A DNA stretch of 64,000 bases, from IMG/VR virus record IMGVR_UViG_3300031758_000006; one strand, written 5' to 3'. The translations under genes and the position numbers were made by a program. The notes beneath the pieces were generated by a model. The model was not told the origin of the DNA. It saw only the letters and a list, made by a program, of their open reading frames with translations, and did no database searches. This document shows, piece by piece, positions 1-64,000 of the stretch; positions within the stretch are counted from its first letter, which is position 1; each line of letters starts with the position of its first letter. Origin of the DNA: a virus.

Positions 1-51
1 ATTATCATCCTGGGTCTCCTCCTTTAATATTTCTTTAATTAATTCTCTCAT
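1..51 (-). CDS. 5' end of a gene running off the window start (MRELIKEILKEETQDDN...), with L/I-x-E leader
   Basis: ATG at 51 on the minus strand; leader resembles 4237..5199 and 27069..27731; TATTTAT at 118-124 upstream. Confidence 0.6.
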   Translation of the reverse strand, partial: MRELIKEILKEETQDDN

Positions 52-65
52 TTCTTTAATTTTTT

Positions 66-92
66 GTTTACAGTAGAGTGTTTACTGTAAAC
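66..92. promoter_or_regulatory. perfect 10-bp inverted repeat GTTTACAGTA-N7-TACTGTAAAC
   Basis: Read directly; lies in the 5' leader of the gene starting at 51; no U-tract follows on the minus strand. Confidence 0.4.
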
Positions 93-147
93 TAGTAAAT
101 TATCACGTTTGTTTTATATAAATATTACAAAGTTTATTTAAAAAAAT

Positions 148-169
148 AAACCCCCATTTTTGGTGGGGG
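148..169 (-). terminator. CCCCCA/TGGGGG hairpin, dispersed family
   Basis: aaacccccatttttggtggggg just downstream of the stop of 197..610. Confidence 0.55.
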
Positions 170-196
170 CTCATCTCATAGGTAGTAGTTATGGTA

Positions 197-610
197 TTAT
201 ACTATTGTAGTCTTAAGTATTTTTCCATCGACAAATCGACTTAATTCACACAGTTCAATGGTGTCGTCGTTTTTACTTATGGATGTAATTTCATTAACAA
301 ATCGTTCACACTCCTCTTCATTTTCAATATGTCCAATTTCGGTAGCTACAGACCCATTGAACTTTAATCTATATACACTGTAGGATTTTTCTTGTTTTTC
401 CTCAACCACAATTAAATTATCGTATTCGAGTCCACGACTATCGTCTTTCTTCATTAAATTCCCCTCGTCATCACGTTTGTAATGTACGTTGTGATAGAAC
501 CCACATTCCGGACAGGATGAGTACATTTCACCGGTCTTATAATAAAAATCCTCAAAACAATTATCCGAACCACATGTCGGACAATCAATGTTACTAATTA
601 CACTTCCCAT
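197..610 (-). CDS. hypothetical protein with N-terminal zinc ribbon
   Basis: CPTC and CPEC pairs; host-type promoter upstream. Confidence 0.75.
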   Translation of the reverse strand: MGSVISNIDCPTCGSDNCFEDFYYKTGEMYSSCPECGFYHNVHYKRDDEGNLMKKDDSRGLEYDNLIVVEEKQEKSYSVYRLKFNGSVATEIGHIENEEECERFVNEITSISKNDDTIELCELSRFVDGKILKTTIV

Positions 611-629
611 ATTTAATATTTTTATGAGT

Positions 630-660
630 TAAAATTAGTAGAAATAATTAAATAAACAAA
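630..660 (-). promoter_or_regulatory. Bacteroidota-type promoter variant TTTG-N19-TAATTTTA
   Basis: Spacing matches -33/-7 consensus; ends 20 nt upstream of the ATG at 610. Confidence 0.45.
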
Positions 661-695
661 TTTTTTTCGATATTTAATTTAAAACACGAAATAAA

Positions 696-821
696 ATGGC
701 TAAAGCAAAAAAAGAAGGTAAAAAGGGTAAGTCAAGAAAGAGTATCTTGAAAACTTTAAGATTGATCGAGAATAACAATCGATTAATATCTAAATACCAA
801 GAAGAATTAAGAAAGAATTAA
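696..821 (+). CDS. small basic protein, 41 aa (MAKAKKEGKKGKSRKSILKTLRLIENNNRLISKYQEELRKN)
   Basis: Manually translated, below the ORF-track cutoff; fills the intergenic gap; stop overlaps the stop of the convergent gene. Confidence 0.6.
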   Translation: MAKAKKEGKKGKSRKSILKTLRLIENNNRLISKYQEELRKN

Positions 822-1450
822 GGGTTAAATTCTCCTGGTTCAAACGGTTCTGTTACTGGGTTAATCGCGTGTAATGAATATGATCTATCTGGTCTGTATT
901 CCGCGTAAACATTATCAGCACCCACAATTTTATTTTGACCATCAGGTGTGAAGAAAAAGTCAGACAAGAATGGATTATATTTTATTTCTGTTGAGTTTTC
1001 TTTGAATGACATCGGATCATCTGGTAATTCCATTACTGTTCCACCAACACCAACTTTTTGTTGTCTTTTAGACATTTGTCCTTTGTCCTTTGTTGTTCTC
1101 ATTATTTCATGGTAACCTGGACTAATATCAAATGTGATGTCCCCACCAAGTAAAATATCATTAGTGTATCCAATGATACCTGGTTTAGCGTCTTTCTTTC
1201 CTCTACTTGTCAATCCAAAAACACCAAACCCACCGTTTCTATTCTTTTTTATGTTATGTCTATTGGTGTGAAACCAAACGTTTTTACCTAATAATTCTGG
1301 TGAGTCACCCTCCAAATACCCATGTTGAGCTTTTTTAGCTATTTTAGGTAGGTCCATATCCGGATGGTATGGTGGTGATTCATTTAAATATAAACCCATT
1401 ATGGATCTAATTTTTGATATTTCCTCGATTAATATTTTTTTTTCCATCAT
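818..1450 (-). CDS. hypothetical protein with leader (MMEKKILIEEISKIRSIMGLYLNE)
   Basis: Start reassigned to 1450/1447, just after TATTTAT at 1453-1459. Confidence 0.7.
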   Translation of the reverse strand: MMEKKILIEEISKIRSIMGLYLNESPPYHPDMDLPKIAKKAQHGYLEGDSPELLGKNVWFHTNRHNIKKNRNGGFGVFGLTSRGKKDAKPGIIGYTNDILLGGDITFDISPGYHEIMRTTKDKGQMSKRQQKVGVGGTVMELPDDPMSFKENSTEIKYNPFLSDFFFTPDGQNKIVGADNVYAEYRPDRSYSLHAINPVTEPFEPGEFNP

Positions 1451-1490
1451 ATATAAATATAATATAAAAATATTTTTGTATATTTGTAGT

Positions 1491-2765
1491 ATGTTATCTG
1501 ACAAATTAAATAATATTCCAAAGAGTCCTGGGTGTTACCTATTCAAAAATGGTAAGGATCAGATTATTTATATTGGTAAATCAAAGTTCTTACCTAAGAG
1601 GGTTAAATCTTATTTTAATAAGAATCAAAAAGATTTCAAAACCTATATGATGGTGTCTGAGATTAAGGATGTTGAGTTTATGTGTACGGATGATGAACCA
1701 CAATCACTTTTACTTGAGGATGATCTAATCAAGGTGTACAAACCAAAGTACAACATGAAGGGTAAGGATGATCGTTCAAGACGTTGGTACGTTACCGTGT
1801 CAGATGAAGAGTTCCCTAAAATAGAAGTATACAACTCCACAAAACTATCTGGTGAGATTTTACTTGAGTGTACCAACTCGAACACTTGTTACCTGATACA
1901 TGGTTTGATTTATGATATTTTTAACCTTAGAACATGTTCTTATGAATTGACTGAGGATAACATTTCTTCTGAAAAGTTCAAGGTATGTTTGGATTTTCAT
2001 ATTGGTAGGTGTCAGGGTCCTTGTATCTCTGGTATCTTAAAACATCGGTATAACGACATGATCAGTGACATTAGAAAGATATTCAATTTTGATTTTAGTT
2101 ATGTTAGATCAAAACTGAATCGTATGATGAAGTATCACTCGGACAAGTATGAATTTGAGTTAGCTCATAACTTCAAAGTTAAGTTGGATAAGTTATCAGA
2201 ACTAGAATCAATACTTGAACCATTTAGAGTTAAACACTATTCTGATCTGTCTCGTAAATTCAAAGAGGAGTTAGGTCTAATCAATTCACCCATTACTATT
2301 GAGTCTTTTGATAATTCACACACATCTGGTGATTGTCAGGTATCAGCTCTTGTTAGATATAAGAATTCAAAACCGGATAAATCAAACTACCGTAAATTCA
2401 ATATTAAAACTGTTTCTGGTCCCGATGATTACTCCTCATTTGATGAGGTATTAAATCGTCGATTTAAACGACTTTTAGATGAGAAACAAGAATTACCATC
2501 ACTCGTTGTTATTGATGGTGGTAAGGGTCAATTAAATGTGGCAAAATCCGTATTTGAGTCTTTGGGTCTGTTGGGTAAAATTGATTTAATATCAATCTCC
2601 AAAGACGATCGTCACCAACCAAAGACAATTCACACAATCGATGGTAAATCTATTGAGTTGATGGGTACCAGTTTTAAACATGTCTTGGGTGAAATACAAA
2701 ATGAGGTACATAGATTTGTAATTACTTTTCACAGGAATAAAAAAACAAAGAAATTGTTTAGTTAG
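1491..2765 (+). CDS. uvrC: excinuclease ABC subunit C-like protein, lacking the C-terminal HhH
   Basis: GIY-YIG (PGCYLFK..IIYIGKSK..KRVKSYF), Cys cluster (C..CL.FHIGRC.GPC), RNase H-like domain (IESFDNSH, PDDY, LPSLVVIDGGKGQL, IQNEVHRFVI); TATATTTG at 1479-1486 supports the 1491 start. Confidence 0.9.
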   Translation: MLSDKLNNIPKSPGCYLFKNGKDQIIYIGKSKFLPKRVKSYFNKNQKDFKTYMMVSEIKDVEFMCTDDEPQSLLLEDDLIKVYKPKYNMKGKDDRSRRWYVTVSDEEFPKIEVYNSTKLSGEILLECTNSNTCYLIHGLIYDIFNLRTCSYELTEDNISSEKFKVCLDFHIGRCQGPCISGILKHRYNDMISDIRKIFNFDFSYVRSKLNRMMKYHSDKYEFELAHNFKVKLDKLSELESILEPFRVKHYSDLSRKFKEELGLINSPITIESFDNSHTSGDCQVSALVRYKNSKPDKSNYRKFNIKTVSGPDDYSSFDEVLNRRFKRLLDEKQELPSLVVIDGGKGQLNVAKSVFESLGLLGKIDLISISKDDRHQPKTIHTIDGKSIELMGTSFKHVLGEIQNEVHRFVITFHRNKKTKKLFS

Positions 2766-3052
2766 TGTTTCTCGGATATTTCAGTCTCTATTGAGAATCT
2801 ATCACTTGGTATTTCCAAGTACTTATTAATCAAGAATTCAATTTTATCCTTATTGTCATCAATATAAAACTTATGAAATGGTTCATTCATATAATGGTTG
2901 TACACTAATTTAATTTCGTAAGTGTTGGTGTCCTCATCAAAGTATGTTTGTATTGATTTGACATTTCTAAAATCAAACATAGATAGGAAAGATTTTAGTC
3001 TATCATATTCATGACCATCATCTGGTAATATGTTATACATGTAATCGTCCAT
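2762..3052 (-). CDS. hypothetical protein
   Basis: ORF in tightly packed minus-strand operon. Confidence 0.65.
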   Translation of the reverse strand: MDDYMYNILPDDGHEYDRLKSFLSMFDFRNVKSIQTYFDEDTNTYEIKLVYNHYMNEPFHKFYIDDNKDKIEFLINKYLEIPSDRFSIETEISEKH

Positions 3053-3056
3053 ATGA

Positions 3057-3887
3057 TTAATATAAAGCTATGTTTGCACTATCTAAGTAGGTGTTCCCAT
3101 TTATATATTTTGACCCAAATTTTTGTTCAAAGAATTTAAAACTAGCCGTTTTAAATATCGACTCTTGGGTAAACCAACCCTTGTCTTTTAATTGGGGTTT
3201 AAGTATTTTTTTTACTTTATCTTGGTAAGTTCTATCATACCATAATACATTATTCTTGGGGTCGTAAATGTAATTAGCTTCGGTGCCACCACCACTATTA
3301 GCCACAATGTGATCATTTTTAAGTTTAAAGTAGTTTGTATTTAATATCGATATAACTTTGACAGCGGCTCTTATTTCCATCTCATTTTCACTATCTTCAT
3401 ATGATGGATCATATTTTTTTGACTCGGTTATGTTTTTATTACCCACAAATGATTTTATTTCTGGGTTGGTCTTAAATCTTTCCAGATCTTTTTCTACTTG
3501 ATCCTGATTACATTCATTGTTTTCAAAAAAGATATCTGGTATGTCATCACTTTCACCTTCCAGTATTGTTATAGACATAACATCCGGTAAAAACTTAATA
3601 GCTTCTTCCTCATATTCATCTATTTTATTTTGTATGTCACTATAATCGTGTACCCCCCTTGAGTCAATAAAGTTATCATTAACTTTTATATATGTATGGA
3701 TTAAATTTTGTGTGATGACCTCATCTGTTTCAACGACTTTTTCTTCAGATATTATTAAATAATAACAAACGTCATCATCCGGGAATTTTTCTTTAAAGTA
3801 ATCAATCACACCGTAAGCGAAGTAATGACAAAATCCATATTGGTAGTCATAATTATAATCTTTTGGTATGTCATTGTGTTTGTCCAT
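3057..3887 (-). CDS. hypothetical protein
   Basis: 276-aa ORF coupled to neighbours. Confidence 0.75.
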   Translation of the reverse strand: MDKHNDIPKDYNYDYQYGFCHYFAYGVIDYFKEKFPDDDVCYYLIISEEKVVETDEVITQNLIHTYIKVNDNFIDSRGVHDYSDIQNKIDEYEEEAIKFLPDVMSITILEGESDDIPDIFFENNECNQDQVEKDLERFKTNPEIKSFVGNKNITESKKYDPSYEDSENEMEIRAAVKVISILNTNYFKLKNDHIVANSGGGTEANYIYDPKNNVLWYDRTYQDKVKKILKPQLKDKGWFTQESIFKTASFKFFEQKFGSKYINGNTYLDSANIALY

Positions 3888-4240
3888 TAAAAAATTTGTT
3901 CGTTCAGTTTAAGAGAAACTCTAACTTTATATTTAATTCTTAGTGTGTCCTTAATATAATATAAAAAATCTTCCTCATCAAACTCATCATCATCTGTATG
4001 ATAAATATCAACTTTACCAATTATCATTTTTGATCCGTTATAATCCGGTTCCATTGATGACTCAACAACTTTTACTTTAGTGACATAATCCATGAAGTGA
4101 CATTCATCACCATGAAACCAATCAGGTTCCTCACCTTCATAATCTTCATCACAAACGTTTCTAAAGTCCTCCAAGACTCTATTTATTAACATTTGTAATA
4201 CATTATTAGTTTGATTTTCTGTTAGTAGTATTTTCATCAC
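3887..4240 (-). CDS. hypothetical protein with leader (MMKILLTENQ)
   Basis: ORF with overlapping start/stop; leader motif. Confidence 0.7.
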   Translation of the reverse strand: MMKILLTENQTNNVLQMLINRVLEDFRNVCDEDYEGEEPDWFHGDECHFMDYVTKVKVVESSMEPDYNGSKMIIGKVDIYHTDDDEFDEEDFLYYIKDTLRIKYKVRVSLKLNEQIF

Positions 4241-5199
4241 TTAAACATCTCATATTCATTCTCCCTCCTAATTTTTAATCCGGGATATTTTCTAAACATA
4301 TTTGAACTTATGTTTTTTATTTCTTCACGAGCTTCCTCAAATCTACCTTGTTTAACCAACTGTATGAAGTCACTTTTTCTAAAATTTGTAATTCCCATAT
4401 TAAATATTAGTGATATCATAGAGTTATACATACCCTGTGTTATTTTTGGTTTGATACCTTGTTCCTCCCAATCATTTAATATTTTATTTAAACTCTCGGT
4501 AGCTATTTGTATGTCATCATTTAATAATATTTCAGCCTGTTCTTTTGTGATTGTTGTTCTACCTGGTGTTATTTTATTGTACTTAGGTAAGAATTTATAT
4601 TTACCCCCATTGTCACCACGTCTTGGGTTACTGAATATCGCGTGACCATAACCTATGGTATAAGCTCCATCACCAAGATCATAAGCGGTTAACACAGGTT
4701 CACCTTTGTCATATATTGACCCCTCTTCATATTTTAAATGTTCAATTAAATCTGGTGATACTTCTCTAACTTTAACGTCAACCACCTTTTTTTGTTTTGG
4801 TTTAACAACCTGGGTTATATTATTTGGTTTACTATCAACTTTTGTCCCAATAACCTCACCCTCTATTGATGTAATTTGTGATATTGTCAAAATACCTAAA
4901 AATGAATACAAAACATATTTAAGTATTTTGTTTTTGATTGGTAATTGAACGTTTTCTAACTTTTTTAATAAGTTTTTTAAATATTCAATTACATCTTCTT
5001 TGGTTTTAACCCAACCTTTTGATTTATCAATATTTTGTTTTACGTCAGTAAAGTCCCAAACCATGTCTGGTTCTCTTTCATCTTCATTTTCGGTGAGTAA
5101 TGACACTAAATTAACAACACGGTCCAAATAGATATCGTGAGATTCTATTTGTAACCGTCTAGTTTCTTCTTTTAATATTTTTAAAATTAATTTATCCAT
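4237..5199 (-). CDS. GH24 (T4-type/phage) lysozyme with long N-terminal extension
   Basis: LKYEEG..AYDLGDGAYTIGYGH, ITKEQAEILL..D, SLIFNMG, LKIRRENEYEMF. Confidence 0.85.
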   Translation of the reverse strand: MDKLILKILKEETRRLQIESHDIYLDRVVNLVSLLTENEDEREPDMVWDFTDVKQNIDKSKGWVKTKEDVIEYLKNLLKKLENVQLPIKNKILKYVLYSFLGILTISQITSIEGEVIGTKVDSKPNNITQVVKPKQKKVVDVKVREVSPDLIEHLKYEEGSIYDKGEPVLTAYDLGDGAYTIGYGHAIFSNPRRGDNGGKYKFLPKYNKITPGRTTITKEQAEILLNDDIQIATESLNKILNDWEEQGIKPKITQGMYNSMISLIFNMGITNFRKSDFIQLVKQGRFEEAREEIKNISSNMFRKYPGLKIRRENEYEMFK

Positions 5200-6344
5200 T
5201 AATATACCGCTCTTGTTGCGTCTCCACCAATTGGTGTTTGTGTTGTACCACCACTAGTTGTTGATAATAAATTTGGTATTGATTTTAGAAGTTCTAATAT
5301 TTTTGTTTTAATCGATTCTGGGATTAATGCCAACAGGTCCTCAATGGTTCCAGTTTTTGCTGTTAGGAATTCTGTTATTTTGGTAATTACTGTAGCGTCG
5401 ATACCAGTTAATAAAGTTTTCAATGTGTCAAGTACTGTTTGTGGTATTTGTATCGTCGGGTATTTTGATTTTAGGTATTCGGATATTAAATCAATTATTG
5501 ATTTCCCCGTATTTGATTTTGATTTTGGTGGTTGGAAGAAGTGTATAACCTCATTGTTTCTTTCACATCTCCAAATGGTACTTCCGTAATGTTGTCCTTC
5601 AGGTCCAATCAGTCCTGATAAGTTTTCAGGACCAAAAGAAGCGTTTGACGGTAACATGGTATTTCCAGCTAAATTACCGTAGTTCCTACCTGGTTCACCA
5701 GCTTTTAATTTATTTATCTCTTCCTCTGTCGCTAATCTACCCATTCCATATGGACACGGATTGTCCTCACTTTGTCCAGGTGTTAGATTTGTTTTGTTAT
5801 CACCACCAACAACTGGTTTAACAAACGGTGTTTCAGTCCATTTATTTGTGGATTTAACCCCGTTTTTATCCATTGAGTACCCATCGGATAATAAAGTGTA
5901 TGACCCATCATCCAAAACGTATCCATACGTACCATCGGTTAATTTTGTAATCTTACCTTTAGGTAATTGTTCTGGTTTTATTTGTTTTAATTCTTTATTA
6001 AAATACTCAGTATACAATTCTTCATCTGTTTTTTGTGTTGTTGACAACTGTGATGATGTTTCGGCTGTGGTTTTAAATGTTACCAGTTTTTGTATAGCAC
6101 CTAATCTATTTCCAGTAGCTTCAGTCCAATTCGGGTACTGTTTTAACGGATCACCTTTAACACCTTTATAATAATATTTGGTTGTTGATCCATCATCAAC
6201 TTTAAGGTACTGAAATGGGTCATTAGGCCTATCCTGATTTAGGTATTCAGCTTCGGTTAATAATCCGGATCTATATCCAAATTTTTTGTGTAAAGATTTT
6301 ATTCTTTGTGATTCTTCTTCGGTTAATAAAAATTTATTTTTCAT
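5199..6344 (-). CDS. hypothetical putative virion protein (MKNKFLLTEEESQRIKSLH leader)
   Basis: 381-aa ORF; leader shared with 17874..18560. Confidence 0.75.
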   Translation of the reverse strand: MKNKFLLTEEESQRIKSLHKKFGYRSGLLTEAEYLNQDRPNDPFQYLKVDDGSTTKYYYKGVKGDPLKQYPNWTEATGNRLGAIQKLVTFKTTAETSSQLSTTQKTDEELYTEYFNKELKQIKPEQLPKGKITKLTDGTYGYVLDDGSYTLLSDGYSMDKNGVKSTNKWTETPFVKPVVGGDNKTNLTPGQSEDNPCPYGMGRLATEEEINKLKAGEPGRNYGNLAGNTMLPSNASFGPENLSGLIGPEGQHYGSTIWRCERNNEVIHFFQPPKSKSNTGKSIIDLISEYLKSKYPTIQIPQTVLDTLKTLLTGIDATVITKITEFLTAKTGTIEDLLALIPESIKTKILELLKSIPNLLSTTSGGTTQTPIGGDATRAVY

Positions 6345-6359
6345 ATCTATTTTTTTTAT

Positions 6360-6911
6360 TTAATATGTGTAAATGTTTTGATTATTACTATTATCAGCCA
6401 ATGAATTATTCCCAGAAGATGGAAATATTGGTACAATAAAGTCACGTAATTCACCCACATAATTACTAGATGACTGACAATATTTGTCATATAAAGCTTT
6501 TGACTCACTTTTAGTCAATGTATATTTACCGTTTTTACTTGGGTACAAATAATATTTTCCATTTTCGTGTCTAGTACATGAAAATTCATTTCCGGTGCTT
6601 CCACCATCTTGGGTTGGTATCCAAATAGTAATTCCTTTCTCACTATTTTCATATGATTTTGGTTCCTTTAGTATTTCAAGTCCGTTAGAAAATTTAAACC
6701 CAACTTTTATTTGGTCTTTGGTAACAACTGTCTCGGAAGTAGTTTCTGTACCAACACAAGCTTTAGTACATTCATCTTCACTTGAAAACCCTGTTGATCC
6801 TTGTCCATATACACATTTTTTTGTTGTTTGGTCATAAAAATATGATACATTTGTTGTGTAAACATTATATGGGTCTACCTGTGGTTTTGTTACTAAACAT
6901 TTTTGATCCAT
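6360..6911 (-). CDS. protein with N-terminal BPTI/Kunitz-like domain
   Basis: KCL...YFYDQTTKKCVYG..GFSSEDECTKACVG aligns with BPTI FCL...YFYNAKAGLCQTFVYG..FKSAEDCMRTCGG. Confidence 0.55.
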   Translation of the reverse strand: MDQKCLVTKPQVDPYNVYTTNVSYFYDQTTKKCVYGQGSTGFSSEDECTKACVGTETTSETVVTKDQIKVGFKFSNGLEILKEPKSYENSEKGITIWIPTQDGGSTGNEFSCTRHENGKYYLYPSKNGKYTLTKSESKALYDKYCQSSSNYVGELRDFIVPIFPSSGNNSLADNSNNQNIYTY

Positions 6912-6939
6912 TTTTTATTATTTTATTATTTCATTATTT

Positions 6940-7770
6940 TTAATATACACTTGTCTCTTGATTTTGGGTTTGTATTGTTGTTGTGGTTGCCTCAGATCCG
7001 GGAAATATTGGGGTAACAAAATCCCTGAAACTTTGTTGGGTCTGTCCGGGTCTCCAACCGGAACACCAAGATGTTCTAAGAGATATATATGTTTCCTTAT
7101 TTTTACCACCACCTTTTTCTGAAATCCAAGAGTTTAATGTTTTTTTCCAATCACCACCATCACAAACAACTGAATAATAAGGCCATCTTTGATTACAATC
7201 CAACGCACATTGTTCATCCGAAATTTCCTTTGCGGTTTTTTGTGGTGGTGTTGTAACTTGTGGAGTTTGTTGTAATGGTGTTTCTTCCTGTTTTGGTTTT
7301 TCTTCCTGTTTTGGTTTTTCTTCCTGTTTTGGTTTTTCGTCTTTCCAAGAACAAGCTTCACTAACAATTCCGTTAAATTGTGGTGTCCAATTTTCACCAA
7401 CAAAAGTGTTACCGTGTCCATCAACTTTAACTTCTTTAGTTGAACAACTAATCCTTATGGTAACCCCTTTCCAGGTTTCTACTGTGTAACCAAGATAATC
7501 GTGGATTAAATTTACAGTCTGATTACTAGTTACTAATTGGTTACCAATTTTTGTAAAAACGAACCCTTTTGATAATTGTAGTTCCATAGCATTTGCTCCA
7601 CCACCTGTTTGTTCACAATTAATATTACCTTGTAGTGTTATGGTTTTACTGTTTTTATCAGCGTACGCGTATGTTTCAAGGATTATTTTTTTATTTTCGG
7701 TTAAAGTTTTTTTAGGTTCATATCCAATATTAACTAAAATTTTTTTTAATACGTTATCAATATTTTCCAT
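6940..7770 (-). CDS. hypothetical putative virion protein with EEKPKQ repeats
   Basis: 276-aa ORF; TATTTAT at 7788-7794; KTLTEN leader. Confidence 0.75.
   Translation of the reverse strand: MENIDNVLKKILVNIGYEPKKTLTENKKIILETYAYADKNSKTITLQGNINCEQTGGGANAMELQLSKGFVFTKIGNQLVTSNQTVNLIHDYLGYTVETWKGVTIRISCSTKEVKVDGHGNTFVGENWTPQFNGIVSEACSWKDEKPKQEEKPKQEEKPKQEETPLQQTPQVTTPPQKTAKEISDEQCALDCNQRWPYYSVVCDGGDWKKTLNSWISEKGGGKNKETYISLRTSWCSGWRPGQTQQSFRDFVTPIFPGSEATTTTIQTQNQETSVY
7282..7335. repeat. 18-nt tandem repeat x3 in a low-complexity linker (EEKPKQ-type)
   Basis: ttcttcctgttttggttt repeated three times. Confidence 0.85.
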
Positions 7771-7787
7771 AATTTATTAACTTACTA

Positions 7788-7794
7788 ATAAATA
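7788..7794 (-). promoter_or_regulatory. putative late promoter TATTTAT
   Basis: Heads the 7770-to-2762 gene run; motif recurs upstream of about 15 genes. Confidence 0.55.
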
Positions 7795-7813
7795 CTAACG
7801 ATATTAAAAAAAT

Positions 7814-7836
7814 AAACCCCCAGTTTTAGTTGGGGG
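7814..7836 (-). terminator. CCCCCA/TGGGGG hairpin, dispersed family
   Basis: aaacccccagttttagttggggg overlapping the stop of 7826..8068. Confidence 0.55.
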
Positions 7837-8068
7837 TATTTAATCGTAGTGGTTTCATTTCAGATTCGTAGTAGTTGGTTTTATATTTCCTAGACATTTC
7901 CTTATCGTAATATCCAATTGTGTACAACCTATTGATGAGGTCTATTTCTTCTTTTTTGATTTTACTCTGTATTTCTTCTTTAATTGATAATAATACGTCA
8001 TCCACTTTAGGGTCTTTACCTAAATTCCCATCAATTATTTTTAATATTTTTTTAGAAGTTAGTGACAT
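7826..8068 (-). CDS. hypothetical protein
   Basis: ORF; start placed at MSLTSKK. Confidence 0.55.
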   Translation of the reverse strand: MSLTSKKILKIIDGNLGKDPKVDDVLLSIKEEIQSKIKKEEIDLINRLYTIGYYDKEMSRKYKTNYYESEMKPLRLNTPN

Positions 8069-8079
8069 GATAATAAATA

Positions 8080-8592
8080 TCACATAAAATAATTATCTTC
8101 ACACCATATTGGTGTTTTTTCACCAACATAAGATCCCCTAACATTAAAATCAAAATGTTCAATCGCGTCCTCAAGTGACATTTCATCCTCAACAATTAAA
8201 ATTTCCAAACACCTGGTAACCGAATATACCAATCTCATTGTCCCAAGGTCAATTCCAATAACCGCGTCATCAAATCCATCAGCTTTTAGAATTTCTTCAT
8301 CTTCATGATATTCAACTATTGAATCTAGTAATGTTGGGTGTTTTGGTATTTGACTACCACCTAAATCAAGTACAGCGACATCCATATCAATAACATCAAA
8401 TTCAGTTGTACCGGTAGCAATTGTCTTAACGGTAAATGTTACCTCATCTCCGTGTTTTGGTTTCCCAATATAATCATTAAGGTTTTCGATTGGTAAATCA
8501 ATAAAGTTTGGTCTAATTTCTTTAATTATATCAGCGAATCTAACAACAAATTCACCGTTTGGGTTCTCTTTTAAATATCCTTTAAGTTTCAT
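8080..8592 (-). CDS. conserved phage hypothetical protein
   Basis: C-terminal ADGFDDAVIG..LVYS..EDAIEHFDFNVRGSYVGEKTP, a motif I recognise from phage hypotheticals. Confidence 0.75.
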   Translation of the reverse strand: MKLKGYLKENPNGEFVVRFADIIKEIRPNFIDLPIENLNDYIGKPKHGDEVTFTVKTIATGTTEFDVIDMDVAVLDLGGSQIPKHPTLLDSIVEYHEDEEILKADGFDDAVIGIDLGTMRLVYSVTRCLEILIVEDEMSLEDAIEHFDFNVRGSYVGEKTPIWCEDNYFM

Positions 8593-8599
8593 GTTATAA

Positions 8600-8628
8600 A
8601 TTATAGGATATTTTTTTTACACTGTCAA
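8600..8628 (-). promoter_or_regulatory. perfect sigma70-type promoter TTGACA-N17-TATAAT
   Basis: Read directly; TATAAT ends 7 nt upstream of the ATG at 8592. Confidence 0.45.
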
Positions 8629-8629
8629 G

Positions 8630-9943
8630 TTACGGTTGTAAAATCATTGAAGCGTAGTTATATGACTCACTTGGTATTTTACCCTTCAGATCGGTAAATG
8701 GTGTTTTATTTTTTAACGCTTGTTTGTAAGCACTCTTATACGGACCACTATTGTATCCAGCGATAGATAAATCTAATCTACCTGGGAACATTTCCATAAG
8801 TTTACCCATGAACTTAACATAAGCTTTTAACGCTTGTTTTGGGTCACACGGACTTCCTGTACCATATGAAGGCCAAGTACCTGGCATAAACTGTGCGATA
8901 CCCTGAGCACCAGCACTTGATTTTCTTTTACATTTCACAACATCTGGACTAAACGCTGATTCAGAATATAATTGTCTCATAGCCACTGTTTTATCTAATC
9001 CAATTGTTTTTAAATTAGACACAAATTCATCAAATACATCATTCCCAACAACATTTTTCATTTTTTGTTCCAGATCTGATGGATATTTTCTAACACTAAC
9101 ACCTGGGTTTGTTATCACAATTCTTTCACCTGGTGTAACTTCAATTGTTTCTTCAGAACTATCACTTTCATCGTCTTTGGTTTTTACATCACTACCATCT
9201 TTAATACCAAACATCGTCTTCCATAAACCCTTTAAAAAAGAATCTGAATCCGGAATGTCATTAGTTTTTTCCGTTTCAGTATCACCACTAGTTTTTATTT
9301 TACTATCTACGGTTATATTTTTTAAATCACCCGTATTACTATAAACATGGTTTTTCATTAATTTATGTTTTGATGATCCCATGTGAACCCCGTCGGTACT
9401 CCAATCAATATTTCCAACTAGCTTTGGTATTATTTTAGCTCCGGTAATAGATGAAGCTAATTCGGTTTGGTATTTTACTCTTTTTGGTTTAAATCCAATC
9501 ATACACTCTCGGTCACAGTATTTTGTTGTAGCTATTCTGTTTGGATTAAATGTTGACTCACTGTCAAATCCAGTCAAAACAATAGCTTTACCCCCCTGTT
9601 GATTAACCAAGTCAACCATTTTTTGTATATTTTTAATTGGTGTTGATATTGGTAGTGGGGACATAACATCATTAGCTCCACCATAAATAAAAACTAAATC
9701 ATATTTTTTTTCTTTTAACTTTGATTTGAGGTTTTCTAACATCCAATCGGTTCTCTTTCCTCCCTTAGTTACGTGTGTTGACTTCCATTCTGGGTGATCT
9801 TTATCTATTAAATAATTCCAAGTCCATCCTGGTCCAGCACTATGACTGTCACCAACAAACATTACGTTTAATTTGGTGTCCTCCTCTTCGGTTAGTAATT
9901 CTAACACTCTCTTTATTTGATATTCAGTTAACTTTACTTTCAT
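8630..9943 (-). CDS. SGNH/GDSL esterase fused to SLT lytic transglycosylase (copy 2)
   Basis: FVGDSH, YGGAND, DGVH; YSESAF..SSAGAQGIAQFMPGT..IAGYNSG. Confidence 0.85.
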   Translation of the reverse strand: MKVKLTEYQIKRVLELLTEEEDTKLNVMFVGDSHSAGPGWTWNYLIDKDHPEWKSTHVTKGGKRTDWMLENLKSKLKEKKYDLVFIYGGANDVMSPLPISTPIKNIQKMVDLVNQQGGKAIVLTGFDSESTFNPNRIATTKYCDRECMIGFKPKRVKYQTELASSITGAKIIPKLVGNIDWSTDGVHMGSSKHKLMKNHVYSNTGDLKNITVDSKIKTSGDTETEKTNDIPDSDSFLKGLWKTMFGIKDGSDVKTKDDESDSSEETIEVTPGERIVITNPGVSVRKYPSDLEQKMKNVVGNDVFDEFVSNLKTIGLDKTVAMRQLYSESAFSPDVVKCKRKSSAGAQGIAQFMPGTWPSYGTGSPCDPKQALKAYVKFMGKLMEMFPGRLDLSIAGYNSGPYKSAYKQALKNKTPFTDLKGKIPSESYNYASMILQP

Positions 9944-11289
9944 TATGGTTGTAAAATTGTTGACGCGTATGAATATGATTCACTTGGTATTTTACCTTTT
10001 AAACTTGTGAATGGTGTGTTATTTTTTAACGCTTGTTTATAAGCACTCTTATATGGCCCACTATTGTACCCAGCGATAGCTAGGTCTAGTCGATTGGGGA
10101 ACATTTTCATTAATTGTTTCATAAATTTAACATAAGCTTTTAAAGCCTGTTTTGGGTCACACGGACTTCCTGTACCGTATGAAGGCCAAGTTCCCGGCAT
10201 GAACTGAGCTATTCCTTGAGCTCCCGCACTTGACTTTCTACTACATTTAACCACATCTGGACTAAACGCTGATTCAGAATATAATTGTCTCATAGCTACA
10301 ATTGGATCCAACCCTATTGAGTTTACGTCTTTTACAAACTGGTTAAATGTGTCGGTTCCAACAACCTTTTTCATTTTTTGTTCCATATCTGATGGATATT
10401 TTCTAACACTGATACCTGGATTTTTTATAACAATTCTTTCACCTGGTGTAACTTCAATTGTTTCTTCGGTACCACTATCAGTATCAGATTCTGATTCATC
10501 ACCATCTTTAGTTTTTACATCTTCAGAACCTTTAATACCAAACATTGTTTTCCATAAACCTTTTAAAAAAGAATCTGAATCCGGAATGTCATTAGTTTTT
10601 TCTGTTTCAGAATCCTTTTCTTTATCCTCACTATCTTTTTCTGAATTACCACTTGATTTGTTTGGTTCGTTATTAATATGTTTACTAACATGTGATTTCA
10701 TTAACTGATGTTGAGCTGGTCCTGGGTGTGTACCATCCGCTGTCCACTTACTGTTACCTTGAATGGTTGGTATTATAACAGCTCCGGTTATTTGACTATC
10801 TAAGTCTTGTTGGAGTTGTGCTGTTCTATCCCTACCTTTTTTCATACATGGTTTGTCACAATACTTTGTTGGTTTTAAAGCTTCGTCAGTCATTACAGAT
10901 TTAGCGTCATAACCCAAAAATACGTAAGCGGTTCCTCCTTGGTTCTTAACCGCGTCTACCATTTTCTGTACATTTGACACAGCTGAAGATAATGGTACGT
11001 TAATCCAAAACGCGTCATTAGTCCCCCCATATATAAAAACTTTATCGTATTTTTTTTCTTTTAACTTTGGTAACATGTTTTTTAACATCCAGTCAGTTTT
11101 CATACCACCTTTAACAACATGTGTAACATTCCAATCTGGATGATCTTTAGCCAATAAATAATTCCATGTAAATCCAGGTGCAGCACTTAAACTATCACCA
11201 ACGAACATAACGTTTATTTTTTCGTTTTCTTCTTCGGATAATAGTTCTAATATTCTTTTTACCTGATATTCCGTTAATTGTAGTTTCAT
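9943..11289 (-). CDS. SGNH/GDSL esterase fused to SLT lytic transglycosylase (copy 1)
   Basis: FVGDSL, YGGTND, DGTHP; same SLT motifs; tandem paralog. Confidence 0.85.
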   Translation of the reverse strand: MKLQLTEYQVKRILELLSEEENEKINVMFVGDSLSAAPGFTWNYLLAKDHPDWNVTHVVKGGMKTDWMLKNMLPKLKEKKYDKVFIYGGTNDAFWINVPLSSAVSNVQKMVDAVKNQGGTAYVFLGYDAKSVMTDEALKPTKYCDKPCMKKGRDRTAQLQQDLDSQITGAVIIPTIQGNSKWTADGTHPGPAQHQLMKSHVSKHINNEPNKSSGNSEKDSEDKEKDSETEKTNDIPDSDSFLKGLWKTMFGIKGSEDVKTKDGDESESDTDSGTEETIEVTPGERIVIKNPGISVRKYPSDMEQKMKKVVGTDTFNQFVKDVNSIGLDPIVAMRQLYSESAFSPDVVKCSRKSSAGAQGIAQFMPGTWPSYGTGSPCDPKQALKAYVKFMKQLMKMFPNRLDLAIAGYNSGPYKSAYKQALKNNTPFTSLKGKIPSESYSYASTILQP

Positions 11290-11292
11290 ATA

Positions 11293-12168
11293 TTAATCCA
11301 ATGATATTCCAAAATACTCATCAGCGTATGGTGATCCGTTTATTTTTTTACCATTTTTTTCAAATTCAAAATGTAAATGAGCACCAAATGAATGTCCAGT
11401 GTTTCCAACTGTACCAACAACATCACCCGGACTAACTTCATCACCCGATTTCATATTTGGTTCTGTTAAGTGAGCGTATCTGGTTAAAGTTTCTGGATCA
11501 TGTTGTACTTCAACAAAGTTACCATATCCACCCCCACACCTTTTTGGTCCTTCAACACAACCTGTGTGTACTCTTTTAACTTTACCACCTTGTTTTAAAA
11601 CAATCTTTTCACCTTTTTTAGCTTTATAATCAACACCTTTGTGACCGGGTCTAGATTTTGTCATAAAACCATTAGATGGGTTAAACGATAGTTTTTTAGT
11701 ATTTATTAAACTACTTGTTTTATTCTTTTGTATTTTATTTAAATCATAATCCTCAAATTTACCTTTGGTTAACTCGTCAACCATTTTTTCTAGATCATTA
11801 GAATCAAGTTTACCGTCTTCATCTAATCCAGTCGATTCTTCAAAACTTTTTACAGCAGCTTCTGTTTCTGGTCCAAATTTACCATCAACACCCCAAACCG
11901 GTAATGAATACCCCAAGAACTGTAAAGCAGTTTGTATTTTTTCAACATCAGAATCATGATCAATGAGACTGGTACCTACCTGAGTATTTTCATATTCTTT
12001 ACCACTTTTACTTAAGTCCTCAATTCCGGACATTATGTCCAAATTTTCAGAATTTGTTTCAGACTTTGATTCAGTATCACTTTCCTCGTCCTTACTCAAT
12101 ATAGTTTTTTTTCCGGTTATTAGATCCACCAGATCCTTAAATTGTTCCTCACTAATTAAGACTTTCAT
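11293..12168 (-). CDS. peptidoglycan-binding domain + M23 peptidase
   Basis: IQTALQFLGY..VDGKFGPETEAAVKSFE; HKGVDY, GYGNFVEVQH, YAHL, GNTGHSFGAHLHFE. Confidence 0.9.
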   Translation of the reverse strand: MKVLISEEQFKDLVDLITGKKTILSKDEESDTESKSETNSENLDIMSGIEDLSKSGKEYENTQVGTSLIDHDSDVEKIQTALQFLGYSLPVWGVDGKFGPETEAAVKSFEESTGLDEDGKLDSNDLEKMVDELTKGKFEDYDLNKIQKNKTSSLINTKKLSFNPSNGFMTKSRPGHKGVDYKAKKGEKIVLKQGGKVKRVHTGCVEGPKRCGGGYGNFVEVQHDPETLTRYAHLTEPNMKSGDEVSPGDVVGTVGNTGHSFGAHLHFEFEKNGKKINGSPYADEYFGISLD

Positions 12169-12182
12169 TCTTATTTTTAATA

Positions 12183-12189
12183 ATAAATA
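12183..12189 (-). promoter_or_regulatory. putative late promoter TATTTAT
   Basis: 14 nt upstream of the M23/SGNH-SLT operon. Confidence 0.55.
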
Positions 12190-13029
12190 TTAACGAATTT
12201 GTCTTTTTTTGGTATTTTTAAAATACCTAGTCAAAGCTTCTGTTATTTCTTTATCTGAATATCCTGAAAATGGATTTTGAATTTCAGCTGGTAATTTCTC
12301 AATAAACTCTTCAGTCATTAAAAATCTTTTACTAATTTCATTTATTGATTCATCCAAAAATTCCTTTGGTGGTTCTGTGTCTTCAGTAAAAACTTCATTA
12401 TTATAGTGGTACTCATTTTCAAGTGCTTGTTTTGTGGCCATCATGAATACCCTTTCAAATAACTCATCTTCCATGGATTGATTTGGTTTATTTTTAAACA
12501 TCATAACCAGATCAAATCTGTATCCGATAGAGTATCTATATCTTGTTGGTTCTGATCTTGATCCACCCATTGGGGATTTATAATAATGAACCTCAACAAC
12601 TGTGTTAAGACCCTTAAATTCCAACTTCATCATTCCTTCATTTGTGGGTTTAACCATTTCAACATCTTCGTTGTAGGTTACATTTTGAAATTGTACTTTA
12701 ACAATCTCATCGTCTTCACGGTCGTCATAAACAAAGTCGTTCATGTATTTTAGAAATGGGATTCTTTTTGTTAGGTACTTAGCCATTTCTTTTCCAGAAT
12801 TTAAATTCAAACTTGGGTCAACTATTTCATTTATGGTTGATTGTTTTTTCCAAAATTTAAATAATTCTTTATCTTTATATGATTTTGTATCATTATCCCA
12901 ACCACACATGTGACAGAGATTGGTGTGTTTATCATTTGGTTCTTTTTCCCAACTATGATCACACTTACCACATTTAATGGTTTTACTATTTAATTTTTTG
13001 GCTTGTTTCTCGGTAATGATTATTTTCAC
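12190..13029 (-). CDS. hypothetical protein with leader (MKIIITEKQ) and zinc ribbon
   Basis: CGKC and CHMC pairs. Confidence 0.75.
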   Translation of the reverse strand: MKIIITEKQAKKLNSKTIKCGKCDHSWEKEPNDKHTNLCHMCGWDNDTKSYKDKELFKFWKKQSTINEIVDPSLNLNSGKEMAKYLTKRIPFLKYMNDFVYDDREDDEIVKVQFQNVTYNEDVEMVKPTNEGMMKLEFKGLNTVVEVHYYKSPMGGSRSEPTRYRYSIGYRFDLVMMFKNKPNQSMEDELFERVFMMATKQALENEYHYNNEVFTEDTEPPKEFLDESINEISKRFLMTEEFIEKLPAEIQNPFSGYSDKEITEALTRYFKNTKKRQIR

Positions 13030-13886
13030 AAATCTTTAATATTTCCAAACTTTATAGGTGAGTCCTTCTTAACCATGTAAGCTTTTTTAGGACCATCTAC
13101 TATATAATTATCGTTTGGAAATGAAACATATTCTAATGTTGTTAAATTTAATAATAATATTCTGTTAACCGATAGATTAAGATAGTTTTTAGGTGTTGGT
13201 GTGAAGAATATATGATTATCTTTATTTGTACTTGTTCCGGTTAATTCTTTGACCTGGAAACTAACTTTATGTCCCGTTTTAAACGTTACTATTATATCAA
13301 TTCCATGATCCCTATCGTAAACGGATCCAGGACAAAAATATTCAACACCATAACCTAGACTTTCCAGAATTTCAATTAATATTAATTCGGTCTTACTCCC
13401 TTTACTGTAGGTTGTCATATTACAAGTAACCAACTCATTTAAGATCTCCCCATCACCAAATATATTTTTTGAGTTCGCTATTACCCAAATGTAAAAGTCA
13501 ACCATGTCATGTTTAACTGGTTTATGTAATTCAACAAATAAGGATAGAATTGTGTTTTTAACAAATTTGTGACCACCGAAGTAATTAATAATTGACCATC
13601 TGGTTTTATTATTTAATGGGTGTATATCTAAGACACCCTCTTTTGATTTATCTTCGTTTAACCCTAGATTATCTTTATAAACCTCAAAGATCAATTTATT
13701 GATTAGTTGGGTAATTCTAATGGTTCTACATAAGTAATCAATGTTTACATTACTTTTTTTCTTATCAAATTCTGTAACATTAATGTAATCTGATAGATTG
13801 ATAGTTGACTGGTCAATATCCGAAAATAATATAAGATTTTTATTTTCTTTTACTTGTTTCTGAACAAAAGTTTTGGTATCAAACAT
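13026..13886 (-). CDS. hypothetical protein, possible PD-(D/E)xK nuclease fold
   Basis: TE..LIEIL..LGY..DRDHGIDIIV..FQVK pattern. Confidence 0.45.
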   Translation of the reverse strand: MFDTKTFVQKQVKENKNLILFSDIDQSTINLSDYINVTEFDKKKSNVNIDYLCRTIRITQLINKLIFEVYKDNLGLNEDKSKEGVLDIHPLNNKTRWSIINYFGGHKFVKNTILSLFVELHKPVKHDMVDFYIWVIANSKNIFGDGEILNELVTCNMTTYSKGSKTELILIEILESLGYGVEYFCPGSVYDRDHGIDIIVTFKTGHKVSFQVKELTGTSTNKDNHIFFTPTPKNYLNLSVNRILLLNLTTLEYVSFPNDNYIVDGPKKAYMVKKDSPIKFGNIKDL

Positions 13887-13908
13887 TTAGTTAATTTTTA
13901 ATAACCAA

Positions 13909-13937
13909 AGTATAGATATTTTTTTTTGTATTGTAAA
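13909..13937 (-). promoter_or_regulatory. sigma70-type promoter TTTACA-N17-TATACT
   Basis: Read directly; 22 nt upstream of the ATG at 13886. Confidence 0.4.
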
Positions 13938-13945
13938 GTAGTCCA

Positions 13946-14587
13946 TTATAAGTTGTCTTTGGTTATAACTAAATTTAAAAGTGTTTCACTTAGTTCTTCT
14001 TCTTTCCAAACATGTTCAATTGAGACTTCACCATCTTCTATATTAATAGTCCCGTATGATCCATCATTAATTTCCCAACCACCATAAGCGTCCTCAAGTA
14101 CTCGATATAGTATGTCTTCTACTCTAGTTGGGATATCTTTATAATCACCGGATTCATCTATATAAGTTGACTCAATTTCCCCCGAATCCCCGTAACCACT
14201 ATAATCAACAGCTAATTGATTTATACCACTATCTGCAATTATTTTTATTTCAGTTTCAGATAATGGTACGTTATATTCTGACGGGTTTTCAACCACTTCA
14301 TAACAATCACTAGTGAACACAAATTGTTTATTTGTTATGTCAATAGTCAAATATAAACTATAATAATCACTAACTTCACTGTAAGATTCATCTCTAATTT
14401 TTTCAATATTATCGTAAATAATACTTTCTAAAAACCCTAAAAAATTAGACGGTATTGTATAACCTTCAGTATCGGTGTCATCAATAGTTCCACCAACCAT
14501 ATTATATCTAATCTGAATGTCGTTTTCATCTTTGTATCTTAATTTTAAGTACAACATTAGACCTTCAAATAATTTTTTCTTATCCAT
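13946..14587 (-). CDS. DUF6878-like protein
   Basis: VDYSGYGDSGEIE and AYGGWEINDGSYGTI motifs; start placed at MDKKKLFE. Confidence 0.6.
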   Translation of the reverse strand: MDKKKLFEGLMLYLKLRYKDENDIQIRYNMVGGTIDDTDTEGYTIPSNFLGFLESIIYDNIEKIRDESYSEVSDYYSLYLTIDITNKQFVFTSDCYEVVENPSEYNVPLSETEIKIIADSGINQLAVDYSGYGDSGEIESTYIDESGDYKDIPTRVEDILYRVLEDAYGGWEINDGSYGTINIEDGEVSIEHVWKEEELSETLLNLVITKDNL

Positions 14588-14591
14588 ATTT

Positions 14592-15290
14592 TTAATCAAA
14601 AAAGTTTATATCGATTGTTTTTTCAAATGAATCATATTCGGTTTCAAAATCATAAAGAGCCATGATAAAAGTTAATTCGTTCTTGGTTATCTGAACACTT
14701 CCATTTCCACCGTAACCACTATACCAATGTGGATCGTGTTCTATAGTAATATCGTGAATAATAGTTTCCATATCAAATTCAATATCAATATCTTCATTCC
14801 CATCACTTTCAACATTCTCATTTATCATAAACTCCCCATTATCACCAAAAAAATTTACAACTATCCAATTACAATCACAATCGTCCATTAAGTTGTTTAT
14901 TACCATCTGATCTTCATCAGGTAATTTATGTGTGGGGATCCTATACCTATTCTGTGGGAATTCTGTTTTATAATCAATTTCAGCCCAAATATCTATTGTT
15001 TTTTGTTTGGTGTTTATATTAAGTATTACTCGATACCAACTACCAAAATCGTATTCCTGTTTTGGGATGTCTAAATCATGGAAAGATGATTCAATTTCGT
15101 TTTGAAAGTTTATAAAAATGTGTTCGAAAATCTTTGTAAAATTTGACGGTATGTTGATTTCGTCACTGGTGTCAATGTCCATATATTCTTCACTCGCTAC
15201 CGTTGAGTCTTCAATGTCAAGTCTAACTCGTAGCTCATCGATTTTTCTAATTCTAAGATATAATATTAAACCCTCAAATAATTTTTTCAT
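14592..15290 (-). CDS. paralog of 13946..14587 (DUF6878-like)
   Basis: Shared N-terminus KKLFEGL.LYL, IPSNF, and C-terminal W..G.G.G.V. Confidence 0.6.
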   Translation of the reverse strand: MKKLFEGLILYLRIRKIDELRVRLDIEDSTVASEEYMDIDTSDEINIPSNFTKIFEHIFINFQNEIESSFHDLDIPKQEYDFGSWYRVILNINTKQKTIDIWAEIDYKTEFPQNRYRIPTHKLPDEDQMVINNLMDDCDCNWIVVNFFGDNGEFMINENVESDGNEDIDIEFDMETIIHDITIEHDPHWYSGYGGNGSVQITKNELTFIMALYDFETEYDSFEKTIDINFFD

Positions 15291-15310
15291 TTGGTTTTAT
15301 TTATAAATAC

Positions 15311-15664
15311 CTAATCATCAAATTTAAGTTCCAGTGTTCTGATCATCCACATTGGTTTTTCTTTATCCTGGATTGCTTTTATCCACTCCTTAGCTGATGG
15401 TATGTGATTATAACAATCTTCCTTAACATGATCCTCACCAACATACCTTGTATAAACTGTTTTACCATCACTATTCACAAATGATGGTCCGAATGTCTTT
15501 TCACATTCAAAAATACCTTCACTGTGATGTCTAAACATTCTGTGATATGAATGTCCTATCCAAGCTTTTGTTTCATCAAACCATTCATGTATTTTAATAT
15601 AGTCCTCTACTTTTCCACCATATTTTTTAACGGAACTCTTCGCGTGAATCTCTGGGTGTGCCAT
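15311..15664 (-). CDS. DUF6915-like protein
   Basis: MAHP..HAKSSVKKYGG..EDYIKIHEWFDETK..HRMFRHHSEGIF..EKTFG..YVGEDHVKED. Confidence 0.7.
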   Translation of the reverse strand: MAHPEIHAKSSVKKYGGKVEDYIKIHEWFDETKAWIGHSYHRMFRHHSEGIFECEKTFGPSFVNSDGKTVYTRYVGEDHVKEDCYNHIPSAKEWIKAIQDKEKPMWMIRTLELKFDD

Positions 15665-15723
15665 AATAAATTATTTTATACAAATAAATATAATTGGTTT
15701 TACCACTTTTTGTAGGTTTAAAA

Positions 15724-15730
15724 TATTTAT
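15724..15730 (+). promoter_or_regulatory. putative late promoter TATTTAT
   Basis: 4 nt upstream of the ATG at 15735. Confidence 0.55.
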
Positions 15731-15734
15731 AATT

Positions 15735-16706
15735 ATGATTAACATTGAAAGACTTACAAGAAAAATTGTAAAACTCATAAAAGAAGAAAAAAACGATGAG
15801 AGAGCGTTCACTGATCGTGAAGTAACTTTTTTTAGGTTTCTAACAAAATATCGACAAAGTAAAAAGCCGACTGGTGCTCAATTATATGACGTAATTAAGA
15901 AGAATTTACCGGTATTTGGTTTTAGTCCTGAATCATTAACTCATTACTCCAACACATTTACTCAAAATTATAGAGCGGATGGGAAATATAATGAGACATT
16001 GGTTAGTGACTTGGTTGACTACTCAAAAGAAAAACCAAAAAGAATAACAAACGTTAACGCTAGGGATTATGTAACTGAACTAAAACCTTTTAAAGGTTCA
16101 AATCTGGAGGGTAAATGGGAGAAAGATTACCGTGGGGATTGGGGTTACGTTGTCACTTCTTATAATTGGTACCCGATTTATATTTACAAATATAAAAAAT
16201 GGTTTGAGGTTGACAATAGATATTCGTCCAGTACTGGAAAACAAATGTCAAAAGCAAGACCTTCTGGTGTTTGGGGTAATGTTATTCAACTTGGTCAACG
16301 TGAAATGGAAAAAGTTAGGAATGGTGTTGATGTTAATGAATTTATGGGTTCAAAAACAAAATCATTTACTGAAAAAGTAGATAAACTAATTGACTCAAAC
16401 ACTATTGAACGTATTCGTATGGGTTGGTACCCTAGAGTTAGGGTAACTTTCACTTACACCGGTGTTAGGGTTGATTCAGGTACACCGGAAATATCGATAA
16501 ATGTATCTAATGTTGAGAAAATTGTTGACAATAAATTTGATCGTCAAGCTGGTGACTTCTTCAATGATGAGATGGAGGGTGTAACTAGAGAAAATGTGGA
16601 GGAATTACTTAAAGGTTATTTATCAAATACTTGGTATCAAGAGTTTGGTGAATCGGAAGGTAATTTCCATAAAAAATTAGTAGTTAATGTAAATTACCAA
16701 AGATAA
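15735..16706 (+). CDS. hypothetical protein with leader (IVKLIKEE)
   Basis: 323-aa plus-strand ORF with its own promoter and terminator. Confidence 0.8.
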   Translation: MINIERLTRKIVKLIKEEKNDERAFTDREVTFFRFLTKYRQSKKPTGAQLYDVIKKNLPVFGFSPESLTHYSNTFTQNYRADGKYNETLVSDLVDYSKEKPKRITNVNARDYVTELKPFKGSNLEGKWEKDYRGDWGYVVTSYNWYPIYIYKYKKWFEVDNRYSSSTGKQMSKARPSGVWGNVIQLGQREMEKVRNGVDVNEFMGSKTKSFTEKVDKLIDSNTIERIRMGWYPRVRVTFTYTGVRVDSGTPEISINVSNVEKIVDNKFDRQAGDFFNDEMEGVTRENVEELLKGYLSNTWYQEFGESEGNFHKKLVVNVNYQR

Positions 16707-16707
16707 A

Positions 16708-16730
16708 AAAGTCGGGAGTTACCCGACTTT
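16708..16730. terminator. bidirectional intrinsic terminator
   Basis: aaagtcggg-agtta-cccgacttt with A/T tracts, between convergent genes. Confidence 0.85.
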
Positions 16731-16753
16731 CTTTTTTGTTTATGGTTTTTGGT

Positions 16754-17767
16754 TTAGTTTTTAATTATCTTAAACATATCGTTATTAACTCTCAACATGT
16801 ATATACCGGATGGTTGGTCAAGTAAATTAATTGTTTCTTGTATTGAGTTAACTTGTCCTGAAACAACCAACTTACCGTTAACATCATACACACCGTAAGT
16901 TTCCCCTAAATATTTTTTATCTGAAATAAATGTAACGTTTTCGTTTGTTGGGTTTGGGTACACATTAAGTTCTAATTTAATTTCTTCTTGGATGTTAGAT
17001 GTATTGTCTTTGATACATCTGATTGAATGACCTACCCCTCTTCCGGTTGGGTACATTCTGATGTAATCACCTATAATGTGAATTGTTTTTGATCTAACCC
17101 CAAATCCACCATCCATATCCCAAGAAACTGTATCTTTGGTCCAGAAACCATTTGTAAAACCCTCACCAAAATAATTAATGTTTGAGTACTGGAACTCATC
17201 ACTCCATTGGTGATAAACAAACCCGGATGGTAATCCTGACCATCTTGTTTGGTTGTTACCTTCCAAACCTGAATCCCAATATTCATTAGTTAAAAACTTC
17301 TTTCCGGATTGGTCATTCATTACACCGTCATTAATGTAATTCTCGTTATAATCCAATAGATCCAATGTGTTGGAATCAACAAATGAGAACATCTCGTAGT
17401 AATCCATAAAGGTGGGAACTTTATATCCGGTGGGACACACATTTCTTTGGTCTCCAGCGACATACCAATTGTATAATCTACCGTATTGATTCATAAGGGA
17501 TGTGTCCATATTGTAATAACTTTGGATTGGCGTTCCATAATCTGGACTCTGAAGGTTAACGTGTGACCACCAATCAAAAAGTGATGTAGTTTCATAGATT
17601 GGGTCCCCGTTGTTGAATCGAGAAACTTTTAGGTTCTCTTTTAACCAAACCTGGTCTCCAATCTGAACTGTGTTGTACTGGTTTCCATCGATATCAGAAA
17701 CTATTTCCTGACTAAAAATTCCCGATGTCATCATCAAGAAAAAGATAAAAATGGGTAGTGTTTTCAT
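16754..17767 (-). CDS. FISUMP (Fib_succ_major) domain protein with signal peptide and T9SS type-A sorting domain
   Basis: DIDGNQYNTVQIGDQVWLKENL, YGRLYNW, VCPTGYKVPT, SIRCIKD; C-terminal LNVYPNPT..YDVNGKLV..INL..PSGIYMLRV..FKIIKN. Confidence 0.88.
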   Translation of the reverse strand: MKTLPIFIFFLMMTSGIFSQEIVSDIDGNQYNTVQIGDQVWLKENLKVSRFNNGDPIYETTSLFDWWSHVNLQSPDYGTPIQSYYNMDTSLMNQYGRLYNWYVAGDQRNVCPTGYKVPTFMDYYEMFSFVDSNTLDLLDYNENYINDGVMNDQSGKKFLTNEYWDSGLEGNNQTRWSGLPSGFVYHQWSDEFQYSNINYFGEGFTNGFWTKDTVSWDMDGGFGVRSKTIHIIGDYIRMYPTGRGVGHSIRCIKDNTSNIQEEIKLELNVYPNPTNENVTFISDKKYLGETYGVYDVNGKLVVSGQVNSIQETINLLDQPSGIYMLRVNNDMFKIIKN

Positions 17768-17790
17768 AATGGTAAATTTAAATTATAAAT

Positions 17791-17821
17791 CAAATATACA
17801 GGTTTTTTTTATATAAACAAA
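17791..17821 (-). promoter_or_regulatory. Bacteroidota sigmaA promoter TTTG-N19-TATATTTG
   Basis: Exact consensus 23 nt upstream of the FISUMP gene. Confidence 0.75.
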
Positions 17822-17850
17822 AAAAATCCAAGTTTTTTTCTTGGATTTTT
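17822..17850 (-). terminator. intrinsic terminator
   Basis: aaaaatccaag/cttggattttt stem downstream of 17874..18560. Confidence 0.7.
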
Positions 17851-17873
17851 AAAAATTTATCTAAATTTAATTT

Positions 17874-18560
17874 TTATGCTGTCTTAACAAAGACTTTGTA
17901 AAGATCACAAATGGTGAACTGTGTTGTTGCGTCACTTCTTTCAAATGTGAACTGATCCCCAACATATTCAAGTTCCCCTTGGTATATGAAAGTTTTACGT
18001 GTTCCATTTTGTTTGTTTTGTACTTCTGTTTCATCACCATCCTCAGTTGGGGTATCGAACAATAATAACACACTGATTCCACCCATATCTTCAAACTTAC
18101 TTAATGGTACACCTTGGTAGGTAACCTCCAATACATGTTTAAATGGGTATGTTGTAGATCTAATTAACCCAAATCCTTCACCAGAATTACCTAATTTAAT
18201 ATCTTTATTACCAAAATTAACCATCGGTTCGATAATGAAGTTTGTATGTCTTTCAATCTCATCACCATTACAGTCAACTGTTTTTGTTTCATATTGAGTA
18301 ACTTCAACATAACCATCCTCAGTCATTAAATTTTCAATGTCGTCAGTTATTTCTGGATTTCTACTTGAAAACCCAACTGTATCGTCTTGGATTTCATCTT
18401 CAGTCTCATCGTCAATATTTTCCTCTTCTCCGGGTACTGTTGTTGATACAGTGGTTACTTCAGATTGTTCATTTAAATACTGTTTTAAGGAAGCTTTTTT
18501 GTGCATATTAAGGATTCGATCCTTTTCGTCCTCGGTAATTAAAAATAAATTTTTTTTCAT
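17874..18560 (-). CDS. hypothetical putative virion protein (MKKNLFLITEDEKDRILNMH leader)
   Basis: 228-aa acidic ORF with leader. Confidence 0.8.
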   Translation of the reverse strand: MKKNLFLITEDEKDRILNMHKKASLKQYLNEQSEVTTVSTTVPGEEENIDDETEDEIQDDTVGFSSRNPEITDDIENLMTEDGYVEVTQYETKTVDCNGDEIERHTNFIIEPMVNFGNKDIKLGNSGEGFGLIRSTTYPFKHVLEVTYQGVPLSKFEDMGGISVLLLFDTPTEDGDETEVQNKQNGTRKTFIYQGELEYVGDQFTFERSDATTQFTICDLYKVFVKTA

Positions 18561-18580
18561 TTTTTTTTATTTTATTATTT

Positions 18581-18868
18581 TTATTGTTGACGTAATTTAA
18601 TGTTCTTAACGTCCTCAGTTCTAATGTTCTTCAATGAAAGAGTCCCATGTGAGTTTTGGTTAAAATATCCCATACTGTGGAAATAAGTCATCATATAGTA
18701 TAAATAGTCTGGAACTAGAATATTTTCGTCCATAACTTTAATTCCTATATTTTCTGAACTAAATTCTTTTGTTGGTTTACCAACCTCCTTTTCACCACCT
18801 TTTCGTATCAACCAAAAATCAGCTTCAGGAAAGTTTAATTTAATTTCACAAACGTCTTTTAATCTCAT
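18581..18868 (-). CDS. small protein resembling a stand-alone type I R-M specificity (HsdS TRD) fragment
   Basis: MRLKDVCEI...LVPDYLYYMM..GTLSLKNIRTEDVKNIKL pattern. Confidence 0.4.
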   Translation of the reverse strand: MRLKDVCEIKLNFPEADFWLIRKGGEKEVGKPTKEFSSENIGIKVMDENILVPDYLYYMMTYFHSMGYFNQNSHGTLSLKNIRTEDVKNIKLRQQ

Positions 18869-18875
18869 TTTTATT

Positions 18876-19103
18876 TTATTTAGTTAATAACTCATTTGCT
18901 CTAGTAATTGCTAAGTCTTTTGTTTTAAACCCACTCTCAATAGTTTTTTTAGAGTGTATTATATTGTAAACTGTTGATGATATGTCTGGTTTTGAAAACT
19001 TAAACTTTGATTCTTTCTTTGGTTTATAAGTGTCTTTAGCGTAAATGTCATAAAACCCAACTTTACAAATATATCTACCTTTTTGTCCAGATTTTGTTGC
19101 CAT
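18876..19103 (-). CDS. hypothetical basic protein
   Basis: 75-aa ORF in operon. Confidence 0.65.
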   Translation of the reverse strand: MATKSGQKGRYICKVGFYDIYAKDTYKPKKESKFKFSKPDISSTVYNIIHSKKTIESGFKTKDLAITRANELLTK

Positions 19104-19109
19104 ATTAAA

Positions 19110-19625
19110 TTACTTTAAAAACTTTAATTTATATACGGTACTAAATATCAACTCTTGTACTGTATCAATTTGATTTTGGATGAATGAATCCTCACAACAA
19201 GATCTACTATCTTCGATCATATCATTTAATTCCTCAAGATAACCGATAACGTCATTAACTGATGTATAGGTTTCCAATTCAAAGGTTGAGTAGTTTTTTA
19301 ATAATCCATATTTACCTTGATATGATTCAGTCAATCCGTCAACTAAACCACCTATGGAATCATAATAATCCTGTAAAGCTTTGTGTGTAGCGTAAGATCC
19401 GGGACCTTTAACACTTAAATGAAATACATGTGTTTGTATTTGTGAATGAAATAATTTGGAAATCATCTCACAAAAATCATCACTTGTTGCTCCATTATCT
19501 TCGTAATCCATATCAGTATCGTCGTCTTCGTTGTCATCATCGTCCAGGTCCATGTCTTCTTCCTGTTCGTACATTTTTCTTTTCTGAATTTCTTCGTAAA
19601 GTTTTTTAACTAAATCATTATCCAT
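19110..19625 (-). CDS. ferritin/Dps-like protein (DUF5856-like) with acidic N-terminal extension
   Basis: QTHVFHL..SYATHKALQDYYDSI..LVDGLTESYQGKYG..IQNQIDTVQELI. Confidence 0.7.
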   Translation of the reverse strand: MDNDLVKKLYEEIQKRKMYEQEEDMDLDDDDNEDDDTDMDYEDNGATSDDFCEMISKLFHSQIQTHVFHLSVKGPGSYATHKALQDYYDSIGGLVDGLTESYQGKYGLLKNYSTFELETYTSVNDVIGYLEELNDMIEDSRSCCEDSFIQNQIDTVQELIFSTVYKLKFLK

Positions 19626-19667
19626 AATATATAATTTTATTAATAAATACTATGAAATTATCATTTG

Positions 19668-20396
19668 TTATAGGAATTTGATTTCATTTGTTACAGGATC
19701 CCAATCAATGTTCCAAGGTAACTGAGTATAGGAATATCTTTCATTCAAGATAGAAGCATTAAAATGGTGTGTAAATCCGTCAAAATGATATCCATATCCA
19801 CTATGTATATGTCCACAAATATGTATTTTTGGTTTGACAACTTTTATTCTTTCAGTTAATAATTCACAACCCAAATGAACACCTCGATTACCCTCAACAT
19901 CATCTAAAACTCCCCAAGCTGGTCCGTGTGTTATTAATATGTCAATACCTTCTGGTATCATATCCCATTTTGATTTTAATTCTTCACCATTACGTGGAAG
20001 ATTAAACGCCCAGTTATAAAATTCTGGTTGCCATGGACTACCCCAGATTTTAACTTCCGGACCATCACCTTCTTGTATTGACATTGATTCGTCCTGAAGA
20101 TAATCAATATTTTTATAACCGGTTAAAATTCCTTTAGACCATTCTGGATCATTTTCCATAATACGATCGTGATTACCGGATATAAATACTTTGGTGTCAT
20201 AACCTTCCAGTTCGTCCAACCATTTAAAAAATTCTTCAGCTTCCCTTTTATAATAACCAGAGTTCATAAAATCCCCAGCGTGAATTAAAAGATCACCACC
20301 TGGGATTTCCAATAATTCATTACTAGATCTATAAGACTTTGGTGTCTTTATCTGATTGTGTTTTGTGTGGGTATCAGATAATATTGTAATTTTCAT
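19668..20396 (-). CDS. metallophosphoesterase (calcineurin-like, MPPED-type)
   Basis: SDTH, HAGDF, GNHD, THGP, GHIH motifs. Confidence 0.9.
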   Translation of the reverse strand: MKITILSDTHTKHNQIKTPKSYRSSNELLEIPGGDLLIHAGDFMNSGYYKREAEEFFKWLDELEGYDTKVFISGNHDRIMENDPEWSKGILTGYKNIDYLQDESMSIQEGDGPEVKIWGSPWQPEFYNWAFNLPRNGEELKSKWDMIPEGIDILITHGPAWGVLDDVEGNRGVHLGCELLTERIKVVKPKIHICGHIHSGYGYHFDGFTHHFNASILNERYSYTQLPWNIDWDPVTNEIKFL

Positions 20397-20399
20397 AAT

Positions 20400-20540
20400 T
20401 TAATCATTATTTGATTCATCAGTATCTTCTGTATTTTCAGAATTAACGTCTTCATTCTCCTCACCAACAAGGATCTTAACTGGTTCAGGGAAAAACTGGT
20501 TTAGTCCAATACCTAAATTAACTTCAATTATTTTTTTCAT
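20400..20540 (-). CDS. small acidic protein, 46 aa
   Basis: Manually translated MKKIIEVNLGIG...ESNND; TATATTTG at 20545-20552. Confidence 0.55.
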   Translation of the reverse strand: MKKIIEVNLGIGLNQFFPEPVKILVGEENEDVNSENTEDTDESNND

Positions 20541-20564
20541 AATACAAATATATTATATTTTTTT

Positions 20565-21164
20565 TTAATTTAAACTATTTGGTAAAAATAATAACGTTGG
20601 GTTTTTCTTTTGGATATCAATGCTGGGGAATTGTTTTTTAAATTCCGTGACATCAAATCTACCTGTAATAAGATGGTAACCGTTCTTAGTTGGGATTACC
20701 GATTCACATTTTGGTCCTTGGGGTCTTAAATGAGTAATAAACTTAGTGACTTCTTCAACCACATGGTGGTCGGTAACGTCAATATCTATAACCCACCTCT
20801 TTTCTTGTGTTTTGATTTGTCCAACAACAGAATCAAATAGTCCCTGTTGTTTATTTACACCATCTCTAATACGTTCAGCGAGTGTTGATAACATATTTAA
20901 TGATACATCCTTATGGTTTTGTTTTTGGATGTGAATATAAGCCCTTGCTTTAAACATTTCACAAAGTTGTTTGATTTCCTCGTATCGTTTTTCAAGATGT
21001 TCAATACTCCCAATACAATAAGATTTAATTGTTCTTACTGATTGGTGATTATCTCTCTCTCCTTCAGGTTGATCTTTCTTTCTTTTAAACACATAAAGCA
21101 TATAAAAATCTTCAGGATCTGAAAAATTTAATAAAGGTTTTATTAGTTCTATGTTATCAATCAT
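20565..21164 (-). CDS. conserved phage hypothetical protein
   Basis: Start placed at MIDNIELIKP behind a host-type promoter. Confidence 0.75.
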   Translation of the reverse strand: MIDNIELIKPLLNFSDPEDFYMLYVFKRKKDQPEGERDNHQSVRTIKSYCIGSIEHLEKRYEEIKQLCEMFKARAYIHIQKQNHKDVSLNMLSTLAERIRDGVNKQQGLFDSVVGQIKTQEKRWVIDIDVTDHHVVEEVTKFITHLRPQGPKCESVIPTKNGYHLITGRFDVTEFKKQFPSIDIQKKNPTLLFLPNSLN

Positions 21165-21171
21165 AATAAAA

Positions 21172-21203
21172 CAAATATACAAATTTAAATTAAAATAATC
21201 AAA
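21172..21203 (-). promoter_or_regulatory. Bacteroidota sigmaA promoter TTTG-N20-TATATTTG
   Basis: Exact consensus boxes. Confidence 0.7.
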
Positions 21204-21256
21204 CCAGGTTATTTTTATTTGTTCAATATTTATAATAGATTATTGTATTAATTAAT

Positions 21257-22504
21257 ATGAAAAAAATAAATGAGGAGATACCGTATTATAATAAATCAAC
21301 GAATACTGATACACGTAGTGCAAATGAAATTTTAATCGGTAAAATACTGTGGGACGCTAGAAATAAATCCTGGGGTTCTGGTATAATGAAAACAGTGTTT
21401 AATAATTTTTCAGACACAATACCCATTACAACTGCTTTAATTTCATTTGTAAATTCCAACAAAAATTATGATCCAAAAATATTAAAAGCTGCCGTGACAT
21501 TAATTTTTAGGGAAAGTAAGGGGTCGTCAGCTTATATTAACCTAAACTATAAAGAAATACTTGGATATTTCCATAACTTATTTGGTGGGGATCATTCACA
21601 GGGTTACGCACAAATACAACCGTCTGTCGCGAAACAATACGGTGTTGATGTTAACTCTCTTTATACTGTGATTGGTTCGTTAAAAGCAGCTTACACAATG
21701 TTATCAAAAAATTATAACTACGCCAAAAAATTTTATTCAGGACCACAAGTTACAATATTTGATAATGGTAATTTGGTAAAAAAACCAGCTATTGATGGTG
21801 ACGCGGCTTTACATTTAGCTGTCGCAGCTCATAATGGTGGATTAGGATTAATAGGTAAATGGTGTGAGACCAACGTTAAAAATATTGCGAATAAATGTGA
21901 TGTGACTTCTAGAAAACCCTACGATAATTATATAGTAGCTACAACAAATAAGTCTAAAGTTATTCCAAATTATTTCCCAAATAAGGGTGATGGTCCAAGT
22001 ACCACACATACCTATATGCCCCAATTCATAAAATGTTATAATGAATTATCTTTATTACCTGGAGTTTTAAATAAGATATCCTCAAGTAAAACAAAATCAT
22101 CAACAACATCAAACAAACCTAATATGGGTTGGGATGGTTATAAATCTGGGGACCTACGGTACTGGAAGGTTTTATACGCGGTCATAAAAAAGTTAGGTTT
22201 ACCTGTTCAACTAGACTCAAAATCTGGTAATAAACCTGAAAATTCAAAATACTACACTAATGGGTCTTGGGTTATATGGAAAGATAGATCTAAGAATGGT
22301 GGGTATTTCATTTCCAGTGGTAATGGTACTATCAATAAAACCTCTGTAGTTGGAAAAATAACCAGTTATGAGGGGAGATATGTGGGTGAAGATATATCAA
22401 AAACAATAGTAGAACTTAGGGGTGGTAATAAAAAGAAATACACACTATTAGCATTTTTAAAAAGTAAACCTGAAAATCTGGTATATCAAAATACTAAAAA
22501 ATAA
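21257..22504 (+). CDS. lysozyme-like (SLT-type) domain protein
   Basis: LIFRESKG..SQGYAQIQP..AVAAHNGG motifs; TATTTAT at 21227-21233. Confidence 0.55.
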   Translation: MKKINEEIPYYNKSTNTDTRSANEILIGKILWDARNKSWGSGIMKTVFNNFSDTIPITTALISFVNSNKNYDPKILKAAVTLIFRESKGSSAYINLNYKEILGYFHNLFGGDHSQGYAQIQPSVAKQYGVDVNSLYTVIGSLKAAYTMLSKNYNYAKKFYSGPQVTIFDNGNLVKKPAIDGDAALHLAVAAHNGGLGLIGKWCETNVKNIANKCDVTSRKPYDNYIVATTNKSKVIPNYFPNKGDGPSTTHTYMPQFIKCYNELSLLPGVLNKISSSKTKSSTTSNKPNMGWDGYKSGDLRYWKVLYAVIKKLGLPVQLDSKSGNKPENSKYYTNGSWVIWKDRSKNGGYFISSGNGTINKTSVVGKITSYEGRYVGEDISKTIVELRGGNKKKYTLLAFLKSKPENLVYQNTKK

Positions 22505-22508
22505 TTGG

Positions 22509-23186
22509 TTAATTAATTAGTGTGTTATTAAAAGTTACCGAATCAGTTATCACTGAGTCCAGATCTACCGGTCCATCAATACCTTCAACATTTCCTGTAT
22601 GACTATATTGCCAAATAACACATTCGTAGTTATTAAATGATGGTTTCATTCCGTAATCTTTATCAATGTAAATCCACAATTTACAGTCACTAACTTCATC
22701 TTCTAAAATTAATTTGAAGAATACGTACTCAGTGTAAATGATCGGTTTAACCCCATAATGTTCTTCAGCTAATTTTAACCAAATATTGACCTCATCAATG
22801 TTACACTCTTTTAATTCCACGTCTAGTATTGGTGGTAGATCACCCTTTTTAAGTTTTACAGTTTTTTTGAAGTTATTAAACTGTTTCTCACCTGAAACAC
22901 CGGGTGTAAAGAAATGATAAGCTCCTCTTATGGTTCCTTGTCTATTCGATTCTTTCCAGTAGGAATTAAACTTACTGTCAACCCAGGATTCACCCTCGGT
23001 TGCTTTCATTATAACAAAATCATTGTTATCTGAAACTGAATTCCAATTTCTAACCCTATTGTGATGTGATATGTCAATACCTTTCAATTTAAAACTATCG
23101 TTAGTTACCGGTTCTAAATCAACAATATTAGACACACAAGAATAAATTAAAAAAATTGATAGAGAAATTATGATTACTTTTTTCAT
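22509..23186 (-). CDS. GH25 muramidase with lipoprotein signal
   Basis: GIDISHHN, IMKATEG, GAYHFF, PPILDVE, WQYS..G.V.GI.G.VDLD; lipobox-like IYSC. Confidence 0.9.
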   Translation of the reverse strand: MKKVIIISLSIFLIYSCVSNIVDLEPVTNDSFKLKGIDISHHNRVRNWNSVSDNNDFVIMKATEGESWVDSKFNSYWKESNRQGTIRGAYHFFTPGVSGEKQFNNFKKTVKLKKGDLPPILDVELKECNIDEVNIWLKLAEEHYGVKPIIYTEYVFFKLILEDEVSDCKLWIYIDKDYGMKPSFNNYECVIWQYSHTGNVEGIDGPVDLDSVITDSVTFNNTLIN

Positions 23187-23254
23187 GATCTGATTTTTAA
23201 ATTATGTTATCAGATATAAAGTTAATGGTTTTTTTTTAATATCCAATTTTTTGG

Positions 23255-23575
23255 TTAAAAAAATTTAATTTTTTTTACAATCTTGTAGTTATTAAGTTCT
23301 AACCATTTCAAAAATTCAAGTGCGTCCCAATCTTCCGGATTTAACTCCCCAAGAGTTCCGTCCCCAAACTGATCTATAAAACCAGGTAAGTAATCCTGAT
23401 CTATTTCAATACCACCATTTTCAGTTTCCCTTATTTTTACCTTAACCATTTCAATGGCACAGGGTTCACATTGGGTGGCTCTTTTATCACCTTTAAATTC
23501 TTGTTGACAATTAACACACTTACACATGTAATATCCGGGAGCAAATCCCCCCACTGGGTATTTTATTTCTTCCAT
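23255..23575 (-). CDS. hypothetical protein with CxxC pairs
   Basis: GGFAPGYYMCKCVNC..QCEPC. Confidence 0.7.
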   Translation of the reverse strand: MEEIKYPVGGFAPGYYMCKCVNCQQEFKGDKRATQCEPCAIEMVKVKIRETENGGIEIDQDYLPGFIDQFGDGTLGELNPEDWDALEFLKWLELNNYKIVKKIKFF

Positions 23576-23811
23576 TATTCCGGTTTATTTATTAACGATT
23601 GTCGTTTGGATGTTACCATCGATTCGAGTGGCCAAATAACACTGTACTGATAATCTCTCCAATATTTATCTGGAGATTTAGTTCTTAATTGTTTTGCAAA
23701 ATTAATAATTAATTTTTTGGCGGTAAAAGTTTGCTGGTACGTTTCACAAGAGTCAATTACCTTTTCTATCCATTTTACTACGTCTCCGTAGTGAGTACTT
23801 CTTTGTTCCAT
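23575..23811 (-). CDS. hypothetical protein
   Basis: Start reassigned to MEQRST to remove the overlap with the upstream gene. Confidence 0.6.
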   Translation of the reverse strand: MEQRSTHYGDVVKWIEKVIDSCETYQQTFTAKKLIINFAKQLRTKSPDKYWRDYQYSVIWPLESMVTSKRQSLINKPE

Positions 23812-23824
23812 ATTTATATTTTTT

Positions 23825-24205
23825 TTATAAATGTTCAACAAACACACAATTCTCCAATTCGTAAAGATGATTTCCCCTTTTTGATCTAATGTACAAACTA
23901 ATTGTGTGTCCAAATATTTCAAACTTTTTAGGTTCTTCACCTTGATTAACTGGTTTCAAAGGTTTGGTAAGATTAGTGTGTAAACCAAACATTGGTTCAA
24001 CATTTTTAACCTTATCAATCCAAGTGGATATACCGTATTTACTTTGATATCTAAACTCTTTCCCTATAAGTTCTGAAAGGTCAAAACAATAGTTAGTTTC
24101 ATCATCACAAAAAGTAAATGGGTTTTTCTCCCCGGTTAATTCCTCATAATAAGGATTTAATTCCCCGGTGTACGGATCGTGTGTTGGTATTTCATGTTTA
24201 CTCAT
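23825..24205 (-). CDS. hypothetical protein
   Basis: ORF in packed operon. Confidence 0.65.
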   Translation of the reverse strand: MSKHEIPTHDPYTGELNPYYEELTGEKNPFTFCDDETNYCFDLSELIGKEFRYQSKYGISTWIDKVKNVEPMFGLHTNLTKPLKPVNQGEEPKKFEIFGHTISLYIRSKRGNHLYELENCVFVEHL

Positions 24206-24468
24206 TTTTTGTGAATATTCCTGGTTATTTGATTTATTAATCCTTGAGCTTCACCAAAACTGTAGAACCTAATTTCTGGGTCGGTATTGAAGAATTCAAT
24301 GTACCAATTACCGTCTTTAATTTCCTCGTTTGTGGGGGTAATAAATGTTAACCCATCAACAATGTCAAGAACATAGTAATACGTTTCGTCGTCCTCGTGT
24401 TCTTTAACTAGTTCGCTTTTCAATCCAAGTAGGATAATTTCTCTTTCTGTCATATTATTTAGTTTCAA
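24202..24468 (-). CDS. hypothetical protein
   Basis: ORF in packed operon. Confidence 0.65.
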   Translation of the reverse strand: MKLNNMTEREIILLGLKSELVKEHEDDETYYYVLDIVDGLTFITPTNEEIKDGNWYIEFFNTDPEIRFYSFGEAQGLINQITRNIHKK

Positions 24469-24718
24469 TTATTTTATAAGTTCCTTCAACAACCCCATAT
24501 GATGACTCCTCGTGAAACTCATAGGTCTCAGCTACATCATTTGAATCCATCTCCCTGGTTAAATACCAAATTTGGGTTTCCTTCCAGGTTACATTAATCA
24601 ATTTTTTACCCTTGGGTAATTTAATGGTCCCTTCACCACCCCAAGATTTTACTCTTTCATTTTCCGTACATGATGTTAACAACATACCGGAAAGAACAAC
24701 TAAAAATACTTTTTTCAT
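24455..24718 (-). CDS. phage lipoprotein
   Basis: Signal peptide with LTSC lipobox. Confidence 0.75.
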   Translation of the reverse strand: MKKVFLVVLSGMLLTSCTENERVKSWGGEGTIKLPKGKKLINVTWKETQIWYLTREMDSNDVAETYEFHEESSYGVVEGTYKIIETK

Positions 24719-24966
24719 TTTATTAGTTTTACTTTTGTTACGTTACTTTTTTTATTTAACTTATATTTGATTTTAAATTCGTCAGTAAAGGTATAGTTTC
24801 CTTCCGACATATCCAAACAAGACCATTCACACGTTTCGTGATGATAAAAATGAACGTGTAGTTTTTCCAAATGAACACACTTATCGTATGTGACAGTTGA
24901 ATAATTCCAATTAGAACATGATGTTAACACCAATAATCCAATTATTAAAAATTTGTAATAACCCAT
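24715..24966 (-). CDS. putative lipoprotein
   Basis: Hydrophobic N-terminus with LTSC. Confidence 0.6.
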   Translation of the reverse strand: MGYYKFLIIGLLVLTSCSNWNYSTVTYDKCVHLEKLHVHFYHHETCEWSCLDMSEGNYTFTDEFKIKYKLNKKSNVTKVKLIK

Positions 24967-25008
24967 ATCATTTTCGGATTTAAAACAAATTTAGGAATTA
25001 TTTTTTAA

Positions 25009-25230
25009 TTAGACAAGTCTTATAATGATTTTTCCTGGATTTAATGGGTGATCGTAATAATTCATCGAATATTCATCACTCAAATCCCTAACAATTCTTT
25101 TCATTTGTTCGGATATTCCGGTGATCACCTCAACTTCTTTTGTACCGGATTTCATATTTTCATAAATGAACCCATCGAACATACCTTGTACGTCTGAATG
25201 TTTCACTCCGTGTAGATCAAGTATTTTCAT
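25009..25230 (-). CDS. stand-alone Smr domain protein
   Basis: ILDLHGV..VEVITG..NPGKIIIRL. Confidence 0.7.
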   Translation of the reverse strand: MKILDLHGVKHSDVQGMFDGFIYENMKSGTKEVEVITGISEQMKRIVRDLSDEYSMNYYDHPLNPGKIIIRLV

Positions 25231-25700
25231 AAATTATCAAAATAAATATCAAAGAGTTCTTCCCCCCTTTTAATATCCCTAGTAGCGTACCCGGAATTAT
25301 TTATATTTTGATTTTCAATGTTAGGATAACAACTGTTAAAGAATACGTTGTTACAGGTCACGAAATTAACCCCATTAATCATTCTAACAAATATATAGTC
25401 GTTTGTTCCCCTGGTAATAAAATACATCGAGATTAATCGTTTAACGTCATCGTCAAATGAGTTATAATCTTCCACGGGGAGTGCGTAGATCTTTGTTTCC
25501 CCCAACCATAGTGGGAATAACTGTTCACCCTCTTTAATATCTTTAATTGTGTACACACCAATTCCATGAACTGGTGAACACTTTAATTCAGTTTTTAAAT
25601 TATATTTAAGGTGGGTTACTAAATCATCCGATACCACAGGATAATATTCACTATCTAGAATCGGATCTTTAATCAGAAAATCTAATCTTCTTTCGGACAT
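25227..25700 (-). CDS. SET domain protein
   Basis: SPVHGIGVYTIKDIKEGE..NSCYPN..ATRDIKRGEELF.IY. Confidence 0.75.
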   Translation of the reverse strand: MSERRLDFLIKDPILDSEYYPVVSDDLVTHLKYNLKTELKCSPVHGIGVYTIKDIKEGEQLFPLWLGETKIYALPVEDYNSFDDDVKRLISMYFITRGTNDYIFVRMINGVNFVTCNNVFFNSCYPNIENQNINNSGYATRDIKRGEELFDIYFDNL

Positions 25701-25813
25701 ACTATTTTTTTAATTAGGTGGATTGAGATCAGGACAACAAATATAACTAATCCGGATAAGTGTACTATTTCTTCATATGTTATCATAGTTGACTCCTTTG
25801 TTATAAATATAGT

Positions 25814-26119
25814 TTATTCTTTTTTTAAGTAAACGTACTTGTGGTTATAGTTCCCACACTGATCACAATGATCTAACTCAGTGGAGTTATCAACATCATA
25901 CTCATATTCGTCCGTATTGTTAAAAATGATCTCACAAATATCGGTCCAATCCTGGGGGGATAGTTTATGTCGAACTTCAGACAACTTTGATATTACGTTT
26001 GATCTTAGTTCATCAACTAATTCTGGGGATCTATTATCATACTCATGGGTAAATAAGGATTCCCCATCAATTTCAACATCAACCCCAAAACAGTTTTCAC
26101 TTAGTTCTATTTTTTTCAT
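25814..26119 (-). CDS. hypothetical protein
   Basis: ORF with C-terminal CDQC. Confidence 0.65.
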   Translation of the reverse strand: MKKIELSENCFGVDVEIDGESLFTHEYDNRSPELVDELRSNVISKLSEVRHKLSPQDWTDICEIIFNNTDEYEYDVDNSTELDHCDQCGNYNHKYVYLKKE

Positions 26120-26430
26120 AAGCCCAAATTATTTTTAACATTCATTTCCACAATATATCCCATTAGACTATTAACCAAAGTATCAGAGTCAATTTTTTCA
26201 TATTGGTCTGGGTATCTTTCCTGGAGTAATTTATTTTCTTCATACTCCTGACAACTTAATAGAATGTCAGATAACATTGATTTTAATACATGTTCTTTGT
26301 CGTATGAGTCATTAACTTTTGTCTCCATTACTTGTCCTTCAAGTTCTTGGGTATATTCTATTAACTCTTCTACGGGACCTAAATCCATTAAATGTTCGTT
26401 GTCTTTGAATATTTGACTTATACTTCTCAT
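26116..26430 (-). CDS. hypothetical protein
   Basis: ORF coupled to neighbours. Confidence 0.65.
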   Translation of the reverse strand: MRSISQIFKDNEHLMDLGPVEELIEYTQELEGQVMETKVNDSYDKEHVLKSMLSDILLSCQEYEENKLLQERYPDQYEKIDSDTLVNSLMGYIVEMNVKNNLGL

Positions 26431-27005
26431 TCCAAAAATTTTAATATTTTTTCCTTAATCCCTAATTGTTTAATTCCTTCATTTGACTTTGGTGTTAATA
26501 CAAAGTTATCAATAGCCCAATCATCTTTCCATGATTCACCAATTTTACCCATATTCAAATCATCAATAGAAACCCAATGAGTTACTTCAGGGTGATCATG
26601 AAGATATTGTCTAATTTCAATTGTTCGTGTTTGTTCTAAATCCCACCGTGGGGACCAAATAAATAAATTACCATGAACTGTACACGTACCTATGTTTGGT
26701 GTCAATGATATTGGTTTTTTACTTATTCCGTGTAATTCATAGTACTCACCAAGTTCTTCTAGTGTAGCGTGTAGTTTCCAATCTGAGGACACCACAATTT
26801 CAGCACCTGTTTCTTCAAGTATTTCATTAAGAACCTTAACTGACTTAGTGTCAAAATCATCAAAACGAAAAGATACTGGAGCGTCTTTTTTTTCCTTACT
26901 ACTGTCAGGGTTTTCACTACGGTACTTAGCCCATTTCTTTGTTCGTCCACCCCAATTGTTGGAGAGACAAATAACCCCATCGTGATCTAAAAATATTACT
27001 TTCAT
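26427..27005 (-). CDS. HAD-superfamily phosphatase (HAD_SAK_2-like, RNA repair-associated)
   Basis: IFLDHDGV, VVSSDWK, WVSIDD motifs. Confidence 0.8.
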   Translation of the reverse strand: MKVIFLDHDGVICLSNNWGGRTKKWAKYRSENPDSSKEKKDAPVSFRFDDFDTKSVKVLNEILEETGAEIVVSSDWKLHATLEELGEYYELHGISKKPISLTPNIGTCTVHGNLFIWSPRWDLEQTRTIEIRQYLHDHPEVTHWVSIDDLNMGKIGESWKDDWAIDNFVLTPKSNEGIKQLGIKEKILKFLE

Positions 27006-27036
27006 GGTTCAAATATAAGAATTTTAATTTAAAAAG

Positions 27037-27062
27037 AAAACCCCCATTTTAGGTGGGGGTTT
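27037..27062 (-). terminator. CCCCCA/TGGGGG hairpin, dispersed family
   Basis: aaaacccccattttaggtgggggttt. Confidence 0.7.
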
Positions 27063-27068
27063 AACTGG

Positions 27069-27731
27069 TTATAGATGTGACATTAAAATGTCCAAATAAT
27101 AATCAATAATTTCCGGATGTACTTCTTTAACTTCACGGTTAATTAAAATACTCCCACTAAATTTCTCTTCAGACAATAGTTCATGTGTTGACTTGAAGTG
27201 TTCACCAAGGGCGTTGTTATAAACTCTAACCCTCTTTGTGTTTTCCATGTCCTCATCAGTTCCTGTTTTCTTGTCTGGAGCGCCAAAATAAGCGAATGAC
27301 GAGTTTGGTCTCTCAGATAATATCCTTTCAATTTCACTAATCATTATTGATAATATCTTAAGGGTTATCTTCTCGTTAGTTCTATATGAATACTTGTCTC
27401 TATACTCTAACCCCATTGACGCTAATTTACTTTGTCTTGAATGAAACCCAGGTTGGAGTTTTGGGTAGAATGAGATTATGAAGAAATCATATTTATACTC
27501 CTCAATCTCAACAATGTATTTAAATCCGGAATATGTTTTGGGTTCACCATCAACCATTTCAGTTCTTTCAGGTGTAATAAATGTAAATATTTTACCACCA
27601 ACAAAGTTCCCACCATCATCTTTAGTTGGTAGGTTTTGTGCGTACCTCCAATTATAGTCACTTTTAATTTTTTTTGCCCCCTCTTTTGAGAAGGATATCT
27701 CTCTGAGAATTTTTCTAATTACATCCCTCAT
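27069..27731 (-). CDS. hypothetical protein with leader (MRDVIRKILRE)
   Basis: 220-aa ORF. Confidence 0.75.
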   Translation of the reverse strand: MRDVIRKILREISFSKEGAKKIKSDYNWRYAQNLPTKDDGGNFVGGKIFTFITPERTEMVDGEPKTYSGFKYIVEIEEYKYDFFIISFYPKLQPGFHSRQSKLASMGLEYRDKYSYRTNEKITLKILSIMISEIERILSERPNSSFAYFGAPDKKTGTDEDMENTKRVRVYNNALGEHFKSTHELLSEEKFSGSILINREVKEVHPEIIDYYLDILMSHL

Positions 27732-27907
27732 TTTTTAATTTTCTTAAACCTCTCGTCATATTCTTTCGTACCATATGTTGCCATATTCCAAGTGGTATAG
27801 AAATATGGATTCTTCATCGGACGATCGGATGACTCTCGTAATTCTTTGCGAAATTTTTCTGATTGTTCTTTGGTGTAATTAAAATCAAAAATCTTATTAG
27901 TGTCCAT
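27728..27907 (-). CDS. hypothetical protein
   Basis: Start reassigned to MDTNKIF behind a host-type promoter. Confidence 0.55.
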   Translation of the reverse strand: MDTNKIFDFNYTKEQSEKFRKELRESSDRPMKNPYFYTTWNMATYGTKEYDERFKKIKK

Positions 27908-27926
27908 TTTGTTTGGTTTTGTTCTA

Positions 27927-27957
27927 CAAATATACAATAAATATTTTAATATACAAA
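27927..27957 (-). promoter_or_regulatory. Bacteroidota sigmaA promoter TTTG-N19-TATATTTG
   Basis: Exact consensus boxes. Confidence 0.7.
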
Positions 27958-28009
27958 AAAAATACCATGAAACTTTCACCATGACCCAATCTTTTTTTTA
28001 CTAAAGTAA

Positions 28010-28036
28010 AAACCCCCATTTTAGGTGGGGGTTTTC
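28010..28036 (-). terminator. CCCCCA/TGGGGG hairpin, dispersed family
   Basis: aaaacccccattttaggtgggggtttt, identical core to 27037; downstream of 28055..31273. Confidence 0.75.
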
Positions 28037-28054
28037 TTTTTAAGTTAATTATTT

Positions 28055-31000
28055 TTAACTGAAGTCATACACACTAAATGTGTCAACTAATGATCCACCA
28101 CCAACTCCAGCTTCTAAATTAGCTGTAACGGTAAACAAGTATTCTTGTAAAGGTGGTGTTGTAGTTGTTGGACATGATCCACACCATCCTGAAGTCGTAT
28201 TAACTCCAGTCACACAATCTGTAGGGTTTATGGTTCCAGTACCACTTGCGGTAATGGAAATTCCAGCGTTTATATTTGGTAGTATTGCTGGGTTTATGTT
28301 TGTAACATTCCAAACCAAGTACCAACCATTTGGTCCTGATCCAGGTATTCCAACTTTCTCACAAGTCACGCCGTAATTTATAACATCTGACTTATCTAAT
28401 CCATTAGTCATTGTCCAAATAAATCCTGGATTTTTGTTTTGACATCCACCAGGAGTACACCATGGATTAGCTGGTGCACAAGACCCACTTCTATAAAATG
28501 GTGTTAACATTAGTACACCCGTAGCCGGTAATATTTGTAGTTGTTGTGAAGTCGCGTTTATTGCGTTTGGTTGTATACACTCAAAATATAGTGGGTTTGT
28601 TGGTGGTACAATAATAGTGTTTGTATCTCTTTCAAATATTGTTATTTCTGGTCCAGTTAAAAGTCCATTAGAATCAATGTCTTTGGTCACTAACTTCACC
28701 CACCTTTCATCCACTGTTGGGTTAACTAGGAACCATTTGTACCAATACTTTAATCGTCGATAAACAAATCTATCGGTTACTGTTCCGTTACTTTGTGTTA
28801 TTTGATTATAATTACAATTATTTATATTAGTTGGTGTTTGTTGTAAATTCATATACGATGAAAAATCACAAACTTCACCACTTAGTGCTGGTAGTGGAGT
28901 TGTCCCACTGAAAGCGTGTAAGGTTTGACTATATTTTAATATTTCAACACTATAATATGGGTCACCATAACAATGTGGACTTGAAAGAGTATTACCACTT
29001 AGTGTTGGTGCTGTTGGTCCACTTTCGGTAAATACCGCACATGCGTAAAAAGCTCTATAATTTTTGTAAGTATAACATGGTGAAATGAACCTATCATTAC
29101 TTGTCCAGTCTAATATTGGACAAGTATTGTTTATAATATCAGTAAATGGGTCCACTGTTGGATTATAAGCTCTCTGTGCAAATGAATTAGCTGTATTTAA
29201 TAATTGATTTACGTTTGCTGACATACAGGTTCCACACCCATTAAATGGTGGTACATATTGATTCGTTATCGTTTGCCAAGTCCAAACAATTGTATTTGGA
29301 TTCGATGTATCCATAACCGCGGTTGGGTGTATGTATATTTGACTGTAGAACTCAACATTATCACCACAAGCGGTATTTGGTCCGGAATTAACAACTGACC
29401 CAAACCCTAATGGAACAGCCATTTTTATCCATCTATAATATTTAGCTTGTTGTGGTGTTGGTATTCCAGATGGTCCTTGGAAAGCTCCAACCCAATAAAA
29501 ATTAACAGCGTTAGTCCAGTTGGTAATGTAGTTAGTTCTATCGATTGATGAATTTGGATTTGATCCAAATTCGAGTACAATCGTACTTGTGTTAGTTAAT
29601 GAGTTAAAGTCTTTAGTGTATCTGATTGATCTATCAAATTGTGTTGATTGTCCAGTACAGTGCTGTGTTTGACTTCCGGTACAATTCCAACAACCTGGAG
29701 GGACTAAATTTTGTATATAGTATCCATTATTCCCACCTAAATCTTGCCAACCTTCATTTGGACATGTTTGATTAGCTGTAAAGGTACATGATGGTAATAT
29801 TGGGTCACAAGGTGAACAACTCCAGTCATTACCACCACCCAGATATTGATTAGAATATGTATGTGCACTTGTAATTCCTGTTGGTAACCAATTTTGTGTA
29901 CCCAAGAATGGTATGTTTGAGTTTAAATACACTATTGGGTCAAAGTTTGTTTCAACACAATTTCTAACCGGTTTAAAAGTTATTTGAGTATCATCATATA
30001 AACATTGTTGTACTGGACTACAACTGGTACATAGTTGATCTTCGGTATATGTTAATTTAAAATTATCCGCACATATTTTGTACTCATCATTAACATTATC
30101 ACACAATAAACAATCAAAGTCATCTAAACAAGTATAATATAAATCCCAGTTTGTTTGTGTACTGGTTTGACTTACGTTTGGTGTTATTTTGAATTCAAAG
30201 AAATCTGTAGTTGGGTCTATCGTTAATCCACTTATTGGTATTACTTTTCTAAAGTAATTTGTTGTACTCATATTTATGTACTTGGGTGTTGTATTTGGAT
30301 TGTTTAATCCAATATTCTGGTAATTCCCAACATAAATATCTTCAAGTGTTATCGGACTAAATGAATAATTTGAACCAAAAAATCTAACGGTTAATCTATC
30401 GGCAACCAATTCGGTTTTGAAAGCGAAAGCTATATATTTTGTAGATGCGTCTGGTGTTAAATATTGATACCCAATTGGTGCAGCTGGTGCGGTCGAAGCG
30501 AAACTACTTTGTAATTTTCTATATGTATAATATTCTGGGTAGTTTGATGTTGGGTCTGTTGTCTGACATGAAGCACCTAAAACTGTAAATTCAGGTACTA
30601 ATCCGGTTAAACATTCAAAGTTGTCACTAACTATTCCAACTGAATTAACCCCTTCATAACCATTTCTAATAAAATTAATATTGTTAATTCTAATAGCCAC
30701 AACTATTGGTGTATATTGACCTGGAGGGACGGTAGCTGAAGCAGCTCCGGTTAATGGGTGGGTATAATTTGAACTTGCGTTTCCTGGTCCTAATGGGTTC
30801 GGTAATAAAAATAGGTTTATTGATGAAGAACTTGGTCCGGTGGATATAAAAGATAAGACATTATTTTGGTCATACCAATAAACAACATAAGCGTCTAAAG
30901 TACATGGTTCTGTTGAACCGGAAACCGGGACTGTTATTAAATTCCCAACGGAAATTGTACCAATACCACTTTGTGTGACGTTAGTAAAAGAAAAATCACA

Positions 31001-31273
31001 ATTATCACAGAAGTTAAATGTCGTTGCCGAAAGATCGGTATAACAGTTTACTGGTGACGTTCCATTTGTTTCGATTATCCTAAATACACTAACATTTGTT
31101 GGTGAATTAACTGTGTATGGACAGTTAGCACCTGTTAAGTTACTAACATTTATTGGTCCAGCCAACAAGGTACCATTACTTGGTGGTGGTCCTGTTGGGT
31201 CCGCGTAAATGAAGAATCCTGTTGATCCATATCCCGGTGGAATTGTCGTTAAACATATTTGATATACTGGCAT
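28055..31273 (-). CDS. large Cys/Thr/Asn-rich protein, probable virion fibre/adhesin
   Basis: 1072 aa, many Cys pairs, beta-rich low-charge composition. Confidence 0.6.
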   Translation of the reverse strand: MPVYQICLTTIPPGYGSTGFFIYADPTGPPPSNGTLLAGPINVSNLTGANCPYTVNSPTNVSVFRIIETNGTSPVNCYTDLSATTFNFCDNCDFSFTNVTQSGIGTISVGNLITVPVSGSTEPCTLDAYVVYWYDQNNVLSFISTGPSSSSINLFLLPNPLGPGNASSNYTHPLTGAASATVPPGQYTPIVVAIRINNINFIRNGYEGVNSVGIVSDNFECLTGLVPEFTVLGASCQTTDPTSNYPEYYTYRKLQSSFASTAPAAPIGYQYLTPDASTKYIAFAFKTELVADRLTVRFFGSNYSFSPITLEDIYVGNYQNIGLNNPNTTPKYINMSTTNYFRKVIPISGLTIDPTTDFFEFKITPNVSQTSTQTNWDLYYTCLDDFDCLLCDNVNDEYKICADNFKLTYTEDQLCTSCSPVQQCLYDDTQITFKPVRNCVETNFDPIVYLNSNIPFLGTQNWLPTGITSAHTYSNQYLGGGNDWSCSPCDPILPSCTFTANQTCPNEGWQDLGGNNGYYIQNLVPPGCWNCTGSQTQHCTGQSTQFDRSIRYTKDFNSLTNTSTIVLEFGSNPNSSIDRTNYITNWTNAVNFYWVGAFQGPSGIPTPQQAKYYRWIKMAVPLGFGSVVNSGPNTACGDNVEFYSQIYIHPTAVMDTSNPNTIVWTWQTITNQYVPPFNGCGTCMSANVNQLLNTANSFAQRAYNPTVDPFTDIINNTCPILDWTSNDRFISPCYTYKNYRAFYACAVFTESGPTAPTLSGNTLSSPHCYGDPYYSVEILKYSQTLHAFSGTTPLPALSGEVCDFSSYMNLQQTPTNINNCNYNQITQSNGTVTDRFVYRRLKYWYKWFLVNPTVDERWVKLVTKDIDSNGLLTGPEITIFERDTNTIIVPPTNPLYFECIQPNAINATSQQLQILPATGVLMLTPFYRSGSCAPANPWCTPGGCQNKNPGFIWTMTNGLDKSDVINYGVTCEKVGIPGSGPNGWYLVWNVTNINPAILPNINAGISITASGTGTINPTDCVTGVNTTSGWCGSCPTTTTPPLQEYLFTVTANLEAGVGGGSLVDTFSVYDFS

Positions 31274-31306
31274 TTTTTTTTGTTTTACCTTTTTATTTTA
31301 TTTTTA

Positions 31307-34300
31307 TTATATTGATTCAAATCTACTGAATAATGTAAATTTAGCACATGTAGGTGTAGGTGTTGGTGTAGGTGCTGGTGTTGCTGATGGTGTTGGTGGA
31401 GGTGGTACTTGAGCGATCGCTCCGTCTAATTCACCACCACAAGCTATTGCAACAGGTACTGGGGTTTTCGAAGGTGTTGGTGTTATTGTTGGTGTCGGTG
31501 TCATAGTTGGTGTTTGTGTTGGTGTTGGTGTTAATTTAACCTCCTTAATTTTTTGTATTGTCATCCTACAATAGTCACCAGAATTATACACATAGTTACT
31601 TCCGGTTGTATTTGTTAATTTTAAACAAAGTTGTTGACCTTGATATATAAATACGTTAACTTGTGAACCATTGATTTCAAAGTATTGACTATCGTCTGAA
31701 ATATACCTGTGTTCACCAGCGTAAATAATATCATTTATAGGATCCACAATTCCAGCTGACATCATTCCGTTGTATATTTCAGAATTTGGTGTACATGGTA
31801 TTGTTTCACCAGATAAACATATTTGACAGTTACCTGGTACTGAGAATTGGTTACCACAAGCGAAGCAAGTGTAACAACTATCTAATGGTCCAATAAATAC
31901 CCAGTCACCAATACCTGATGGTTGTCCGTTTGGATTTATTGTCACGTTTTGACTTAACGGTACCGGTAAATCAAATGGTAATTCCATGTATATGGTGTTA
32001 TTTGTAACGTCCTCAACAACCCATCTAATTAGTACTGGGTCCCAATAAATTAAAATGTCAAAACCTGCACATCCAGATGGGCAATTTCCACCCGCTAGTG
32101 TTGTTCCAGAATAAGATGGTCTACCATTTATCGGCGTGTTAGTTAAATAAAAATTACTACCGTAATTCACAGATACTCCACCACCAAGAGGACATTCCCC
32201 AAAGAATCTAATACATTGTGGTGTTACCACCGGTTCTAATGGTGGTGTTATAATTACAGTTTTTGCTGGTTTTGGAGCTAAGTCTATTAATTCATATCCA
32301 TCTGGACAAATACCACAAGTTGTTTTAACACCGTTATCTAGAACTACATTAGCTGAACTAGTTATGACATAATCATTAATTATTGGTAATCCATTTGTAT
32401 TTGAGTTAAGGAAGTAATATGTTGGGTCGTTTGATACTGGATTTGGGTTACTATATATTTCATAAGCTAGGACGCCCTCTCCGGATCTATTAACCCCACA
32501 GATTTTAATTGTGTTTATTTGACCACCAATTAATGTGATGGGATATACATTCCAAAATGTATAATTCAATGGTTGTGATGGATTTAAAGTTTGATCTAAT
32601 ATCAATGTACCATTCAATGTTATTTTTGTAGCGTCTGAACAAACCCCAATAAAATATGTTTGTGTTTCTGGGACAAACAATGATTCACATCTACACAATT
32701 CACCCTCATAGTTTAAATTATTTTCAGCCCATATACCAATATCCCAAGCTCTTCGTCTCCAAAATCTAAGTAATGGACTAACTTGTATCATAGGTTGAGT
32801 ACCGGTACTGGAACAAACTTCCAAATCACTATAATTTTGATTACATTGTTGTGGTAATAAAGAGTATGTTGAGGTACATCCAAAATTAAACATAGTTGAT
32901 GGTCCAGTTCCATCTAATAAAAATGTTGGTTGGAATACTGCCACACCCTCTTTACATAATAATGGGTTAAATGGTAAATTGTTATCACATAGTAAACTAC
33001 TATATAATTCTAAGTTTTGTGTTTGTCCGCTACCTGCTGGTACCGTTACCCCAGAATAACACAATCCATTTGGTAATGGTTGATACCCTGGAGGACAATC
33101 ACATCCTTCGGTTGGTATTTTTGTAGCGTGTACCTGGAAACTAATATTATATAGTGAACTTTGTGGACATGTCCAAATACCAGTGACTGGATCGTAAGTA
33201 TTCGCTGGGAATAGAGTTTCCCAATCATCATATTGTTGTGAAGTTATTACCGGTAATTGTATTGTACCATCAAAAATTGTTCCAGATGGTACACTTGGGA
33301 TAATAGCTGGTGTGTCGATTGATACAGCCTCACCCATAGCTGCTATTAAAAATATGTTGTTTGTATTTCCGGTAACAACGAAGTTATCTGAGTCTAAACC
33401 TAAGTTAGCAACATCTTGGTTGTTTGGAATATCAGTAATTCGTAATTTTGGTGTAAATACTGAATCGTCTGTGTTAATATTTGAACTGGATAATATCTGT
33501 CCTAAATCAGTTAATCCGTTTAATGATTGGGTGTTAATTAAGTCCCCACCAACAATTACTGATCTTTGTGAAGAGTTGTTTGGTATAACCGCATTAATTG
33601 ATATAACACTAGATCCATCGTTCCCGGATAAAATTTGATTTGTTGTACCAAGAATAGATGATAAGTTTGACCCAGCAAAGTTTGAAGCTCCACCAAGAAT
33701 AGTTGTAAAAGCTGAATCGGTAAAGTTTTTATCCCCACCAAATATTGTTGACCCATTTTGTGAAATACTGTTGTTGGTACCACCAAAAATTACAGATCCA
33801 CATGAATCACCACCAATTTGGTTGTTGGATCCTCCACCAATGTAGTTAACCGATCCTTTAGTAACGTTTTGACAACCACCGAGTAATGTATTTCTATTAA
33901 AGTATGATCTATTCTCAGTTCCACCACCAATTGACGACATTCCAGTTCCTAAACTGGTTAGGTTGGAAGCTCCACCTAGGATAACAGAACACGCGTTCTC
34001 AATTAAATTTGTTTGTCCACCTAGAATTGATGAACCCACACTATCAGTGATGATGTTTCCAGTTCCACCACCAATTGAGTTGTCACAAACTTTCTTACTT
34101 GCAATCAAGTTAATGTAATTGTCGGTACCACCCAGAACTACCGAGTAATTACCAATCAATTTATTTCCCCAACCACCAGCAATTGTTGATCCATCTGACA
34201 TATCACTAGTAGAGTTTATGTTACCGATTGTGTTTAAATCACCACCACCAATACTTGAAAATATACCTTGTACTTTGTTTTCTTTACCACCGATTATACT

Positions 34301-34642
34301 AGAACATGGTTTGTAAATTACATTTTTAAATCCTCCACCTATCGATGACCTATTTGTTTTAATACTTTGATTGTATGTGAATATTAAGTTACCGTATCCA
34401 CCAATAATTGATGATTGACATGAATTATCAATTTTATTAGACGAACCACCTACTATTGTTGATCCACAGGAATCCAATTTTGTGGTTGATGAGTCTGGTC
34501 CAACAATAGTGTTTAACCTACCACCGAACACAGTTGAATACTGTGATCCAGCTAAATTACCAAGAGCACATCTAACTGTTGATGTTTGTCCACCACCCAA
34601 AAACTGGTTGTCCTGAATTATAATTTCTGTTATTACTGCCAT
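31307..34642 (-). CDS. large fibre/adhesin-like protein with GG-x-x-N beta-helix repeats and a PT-rich tail
   Basis: About 20 repeats like S(I/V)xGGxxN in the first 400 aa; CPPGY/CPDGY motifs; TPTPT repeats; start at MAVITE after TATTTAT at 34661-34667. Confidence 0.7.
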   Translation of the reverse strand: MAVITEIIIQDNQFLGGGQTSTVRCALGNLAGSQYSTVFGGRLNTIVGPDSSTTKLDSCGSTIVGGSSNKIDNSCQSSIIGGYGNLIFTYNQSIKTNRSSIGGGFKNVIYKPCSSIIGGKENKVQGIFSSIGGGDLNTIGNINSTSDMSDGSTIAGGWGNKLIGNYSVVLGGTDNYINLIASKKVCDNSIGGGTGNIITDSVGSSILGGQTNLIENACSVILGGASNLTSLGTGMSSIGGGTENRSYFNRNTLLGGCQNVTKGSVNYIGGGSNNQIGGDSCGSVIFGGTNNSISQNGSTIFGGDKNFTDSAFTTILGGASNFAGSNLSSILGTTNQILSGNDGSSVISINAVIPNNSSQRSVIVGGDLINTQSLNGLTDLGQILSSSNINTDDSVFTPKLRITDIPNNQDVANLGLDSDNFVVTGNTNNIFLIAAMGEAVSIDTPAIIPSVPSGTIFDGTIQLPVITSQQYDDWETLFPANTYDPVTGIWTCPQSSLYNISFQVHATKIPTEGCDCPPGYQPLPNGLCYSGVTVPAGSGQTQNLELYSSLLCDNNLPFNPLLCKEGVAVFQPTFLLDGTGPSTMFNFGCTSTYSLLPQQCNQNYSDLEVCSSTGTQPMIQVSPLLRFWRRRAWDIGIWAENNLNYEGELCRCESLFVPETQTYFIGVCSDATKITLNGTLILDQTLNPSQPLNYTFWNVYPITLIGGQINTIKICGVNRSGEGVLAYEIYSNPNPVSNDPTYYFLNSNTNGLPIINDYVITSSANVVLDNGVKTTCGICPDGYELIDLAPKPAKTVIITPPLEPVVTPQCIRFFGECPLGGGVSVNYGSNFYLTNTPINGRPSYSGTTLAGGNCPSGCAGFDILIYWDPVLIRWVVEDVTNNTIYMELPFDLPVPLSQNVTINPNGQPSGIGDWVFIGPLDSCYTCFACGNQFSVPGNCQICLSGETIPCTPNSEIYNGMMSAGIVDPINDIIYAGEHRYISDDSQYFEINGSQVNVFIYQGQQLCLKLTNTTGSNYVYNSGDYCRMTIQKIKEVKLTPTPTQTPTMTPTPTITPTPSKTPVPVAIACGGELDGAIAQVPPPPTPSATPAPTPTPTPTCAKFTLFSRFESI

Positions 34643-34688
34643 AATGTATTTTCTTTTCAAATAAATATTATGTAATTGGTAAAAAATT

Positions 34689-34720
34689 AAAAACCCCCAC
34701 AAATAATGTGAGGGTTTTTT
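34689..34720 (-). terminator. intrinsic terminator closing the 34882..35367 transcript
   Basis: Minus strand AAAAAACCCUCAC-AUUAUUU-GUGGGGGUUUUU; a G-U wobble works only on the minus strand. Confidence 0.75.
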
Positions 34721-34723
34721 ATA

Positions 34724-34878
34724 TGTCGTTATTAAATTGGTTATATAGTATGAATGATTGTTAAATTTTGACTAAAAAACTTTTGAACTTCATGAATTTT
34801 GTACTTTGAGTGCCTAATCAATATCTAACCATCGATTAACAAGTTGTAGAATTTAATATAACCATTTAATTAACGACA
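34724..34878 (-). ncRNA. candidate structured RNA (three nested helices) in the 3' region of the coiled-coil gene
   Basis: 34856-34878 pairs with 34724-34746 (22 bp, 2 bulges); 34836-34842 with 34758-34764; 34814-34821 with 34768-34775 (2 G-U). Confidence 0.55.
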
Positions 34879-34881
34879 CAA

Positions 34882-35367
34882 TTACTCGTTAGTTTTATCT
34901 TCATCAGTTTCTGATGGTTCGAGTCCAGGTAAAGTTGTTGTTGAATTATGTTGATCCAATTCATCTTGTATTTCATCAATTCTTGCTTCAAGAAATTTAA
35001 TTTCTGAGTCCCTTTCAACTACAGAAATTTCAGATTTTTTAATCGTCGGTGAATCTGAACGTCTTCCGTAGTAGTCATCCTCTGATACACCATCAGTACA
35101 GTCCACCCCTTTTAAGTGTTTAACAATACTCTTTAATTCGGACAATAAAAATATTTTATCGTATACCTCTGAATTAGCTTTGTGGATTTCAGTTTTTAAA
35201 GCTACCAACTGGTTTACTAAATTATACTGTTGTTCCAAAAGAGCTTTGGTTGAGTACGGTCTTTGATTTGACTCAGATACGGAATTGTATCTCATCATTT
35301 TAATTTGTGTGTCGGTAATCTCACCAACCAATCGATTTTTAAGTTTTAAAGCTTGTTTAATTGTCAT
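34882..35367 (-). CDS. coiled-coil protein resembling the DIP1984/DUF6847 family
   Basis: MTIKQALKLKNRL..LKTEIHKAN..IQDELDQHNSTTTL parallels MKLAEAL..IQ..NW.TEL as I recall the family. Confidence 0.5.
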   Translation of the reverse strand: MTIKQALKLKNRLVGEITDTQIKMMRYNSVSESNQRPYSTKALLEQQYNLVNQLVALKTEIHKANSEVYDKIFLLSELKSIVKHLKGVDCTDGVSEDDYYGRRSDSPTIKKSEISVVERDSEIKFLEARIDEIQDELDQHNSTTTLPGLEPSETDEDKTNE

Positions 35368-35396
35368 GATTTTAATTTTATTAAATTATATAAATT

Positions 35397-35903
35397 TTAT
35401 TTTAATATGTCAATACCTTTTTTCAATTTTTTATAATCTTCTTTTGATATTTCCACTAAATTAATGTTGGCTTCCAAATAAGAAGTCTCCGGATTCGTAA
35501 ATACTTCAAACTTTTGGTGTTTTTTTAATTTTGTATTTTCAGATCTTGTTACAAAATTGTATTTACCACAATTATTTAAATAAAAGTCAACCAGGTCAAG
35601 TTCACCACTTTCAATTTTATCTATATTGTTCAGTAGATGTGTCGCGGCAATCTTTCTTGGGTACTCATGTTCTTTTGTTGGTGAGTAACTTTTATTTAAT
35701 CTAATTTGGTTTAGACATTCTTCGGATATTTTTCCGGTCCAATTCTCGATTGAATCGGGTAAGTAGAATATTCCAGCCCCAAACATGGTTTCCATAAATT
35801 TCTTTTGGTCGTCACTGACGTTTGGGTCTGGGTATAATTCTTTTAATGATACTAACATTCTACGTAAAACTTCGCACCGGTCTTTTAGTTTACTGATGTT
35901 CAT
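35397..35903 (-). CDS. hypothetical protein
   Basis: 168-aa ORF; EHEYP motif. Confidence 0.7.
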   Translation of the reverse strand: MNISKLKDRCEVLRRMLVSLKELYPDPNVSDDQKKFMETMFGAGIFYLPDSIENWTGKISEECLNQIRLNKSYSPTKEHEYPRKIAATHLLNNIDKIESGELDLVDFYLNNCGKYNFVTRSENTKLKKHQKFEVFTNPETSYLEANINLVEISKEDYKKLKKGIDILK

Positions 35904-36034
35904 TGTTTAATTTCCGTTTTCGTGGTGTCATTATGAACTGGGGTGACACTTCCATAAGCGTCACACCCAGATTCTTTTTTTGATTTACATGAACCAAGTA
36001 ATAAACAAACAATTGCAAATACTACTACTCTCAT
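35900..36034 (-). CDS. small lipoprotein, 44 aa ([28 protein letters not shown]...)
   Basis: Manually translated; TAATG coupling to the dnaK stop, ATGA coupling to the next gene; LGSC lipobox. Confidence 0.7.
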   Translation of the reverse strand: MRVVVFAIVCLLLGSCKSKKESGCDAYGSVTPVHNDTTKTEIKQ

Positions 36035-37887
36035 TACTTAACCTCCTCAAATTCAACGTCAGACATGTTATCGACATTGTCGGAGTTTGGTTGTTCATAA
36101 AGGTTTTGACTAACTTCCTGGAACTTAGAATTTAATTCATCCAAACCAGATTTCATTAGATCAAAATCACGTTTACTTTGAGAATCTTTTAAATTTTCCA
36201 GCAGTGTGTTCAACTCAGTTTTTTGGTCCTCAGAAATTTTGTCTTCCAAATCTTTAATTGATTTCTCACTCTGGAATATAGTTGAGTCTACTGTGTTAAT
36301 TAACTCAGCCTCTTCTCTCAACTTTCTATCCTCATCCGCGTTCATTTCAGCTTCTTGTTTCATTCTCTCAATTTCTTCTTTCGATAAACCGGAGGATGAT
36401 TCGATTCTGATTGTTTGTTGTTTATTGGTTCCCTTATCCAAAGCTGATACATTAATAATACCATTAGCGTCAATATCAAACGTTACCTCAATTTGTGGGA
36501 CACCACGAGGTGATGGTGGAATACCATCCAGGTGGAATCGTCCAATTGTTTTATTATCCTTAGCCATTGATCTCTCACCCTGTAACACATGTATCTCGAC
36601 TGATGGTTGGTTTTCAACTGCGGTTGAGAATGTTTGTGATTTTTTGGTCGGTATTGTTGTGTTGGCTTCGATTAGTTTGGTGAACACTCCACCCATTGTT
36701 TCAATACCTAATGAAAGTGGTGTTACATCTAATAATAAAACATCGTTTACATCACCAGCTAAAACACCTCCCTGGATTGCGGCACCCAAAGCTACAACCT
36801 CATCTGGGTTAACACCTTTGGATGGTTCTTTACCGAAGAAGTTCTTAACAGCTTCCTGGATTACCGGAATTCTTGTTGTACCACCAACCAGGATAATCTC
36901 ATCGATATCTGATACAGACATCTTAGCGTTTTTCAAAGCTGACTTACACGGATCGATTGTTCGTTTAACCAATGAGTCAACTAGTTGTTCAAATTTAGAT
37001 CTTGTTAGAGTCCTAACTAAGTGTTTTGGGACACCGTCAACTGGCATAATATATGGTAAGTTAATCTCCGTTGAGGATGAGGACGATAACTCAATTTTAG
37101 CTTTCTCAGCTGATTCTCTAAGTCTTTGTAAAGCCATAGGATCTTTAGCTAAATCAATACCGTTTTCATCTTTAAATTCAGATACCAACCAGTCAATGAT
37201 GGATTGGTCAAAGTCATCCCCACCAAGGTGTGTATCACCGTCTGTTGAAAGTACTTCAAACACTCCGTCACCTAATTCTAGAATTGATACATCGTGTGTT
37301 CCACCACCACAGTCAAAGACAACAACTACCATGTCTGACTTCTTTTTATCTAGACCATAAGCTAAAGCAGCTGCGGTTGGTTCGTTTATAATTCTTTTAA
37401 CCTCAAGACCAGCGATCTCACCAGCTTCTTTCGTTGCTTGACGTTGTGAGTCATTAAAGTAAGCTGGTACCGTAATTACAGCTTCAGTTACAGTTTCACC
37501 TAAGTAATCCTCAGCGGTTTGTTTCATCTTTTGTAGAATAACCGCAGATAATTCTTGTGGTGTATACATTTTACCATCAATTTCAACTCTAGGTGTGTTA
37601 TTGTCACCTTTAACTACTTTGTATGGTACTTTACCCAACTCGGACTTTGAGTCTGAGTAACTTAATCCCATAAATCTCTTGATTGAGTAAATTGTTTTAT
37701 CTGGATTAGTGACCGCTTGTCGTTTAGCTGGATCACCTACTTTACGTTCCCCATCTTTCACGAATCCAATCACCGAAGGTGTTGTTCGTTTTCCTTCATT
37801 ATTTGTGATCACGACTGGTTCATTACCTTCCATAATCGCGACACATGAGTTTGTTGTTCCTAGGTCAATACCTATAATTTTTCCCAT
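36034..37887 (-). CDS. dnaK: molecular chaperone DnaK (Hsp70)
   Basis: [57 protein letters not shown]; full length. Confidence 0.98.
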
Positions 37888-37965
37888 TGTTTTTTTTTAT
37901 TGTTATTTATTTATGATCTAAAAGATCGATTTATTTTTCCCAAAAAATATTCCAGATGAAATTAT

Positions 37966-37980
37966 CTGACATTTTGTCAG
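37966..37980. promoter_or_regulatory. perfect 6-3-6 inverted repeat CTGACA-TTT-TGTCAG upstream of dnaK
   Basis: Read directly; 78 nt upstream of the dnaK ATG. Confidence 0.45.
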
Positions 37981-37981
37981 T

Positions 37982-38278
37982 TTACCAAGTACTAACGTCA
38001 GTTAAATCTAACTCTACCTTAGCTAATTCACTATAAACTATGACAATTGGTCCTATACCGCTACTTGTAAATCGATATTCATAATCACCATACTCCCCGT
38101 AAACGGCTTTTATATGTCCTTGCCACTTTTTCAATTTTTTAACCTGGTCTGGATCTATTGTAAATGACATTGGTTTATATTTGTTTTCAATGTCATCCTT
38201 TTTATCAGATTTTTCTTTTTTATTTTTTTTTGACATTTCCAAGATTCTTGATTTTAAATTTATAATTTTACTTTTCAT
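37982..38278 (-). CDS. hypothetical protein
   Basis: ORF; YEYRFTSSGIG motif. Confidence 0.7.
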   Translation of the reverse strand: MKSKIINLKSRILEMSKKNKKEKSDKKDDIENKYKPMSFTIDPDQVKKLKKWQGHIKAVYGEYGDYEYRFTSSGIGPIVIVYSELAKVELDLTDVSTW

Positions 38279-38304
38279 AACATTATAAGTTTACGTATTT
38301 TTTT

Positions 38305-38853
38305 TTAAAGTTTCAATACTTTAACCGACCACGGGTCAAAAAAATTATCAACTTCACAAGTTTTAATTTCATTGTGTAGAGCGTCGTAGTAATAATCACC
38401 ATTCAATATAGGTGTTTTTTCCATAATAAAGTATTTACGTCCATTGAAGTTGACTAATGAGGTCTCTTCTCTGTGTTCATCACATAGACAATATATCCAA
38501 CCACCGATTTTATGTTGTACTCCCGGTTCACCACAAACTTCACAAACATTAAAACTTTCTTTTTCAGCTTCAACAACAAAATGAAATCCATTTTCTGGTA
38601 AATTATCTAAGAATATACTCATTCCACCAAACTTTTGTTTTACATTTAAAAATTGTTTATCCCAACCCATTGATATTAAAGTCTCAAACAATCTTTGTAA
38701 AATACCTAACCAACCATTACTGACGGAAAAATTGTGTCGTTCTAAAATGGGTGATTTATGTTTATGAAATCCGTGATTAAGTCCACCAATATTTTTTAAA
38801 AAATTATTAAATTCTTTATCGGATAAATAATTATTGTTCATTCTTACTCCCAT
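38305..38853 (-). CDS. conserved phage hypothetical protein
   Basis: VKQKFGG..CEVCGEPG..GWIYCLC motif. Confidence 0.75.
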   Translation of the reverse strand: MGVRMNNNYLSDKEFNNFLKNIGGLNHGFHKHKSPILERHNFSVSNGWLGILQRLFETLISMGWDKQFLNVKQKFGGMSIFLDNLPENGFHFVVEAEKESFNVCEVCGEPGVQHKIGGWIYCLCDEHREETSLVNFNGRKYFIMEKTPILNGDYYYDALHNEIKTCEVDNFFDPWSVKVLKL

Positions 38854-39262
38854 CTTTATTGTACATTTTTAACATGGTTAACGAATTTCTTAATATCCAA
38901 TATGAGTCCCAGAATCCACCTCTATCATCCAGGAAGATGTTAGCGTACAATTTCCCATTTAACCCATATGGTTTGTCCCATTCTGAGTGCATTTGGTTGA
39001 CACCATGAACAACAATTCCAAGATCCTCCACTTGTTTTTTAGCGTTCACCAATTGTTTTTCACTTCTAGCGGTATTAATTAAAAATACTATACCATGTTC
39101 TTGACATTCCAAAATTAAATCAACCATTTTTTTACAGTTCTCTTTAATTTCTTCGTTGTAAGGGATAATAGTATCGTCAAGGTCACAAGCTATGATGATT
39201 TTCCCATTTTTAACCCATTCATTTGTTAATCGATTCGTATAAAAATTAGCGTGGTGTCTCAT
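38831..39262 (-). CDS. HAD-like protein
   Basis: IACDLDDTI, INTAR, KLYANIFLDDR. Confidence 0.7.
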   Translation of the reverse strand: MRHHANFYTNRLTNEWVKNGKIIIACDLDDTIIPYNEEIKENCKKMVDLILECQEHGIVFLINTARSEKQLVNAKKQVEDLGIVVHGVNQMHSEWDKPYGLNGKLYANIFLDDRGGFWDSYWILRNSLTMLKMYNKDGSKNEQ

Positions 39263-39417
39263 TTTAATTTAGGTTTCTTTTTATGTGGTATAGTGATATC
39301 ATAATCACCGGTAATCCAAATAATATTGAAATTGTGGTCATCTGGAGTACCATACAAAACCCAACTAGGTATGTCACCGAAAATATTGTGTCGACTATAA
39401 CCTCAGTAATTCCAAGT

Positions 39418-40017
39418 TTAGTTATCAAACCAAAAAACGATTCTAATTTTCTCGTCAAACTCTTTAGTTTTTTCATCATCAAATAAGTAAAATTCTTCTT
39501 TTAATCTCTCGGTAATCTTATTAGCCAACCTAGCTAATGGACTTTCTTCTTCCCAAGTTCTATAATCCCAACCTTCAACTGTTGTAAATTCAGCGGACAT
39601 TGTTGGTGTTTTACCACTGGACTCCAATTCTTCAATTGATTCTGGTGATATCATACCCTCAACCCAGACTGTTGGGTTGTCAGATAAAAAATCATTAATT
39701 TCTTTTAGTGTTAGGTGACTGTGACTATGTCCATCAGATTCCCAATAGTCTGATCGTTTCTTTACAATCTCGGTAACATCCTCCGGTAATCCCTTTGGAT
39801 CTGAAATTGTATTCTCACAATATCCCCTTACGTTTGCCAGAATACAAAATAGTTCGTAGTTCCTTCCTAGGTATATTGACCTTTGTTCGTATTTCTCCCC
39901 ATTTTGACCGTCCTCACTGTAGTACGGATTAATTCTGAAGTCATCACAATTAACCCAAGTTTCAACACCATTGATTTTTATTTTTTTCTCAATGTATAAA
40001 TGAATATCACATCCCAT
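39418..40017 (-). CDS. conserved phage hypothetical protein
   Basis: MGCDIH..RNYELF.ILANVR..GLPED..DGHSHS..RIVFWFDN. Confidence 0.8.
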   Translation of the reverse strand: MGCDIHLYIEKKIKINGVETWVNCDDFRINPYYSEDGQNGEKYEQRSIYLGRNYELFCILANVRGYCENTISDPKGLPEDVTEIVKKRSDYWESDGHSHSHLTLKEINDFLSDNPTVWVEGMISPESIEELESSGKTPTMSAEFTTVEGWDYRTWEEESPLARLANKITERLKEEFYLFDDEKTKEFDEKIRIVFWFDN

Positions 40018-40036
40018 AATTTAAATTTTAAATGTT

Positions 40037-40201
40037 TTAATTAAAAAATCCCCCAGTTAAGAGTAATACAAAATATAACCCAGTACTAATAATTGTCACC
40101 CAAAAACTGTGATTCCCCTCTTTAGGTTTCCCATGTAGATGAGCTCCCAATAATAAGTTTAACGATAGTAAACAATACATAATAATTTGACTAGTTCCCA
40201 T
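40037..40201 (-). CDS. small membrane protein, 54 aa
   Basis: Manually translated; two hydrophobic stretches, HGKPK, ends GGFFN. Confidence 0.65.
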   Translation of the reverse strand: MGTSQIIMYCLLSLNLLLGAHLHGKPKEGNHSFWVTIISTGLYFVLLLTGGFFN

Positions 40202-40229
40202 AATAATTTAATTTTAATTTATATTTTAT

Positions 40230-41261
40230 TTATTTTCCAAATCCAACAGTTCCGGATCCTTTTATTCTTGGTTTCTCAGCTAAAGATTCCAAATTACTAA
40301 TTGTTTCCTCAAATGTTCTTCCCATCACAATTACCGAAATAACAACCTCTTTTAAATGTGATAGGGACATCCCTTCAGTTTTTTTAACCCACAGATCAAT
40401 GTCAATACCCTTAATGTCTTCCTCATTTAATTTGTGGTTAATATACGCTCTTCTAATTTCCTCATTAGGACTCCCCACCTTATATCGTCTATCAAATCTT
40501 GATGGTCGATTTGTGATTCGTTCCTGGAGTTTCTCTGGGTAATTGGTTGTCGCGATATACACAACACCTTCAATTTGTTTAACCCCGTCTAGGATGTTTA
40601 ATAACCTAGCTGTTTGGTACCTACTTTCACTAGCTATTGAATCAATGTCTTCCAATAAAACAACAAGTGGTCTATTTGGTTCTACCTTTCTAAACGTTGA
40701 GATGAATGATGTAAATCTATCCACATCTTCTTCGTCTTTAACATTGATGACAATACCATTTCTCTCGATTAATTTTTGTGATATGAGTTGGATGATACCG
40801 GATTTACCACATCCTGGATCACCGTACATTAAAATTCCTCTTTTATGAATAAAATTATATGTTTTGTATTTGTCCGCTCTATTCCAGAAGTTTTCAATGT
40901 CTTCCAGGATATCTTTAATTTCTGGTGACGGTAAATGATATAACTCGTCCGTTTTGAATGGTTGTTTCTTTAATGTATGAGTTTGTAGATTACTATTCCA
41001 ACCTATTTCATAAACCCCAGCTGGTACTTGTGGTACTGTGACATAAGCGGGAGCGTATTCCTCATTTTTTAGATTACTCCAACAAGAAGGAACGTCTGTA
41101 TCAATTTTATGGCCCTCTTCTAGATCTGGTACTACCCTACCAATGATTGGTTCGTCAAATCTTCTTGGGTCATCGTCCGTGTACTCAAGTGTTTCTTCAA
41201 TATATTTATCACTCATATTATTTTTTTTTAAAATTTCTTTTAGTTCTTTTTTCCATTCCAT
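40230..41261 (-). CDS. AAA+ ATPase
   Basis: GDPGCGKS Walker A, LLEDID Walker B, TTNYPEKL, RPSRFD. Confidence 0.9.
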   Translation of the reverse strand: MEWKKELKEILKKNNMSDKYIEETLEYTDDDPRRFDEPIIGRVVPDLEEGHKIDTDVPSCWSNLKNEEYAPAYVTVPQVPAGVYEIGWNSNLQTHTLKKQPFKTDELYHLPSPEIKDILEDIENFWNRADKYKTYNFIHKRGILMYGDPGCGKSGIIQLISQKLIERNGIVINVKDEEDVDRFTSFISTFRKVEPNRPLVVLLEDIDSIASESRYQTARLLNILDGVKQIEGVVYIATTNYPEKLQERITNRPSRFDRRYKVGSPNEEIRRAYINHKLNEEDIKGIDIDLWVKKTEGMSLSHLKEVVISVIVMGRTFEETISNLESLAEKPRIKGSGTVGFGK

Positions 41262-41262
41262 A

Positions 41263-42354
41263 CTATTGTTCAGATTCCCCATAATGTTTAATCATGTGTT
41301 CTTCAATTTGATTTAAAATATGATTAGAAACCATATCATTATCAGGTCCTGTGGTAAATCTTTGTACTACCTGAATTGGTACCAACCTAGCTTGTCGTGT
41401 GACCGCGGTTACTTCTCTTTCTTCCATTACGATATCACAAACAGGAGGTTCCGGGTCAATAATTTCCTCTTGTTCTCCCGATTCATGAATCATGGGTTGG
41501 TTGATTTCATCAGGTAATTTACCATGATGTCCTCTCATTTTCTTTTTCTCATCATCCGAGAATAGTTTATAGTTTGGTATTGTTGTCGGTAATTTAAGAT
41601 CTGTCTCCCTTAATATTATTTCCAAGATGGAAAGTGGTAGTCCCGTTTGTATGGTATCAATTTGTTTGTCCTCCTGGTTGAATGTTTTAAACACGTAATT
41701 TTCGTGTTCATTAAACTCTAATTCAAAGTAATTCGGACAGTGTTTGTAGAAAGCGAACTTTTTATTTTCTTTTTTATCGATTAGGTAGATCAAAATACCT
41801 CTTGAATGGTTATAGAAATAAGAATCGTCATTAATCATAGCTGTACACCATTTAGTTTGGTAACCGTACGAACAAGATGACATATAAGTTAGTGGTTTAA
41901 AAATCAAATAATTTTGATCCTCATAAATCCTATGGATTTCTTTTTTTGATTTCTTAAACATCTCACGATTCTTAGCTTCAAATAAATTTGTCTCCAACAT
42001 TTCCCAAGAATCATATTTACTAATATCGTTTTCTTGTATTAAACCTTTCTCCATTAATTGTGTAAATTCCACAAATCTACTCATATTACCGTGAGAAAAT
42101 ATCCAGTCAGTAATATAATCCCTAATTAGAGCGTTTTCACAAGAACTGTATGGCATTACATCATCAAGTGGGTCGTTTTCACGGAATGGTCTTACAAAAC
42201 TCCTGTCGTTTTCGATTGCCGATACTTTTTTAGTAAACATTTTAACTAAAAATTGTGTATATTTTTTAGTTTTAGTCGAATCAAACTTAGATAACATGTC
42301 AATGAGTGTCATGTTTAAAAGATCATTTTCTTTTTTTAATTTTTTAATCCCCAT
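41263..42354 (-). CDS. hypothetical protein, 'YGxxTKWC' family
   Basis: IYEDQNYLIFKPLT..SCSYGYQTKWCT; paralog of 48331..49263. Confidence 0.8.
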   Translation of the reverse strand: MGIKKLKKENDLLNMTLIDMLSKFDSTKTKKYTQFLVKMFTKKVSAIENDRSFVRPFRENDPLDDVMPYSSCENALIRDYITDWIFSHGNMSRFVEFTQLMEKGLIQENDISKYDSWEMLETNLFEAKNREMFKKSKKEIHRIYEDQNYLIFKPLTYMSSCSYGYQTKWCTAMINDDSYFYNHSRGILIYLIDKKENKKFAFYKHCPNYFELEFNEHENYVFKTFNQEDKQIDTIQTGLPLSILEIILRETDLKLPTTIPNYKLFSDDEKKKMRGHHGKLPDEINQPMIHESGEQEEIIDPEPPVCDIVMEEREVTAVTRQARLVPIQVVQRFTTGPDNDMVSNHILNQIEEHMIKHYGESEQ

Positions 42355-42357
42355 ATA

Positions 42358-42543
42358 TTATTCATTTATTTCTGTTAAACAAGATCCAAGAAGTATTAAT
42401 TCAAATAGTACAAATCCCATTATATTAAAAAATCCACTAAACAACTCCCAGGTTGTGATGTCCAACGACCCAAAAACTAAGGAGAATATTGAGTACCAGA
42501 ATAGGTTTTTTGATAAAAACTCTAAAAAGTTCAGTGTGTACAT
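42358..42543 (-). CDS. small membrane protein
   Basis: Hydrophobic 61-aa ORF filling an operon gap. Confidence 0.55.
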   Translation of the reverse strand: MYTLNFLEFLSKNLFWYSIFSLVFGSLDITTWELFSGFFNIMGFVLFELILLGSCLTEINE

Positions 42544-42545
42544 GT

Positions 42546-42773
42546 TTATTTGACGATTATTGGTTCAACAATCACTAATATTTCCTCAATACGATCAGTT
42601 TTTAATTTTACAATTCTATCCTCTTTAAGTAATAATTCCTCATCACCTGAATTTATATTGTTATAGTATTCTTTTAATTTGTCTTTTGCCGAATATTCGG
42701 ACTTGTGAAATGATACGTATTTATCACACTCATCCCTTTTATCTAAAAGGGCAAACACTACTTGGTTATTCAT
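42546..42773 (-). CDS. hypothetical protein
   Basis: ORF in operon. Confidence 0.6.
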   Translation of the reverse strand: MNNQVVFALLDKRDECDKYVSFHKSEYSAKDKLKEYYNNINSGDEELLLKEDRIVKLKTDRIEEILVIVEPIIVK

Positions 42774-43039
42774 GGTAATCTACTTGATATTTTTTTAATT
42801 AATTCTTCTTCCTCATTTGTTAACAAATAATATGAGTTCCATATTTTCGTTAACTTGTCTCTTAATTCACGTTCACCTGGTGATTCCTCATCACCCCGAA
42901 CTACTTTTCTAATTTCCGGGTTTGGGTGTCCTTCTAAGACTCCATCATCGTGTAACCAATCCGCCATTATTTCTTTATCACGTCTATCCATTTCATGGTA
43001 GACCTCATCTAAATCAACATCAATTCTTATGTAAGCCAT
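42770..43039 (-). CDS. hypothetical protein
   Basis: ORF in operon. Confidence 0.65.
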   Translation of the reverse strand: MAYIRIDVDLDEVYHEMDRRDKEIMADWLHDDGVLEGHPNPEIRKVVRGDEESPGERELRDKLTKIWNSYYLLTNEEEELIKKISSRLP

Positions 43040-43079
43040 ATTGTGTTTTTTTTAAGTATAAAAATAAAAATTTAATAAA

Positions 43080-44207
43080 TCAATGGGAGTCCCCAACATT
43101 ATGTTTTTCACTGAAAATTAAATAATCTGGGTTAATAACTTTAGATACCTTATTTCGTTCTCCGGTAATCGTTTTAACCACAACACCTTCGTGAGGTACT
43201 TTGGTTCCTCTAATGAAATTATTAAATACGTATTCGTCTTGTTCTTCTTTAGACCATTTTCCTATGTATAATAATTCAACGGTTGGTAACTCCAAGTCAA
43301 TAAAGATCCCACGTTCAACAAAAAATTCTTTATAGTTACCATTAATTTCAACATCAAAACCAGCGAACTTAATATCCTCCAGTTGGTAATCATAATTTTT
43401 TTGAATCCCGTATCCATAGATTTCACCGTAAATAATTAAACCACTTTGTAATCTTTCCGGTGTATAATAAGTTTTAACATATTTCCATAATTTTTCTTTA
43501 ATCATGTATTGGTCCGCGATTGTTCTCCAAACATCTGTTGAGTAGAATCCCTGGGATTCAGATCCCTTCTCAACGTTATGAGATCCGTATACATACTCAA
43601 AGTAAACCCACTTATTTCCAAATAATCTCCTAATACGATCAATAATGGATAACTTTTTCTTTTTAACTATCCCATACCTAGCGTTGGTTCCATGAAGTTT
43701 TCTTGTTATAACTACTGTGTCCTCACCGGTGAACATATCCGGAACATTTTTTTGATTCGGGAATTTATGGTAAACATGGAAGTTTGGGTTTTGGTGATAT
43801 TTAAACTTTCGTCCACCTGAAACTAATGTAACGGTTTTTACCGGTGGTTCATATTTGGTGATCTCCATTTTTTCCATCATGTCCATACCGTCATAATACT
43901 GATCACCATAACCTGGTATGTACTTAGTGGGGATTATTAAACACTCTGAATAAACACCTCTCAATTTGACCGTACGAACTCTTTGGCCCTTACGTAGGTA
44001 ATTGGTCACACCCATTTTATCGGATAACTCCTGTGGTATTATCGCGTCTGTTGTGGCTATTACAACCAGGTCACCAACTTTATATTCACCTTTTGGGGTT
44101 ATGGAGTTCCATCCATTAACCATAACTAATTCAATATTGTCTGAATTTGGTATTTCGGATATTGACCCTATCGTACCAACATAAGCTACACTGTTTTGAT
44201 TTTCCAT
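43080..44207 (-). CDS. RNA ligase, DRB0094-type (OB-fold + nucleotidyltransferase)
   Basis: IPNSDNIE..VRTVKLRGVYSE; TRKLHGTN motif I, IYGEIYG, FAGFDV, EGVVVK. Confidence 0.88.
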   Translation of the reverse strand: MENQNSVAYVGTIGSISEIPNSDNIELVMVNGWNSITPKGEYKVGDLVVIATTDAIIPQELSDKMGVTNYLRKGQRVRTVKLRGVYSECLIIPTKYIPGYGDQYYDGMDMMEKMEITKYEPPVKTVTLVSGGRKFKYHQNPNFHVYHKFPNQKNVPDMFTGEDTVVITRKLHGTNARYGIVKKKKLSIIDRIRRLFGNKWVYFEYVYGSHNVEKGSESQGFYSTDVWRTIADQYMIKEKLWKYVKTYYTPERLQSGLIIYGEIYGYGIQKNYDYQLEDIKFAGFDVEINGNYKEFFVERGIFIDLELPTVELLYIGKWSKEEQDEYVFNNFIRGTKVPHEGVVVKTITGERNKVSKVINPDYLIFSEKHNVGDSH

Positions 44208-44208
44208 A

Positions 44209-44469
44209 TTATAGTTTTTCAAATTCTTCTTTTACTAAATCTATTTCTTCATTCAACCTCTCAAGTGATTTGGTAATCATTTCTTTAATAAGATTTGTAT
44301 TATAGAGACTCACCTCTTGTTTACTCGGATAAACTCCTCCCTTTGAATATTCAACTTTTACACCTAAACTACAAGATTTAAGTGCGGATTCCAGTTTATA
44401 CTTTTGTATTTCTAACCTATCAAAATTCTCTTTGATTTTTTTTGCCTGTTCAAATTTTTCTACTTCCAT
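44209..44469 (-). CDS. hypothetical protein
   Basis: ORF in operon. Confidence 0.65.
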   Translation of the reverse strand: MEVEKFEQAKKIKENFDRLEIQKYKLESALKSCSLGVKVEYSKGGVYPSKQEVSLYNTNLIKEMITKSLERLNEEIDLVKEEFEKL

Positions 44470-44483
44470 TTTATTTTAAATTT

Positions 44484-45008
44484 TTAATTTTCACCATCTT
44501 CATCAGAATACTCTTTCTTCATAGATCTTGGTTCAACAAAATCCCACTTGGTGTTTTCAAATTCTTCAATCCATTCTTTCAAATCTTCTCTTGTCCATAT
44601 TGGTGCAAAAGATGGTCGGTATTTAAATGGTACATTATCTTTATTTTCCCACTCATCAAGTCGTTGTGTTACATCCTTAATAAAGTTTTTAGACTTAGTG
44701 TGTTTAACCCACTCTCGATAATCGTCCTCCGATTTGATGTACATAACATCGCCATAATTATAAAACTCCATTTCAGGAAATTCCAAATTTGGGTTATTGG
44801 TGTAAACATCAACAATGCCATTGTCTCCGTTGTATTCACCACAAAGTTCTTTTAATGAATATAAACTACTTGGTCTTTCTTCCCACACACTGCCAAACTG
44901 ACGGACAGAACAGATGTATAAATAACCATCCTCATATGAATGAATAAGTCCTTCAATTTTATTTCTCAAAGAAATAAGTTCGTCCATTGTTAATTTTGTA
45001 AGATCCAT
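44484..45008 (-). CDS. hypothetical protein
   Basis: 174-aa ORF. Confidence 0.7.
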   Translation of the reverse strand: MDLTKLTMDELISLRNKIEGLIHSYEDGYLYICSVRQFGSVWEERPSSLYSLKELCGEYNGDNGIVDVYTNNPNLEFPEMEFYNYGDVMYIKSEDDYREWVKHTKSKNFIKDVTQRLDEWENKDNVPFKYRPSFAPIWTREDLKEWIEEFENTKWDFVEPRSMKKEYSDEDGEN

Positions 45009-45009
45009 A

Positions 45010-45420
45010 TTATATGTTTAAATGTTTTTTTGCGTTCTCTAAAAATCCTTCAATATTTCTTTTTCCAACTGGGTTTGCACTATGAACCAAATACTCCGGT
45101 AATGGTTGGTTTTCATCTGCACAGTATTCCACAAGAAACTTTGCACAGTCAAGACCAGTTTTTTCTTCTATGTTATCATAATCCAAAGTTCCATTGGTTG
45201 CAACATTTCTAAAATATTCATCCATCGCGGTATCACCTAGGTCGTGATCAAATGATACAAATTTAGGGACTCCGTTAAGTTCAATGTATTCAACAAAATC
45301 ATCATAGTTTGTCACTATATCCCAATCATTGGAAAAGTAAAACTGATTGTGTTTATCTGAGACCAACCCAATTGCGTCTTTTGGGATTCTTACATCATCC
45401 AAAAATAATTTATTTTTCAT
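45010..45420 (-). CDS. cyclic-phosphate-processing receiver-like domain protein
   Basis: LFLDDVR, VSFDHDLG, TGLDCAKFL, VHSANPVG. Confidence 0.8.
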   Translation of the reverse strand: MKNKLFLDDVRIPKDAIGLVSDKHNQFYFSNDWDIVTNYDDFVEYIELNGVPKFVSFDHDLGDTAMDEYFRNVATNGTLDYDNIEEKTGLDCAKFLVEYCADENQPLPEYLVHSANPVGKRNIEGFLENAKKHLNI

Positions 45421-45775
45421 ACAATCCGTCTTTTTCGTCGTCTTTCATCATTTTAACTATTGCACTTTCTCTTTTGTATTTTCTCAAAAGATTGAAGATT
45501 TCCTTGATATCTGTAAATTCAGATGGTGGCGAGTCGTTTCTTCCTGGAAGAAACATCACAGTAAATCCGTGATTTGCTGCAAACCTTTCGGTTACTCTAA
45601 TACCATTGATTTCATCAAGATAAATCCAAGGAAAGTTTCCTGATAGTTTTACTTCTATTCCTATTTTTTTAAGTCGTTCAATAAACACTGCAAGTTTATC
45701 TGTGCTTATTTTTGTGCTGTTTCTTGTTTCCATCGTATATGTTCCAAATTTAGTTTTTACTTCCATAACATTCAA
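45410..45775 (-). CDS. hypothetical protein
   Basis: ORF overlapping neighbours. Confidence 0.6.
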   Translation of the reverse strand: MNVMEVKTKFGTYTMETRNSTKISTDKLAVFIERLKKIGIEVKLSGNFPWIYLDEINGIRVTERFAANHGFTVMFLPGRNDSPPSEFTDIKEIFNLLRKYKRESAIVKMMKDDEKDGLYEK

Positions 45776-45923
45776 GTTTTTTATCCGTTACATTCCACAA
45801 ATCTTTTTTTCCTTCCGTCATATGACAGTTGTGTTTCTTTCCGGTTCTTTTACCGAACTCCACAATCATATCATTATGACGATTACGAATAAAATGAGGA
45901 CATTCTTTGCAGGGTTTTTTCAC
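45750..45923 (-). CDS. small Cys/His-rich protein, 57 aa (GTG start, KKPCKECP..HNCH..LECYG)
   Basis: Manually translated; immediately behind the promoter at 45928-45959. Confidence 0.6.
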   Translation of the reverse strand: MKKPCKECPHFIRNRHNDMIVEFGKRTGKKHNCHMTEGKKDLWNVTDKKLECYGSKN

Positions 45924-45927
45924 TCCG

Positions 45928-45959
45928 TAAAGTTAAGAAATGTTTTTTAATGAAACAAA
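45928..45959 (-). promoter_or_regulatory. Bacteroidota-type promoter variant TTTG-N20-TAACTTTA
   Basis: Spacing and boxes near consensus; 4 nt from the GTG. Confidence 0.5.
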
Positions 45960-47198
45960 TTATTTTTTGAAATTGTAGGTGGTTTGGATTGGTCTTTTAC
46001 CGTACTTCTTTTCCATAAGTTTCTGGTGTAAATCCCAATTCACGATCGATTCGTTTGTTTGTTCCTTCTCGTCTGGGATTAAGGAATAAATTTTTGATAT
46101 TTTTTTTAACATTTGATTACCTAATCTATTAAAATTTTCACATTCATCTTTAAAAAACTGTACAGGATCATTTTGATACCTTACAGTTCTTGAGATGTAT
46201 TTATCTCTAATCCTTTCCTTTTCTTTATCTATGAATGGACTAGAAGTTCCAATAAAATTTGAAAACAATTGGTCCAGTCTGTCTTTAGCGTTATAAAATT
46301 GATCGTCGAAAATGTTAATCTTAGCGTTTACTATGTTGATATATACAAGTTCAAGGATCTTTGATATTTTTTCATTATCTGACATATTTTTTGGGTCAAG
46401 TTTAACGTGTGTTAATAACCTATCAATTCTGTCCATTTCATTTTTCATACTTTCAATTAATTTATCAAAAGTAAGATCTCTAATATTTTTAATTTCAATG
46501 AATGTTGGGTCATTGGTTATGAACTCATAAAATTGGTCTCTGGTGACTCCTTTTAATTTCATCCTAGCAGCTATCTCAGTTGGTCTAACCAGATTCTCAA
46601 TTGAACTGATGAAATAAGATTTTCTCATAAAATCATCGATCACCGGAATACCGAATCTAATTCCAGATGACGCGTATACTTGGTATTTTGCTAATTTACC
46701 TAATTGACCCATCTTCTTTTTGGATTTGTCATATCTGTGTTTTAACTCATGTGCTAATATTGAGATGGTTTCAATACTATCTTTTGTAAACGACTCATAC
46801 ATATCACTTGGTTCCCAATTTTCTGAAGCTATAAAACTTAAAGCTAAATCTAGTTTAGAATTTTGTAATATAATTACCATTTTAATACCCGTATCAAATC
46901 TAGATTGGTTATAAACACCCATAGACCCAATCACCATTTCACCATCATATTCATCGACAGTTTCAACGGAAACCTCAACTTCTAGTTCCTTTAATTTCAG
47001 ATCCAAAATGTTAATTTCAAATGTACTCCCAAATTCGTATTTGGGTTCTTTGGTGTTAATTTTTTTCAATTGTTCCGAAATGAAGTTATATAATTTTTCA
47101 GCTTCATCTATAATACCTTCAGGTACTCCAACAGCTTCAGTTATCAATTTTTTTGATATATAATTAAGTTGATTCTCGGTTAAAAAAATATTTTTCAT
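45960..47198 (-). CDS. hypothetical protein with leader (MKNIFLTENQL..LITE), possible HExxH-type motif
   Basis: TATTTAT at 47204-47210; ILAHELKH segment. Confidence 0.75.
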   Translation of the reverse strand: MKNIFLTENQLNYISKKLITEAVGVPEGIIDEAEKLYNFISEQLKKINTKEPKYEFGSTFEINILDLKLKELEVEVSVETVDEYDGEMVIGSMGVYNQSRFDTGIKMVIILQNSKLDLALSFIASENWEPSDMYESFTKDSIETISILAHELKHRYDKSKKKMGQLGKLAKYQVYASSGIRFGIPVIDDFMRKSYFISSIENLVRPTEIAARMKLKGVTRDQFYEFITNDPTFIEIKNIRDLTFDKLIESMKNEMDRIDRLLTHVKLDPKNMSDNEKISKILELVYINIVNAKINIFDDQFYNAKDRLDQLFSNFIGTSSPFIDKEKERIRDKYISRTVRYQNDPVQFFKDECENFNRLGNQMLKKISKIYSLIPDEKEQTNESIVNWDLHQKLMEKKYGKRPIQTTYNFKK

Positions 47199-47261
47199 AT
47201 TATATAAATATAAAGGGGACCCATTATAGATCCCCAGTTTAGAATTAATCAATAAGTATGT

Positions 47262-47627
47262 TTACTTCCGTAAAGGTACGGTGTCAACAATTTCCAAAGA
47301 TACCGGAATAATTCCAGCTCTAATAATGTTTAACTTCTTAGCACATCCATAAGACAAATCTATAATCATCTTTGACGACTTTGGTAGTCTATCGTTGATC
47401 TTGACCAGGATTGTGTCATTATTTTTTAAATTTTTCACCTTAACAATGGTTCCAAATTTATAGTACTTGTGTGCTGCGGTTAAACTGTCACTGTAAAATG
47501 TTTCACCTGACGCGGTTTTCCTTCCGGTCCAGTGTTGTCCATAATACGAAGCTGTTCCCTTTACCGGACCACCACTCATCATAACCGACATCAAAAACAT
47601 CGGTAAAAATAAACTAGCTTTTCTCAT
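47262..47627 (-). CDS. rlpA: RlpA-like lytic transglycosylase (DPBB domain) with signal peptide
   Basis: GTASYYG..TASGETF..TAAHK..FGTIVKVKNL..VKINDR..IIDLS. Confidence 0.88.
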   Translation of the reverse strand: MRKASLFLPMFLMSVMMSGGPVKGTASYYGQHWTGRKTASGETFYSDSLTAAHKYYKFGTIVKVKNLKNNDTILVKINDRLPKSSKMIIDLSYGCAKKLNIIRAGIIPVSLEIVDTVPLRK

Positions 47628-47666
47628 AGTTTTTGTTTTTATTTTGGTTTATTTATTACAAATTAA

Positions 47667-48320
47667 TTACCCAACAACACCAACCTTATCATCCAGGTGG
47701 TGGTCATCAAGTACTTCAGACCCAATTGGTCGTTTATTCATTATTCTAACTATTTCATCAATAGTGTATGGGTTCATATTATTCCCATCAACACCAACAT
47801 CCATTTTTTTACCATTACCAAATTTTCTATGTTCTGGTAAATGAACGTGACCATGAAGATGAATAACACCTTTGTTTAACCCATGCCAACTCTGTAATGG
47901 GTAGTGACACAAAACAAATGAATTATCATCTATTTTAACTTCCAAGTAATGTTGTACACTTAAAAATCTTGTTTGGATGTTTGCTCTGTTATTTTCAATG
48001 TGGTGATCGTGATTTCCTAATATTAGGTGGATGTTTTGACAAACAAGTCTATCAAGGAATATATCAATATTTTCAAATCCCCCAAATGAAACGTCACCCA
48101 ACATTATTAGGGTATCATCTTGACCCACCTTACTATTAATACCTTCAACTAATCTTTCATTCATTTTTTCAATGGTGTCAAAATCTCTAGTTGAGTCGGT
48201 TGGTATCTCACCTTCCGGTGTTCTCCAGTTTGTCGTACCTCTAACTATGTTCTTATGTCCATAGTGTGTGTCTGAAGTTATAAAAACTTTTCCGGTTGTT
48301 AATATTTTTTTAAAATTCAT
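47667..48320 (-). CDS. metallophosphoesterase
   Basis: SDTHYGH, LGDVSF, GNHD, HYP, HGHVH. Confidence 0.88.
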   Translation of the reverse strand: MNFKKILTTGKVFITSDTHYGHKNIVRGTTNWRTPEGEIPTDSTRDFDTIEKMNERLVEGINSKVGQDDTLIMLGDVSFGGFENIDIFLDRLVCQNIHLILGNHDHHIENNRANIQTRFLSVQHYLEVKIDDNSFVLCHYPLQSWHGLNKGVIHLHGHVHLPEHRKFGNGKKMDVGVDGNNMNPYTIDEIVRIMNKRPIGSEVLDDHHLDDKVGVVG

Positions 48321-48330
48321 ATCCTATTTT

Positions 48331-49263
48331 TTATGGTAAATCATCTAACCAATCAAGATCACTTGGTGGGACAAATCTAGAAGAGTCCGGGTAACTATTA
48401 ATCATATTCCTAAGTCTAGAAATCCTATCAACATTATAACTTCTATTTGGGTTTGCTGGTCTTGGGATATCTAGGGTCGCTGTTGTACTGATAGAGTATG
48501 GATTTCCCATTGTCCCGTATAATGAATCTGAATTGGTTAATAATGTATTATTTTCTATCCCAGCTAGTTCACCGGTTGTCTTATACATTTGTAATTCTTT
48601 TTTTACAACCAAAAACAATTCATCTGGGATTTCACTGATTGACATCGGGTCTATTTCTTTATCTTGTTCATTCCAAGCTTGTATTTGATTGTTTCTGTTT
48701 CTTTGATGTTCCAACCTAAAGTTTCTTGAGAACGCTATTTTTAAACCGGTGGTTTTATTTATAACATACACTAATCGGTGTGTTGATAAATAATTAACCC
48801 AATATTTTTCTTGTGTCACACACCATTTTGTGTTTGATCCGTAGGTTTTGGATGACTCAAAACTTAATGGGGTTATTATAAACCAGGTATCGTCCTCGTA
48901 AATTTTAATAACTTCTTTTTCTAGTTTTTTCCTATTTTCAATTTCTTCGGCTTTTTTAACAACCTCATACAATTCTAGAAAATTACTATAAGAACTAATA
49001 TCTTTATTTTCAATTCTATTAGATCTAGAGTGTCTCTCAAATTCATTTAGGGTTTCAATCTCACCCGAACCAAATAAGAACACTCCCATATACCCCATGA
49101 ACTCTTCTTTATTTGGACTATAATACTCATTGTCTCTTTTGAAGTTTTTAATCAAAAAATCCAAATACTTATACGAATCAGTTGGGTCCAAATAAGAGAT
49201 TATATCAATTATTGATACATTCAAATCTGGGTGTTGTTCTTTTAATTTATCTAACCTACTCAT
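48331..49263 (-). CDS. hypothetical protein, 'YGxxTKWC' family
   Basis: IYEDDTWFIITPLS..YGSNTKWCV. Confidence 0.8.
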   Translation of the reverse strand: MSRLDKLKEQHPDLNVSIIDIISYLDPTDSYKYLDFLIKNFKRDNEYYSPNKEEFMGYMGVFLFGSGEIETLNEFERHSRSNRIENKDISSYSNFLELYEVVKKAEEIENRKKLEKEVIKIYEDDTWFIITPLSFESSKTYGSNTKWCVTQEKYWVNYLSTHRLVYVINKTTGLKIAFSRNFRLEHQRNRNNQIQAWNEQDKEIDPMSISEIPDELFLVVKKELQMYKTTGELAGIENNTLLTNSDSLYGTMGNPYSISTTATLDIPRPANPNRSYNVDRISRLRNMINSYPDSSRFVPPSDLDWLDDLP

Positions 49264-49649
49264 AACTTAATTTCAAAACGATTTATCATTTGTTCAATTT
49301 TATCTTCTGGGACATCGTGTTGGTTTTTACCACCGTGTCTGTTTTCAACAATAATGGTGAAAACGGTATATCCAAACTCCTTAGCTAAATCAAAATATGG
49401 TTTCATTTCCCATTCTTGGGTTGAGGTGTTTGAGACGACTATCTTTGGGTACTCCAGGATCATATCAGTTTTAACAAAACTTTGACACCATTGGTGTGCG
49501 TCTTTGATTTTCGTTGGGTTAAATTCATATTTCCCTGATGGAGTTACAAAGTACATATCAGCTTCGTAGTGTTGTCCACCCAATGTTTTAGCAAAGGTAC
49601 TCTTCCCTGATCCGGGAATTCCTCTAACGATATATAATATTTTATCCAT
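49260..49649 (-). CDS. P-loop kinase (polynucleotide kinase-like, AAA_33)
   Basis: RGIPGSGKST, EAD.YF, VSNT, HDVPEDKIEQM. Confidence 0.85.
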   Translation of the reverse strand: MDKILYIVRGIPGSGKSTFAKTLGGQHYEADMYFVTPSGKYEFNPTKIKDAHQWCQSFVKTDMILEYPKIVVSNTSTQEWEMKPYFDLAKEFGYTVFTIIVENRHGGKNQHDVPEDKIEQMINRFEIKL

Positions 49650-49653
49650 GTGA

Positions 49654-49685
49654 CAAATATAAATCTTTTTTTTTGAAAAAACAAA
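49654..49685 (-). promoter_or_regulatory. Bacteroidota sigmaA promoter TTTG-N20-TATATTTG
   Basis: Back-to-back with the plus-strand TATTTAT at 49686-49692. Confidence 0.7.
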
Positions 49686-49696
49686 TATTTATAAGT

Positions 49697-50248
49697 ATGA
49701 AATTGGTATTATCAGAAAATCAATATAGAGTTCTGCTTTTTGAATCTTCGGATTTTGGGGAGATCTATAAGATGTATTACCAGGAAATGTATCGTAAGAT
49801 CTGTTATCCGATGTCTAACAACGACTCTGACTTAGCTAAAGACTATTGTCAGTCAGCGTTTATAAAAGCGTATGAGAAATTTGATAAATTTGATGATGTA
49901 CGTAATGTTCAAGGTTGGTTAGCTAGGTTAATTAGAAACCACATAATAGATCAAATGAGGGGTAATAAAATGAAACATACTTCAGATAGTGAACTGTTGT
50001 CCACTCCAGAGGAGGAGCCAAATGACCCAAATTTATTTATGAATGAGTATAGTGAGGAGGAGATTAAAAAAGCTATTGATATGTTAACACCAAACTATAA
50101 AAAAGTATTAAAGATGTACTACTTTGAAGGTCTATCTCACCAGGAAATAGCTGACGAACTGGGTATTAGTGAGGGTACATCAAAATCAAACCTACATAAA
50201 GCTAAAGCTAATTTTAAGAAAAACCTTAAAAAAATTAAAGGGGAATAA
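49697..50248 (+). CDS. ECF-type RNA polymerase sigma-70 factor with leader (MKLVLSENQY..LLFE)
   Basis: Region 2 AKDYCQSAFIKAY..WLARLIRNHIIDQMR; region 4 LSHQEIADELGISEGTSKSNLHKAK. Confidence 0.9.
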   Translation: MKLVLSENQYRVLLFESSDFGEIYKMYYQEMYRKICYPMSNNDSDLAKDYCQSAFIKAYEKFDKFDDVRNVQGWLARLIRNHIIDQMRGNKMKHTSDSELLSTPEEEPNDPNLFMNEYSEEEIKKAIDMLTPNYKKVLKMYYFEGLSHQEIADELGISEGTSKSNLHKAKANFKKNLKKIKGE

Positions 50249-50322
50249 ATCCCCCCTTAAATTTTAGGTCAACACTTAGATTGTGTCCGACTCCACCACC
50301 TTGTTTTTTCTAAACAAGGAAA

Positions 50323-50814
50323 CTAACTAAATTCTGTCGATGTTGATATTCTTAAATCGTCAATATAAATATCGTGATACCTAGAACTATCAAACCATGA
50401 AACTCTACTTGATGGATTTTCTTCATAGTATGTCTGTGTGTCCCATCCGTCCTTACACCAATCAAGGGCCATTTCAATAAATTCGTCCTGATTAATCTCA
50501 ACACCATACTCATCAATTATACGACCACTTCTAATAAAGTCAAATAATTCTTCTTTACTGGTGTAGAATTTTTTATCGTGGAAATTCCAACAAAACTTCC
50601 ACCCCATACTCCTTTTACCCAAATGGATTAGAATGTTGTCGGTGAATTCATCCCATGGGGACCAGTTAGTCCATTCATCTGGACCACCACCAATGTTAAA
50701 ATTATTATTAATTGATCTTGGACTTATGTCCATTTTCCTTATTTTAGTCTGTAACTTGTTTTTTCTTTCCTCAAGTTCCTTAACTGAAGGTATTCTATAA
50801 AAATTGGTCCCCAT
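50323..50814 (-). CDS. conserved phage hypothetical protein
   Basis: MGTNFY..IHLGKRSMGWKF..IIDEYG. Confidence 0.75.
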   Translation of the reverse strand: MGTNFYRIPSVKELEERKNKLQTKIRKMDISPRSINNNFNIGGGPDEWTNWSPWDEFTDNILIHLGKRSMGWKFCWNFHDKKFYTSKEELFDFIRSGRIIDEYGVEINQDEFIEMALDWCKDGWDTQTYYEENPSSRVSWFDSSRYHDIYIDDLRISTSTEFS

Positions 50815-50816
50815 AT

Positions 50817-51263
50817 TTAAATTTTATTTATCCAAAGATAATAATTAGTATTGTTTGTGGTCCCTGGTGTTATAATGTGAAATGGTACCCCAGGTATTGA
50901 TCCGTAATTAAACATTGACATGTTCACACTTCCACTCATATCCCCCCATATGAACGAATACAAACTTAAGTTCATTCCGGACATGGTCTCTGTCAAATGA
51001 TAAACACTCTGAGTACCGTTCATAATGTATGTGTCCTTATCAATAAAAGATATTGTGTCATTAAGTGGTAATACCTCACCAAACTCCCCAACACGATAAC
51101 CAGTAACGACCCAGTCTTGACCTGACAATGTATATACACTATCAATACTTGTGGTGTCAGTTATAATTGGTTGTGGTGGATTTGGTGGATTTGGTTGTAT
51201 GTTCTCCTTGACACATGACGTGAGTAGAACTAAAGAAAATAAAACTAAATAAATGAATTTCAT
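50817..51263 (-). CDS. lipoprotein
   Basis: Signal peptide with LTSC lipobox. Confidence 0.75.
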   Translation of the reverse strand: MKFIYLVLFSLVLLTSCVKENIQPNPPNPPQPIITDTTSIDSVYTLSGQDWVVTGYRVGEFGEVLPLNDTISFIDKDTYIMNGTQSVYHLTETMSGMNLSLYSFIWGDMSGSVNMSMFNYGSIPGVPFHIITPGTTNNTNYYLWINKI

Positions 51264-51271
51264 ACTAATAA

Positions 51272-51547
51272 TTATTTAGTAACTAAAGCTTCAATTTTAC
51301 TTTTAACTGGATTTACCATATCAAGTTCCTTGGTTGAGGTGACAATAACACAGTCCTTAAGGATCCGACTTGGTATGTGAATGTAGAATGTATCCCCATT
51401 AAATGACGTTAGGTCCTCGTTTAACTCCACACATCCGTGGATCATTTTCAAGAACAACTTAAACTGAATCTGATCAACAAATACTTCCTCTAACAATGTA
51501 CCAAACTTCTCGTTGATAATTAATATTCCGTATCCAATCTTTTTCAT
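51272..51547 (-). CDS. hypothetical protein
   Basis: ORF in operon. Confidence 0.65.
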   Translation of the reverse strand: MKKIGYGILIINEKFGTLLEEVFVDQIQFKLFLKMIHGCVELNEDLTSFNGDTFYIHIPSRILKDCVIVTSTKELDMVNPVKSKIEALVTK

Positions 51548-51550
51548 ATC

Positions 51551-51781
51551 TTAAACGTTAAAAATTTGTTTTAAAACCATAATAACTTCTGAGTAATTTC
51601 CGTGTCTTAAATCGGTCTCACACTCTTTAAGTACTTCAATTACACAACCTTCAGCGTCACTATTTGAGTGTCCTTCTGAGATTAGTTTAACCACCGCTTT
51701 GTCGGAAGTCATATATACCATCTTCAAACCTTTCGGGAATTTTTTAATGGTTTCGATAGATTTTCTTTGTTCTTTTGTCAT
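51551..51781 (-). CDS. hypothetical protein
   Basis: Start reassigned to MTKEQR behind a host-type promoter. Confidence 0.6.
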   Translation of the reverse strand: MTKEQRKSIETIKKFPKGLKMVYMTSDKAVVKLISEGHSNSDAEGCVIEVLKECETDLRHGNYSEVIMVLKQIFNV

Positions 51782-51803
51782 TGGGTATCTGTTAATGTTA
51801 AGA

Positions 51804-51834
51804 CAAATATACAAGATATATTTTAATTGGCAAA
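51804..51834 (-). promoter_or_regulatory. Bacteroidota sigmaA promoter TTTG-N19-TATATTTG
   Basis: Exact consensus boxes. Confidence 0.75.
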
Positions 51835-51948
51835 AAAAAATCCCATAAAAAATTACTTCCATGAGATTTTTAGTTATTAACCAACAATATTTTGAAAGGG
51901 AATATTAGGTTTTGTGTAATATAAATACACAATACTTTTTAAAAGTTC

Positions 51949-52371
51949 TTACTTTTTTAATACTTTTTTTATAATTTCCTCTAATTGATCATTTTTTTTA
52001 CTAAATGGTAGATCATCTATTGTAAAATACCCACATTTACTGTGTTCGTGTCCGTCTTTAGCTTTATTTAAATTTGGTGTTATATTTTTACTTGTTTCAT
52101 GTAAATAAACATAAATTAACCCACGTTTTGTTGTCTGGTCTTTATCATATTTATTAATAAATCCAACTAATTTTAATTTGTCTGGTAGTACAATATTTGT
52201 CTCTTCATTAAATTCTCGTAAAGCAGCTTGTACTGGTGTTTCATCACCTTCGATCATTCCAGAAGGTATTGACCAGACATTTGGCATTGATTCGTCTGGT
52301 GATCGTTTACATAACAACACCTTATCTTTGTTTTTGATTATAATACCTGAATACCTTTTAAATTTAACCAT
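51949..52371 (-). CDS. NUDIX hydrolase
   Basis: WSIPSGMIEGDETPVQAALREFNEET. Confidence 0.9.
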   Translation of the reverse strand: MVKFKRYSGIIIKNKDKVLLCKRSPDESMPNVWSIPSGMIEGDETPVQAALREFNEETNIVLPDKLKLVGFINKYDKDQTTKRGLIYVYLHETSKNITPNLNKAKDGHEHSKCGYFTIDDLPFSKKNDQLEEIIKKVLKK

Positions 52372-52378
52372 ACGACAA

Positions 52379-52390
52379 TATTTATAAATA
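52379..52390. promoter_or_regulatory. palindromic TATTTATAAATA: overlapping divergent TATTTAT motifs
   Basis: Sits between divergent starts at 52371 (-) and 52392 (+). Confidence 0.5.
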
Positions 52391-52391
52391 T

Positions 52392-52763
52392 ATGATAAAG
52401 TTAATTATAAACAATAGTCTTTTTAATGTAAAATGTCCTATGACCGATAAAGACATTAGTGACGGTATGATGGGTAAAAAATTTGATGATGATTTTAATG
52501 GGATGTTGTTTTTAATGAAAAAGTCCAACCATTCGTTCTGGATGGTTGATTGTATTGTTCATTTAGATATAATTTTTATTGACAATAATGTAATCACAAA
52601 AATACATAAAAATTGTAAACCATGTTTAGACAGTACTGGTTCTGAATGTGAGAGATATCGTGGTTATGGTGATATGGTATTGGAAATTAACGGTGGTGAT
52701 TGTGATAAATACAATATTAGGGAGGGTATGTCTATTGAGTACCCAACTAAATTAATGATCTAA
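52392..52763 (+). CDS. DUF192 family protein
   Basis: GMM..GMLF..FWM..LDIIFID..VLEINGG. Confidence 0.8.
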   Translation: MIKLIINNSLFNVKCPMTDKDISDGMMGKKFDDDFNGMLFLMKKSNHSFWMVDCIVHLDIIFIDNNVITKIHKNCKPCLDSTGSECERYRGYGDMVLEINGGDCDKYNIREGMSIEYPTKLMI

Positions 52764-53817
52764 TTAAAAAACCTACAGGGTCTACCGTTGGGTTTGACAC
52801 ATTTTTAGTCAATAACTCTGTTGGTGTTGTTATCTCTTCCGCTCCGGCTAATTGTTGTTCACCTTCTGGTTGTTGTCCCCCAAATTCGTCATTATAATAC
52901 TGTTGTGATTGTTGTGTTTGTGAATACTCCCCAACTTTTTGGTTGACATATTCCTGACCATATTTAGCATCCAATTCTTCTGGTCCAACCCAATTACCTA
53001 ACCCAAGAAAATCCAAAAACCCTAAATACCATTTAGTTCTTCTCATAAGTGATCTAACAGATCTATTACCCCATATTCTGGGAACACCACCAGCTAATCC
53101 TGACCAAAGTGTTGGATTGGCGTTTTTATATCCCTTAAATATACTCGATCCGTCAGCTAACTTTCGTAAATTTTTAATATTTTCAATTTTCTGTACGTCA
53201 CTAATTTTTGACCAATTTTTTACTAAATTACCAGTCTCAGCTTTTAACACCCTACCTTTGGTACCAGCTTGGGAGAATAGATCTATCCACTGTCCGAGTA
53301 CACCCCTAGTTCTCCTGGTTAGTACACCACCAGGTACATTGTCAACCGCAGCTTTTAATTTTGGTGTCCACTGTCCGGACCCCCTAACAAAATTACCAAC
53401 AACACCTTTTTCCGCTGACAACGTTTTAAGTATTCCAAGAGCCTCAGCACTTTTACCAGCTTTACTTAATTTCAAAGCGGTATCCAATGTTTTAACCGCT
53501 GGTTTACCAACTTTCATAGCACCCATAACCGGTTTAGCTAATACGTCACCAACGTACGGTATTACCGATATCATGGATAAAAACCCAAATAAATAATCAC
53601 CTTGATTAATGTATGAGATACCATTAGCTAAATCTATAACACCAGTTGGGTCAAATATACCTAATATGTCACCAACAGTGTTATACCATTGTGATTCATT
53701 TAGATTTTTTTTTCTTTTTGGTAATAAATCATTACATAATGATAATAGGAATAACTTATCATTATCTGATAGTCTATTCCATTTTTCCTCCAAAATTTGT
53801 TTTTGATTTTTATTCAT
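52747..53817 (-). CDS. hypothetical protein with pre-toxin TG-like hydrophobic hairpin
   Basis: GDILGIFDPTGVIDLANGISY..GDYLFGFLSMISVIPYVGD; TATTTAT at 53837-53843. Confidence 0.55.
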   Translation of the reverse strand: MNKNQKQILEEKWNRLSDNDKLFLLSLCNDLLPKRKKNLNESQWYNTVGDILGIFDPTGVIDLANGISYINQGDYLFGFLSMISVIPYVGDVLAKPVMGAMKVGKPAVKTLDTALKLSKAGKSAEALGILKTLSAEKGVVGNFVRGSGQWTPKLKAAVDNVPGGVLTRRTRGVLGQWIDLFSQAGTKGRVLKAETGNLVKNWSKISDVQKIENIKNLRKLADGSSIFKGYKNANPTLWSGLAGGVPRIWGNRSVRSLMRRTKWYLGFLDFLGLGNWVGPEELDAKYGQEYVNQKVGEYSQTQQSQQYYNDEFGGQQPEGEQQLAGAEEITTPTELLTKNVSNPTVDPVGFLIRSLI

Positions 53818-53868
53818 TAAAAATACTTAATTTATTATAAATATCCTAAGTATTCAAAATGGGTTAGT

Positions 53869-54690
53869 TTAGTTTAATTTTGATTCCAAATTCTTAATAT
53901 GGTGATCTAGGTACCATAAAGCTTTTCTTAAGTCTTCCAATTCTTTTGTTGGGTCCTTTTTACCAGCTCTAGAAATATATTTAACAGTATTACCTAATGA
54001 AAACCCGAGATCCCAAGCGTCAATAACTTTAATAGCTTCGTATGGATTTTCACCACCACCATAATGATTTGGGTGGTCTACATGTTCAGTTGTTTGATTT
54101 GGTTTTGTATTAATTGCCCAGAAAGCTCCATCAATACTGTTTATTGTGAAGTTTTCCCAATTAATACTATCAACACCCCTATCAACATCTGGTATATTAG
54201 TTTCTGTGGATTTATAATCATCAATATATATAACACCACCTGGTTGTAATCTAGAAGCTGTCAATATTGTGTCGGATGTTACACATTCAAATGTGTGACC
54301 ACCATCAACCTCAACAAAATCAAATAGAACTTCGTTTGAAGTTAGAAACAGTGGAATTGTCTCTAATGAGGTTCCTGGTATTAAATTCATGTATATACCA
54401 TACTTTTTAACTTCTTCCGATAATATCTCAAAATTAGGTACCGTACATTCGTGTTCACAAATATCAAAAACAGTTATTACTACTGGTGTTTCACCGTATT
54501 CACCAGATTGTCTCATTGAAGCTATTGTATCACAAATAATAAAAGCTGAGTGTCCCATATTAAACCCGATCTGAATAATCTGTTTAGGTTTATATTCCCT
54601 TATTAAATTTGATAGTAGGTTTTGTCTGTTTGGGAACCAACTAATGTTTCCTTCATTACAGTCGGTTTTCATTCCAGGTAATAGATTCAT
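53869..54690 (-). CDS. class I SAM methyltransferase (Methyltransf_24-like) fused to DUF3310
   Basis: IQIGFNMGHS, FDFVEVDGGH, IYIDD; C-terminal VDHPNHY..EAIKVI..GFSLGNTVKYISRAGKK. Confidence 0.75.
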   Translation of the reverse strand: MNLLPGMKTDCNEGNISWFPNRQNLLSNLIREYKPKQIIQIGFNMGHSAFIICDTIASMRQSGEYGETPVVITVFDICEHECTVPNFEILSEEVKKYGIYMNLIPGTSLETIPLFLTSNEVLFDFVEVDGGHTFECVTSDTILTASRLQPGGVIYIDDYKSTETNIPDVDRGVDSINWENFTINSIDGAFWAINTKPNQTTEHVDHPNHYGGGENPYEAIKVIDAWDLGFSLGNTVKYISRAGKKDPTKELEDLRKALWYLDHHIKNLESKLN

Positions 54691-54694
54691 GTTA

Positions 54695-54883
54695 TTATTT
54701 ATTTAATTCTTTAATTTTTTCAAGTATTTCTTCTTCGGTTTTACCTTCATTAAACATTCGGTATATTATCACTGAAAAATCATCGGTTAGATAAGCTGCG
54801 TCTGAATCCAAGTATTTCATTATGTTATCTAAATTTTTTAATATTCCTTCCTTACTAAAAAATCTTTTATTAAATCCCGTCAT
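54695..54883 (-). CDS. hypothetical protein
   Basis: 62-aa ORF in operon. Confidence 0.55.
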   Translation of the reverse strand: MTGFNKRFFSKEGILKNLDNIMKYLDSDAAYLTDDFSVIIYRMFNEGKTEEEILEKIKELNK

Positions 54884-55673
54884 CTTCGTTAACTATAGAA
54901 AACCTATCCTTTAATTTTTTATATTTATTAATGATTTCATTTTGTCCAACATATGTTATTAACTTACGTTTAAACAAAGGTAGTAATGTTTGTTCTATTG
55001 GGAACTCACCATTACTGGTCATTTCAAATACCGGTAGTTTTCCGTCTGTGTTTTTATCAACCGTATTAAAATTATCAATAATTTTTGATATTGTCAAATC
55101 TGTGGTGTCAGAAAATATTAAATTTGTTGTTGTCTTTTTTTCTGGTGACTTTTTGGACACCTGTTTGATGTCGTATCTCCACACATATTTTTTATTTGTG
55201 TTTTTATCAATAAAATAAAAATATCCGGTAGTACTTGTTGTATTTTTTTTATTCTTTTTTGGTTTGATCTCTACGTTATCGAACACTATTGTCCATACTG
55301 ATTTAGCGATATTGAAATACTCCAACATTTTTGGTGCGGTGTATTTTAGGATTTCAATAAACTCTTCAGTTTCAGATTCATCCATTTCTGGAATGTCTTT
55401 AATTTTTAAATCCCTAACCAACAATTCGTCGTCAACTGATAGAAATCGTTTATTGGTGTATACGATTTTTCTATCCTTGATTAATGTTTGGACATTAGCT
55501 AAGTGTAGGGACAACTCAATAAAACTTGGGTACAGTTCCAGATTATCTAGTTTTTCACCCATTTTTTGAAAGTACGAGAGTAGCTTGTACTCTTTATGTT
55601 CCTTATCGATTGGTTTTTCGAACATCCAGTCGGTGTTCATTAAAAATTCTATTTTTTTCTTTCGTTTCATCAA
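54870..55673 (-). CDS. hypothetical protein
   Basis: 267-aa ORF. Confidence 0.75.
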   Translation of the reverse strand: MMKRKKKIEFLMNTDWMFEKPIDKEHKEYKLLSYFQKMGEKLDNLELYPSFIELSLHLANVQTLIKDRKIVYTNKRFLSVDDELLVRDLKIKDIPEMDESETEEFIEILKYTAPKMLEYFNIAKSVWTIVFDNVEIKPKKNKKNTTSTTGYFYFIDKNTNKKYVWRYDIKQVSKKSPEKKTTTNLIFSDTTDLTISKIIDNFNTVDKNTDGKLPVFEMTSNGEFPIEQTLLPLFKRKLITYVGQNEIINKYKKLKDRFSIVNEDDGI

Positions 55674-55709
55674 TCATAATAATAAACATAAATCTTGTTG
55701 GTGTAAAGA

Positions 55710-57257
55710 TTAATCTGTTCTAACAACATAATATCGGTCCTGATTTATTGTGTAGTAATCATATGTGTCGTCATAACCACTAATTCTACCATAATCACTA
55801 TCACTAACTAAATCATCTAACATTTCATCTTTATCAATAAAAGGACCATAATCCATCCCATAATCATCCAACCATCTTGTCGGGTTATCTCTAATCTCGG
55901 ACAATCGGTCCTCAACAGCTTCTTCCACTGAATCATCATCTAAATCACCATCTGGATCATCTTTAATTACTTCAATTTCAGATTCAATTTCACTAGTTCT
56001 ATCTTCAATCTCACTTATTCGGTTTTCATTTTCCTCCTCATGTTCACCATCCTCATCGTCATCACTATAGTATATTTGTTCAACCTCTTTACCGTTTTGA
56101 TAAATCACCCATCGATTAGAATCGTACTGAGTTATTAATTCATTATTCATGTAATCGGTAAATTTAAAATACCTTAAACTTTCAGTTACTTCTTCCGTTA
56201 ATGGTGATCTAGCTCCTCTTTCAATTAAAAATTGTTCCTGAAGTAATGATCTTCTTTCATATTCTAGTTGTTCAATTTCACGTTCCTGACTACCACTAAG
56301 AGTTTTTTCAATGTCATAACTTTCTGGACTTTCATATATGTCATTTCTAACGTCATCTTCAAAGTATTCAGCGACTTCATCACCGTTTATGTATCTTTCT
56401 AAGTGGTTTGAATCAAAATATTGTTCGGGACTATCAACCCAGTCTTGATAATATTCTTTTAAAGCTTCATCAAATTGGTCTTCAGTTCCAACTGCGTATC
56501 TTTGACCGTAAGTTGTGTCATTAACAGATTTAAATATGGTTAAATCACCATAATGACCTCCATCCTCAACTAAATCATAGACATCATGAACCTCATCCAT
56601 TAAATCATTGATGTCAGATTCAACCTCATCCATTTCAACAACAATGTCGTCAGATTTTTCATCATCTTCCTCTTCTTCTAGTTTTTGTTCTAATTCTTTA
56701 TGTTTTCTTCTAAGTTCTTCTAATTTTTCTTGATCTTCATCATCTAAAAGTTTAACTGAACCATCGTGGTCTTCCATGAATTTAAGAACAGCGTGTGCCA
56801 TTTCACCGGTTGTGTCCCCATTATTTAGGTCCCATTCATTTTCTTCACGTCTTTCCTGAGATTCTTCTCTCTCTCGTTGTCTTTTTAATCTTTCAAGATA
56901 TTTCTCGTACGGTGTTCCCCAAACTCTGATATGATTGGAGTGTGTTGTTATTCCTTTAATCGTTTTGATACCGGTACCAGATAAATCAACCACACCATCA
57001 ATTCTAATGTCACCCAAATCAGTAATTTTTTCCCTAAACTTATGATCACTTAAATCTAAATTCCCGGTGATTCGTATTTTTTTACCTTTAAATTGTGGGA
57101 GGTTATGAATTAATTGAGCGTTACCATTAACACCCATTAATAATTTTTTATACATCTCTGGTTGGATTTCGACGTAATTGTCCTCCTCATTCTCCAGGAT
57201 AATGTTCTTAATTAAATTAATTAATTTACTTTCACTAAGTCTTACTAATTTTTTCAT
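55710..57257 (-). CDS. very acidic protein with leader (MKKLVRLSESKL..IILE) and short LRR-like segment
   Basis: GNLDLS/GVVDLSGTGI repeats; D/E-rich; TATTTAT at 57263-57269. Confidence 0.75.
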   Translation of the reverse strand: MKKLVRLSESKLINLIKNIILENEEDNYVEIQPEMYKKLLMGVNGNAQLIHNLPQFKGKKIRITGNLDLSDHKFREKITDLGDIRIDGVVDLSGTGIKTIKGITTHSNHIRVWGTPYEKYLERLKRQREREESQERREENEWDLNNGDTTGEMAHAVLKFMEDHDGSVKLLDDEDQEKLEELRRKHKELEQKLEEEEDDEKSDDIVVEMDEVESDINDLMDEVHDVYDLVEDGGHYGDLTIFKSVNDTTYGQRYAVGTEDQFDEALKEYYQDWVDSPEQYFDSNHLERYINGDEVAEYFEDDVRNDIYESPESYDIEKTLSGSQEREIEQLEYERRSLLQEQFLIERGARSPLTEEVTESLRYFKFTDYMNNELITQYDSNRWVIYQNGKEVEQIYYSDDDEDGEHEEENENRISEIEDRTSEIESEIEVIKDDPDGDLDDDSVEEAVEDRLSEIRDNPTRWLDDYGMDYGPFIDKDEMLDDLVSDSDYGRISGYDDTYDYYTINQDRYYVVRTD

Positions 57258-57340
57258 ATATAATAAATATTAAAATCTTTACAAATATAACTTTATTGGG
57301 ATATTTATATATAGAAATAAACCTAATAAAAACATTAGTC

Positions 57341-57490
57341 ATGGGATGTGGATGTAAAAACAAAGGGAACCAACAAGCTGCTCCGGCTCCTCAACAACAA
57401 GTTAACACTCAGAATGAGGGTACAAAAAATCAAACTGTACAGGAATCTGTGAAAAAAATTGTTGAGAGATATTATAACAATAAGAAATAA
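57341..57490 (+). CDS. small protein (MGCGCKNKG...), 49 aa
   Basis: Start at MGCGC; TATTTAT at 57302-57308; terminator downstream. Confidence 0.65.
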   Translation: MGCGCKNKGNQQAAPAPQQQVNTQNEGTKNQTVQESVKKIVERYYNNKK

Positions 57491-57515
57491 TCCCTTTGTC
57501 AACTAAAAGACTTAG

Positions 57516-57542
57516 AAGGTGGGAATGTTTCCACCTTTTTTT
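57516..57542 (+). terminator. intrinsic terminator
   Basis: aaggtgg..ccacctt followed by a T-tract. Confidence 0.7.
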
Positions 57543-57564
57543 GTATTTATATTAAAAGTAAAGT

Positions 57565-58677
57565 ATGAAGCCTTCAGATATTATTGAGTTATTTAACGAT
57601 GGTGAATGGGAAAAAATTTCCAAATTCTTCAATAATGATATAATGACATTTTTAAAATTTTCAATTAGTAAAGGATTCTCAAATCGTTTGGATATATCTA
57701 ACATATCCTGGAGGGAGTTTGAGGAAAATGAAAATTTATTTGATTTTTTAGCTGAGAACGGTTTTTTGGATAACGTTGACTACGATTCATTGGATGATGA
57801 TCTTAAAAACTATTACTTATATTGGTGGTTAAATGAAAATCCAGATGAGTGTCTTCAGTATATATCTGGTGGGATATTATCGGATGTTGAGATTAGAGGT
57901 GAGGGTGAGTATTGGTTAAGACTTAGAGACCGTGATGAATTGGTGGTGTTTTTTGATGATACTGGTAGGGATGTTACAGCTCGTGATTTAGCTAAAGGTA
58001 TTTTTGAGGAGGAAGATAGGTGGTATGACAGATTCTGGGACACCACGGATAATGTTTACCGAGATGTCATCGATGAACTTGATGATAGTAATTTACGGGT
58101 TTTAGCTAGTCGTATTCTCAAAGAGATCGGTAACCAGGATCTAAACATAGAAGATTATGGGTCTGATTTCTTTCACGAATTAATGAAACAACAAGGTAGG
58201 GAAGATTTTTTCCAAATAACTGATGATGTTATTTATGATTTAATAAAGGATCAGGAAGCTATGGAGGAATTACTTGATGGTGACCTAGATGAACTAAAAG
58301 GTGAGTTATATAATGTACATGATAACGCGTATAACAGTGCGTATGAGAGTGAATGTTATGATTTAGTTTATGATGGTCTTGATGAATTCTTCTCATCAAA
58401 AATAACTGAGGAAATGACAAAATCTGGTGATAAAACAAAATATACCCCCTATATTAGAATTAGTGATTTTTATAACAATGTTAAATCATTTGTTTATGAA
58501 AATAGGGGTCGTGGTTATAGTGATGGGTTATTGGAGTATCATGGATCATATACTGAAATGATGAGGTCCCTATTTGATGATAATGAATATGAGCAAATTG
58601 ATTTTAGAATTCCTGGGTACCCTGATTGGGATCGTGTTAATAACAACATAAATGAATTTTTCTCAGATTATATATAA
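57565..58677 (+). CDS. very acidic hypothetical protein (paralog A)
   Basis: TATTTAT at 57544-57550; N-terminus homologous to 58677..59663. Confidence 0.8.
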   Translation: MKPSDIIELFNDGEWEKISKFFNNDIMTFLKFSISKGFSNRLDISNISWREFEENENLFDFLAENGFLDNVDYDSLDDDLKNYYLYWWLNENPDECLQYISGGILSDVEIRGEGEYWLRLRDRDELVVFFDDTGRDVTARDLAKGIFEEEDRWYDRFWDTTDNVYRDVIDELDDSNLRVLASRILKEIGNQDLNIEDYGSDFFHELMKQQGREDFFQITDDVIYDLIKDQEAMEELLDGDLDELKGELYNVHDNAYNSAYESECYDLVYDGLDEFFSSKITEEMTKSGDKTKYTPYIRISDFYNNVKSFVYENRGRGYSDGLLEYHGSYTEMMRSLFDDNEYEQIDFRIPGYPDWDRVNNNINEFFSDYI

Positions 58678-59663
58678 TGAAAGTTTCAGAACTAATAGAT
58701 AGATTTAATAATGGTGAATGGTATAAAATTTCAAAACTATTCAACAATGATTTATCCACATTTATAAATTTTTTTGATAAAAAAGGATTACTGGATAAGA
58801 TTGACATAGAATCAATTAATCGAAATGATGATGATGGTACAATAAATCAAGTGTGTTTAATGTATTTGGATAAATATGGTCCTGATTACTTTTTGAAGTA
58901 CCTTGGTGATGTACAAAAAAATGAGGACGGGTATTTTTTAAAATTAGATGATTTATCTGAGTTATCTAAATTATTTGATTCTGGGGACAGTCGTGGTATG
59001 ACTGATGAAGAGATTGTCAGTGAGGTACTCAGTCCAGATTGGTTTGAGATGTATACTTTTTCTAGTCGTGATGTTGATTGGTACAGTGATATTGTGGATG
59101 ATTTAAATGATGATAACTTAAAAACTTTAAAGGGTGTTGTATTGGATAAATTATCCGGTGTTGAGTTTGATAGTGAAGATTTCAATGATGAGTGGTTTTA
59201 TGACCAATCAGACGATAATGGTATGTTCACCATAAATGAAACAAACATAGACCAGGTATTTTCTGATAAAAGTGTTTTTAATGAATTAATGTGGTTAGAT
59301 AGTCTAAGTGAGACTAGAAGTGAGTTATATTCACTATATTCATTATCTTATAATGAAGCGTGGAACGATGAGGTATATGAACAAATTAAAATAAAAATTT
59401 CTGATTATTTTGATGGTGATCACATATGGGATAACGAAGATGTTTACTTTAAAATAAAGAATTTTGAGGGTGACTTAAGGGATTTTATGACGTGTATGGA
59501 GGATTACTCAGATTCAATAATTGATAAATACGACTACTTAGACATGGTTAAAATGTATATGACTACGTGTGGTGAGGAACTTAGAATATACAACCCGGAA
59601 TACGCTGATAGTGATCTAGTGAAAAAAAACCTGAACGAGTATTTCTACAATTATATTAGTTAA
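58677..59663 (+). CDS. very acidic hypothetical protein (paralog B)
   Basis: FNNGEWYKISKLFNND versus FNDGEWEKISKFFNND. Confidence 0.8.
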   Translation: MKVSELIDRFNNGEWYKISKLFNNDLSTFINFFDKKGLLDKIDIESINRNDDDGTINQVCLMYLDKYGPDYFLKYLGDVQKNEDGYFLKLDDLSELSKLFDSGDSRGMTDEEIVSEVLSPDWFEMYTFSSRDVDWYSDIVDDLNDDNLKTLKGVVLDKLSGVEFDSEDFNDEWFYDQSDDNGMFTINETNIDQVFSDKSVFNELMWLDSLSETRSELYSLYSLSYNEAWNDEVYEQIKIKISDYFDGDHIWDNEDVYFKIKNFEGDLRDFMTCMEDYSDSIIDKYDYLDMVKMYMTTCGEELRIYNPEYADSDLVKKNLNEYFYNYIS

Positions 59664-59710
59664 CTATTTATATATTAAATTAATTTTCATATCAATTGTA
59701 AAAAAAAGAT

Positions 59711-60409
59711 ATGAGATTAATAAACAAAAATTCTAGAAGAGGTGTTGTTAACTTATTTTCAGAATTTGTATTATCCAAAATAAATAAAACAGAAAATTCC
59801 ATAATTCAGGTTACCGACTGTGGACCTTTTTTCGTTGTTAATGGTTTAACGACTAGTTTGTCAATTTTGGATTTAAACAAAGTAAGGGATGAGTTTGTCG
59901 ACTGGTTTAGTGAGGTATTAACCGATGTTGATATCGAAACCATAAATATAATCGATCTGATTAAGTATGGTGAAAAAATAAAGAATATTGAACGTGGGTG
60001 GGTTAAGGTAAATAGGTCACTGTACGTTGAGGAACCGGAACCGGTATCTGAAGTATCAGTAAGTTCTGAATTCCCGTATGGTCACAGTTTAAATTGTGGT
60101 CGATTAATGGTTTATTATTCCCACTACATTTTCAACCACTGTTACAGTTCAATTGGTACCGATGAGGTGTATTTTTATTTTACAAAAGAACTAGATGAGG
60201 ATGATGATTTTAAAATTAGGGTCATCACAAGTAAAGGTGATAAAGTTGACCATAGAGTTAAGTCGATGATACTGGACGTATTTGATTTTAATCTGGAAGA
60301 GTTTAGTAGTAAACTAACTAAGTATGATTTAATACATGATGTACTAGATCCAAATAAATCCAAACCTTACCTGATCCAAGACAGATTAAAAGATACTATT
60401 TTATTTTAA
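59711..60409 (+). CDS. hypothetical protein, possible degenerate S-adenosylmethionine synthetase fold
   Basis: Weak by-eye alignment to MetK N- and C-domain segments; catalytic GHPD absent. Confidence 0.35.
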   Translation: MRLINKNSRRGVVNLFSEFVLSKINKTENSIIQVTDCGPFFVVNGLTTSLSILDLNKVRDEFVDWFSEVLTDVDIETINIIDLIKYGEKIKNIERGWVKVNRSLYVEEPEPVSEVSVSSEFPYGHSLNCGRLMVYYSHYIFNHCYSSIGTDEVYFYFTKELDEDDDFKIRVITSKGDKVDHRVKSMILDVFDFNLEEFSSKLTKYDLIHDVLDPNKSKPYLIQDRLKDTILF

Positions 60410-60414
60410 AAACG

Positions 60415-60443
60415 AAACCCCCATTTTAAGTGGGGGTTTTTTT
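60415..60443. terminator. CCCCCA/TGGGGG hairpin, bidirectional, dispersed family
   Basis: aaacccccattttaagtgggggttttttt between convergent genes. Confidence 0.75.
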
Positions 60444-60729
60444 ATTTTTCAAAAAATTCTTTGATTATACCGACACCATCTTCCAGGTCGTCAAAATCCC
60501 TTTCGGGAGCGTATAAATTTGTACTAGGTTCTTCACTTTCCGGGGATTCAATCAACATAAACGCTGGAACAAATTCATTCTGTGTGACTTCCACAAACAT
60601 ATCATATTCTTCCTTGTGTTTATTTATATCCCTATCATAATAAGTGATGTTCTCTTTATCCAACATTTCTTTTAACATGTGACAATATGGACAAGATTCC
60701 ATAGTGAATAAAATAACTACCTTATCCAT
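60442..60729 (-). CDS. glutaredoxin
   Basis: CPYC active site, VPAF. Confidence 0.88.
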   Translation of the reverse strand: MDKVVILFTMESCPYCHMLKEMLDKENITYYDRDINKHKEEYDMFVEVTQNEFVPAFMLIESPESEEPSTNLYAPERDFDDLEDGVGIIKEFFEK

Positions 60730-61036
60730 TTATCAATTCGTTTACCATTCCGTTTATTTGTGACTCATTTAACACACCAACCTTGGTGTCAATGTTTTCA
60801 CCTGAGTTAAATACTTTGGTTGTTGGGATACTACGAATACCAAGTGACATAGCTATCTCACGATTCAAATCCACATTCATTGTAAACATGTGAACATCTG
60901 TTTTATTTTCTGATGATACCTTTTCAAATATTGGTTTCATCATTCTACATGGTCCACACCATTCAGCCCAGAATTCAACTATGATTTTTTCACCAGAGTT
61001 TATTTTTTCCTGTAAGTCAACGCTACTAATTTCCAT
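60722..61036 (-). CDS. trxA: thioredoxin
   Basis: FWAEWCGPCR, IRSIPT. Confidence 0.92.
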   Translation of the reverse strand: MEISSVDLQEKINSGEKIIVEFWAEWCGPCRMMKPIFEKVSSENKTDVHMFTMNVDLNREIAMSLGIRSIPTTKVFNSGENIDTKVGVLNESQINGMVNELING

Positions 61037-61037
61037 T

Positions 61038-61358
61038 TTATTTTAATTTTGTTAAATTTTTAATGAAGAGACTAACCTCATCAAATTGATCAGTTCTATA
61101 AATAATCTTCATTTGATAAATATCCTCATCTCTACTTTTGGATAAATATATTAGAAACCCGGATGGTGATATAAACGAAGCTTCATCGTGATACATGGTA
61201 CCGTTTAAAGAATATCCATCGAGATGTTTAATGGTATATTTTCTTTCCATCAACATAACTGGAGTTATTTTAACTGGATCTAAGTAATGTATTACAGAAT
61301 GTACCTTACCAGTATTCTCCTCAAGTTTTTTAATGAATTCTTCTTCTCGTTTAAACAT
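61038..61358 (-). CDS. hypothetical protein
   Basis: ORF in operon. Confidence 0.65.
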   Translation of the reverse strand: MFKREEEFIKKLEENTGKVHSVIHYLDPVKITPVMLMERKYTIKHLDGYSLNGTMYHDEASFISPSGFLIYLSKSRDEDIYQMKIIYRTDQFDEVSLFIKNLTKLK

Positions 61359-61370
61359 TGTATTCGATTA

Positions 61371-61397
61371 AAGGTGGGGGGTTTTACCCCCCCACTT
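61371..61397 (-). terminator. G/C-run hairpin downstream of the DUF932 gene
   Basis: gtgggggg-tttta-cccccccac. Confidence 0.55.
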
Positions 61398-61401
61398 ATA
61401 T

Positions 61402-62157
61402 TTAAATCATTTCCTCAGCGGTTTCCCAGAGTTTTGTGTTTATGTGATTGTTCTGTAAGATATTTTTAATACCTCTAAGTTTGGTTCGTCGACCGGAGTT
61501 TGACTTATATCCAACCCCACCACGAACAAACTTCTCCTGAACAACATTGAACACCTTCCAAAGATCATCACCTTCGTCCTCAGATCTATTTGGTGTTAAC
61601 AAGTCCATAATATCCAAGTCTGTCGGTTTTGATCCGGTATTCCATCTAAATTTAGATGATTTCATAGCAAAGTCAATCTTTTCTTCTAGAGTTAATTCTC
61701 TTTCCATCATTCTATCAATTGACTGTTGGATTCTAGGTAGTCTTTTGGAGAAGCTCTCAGTTAACTTTTTAACATCATCGAACTCAAACCCTGTATGTCT
61801 AACGTCAAATCTGTCAGCTACTGAGGTGGGTACAATCAATCCGTTACTACAAACTAATCGGTGTAGTCCAGATGTAATTGATAGAGCGGACATACCGTTG
61901 TGTGAGTTTCTAATCACAGCTTCAACAAGGGTATCACCAACTTTAGGTAATTCACCATTTCGAAGTCTTAACTCATGTAGGGAATGAATTCCTCGACCAC
62001 TTTGTTTAACTGAAGATACTTTCCACCCTTCACGATCAAAAAATTCAATGATTTGATCTGTCGGTACAAATTTGTATCGACTTGTCATTTTTGGTGACGC
62101 TGATGTAGCGAATACTGATGGAGCTACTTGTTTGATTAATTCTGGGGTGTAGATCAT
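61402..62157 (-). CDS. DUF932 family protein
   Basis: NSHNGMS..GLHRLVCSNGLIV; EGDDLWKVFNVVQE. Confidence 0.85.
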   Translation of the reverse strand: MIYTPELIKQVAPSVFATSASPKMTSRYKFVPTDQIIEFFDREGWKVSSVKQSGRGIHSLHELRLRNGELPKVGDTLVEAVIRNSHNGMSALSITSGLHRLVCSNGLIVPTSVADRFDVRHTGFEFDDVKKLTESFSKRLPRIQQSIDRMMERELTLEEKIDFAMKSSKFRWNTGSKPTDLDIMDLLTPNRSEDEGDDLWKVFNVVQEKFVRGGVGYKSNSGRRTKLRGIKNILQNNHINTKLWETAEEMI

Positions 62158-62184
62158 GTTATTTAATTTAGATTAATAATAACA

Positions 62185-62215
62185 CAAATATAAGGGTTTT
62201 TTTGGTATAAACAAA
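62185..62215 (-). promoter_or_regulatory. Bacteroidota sigmaA promoter TTTG-N19-TATATTTG
   Basis: Exact consensus boxes. Confidence 0.75.
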
Positions 62216-62225
62216 TTTTTTTAAA

Positions 62226-62510
62226 TTAATTCATTATTATATCACCAAATTTTGTTTTCATTACCAGTTTACTAACCTCAGAATGGTCATTAATTTGTGG
62301 TATTTTCATTTCAACAACGATATTAATAATTTGTTCCCTGGTTAAAATTATATCCAAACCTTTTTTGTGGTTATCTTCCGATTTTTCCCTCAATTTTGTG
62401 TAAAATTCCTCTTTCTGGATTTCACCAATTAGTATTAATAGGTCATTTGGGTTAGTTTCAAAGAACCTAATTAGATTTGAGATATAAATCTCGATGTCTA
62501 CGTTTTTCAT
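62226..62510 (-). CDS. hypothetical protein
   Basis: 94-aa ORF. Confidence 0.7.
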   Translation of the reverse strand: MKNVDIEIYISNLIRFFETNPNDLLILIGEIQKEEFYTKLREKSEDNHKKGLDIILTREQIINIVVEMKIPQINDHSEVSKLVMKTKFGDIIMN

Positions 62511-62516
62511 ATATAA

Positions 62517-64000
62517 TTAAAAGTCAAAGGTTGCTGGACAGTGTTGTTTCATCTCTGGTGGGAAATTAGGTTGTACATAACCCATAAATTCATCCTCAAT
62601 AAAATATTGTTTAGCTGATTCAGGTATACTATTTTCATCAATCCCGGATCCGGATGTTGATAAAAACTCCAAACAAGTTAAATTAACAATTGATTTTGGT
62701 AGTTTTGTCAATCTAGGACAATTCAATAAGTTTAAGAAAACTAAAAACTTACATTGTCCGATAGCTTCTGGAATTGATTTGATATAATTGTCAACAATTA
62801 ACATTTGTAAGTTGGTAAATTGAGCTATCTCGTTTGGTAAATCAAGATATAGGGATCCCTTACTTGTATTCTCAAGTGAAACATATGTTATTTTGGTTTT
62901 ATCTTTAACACTAGCAAATAATTTTTCCAATCCAAATATAGCGGAAAATTTAGCGTTAATGTTTGATGGGTAACTTATTTCTAAAGATGATCCACCAAAT
63001 TGTTCGTCAATACCAAATTCAATTTCCTTTGTGTATATTTCTCTAATTTTTTCTTTGTGTTTTTTCATTAACGGACTATTGATGAGAGCGATATCTAACT
63101 CGGTTAATTCCTTTAATGATTTATTTTCAAATTGTTTTACTTTTTCTCTCAAATAATAAGCGACTACATCTGGTTCTGAATCCTGAACCATTTGAGCGTT
63201 TAACGGTAAACTTAAACCAATGTATTTCTTTTTAAGTTCTGGTGTTAGATTCTTGTAAATTTCAGAACCACCACTTCTATTACTCAAATCTGGACCAACC
63301 AATTCTAACCACAATTCAGCTTCAGCTTCAGACCCTAATTCTTTAATAGCGTCAGTACTAACTCTAGCACTCTCAATTCTATTCATATGTTCCCTATCCT
63401 CATCACTAATTGGTAATGGTTTAAATAAATCCTCCTTACCTTTTAGTAGTGGGAACTTTTCGGTGATTTCATTCCAACTAACTGTTTGACCTCCGGACCA
63501 TCGTCCTGAGTTAGTAGCGTCAGCCAATCTTTTATCACCATATCTATCAACAAGGACAACACCAGCGTGATTTGGGTGTGTTCTATAGTTTGCTGGTTGT
63601 GTTAAATCAATTACGTAATATAACGTTAAATTTTGTTTTAATCTGTAATTGTAATAGTAGTTACCCGCTCTATCCCAGGATGTACACCAACTTGAGTTAG
63701 GTGCGTATTTTTTTCTAATTCTGATACATTCATTTTTTATTGTTGGTAAAAATACTAATAATTCATCATCTTCATATATTGTTTTGATATCATCCAGGTC
63801 AATACCTACTTTCGTTTCATCCTCTTCGTCCACAGGTAAAGCATCAACAATATGTTCGAATTCATCAAATGTCATTAACATTAACGGTTTAGTGTTGAAT
63901 GGTATTTTTGAATAAGCGGTGGCGTAAGCTTCAAGTCTTGGTAAGACAATTTCAGGGGTTAATTCTGGATTTTCAGTTGCGAATTTTTTCCAACCAACAC
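62517..64000 (-). CDS. 5'-truncated protein: 'WC'-family domain + C-terminal leucine-rich repeats
   Basis: Frame stays open to the window edge (..VGWKKFATENPELTPE..); IYEDDELLVFLP..SSWCT; LPNEIAQFTNL/IPEAIGQCKFL/LPKSIVNLTCL repeats. Confidence 0.8.
   Translation of the reverse strand, partial: VGWKKFATENPELTPEIVLPRLEAYATAYSKIPFNTKPLMLMTFDEFEHIVDALPVDEEDETKVGIDLDDIKTIYEDDELLVFLPTIKNECIRIRKKYAPNSSWCTSWDRAGNYYYNYRLKQNLTLYYVIDLTQPANYRTHPNHAGVVLVDRYGDKRLADATNSGRWSGGQTVSWNEITEKFPLLKGKEDLFKPLPISDEDREHMNRIESARVSTDAIKELGSEAEAELWLELVGPDLSNRSGGSEIYKNLTPELKKKYIGLSLPLNAQMVQDSEPDVVAYYLREKVKQFENKSLKELTELDIALINSPLMKKHKEKIREIYTKEIEFGIDEQFGGSSLEISYPSNINAKFSAIFGLEKLFASVKDKTKITYVSLENTSKGSLYLDLPNEIAQFTNLQMLIVDNYIKSIPEAIGQCKFLVFLNLLNCPRLTKLPKSIVNLTCLEFLSTSGSGIDENSIPESAKQYFIEDEFMGYVQPNFPPEMKQHCPATFDF

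Follow-up and report, generated by a model that had tools for sequence, protein, structure and literature searches.

The stretch of viral DNA analysed here, which spans 64,000 nt and is referred to below as the window, carries on its minus strand a compact transcription unit that consists of a promoter match, an open reading frame (ORF) for a 161-aa protein of the DIP1984/DUF6847 type, a structured RNA element, and an intrinsic terminator, in that order (Table 1). A promoter-like site also precedes the homologous gene in the related loci L001/L002. The 5' arm of the stem that closes the RNA starts 2 nt past the stop codon of the gene, and this close spacing is a general property of the arrangement, with at most 8 nt between stop codon and stem start in 51 of 54 loci; on the other side of the element, 41 of 60 related elements have a terminator-like hairpin 3' of the closing stem. 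In the window this terminator sits directly past the outer stem, as an earlier note made from the letters of this DNA had claimed. The neighbouring genes examined in the window encode a tail-fibre-like protein, an unknown 168-aa ORF, DnaK, an AAA ATPase, a HAD-like protein, and an RNA ligase.

Table 1. Features of the gene-RNA unit, of the RNA within it, and of neighbouring genes in the window
Feature	Position	Strand	Remarks
Candidate promoter, TTGACA-17-TATAAT	35385..35413	minus	12/12 consensus match; ~17 nt 5' of the start codon
161-aa DIP1984/DUF6847-like gene	34882..35367	minus	ORF
Structured RNA element	34722..34880	minus	159 nt, first to last closing-stem pair
Closing stem P1, 5' arm	34856..34880	minus	25 nt
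Unpaired junction	34834..34855	minus	conserved UACAA(C/A)U motif at 34848-34843
Inner helix, GAU-rich 5' strand GAUGGUUAGAUAUUGAUUAG	34814..34833	minus	
Heptad array	34756..34809	minus	~8 slots of 7 nt; ends in conserved AAUC/ACUC
Inner helix, 3' strand	34775-34756	minus	last 20 nt of the heptad array
Closing stem P1, 3' arm	34722..34746	minus	pairs with 34880-34856
Intrinsic terminator	34689..34719	minus	13-pair hairpin, then T run
Protein of ~1111 aa past the terminator	31307-34642	minus	many GGxxN-type repeats, Thr/Pro-rich tail
DnaK/HSP70 homologue, full length	36034-37887	minus	83% identical in L002
HAD-like hydrolase	38831-39262	minus	upstream of the module
AAA ATPase	40230-41282	minus	upstream of the module
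RNA ligase (PHA02142 OB-fold + RNA_ligase)	43080-44222	minus	upstream of the module

The AlphaFold2 model of the 161-aa protein (pLDDT 83.7) predicts helices at residues 3-27, 40-86, and 116-143 together with a beta-hairpin; the C-terminal tail is acidic and disordered, and the first 115 residues are basic, with a pI of 8.9 in the window protein and a median of 9.2 in the family. Structure searches with this model return as the best match 3KDQ, a Corynebacterium diphtheriae protein with three long helices and a beta-hairpin, followed by generic helical hairpins. The match is strong by Foldseek (TM 0.70-0.74, probability 1.00) as well as by VIA (Z 13.1, rmsd 2.4 Å over 141 of 152 residues, the next best at Z 9.0), and 3KDQ alone qualifies as a clear structural relative. 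The corresponding family is catalogued as DIP1984 or Pfam DUF6847 (PF20935) and as NCBIfam NF038048, and its members are often annotated as 'septicolysin'. The earlier note had suggested a likeness to this family, which stands at the level of the fold but falls below both curated sequence cut-offs: the window protein scores 13.8 bits against PF20935 (E 0.057, with a gathering cut-off of 27 bits) and 18.9 bits against NF038048 (cut-off 70), for which two relatives reach 33.6 and 35.1 bits. Given these weak sequence-model scores and the 3KDQ fold, the protein is filed here as a distant, fold-level relative of DIP1984/DUF6847. Relatives at 50-62% identity carry precomputed PF20935 matches, and a search of PDB sequences with the family profile finds no match, the relation to 3KDQ being visible by fold alone. 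Among defence and phage resources, no PADLOC model matches the window protein, two relatives having a marginal, non-significant match to the LmuB coiled coil, and PHROGs holds no family for the 161-aa gene. When the assembly of four copies of residues 1-146 is predicted, the homo-oligomer scores 0.67, a value that one unrelated control nearly equals (0.63), and the prediction therefore carries no weight either way.

As for the RNA, the earlier note had proposed an outer stem with two single bulges that joins 34878-34856 to 34746-34724 and encloses two nested helices, an architecture that is borne out for the most part. The outer stem, P1, is present and proves slightly longer than described, with 24 bp and two single bulges between 34880-34856 and 34746-34722. 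The comparison with shuffled controls that the same note had proposed as a check favours the element: the fold of the 163-nt sequence is better than chance, at -34.0 kcal/mol against -20.0 ± 3.0 in dinucleotide shuffles (z -4.65, with none of 200 shuffles as good), and the antisense of the window element has a z of -2.24. The innermost of the proposed helices, 34821-34814 with 34775-34768, belongs to the minimum-energy fold and is invariant among close relatives. For the middle helix, 34842-34836 with 34764-34758, the complementarity is perfect in the window, but it is not the conserved pairing, being instead an alternative pairing of the same UUAAC unit: it competes with the pairing of 34833-34822 with 34766-34756 that relatives retain, and it shows no compensatory changes, four of its seven pairs breaking in at least one of four close relatives. 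The TTCATGAA palindrome that had been pointed out in the apical part is lost even in the closest relatives.

The search for relatives of the protein yields 381 in a large protein collection, many of which carry precomputed PF20935 matches, and the loci fetched comprise 80 from IMG/VR and 29 from genome contigs of GTDB, the latter mostly from freshwater Bacteroidota and in some cases from Planctomycetota, Armatimonadota, and others. Starting from the gene, an iterated nhmmer profile of the RNA core detects a single copy, which lies immediately 3' of the gene and in the same orientation, in 96 of 112 homologue loci, and the profile search detects the core down to ~33% protein identity; in most of the loci that the profile misses, the GC-rich Planctomycetota included, visual inspection shows the same layout, with a closing stem and a GAU-rich strand, an array of 7-nt units, and CUC at the end. 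Starting from the RNA, a scan of IMG/VR with an 18-base pattern taken from the core leads to 79 places, of which 48 match the core profile, and a DIP1984-like ORF lies within 1 kb upstream on the same strand in all 47 RNA-first elements that have enough flank; the other 31 places match neither profile and are regarded as chance. The gene-RNA pairing that the earlier note had suspected therefore holds in both directions, and a conserved downstream stem, which it had named as a feature to look for in homologues, is found, reaching at least 12 bp in 61 of 74 distinct elements with a median of 21 bp. Within the window itself the covariance model described below matches 34714-34884 only, with no second copy of the RNA in the 64 kb. 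No matches are returned by blastn of the region against GenBank phages or by tblastn against plasmids.

The module is also visible by eye in two GenBank records of 'uncultured phage' genomes that lack annotation, LR756500 (462 kb) and LR756511 (595 kb): in both (LR756500.1 430585-434058, L192; LR756511.1 278640-282050, L193) a homologue 31-34% identical is followed on its 3' side by a stem-closed RNA with UUCAAAA/GUUAAAA heptads and a terminal AUC/ACUC. In several loci a small extra ORF lies between the gene and the RNA, which is nevertheless kept; these are L019, L024, L029, L033, L035-L039, and L041, where the RNA follows ~190 nt past the gene, as well as the 595-kb phage (L193). The extra ORF of one phage lineage encodes 72 aa with a zinc-ribbon-like CxxC...CxxC arrangement, and that of the 595-kb phage encodes 28 lysine-rich residues.

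The evidence that the closing stem is maintained as a pairing comes from its turnover. At 60% protein identity the inner motifs of the RNA are kept and the closing stem is entirely different, and over the whole set the arms of the stem fall into ~28 unrelated sequence clusters, each of which pairs with its own partner arm. When the outer 26 nt of the arms are exchanged between clusters, the average energy of the cognate pairs, -16.9 kcal/mol, compares with -7.3 ± 3.5 for arms of other clusters. In the subfamily of the window (83-89% protein identity), a plain MAFFT alignment is sufficient for RNAalifold to derive a consensus structure with 50 pairs, of which 5 are compensated. For diverse members the combination of MAFFT and RNAalifold gives almost no structure because unrelated stem arms are misaligned, and these members are assessed instead by per-family folding, by the arm-swap energies given above, and by alignment to a covariance model. 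This model was built from the MAFFT alignment of the window subfamily and iterated once, and 48 distinct sequences were aligned to it. In that alignment, which leans towards the structure of the model, 78.5% of the cells are paired. Shuffled controls reach 56.0 ± 0.8%, none of the 500 equalling the observed share, and sliding the partners lowers pairing to 37-45%. For covariation, the score of 0.372 compares with 0.126 for shuffles and no more than 0.081 for slid partners, and changes on both sides occur at 23 of 23 closing-stem pairs. Two of the rows are likely false positives that entered the seed alignment (L083/L084, 1997-2106, an A-rich stretch inside an upstream ORF). Per-family folding also reveals a covarying hairpin that has been added past the 5' arm in many lineages. 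A further short helix, P3, in which the junction would pair with the bases past ACUC, was considered and is unsupported, at -2.6 kcal/mol for cognate and -2.2 for non-cognate combinations (p 0.065).

The strand on which this structure acts can be read from its wobble pairs, in that G.U outnumbers A.C by 127 to 57 in the stems when both transition mismatches are scored alike, and this excess points to an RNA of the gene's strand. Folding energy leaves the two strands indistinguishable, averaging -36.3 kcal/mol for sense and -36.4 for antisense. With the core profile found in 96 of 112 loci and the covariation of the stem, the earlier claim of a conserved structured RNA on the transcribed strand is well supported.

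Inside the closing stem the main feature is periodic. The earlier note had remarked on three CAAA units in the apical loop, which are present, but it missed the larger array of 7-nt UCAA-type units to which they belong. The family core consists of 6-8 slots of N-U-C/U-A-A-A-N at 7-nt spacing: a lag of 7 nt between CAA motifs occurs 88 times in the 3' half of the core, compared with 3.2 ± 1.8 in shuffles, further spacing peaks lie at 14-15 and 21-22 nt, and the frequency of U just before the motif, at a position left free by the selection of the units, is 0.91. The array of the window holds this register over ~8 slots, of which 5 are good units, with YAA at 34808, 34801, 34785, 34770, and 34763; the slots at 34794 and ~34778 are degenerate. 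In composition the array is 40% A and 9% G, and its mean unpaired probability is 0.54 as against 0.22 for the stem arms. The inner helix is formed by the GAU-rich strand and the last two units of the array and is invariant in close relatives, with 70.5% of its positions paired family-wide; since it occupies two heptad units, part of the array may not be free.

The surroundings of the module differ between lineages. The order in close relatives is AAA ATPase, HAD-like protein, two unknown ORFs, (DnaK), the gene with its RNA, and the tail-fibre-like protein, with the RNA ligase a few kb off. DnaK adjoins the module only in the closest relatives of the window and in L002 and so is not a general partner of it. 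The ~1111-aa protein past the terminator, which is probably a tail fibre, weakly resembles proteins that L003, L008, and L014 encode downstream of the module, and in L112, a relative of 201 kb, the same RNA ligase and the module are ~3 kb apart. The window has no tRNA; tRNA genes lie directly upstream of the gene in 6 of 60 loci, which represent six other phage lineages (L051, L052, L058, L060, L072, and L082), an adjacency that is suggestive only. In L060 (positions 1-5426 of IMG/VR 3300042569_002815), the module is placed between an array of 11 tRNAs, accompanied by a freshwater-1 RNA (1823-1885), and a GOLLD RNA (3642-4076), after which a tRNA-Met follows. A bacterial copy in Arcicella aurantiaca DSM 22214 (L199, QGGO01000004.1 140035-158463) has the gene and a 237-nt gap downstream of it, just upstream of genes for HsdR, HsdS, a PBECR3 protein, and HsdM (type I restriction-modification), followed by HTH_17 and AAA_25, surroundings that resemble a mobile or defence island.

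In two studies, freshwater RNA libraries yielded contigs that extend from the ORF through the stop codon into the element (34725-35161 and 34800-35004); such contigs may derive from contaminating DNA, they carry no information on ends or levels, and the parts of the window that they leave uncovered have no bearing. One metatranscriptome contig (234 nt, depth 3.5), which has the sense of the minus strand, joins 34691 to 35152 and is thus permuted, spanning 462 nt. Position 34691 is the third U past the terminator stem, a plausible terminated 3' end, and 35152 lies inside the ORF; the joint could reflect ligation or circularisation of the RNA, template switching, or a chimeric assembly. An RNA ligase is encoded by the phage.

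Taken together, these data establish an RNA element that is real, conserved, strand-specific, and tightly linked to its gene, with a 7-nt periodicity in the RNA and a DIP1984-type fold in the protein, and from them we infer protein-RNA binding, its stoichiometry, the processing of the RNA, and a downstream role. The reading that we prefer, and to which we grant slightly better than even credence, is that of an RNA-scaffolded assembly, in which several copies of the protein would be lined up on the row of heptads of an RNA defined by its closing stem. One transcript would give rise both to the basic, helical protein with the DIP1984 fold and, as its 3' part, to the stem-closed RNA of ~160 nt, and the two would form a ribonucleoprotein in which protein copies may stand side by side on the G-poor row of 6-8 slots, one copy per 7-nt unit. 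The extent of the RNA would be set by the long closing stem, which would also shield the ends of the RNA and may be the site at which the RNA is excised from the mRNA. Because the stem begins at the stop codon or at most 8 nt from it, a terminating ribosome and the folded RNA would be mutually exclusive on one molecule, which could couple the output of protein to the folding of the RNA. The drifting stem, the conserved periodic core, and the near-absolute linkage in both directions make the element unlike a mere stability element or a DNA site. Among the points against the assembly are the degenerate array of the window, with 5 good units in ~8 slots, the two heptad units taken up by the inner helix, and the fact that each mRNA provides one RNA but many proteins, a stoichiometry that the assembly leaves unexplained.

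Among the competing explanations, a cis-acting element of the 3' untranslated region would set the amount of protein by acting on the stability or processing of the mRNA, for example as an RNase III site or a block to exonucleases, without any separate life of the RNA. The position of the RNA between stop codon and terminator agrees with this, as do the short distance to the stop codon in 51 of 54 loci, a closing stem long enough for RNase III, and the RNA-library contigs in which ORF and RNA are joined. A stability stem, however, needs no conserved core of ~100 nt, nor does it call for a 7-nt motif and an invariant end motif that are kept from ~33 to 100% protein identity while the sequence of the stem drifts, and in some lineages the RNA is retained even with a second small ORF between it and the gene; we accordingly regard this explanation as unlikely. 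We judge in the same way the proposal that the RNA restrains the protein, either as an antidote of the type III kind or by autoregulation, with the heptad row titrating the protein until the RNA decays. Strict co-inheritance of gene and RNA, the several units per RNA that resemble binding sites, and the island location of the bacterial copy, with a type I restriction-modification operon as its neighbour, would all be in keeping with restraint, but the downstream position of the RNA and its 7-nt units differ from known type III systems, no nuclease fold appears among the structural matches of the protein, the best of which is the helical protein 3KDQ, and defence models fail to match the window protein in PADLOC, with marginal, non-significant matches in two relatives.

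Less probable again is a decoy or sponge for a host factor that binds G-poor, UC/A-rich single strands, such as Rho or an Hfq-like protein, with the gene as a co-transcribed helper. An array with 9% G that is about half unpaired and carries repeated YC/A-rich units would suit such a factor and resembles sponge RNAs such as CsrB and CrcZ; yet the near-absolute linkage to one protein family, in phages and in several bacterial phyla, would be needless for a host-directed sponge, and we know of no host factor whose site would fit a 7-nt spacing. Finally, an element acting as DNA (the inverted repeats of a mobile element, an iteron origin, or a recombination site), which the long inverted repeat, the short direct repeats, and the equal average folding of sense and antisense might bring to mind, is scarcely credible in view of its single copy in fixed orientation to the gene and inside the transcription unit, the G.U excess on the gene's strand, the pairing that is kept while the stem sequence drifts, the lack of a second copy in the window, and the presence of the stretch in RNA-library contigs.

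Returning to the RNA-scaffolded assembly, its downstream role would perhaps lie in a conflict between phage and host over RNA. The module stands beside tRNA arrays, a GOLLD RNA, and RNA-repair genes in huge phages and beside a restriction-modification operon in one bacterium, so it may belong to the RNA side of phage-host warfare. A wider proposition is put forward tentatively, at just under an even chance: the DIP1984-like protein and its heptad RNA would represent a widespread and undescribed class of ribonucleoproteins, in which a small helical protein is assembled in order on an RNA template with a 7-nt register, and both large phages and mobile islands in several bacterial phyla would carry this class, with a role in RNA-centred virus-host conflict. 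DIP1984/DUF6847 has a solved structure and is spread through bacteria, plasmids, and phages, and an obligatory RNA partner, if true, would be the first functional handle on the family; it would also add a new class of structured RNA to the catalogue and a new design of protein-RNA particle, in which a small helical protein reads a 7-nt register.

No published description of the gene-RNA pair was found, nor any literature linking the DIP1984/DUF6847 family to an RNA partner, and the name 'septicolysin' occurs in the literature found as an annotation label only. At the gathering threshold Rfam 15 has no match in the window and none at the element in 20 related loci; when the region is scanned permissively, the matches (RsaJ, leader peptides, and similar families) all fall on the terminator, score far below threshold, and are treated as noise. 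The earlier note was reminded of retrons and of type III toxin-antitoxin RNAs, and neither comparison carries over. The RNA resembles that of a retron in being bounded by long inverted repeats (of the a1/a2 type, here a 24-bp stem), a feature that is not specific to retrons, but it is flanked by a DIP1984-like gene and a tail-fibre-like gene, neither of which encodes a reverse transcriptase, and the partner gene in the 47 RNA-first loci is always DIP1984-like and never a reverse transcriptase. In type III toxin-antitoxin systems (ToxIN, AbiEi-like RNA antitoxins), tandem repeats of ~34-36 nt precede the toxin gene, from which a terminator separates them, and the toxin, a sequence-specific endoribonuclease with a ToxN/AbiQ-like fold, processes these repeats. 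Like them, the module combines a protein gene and a repetitive non-coding RNA that are inherited together as one unit and are found on mobile elements and in phages. The gene order is reversed here, however, with the RNA 3' of the gene and the terminator past the RNA, the repeats are units of 7 nt rather than ~36 nt within one folded domain, and among the structural matches of the 161-aa protein (3KDQ and generic helical hairpins) there is no endoribonuclease fold.

Closer parallels are provided by two groups of RNA-binding proteins. Ro60 (Rsr) is encoded in Salmonella by rsr, which is followed by yrlA/yrlB, and also occurs in some phages. As in the module, a protein gene precedes a partner RNA closed by a long stem of its 5' and 3' ends, and both arrangements occur in phages as well as bacteria, at times with tRNA or RNA-repair genes nearby. 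They differ in that the protein here is a small helical bundle instead of a TROVE/vWA ring, with no Pfam match to a TROVE domain in the 161-aa protein, and in that the core of the RNA is a 7-nt periodic array and not a tRNA-like module, with no match to Y RNA/YrlA or any other Rfam family. TRAP with the trp leader and HutP with the hut leader, both of Bacillus, are oligomeric proteins that read evenly spaced short RNA motifs, and the module likewise presents a short motif at fixed spacing in a G-poor, accessible stretch; by analogy, such a row suggests one protein subunit per unit. In this case the units have a UCAA core and a length of 7 nt instead of being G/UAG triplets, the protein fold is unrelated, and the RNA lies at the 3' end of the protein's own gene and not in a regulated leader. 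Membership in the retrons, the type III systems, or the Ro-Y RNA group thus fails in each case on a defining feature, and the best functional analogies for the module are those with Ro-Y RNA and with TRAP/HutP.
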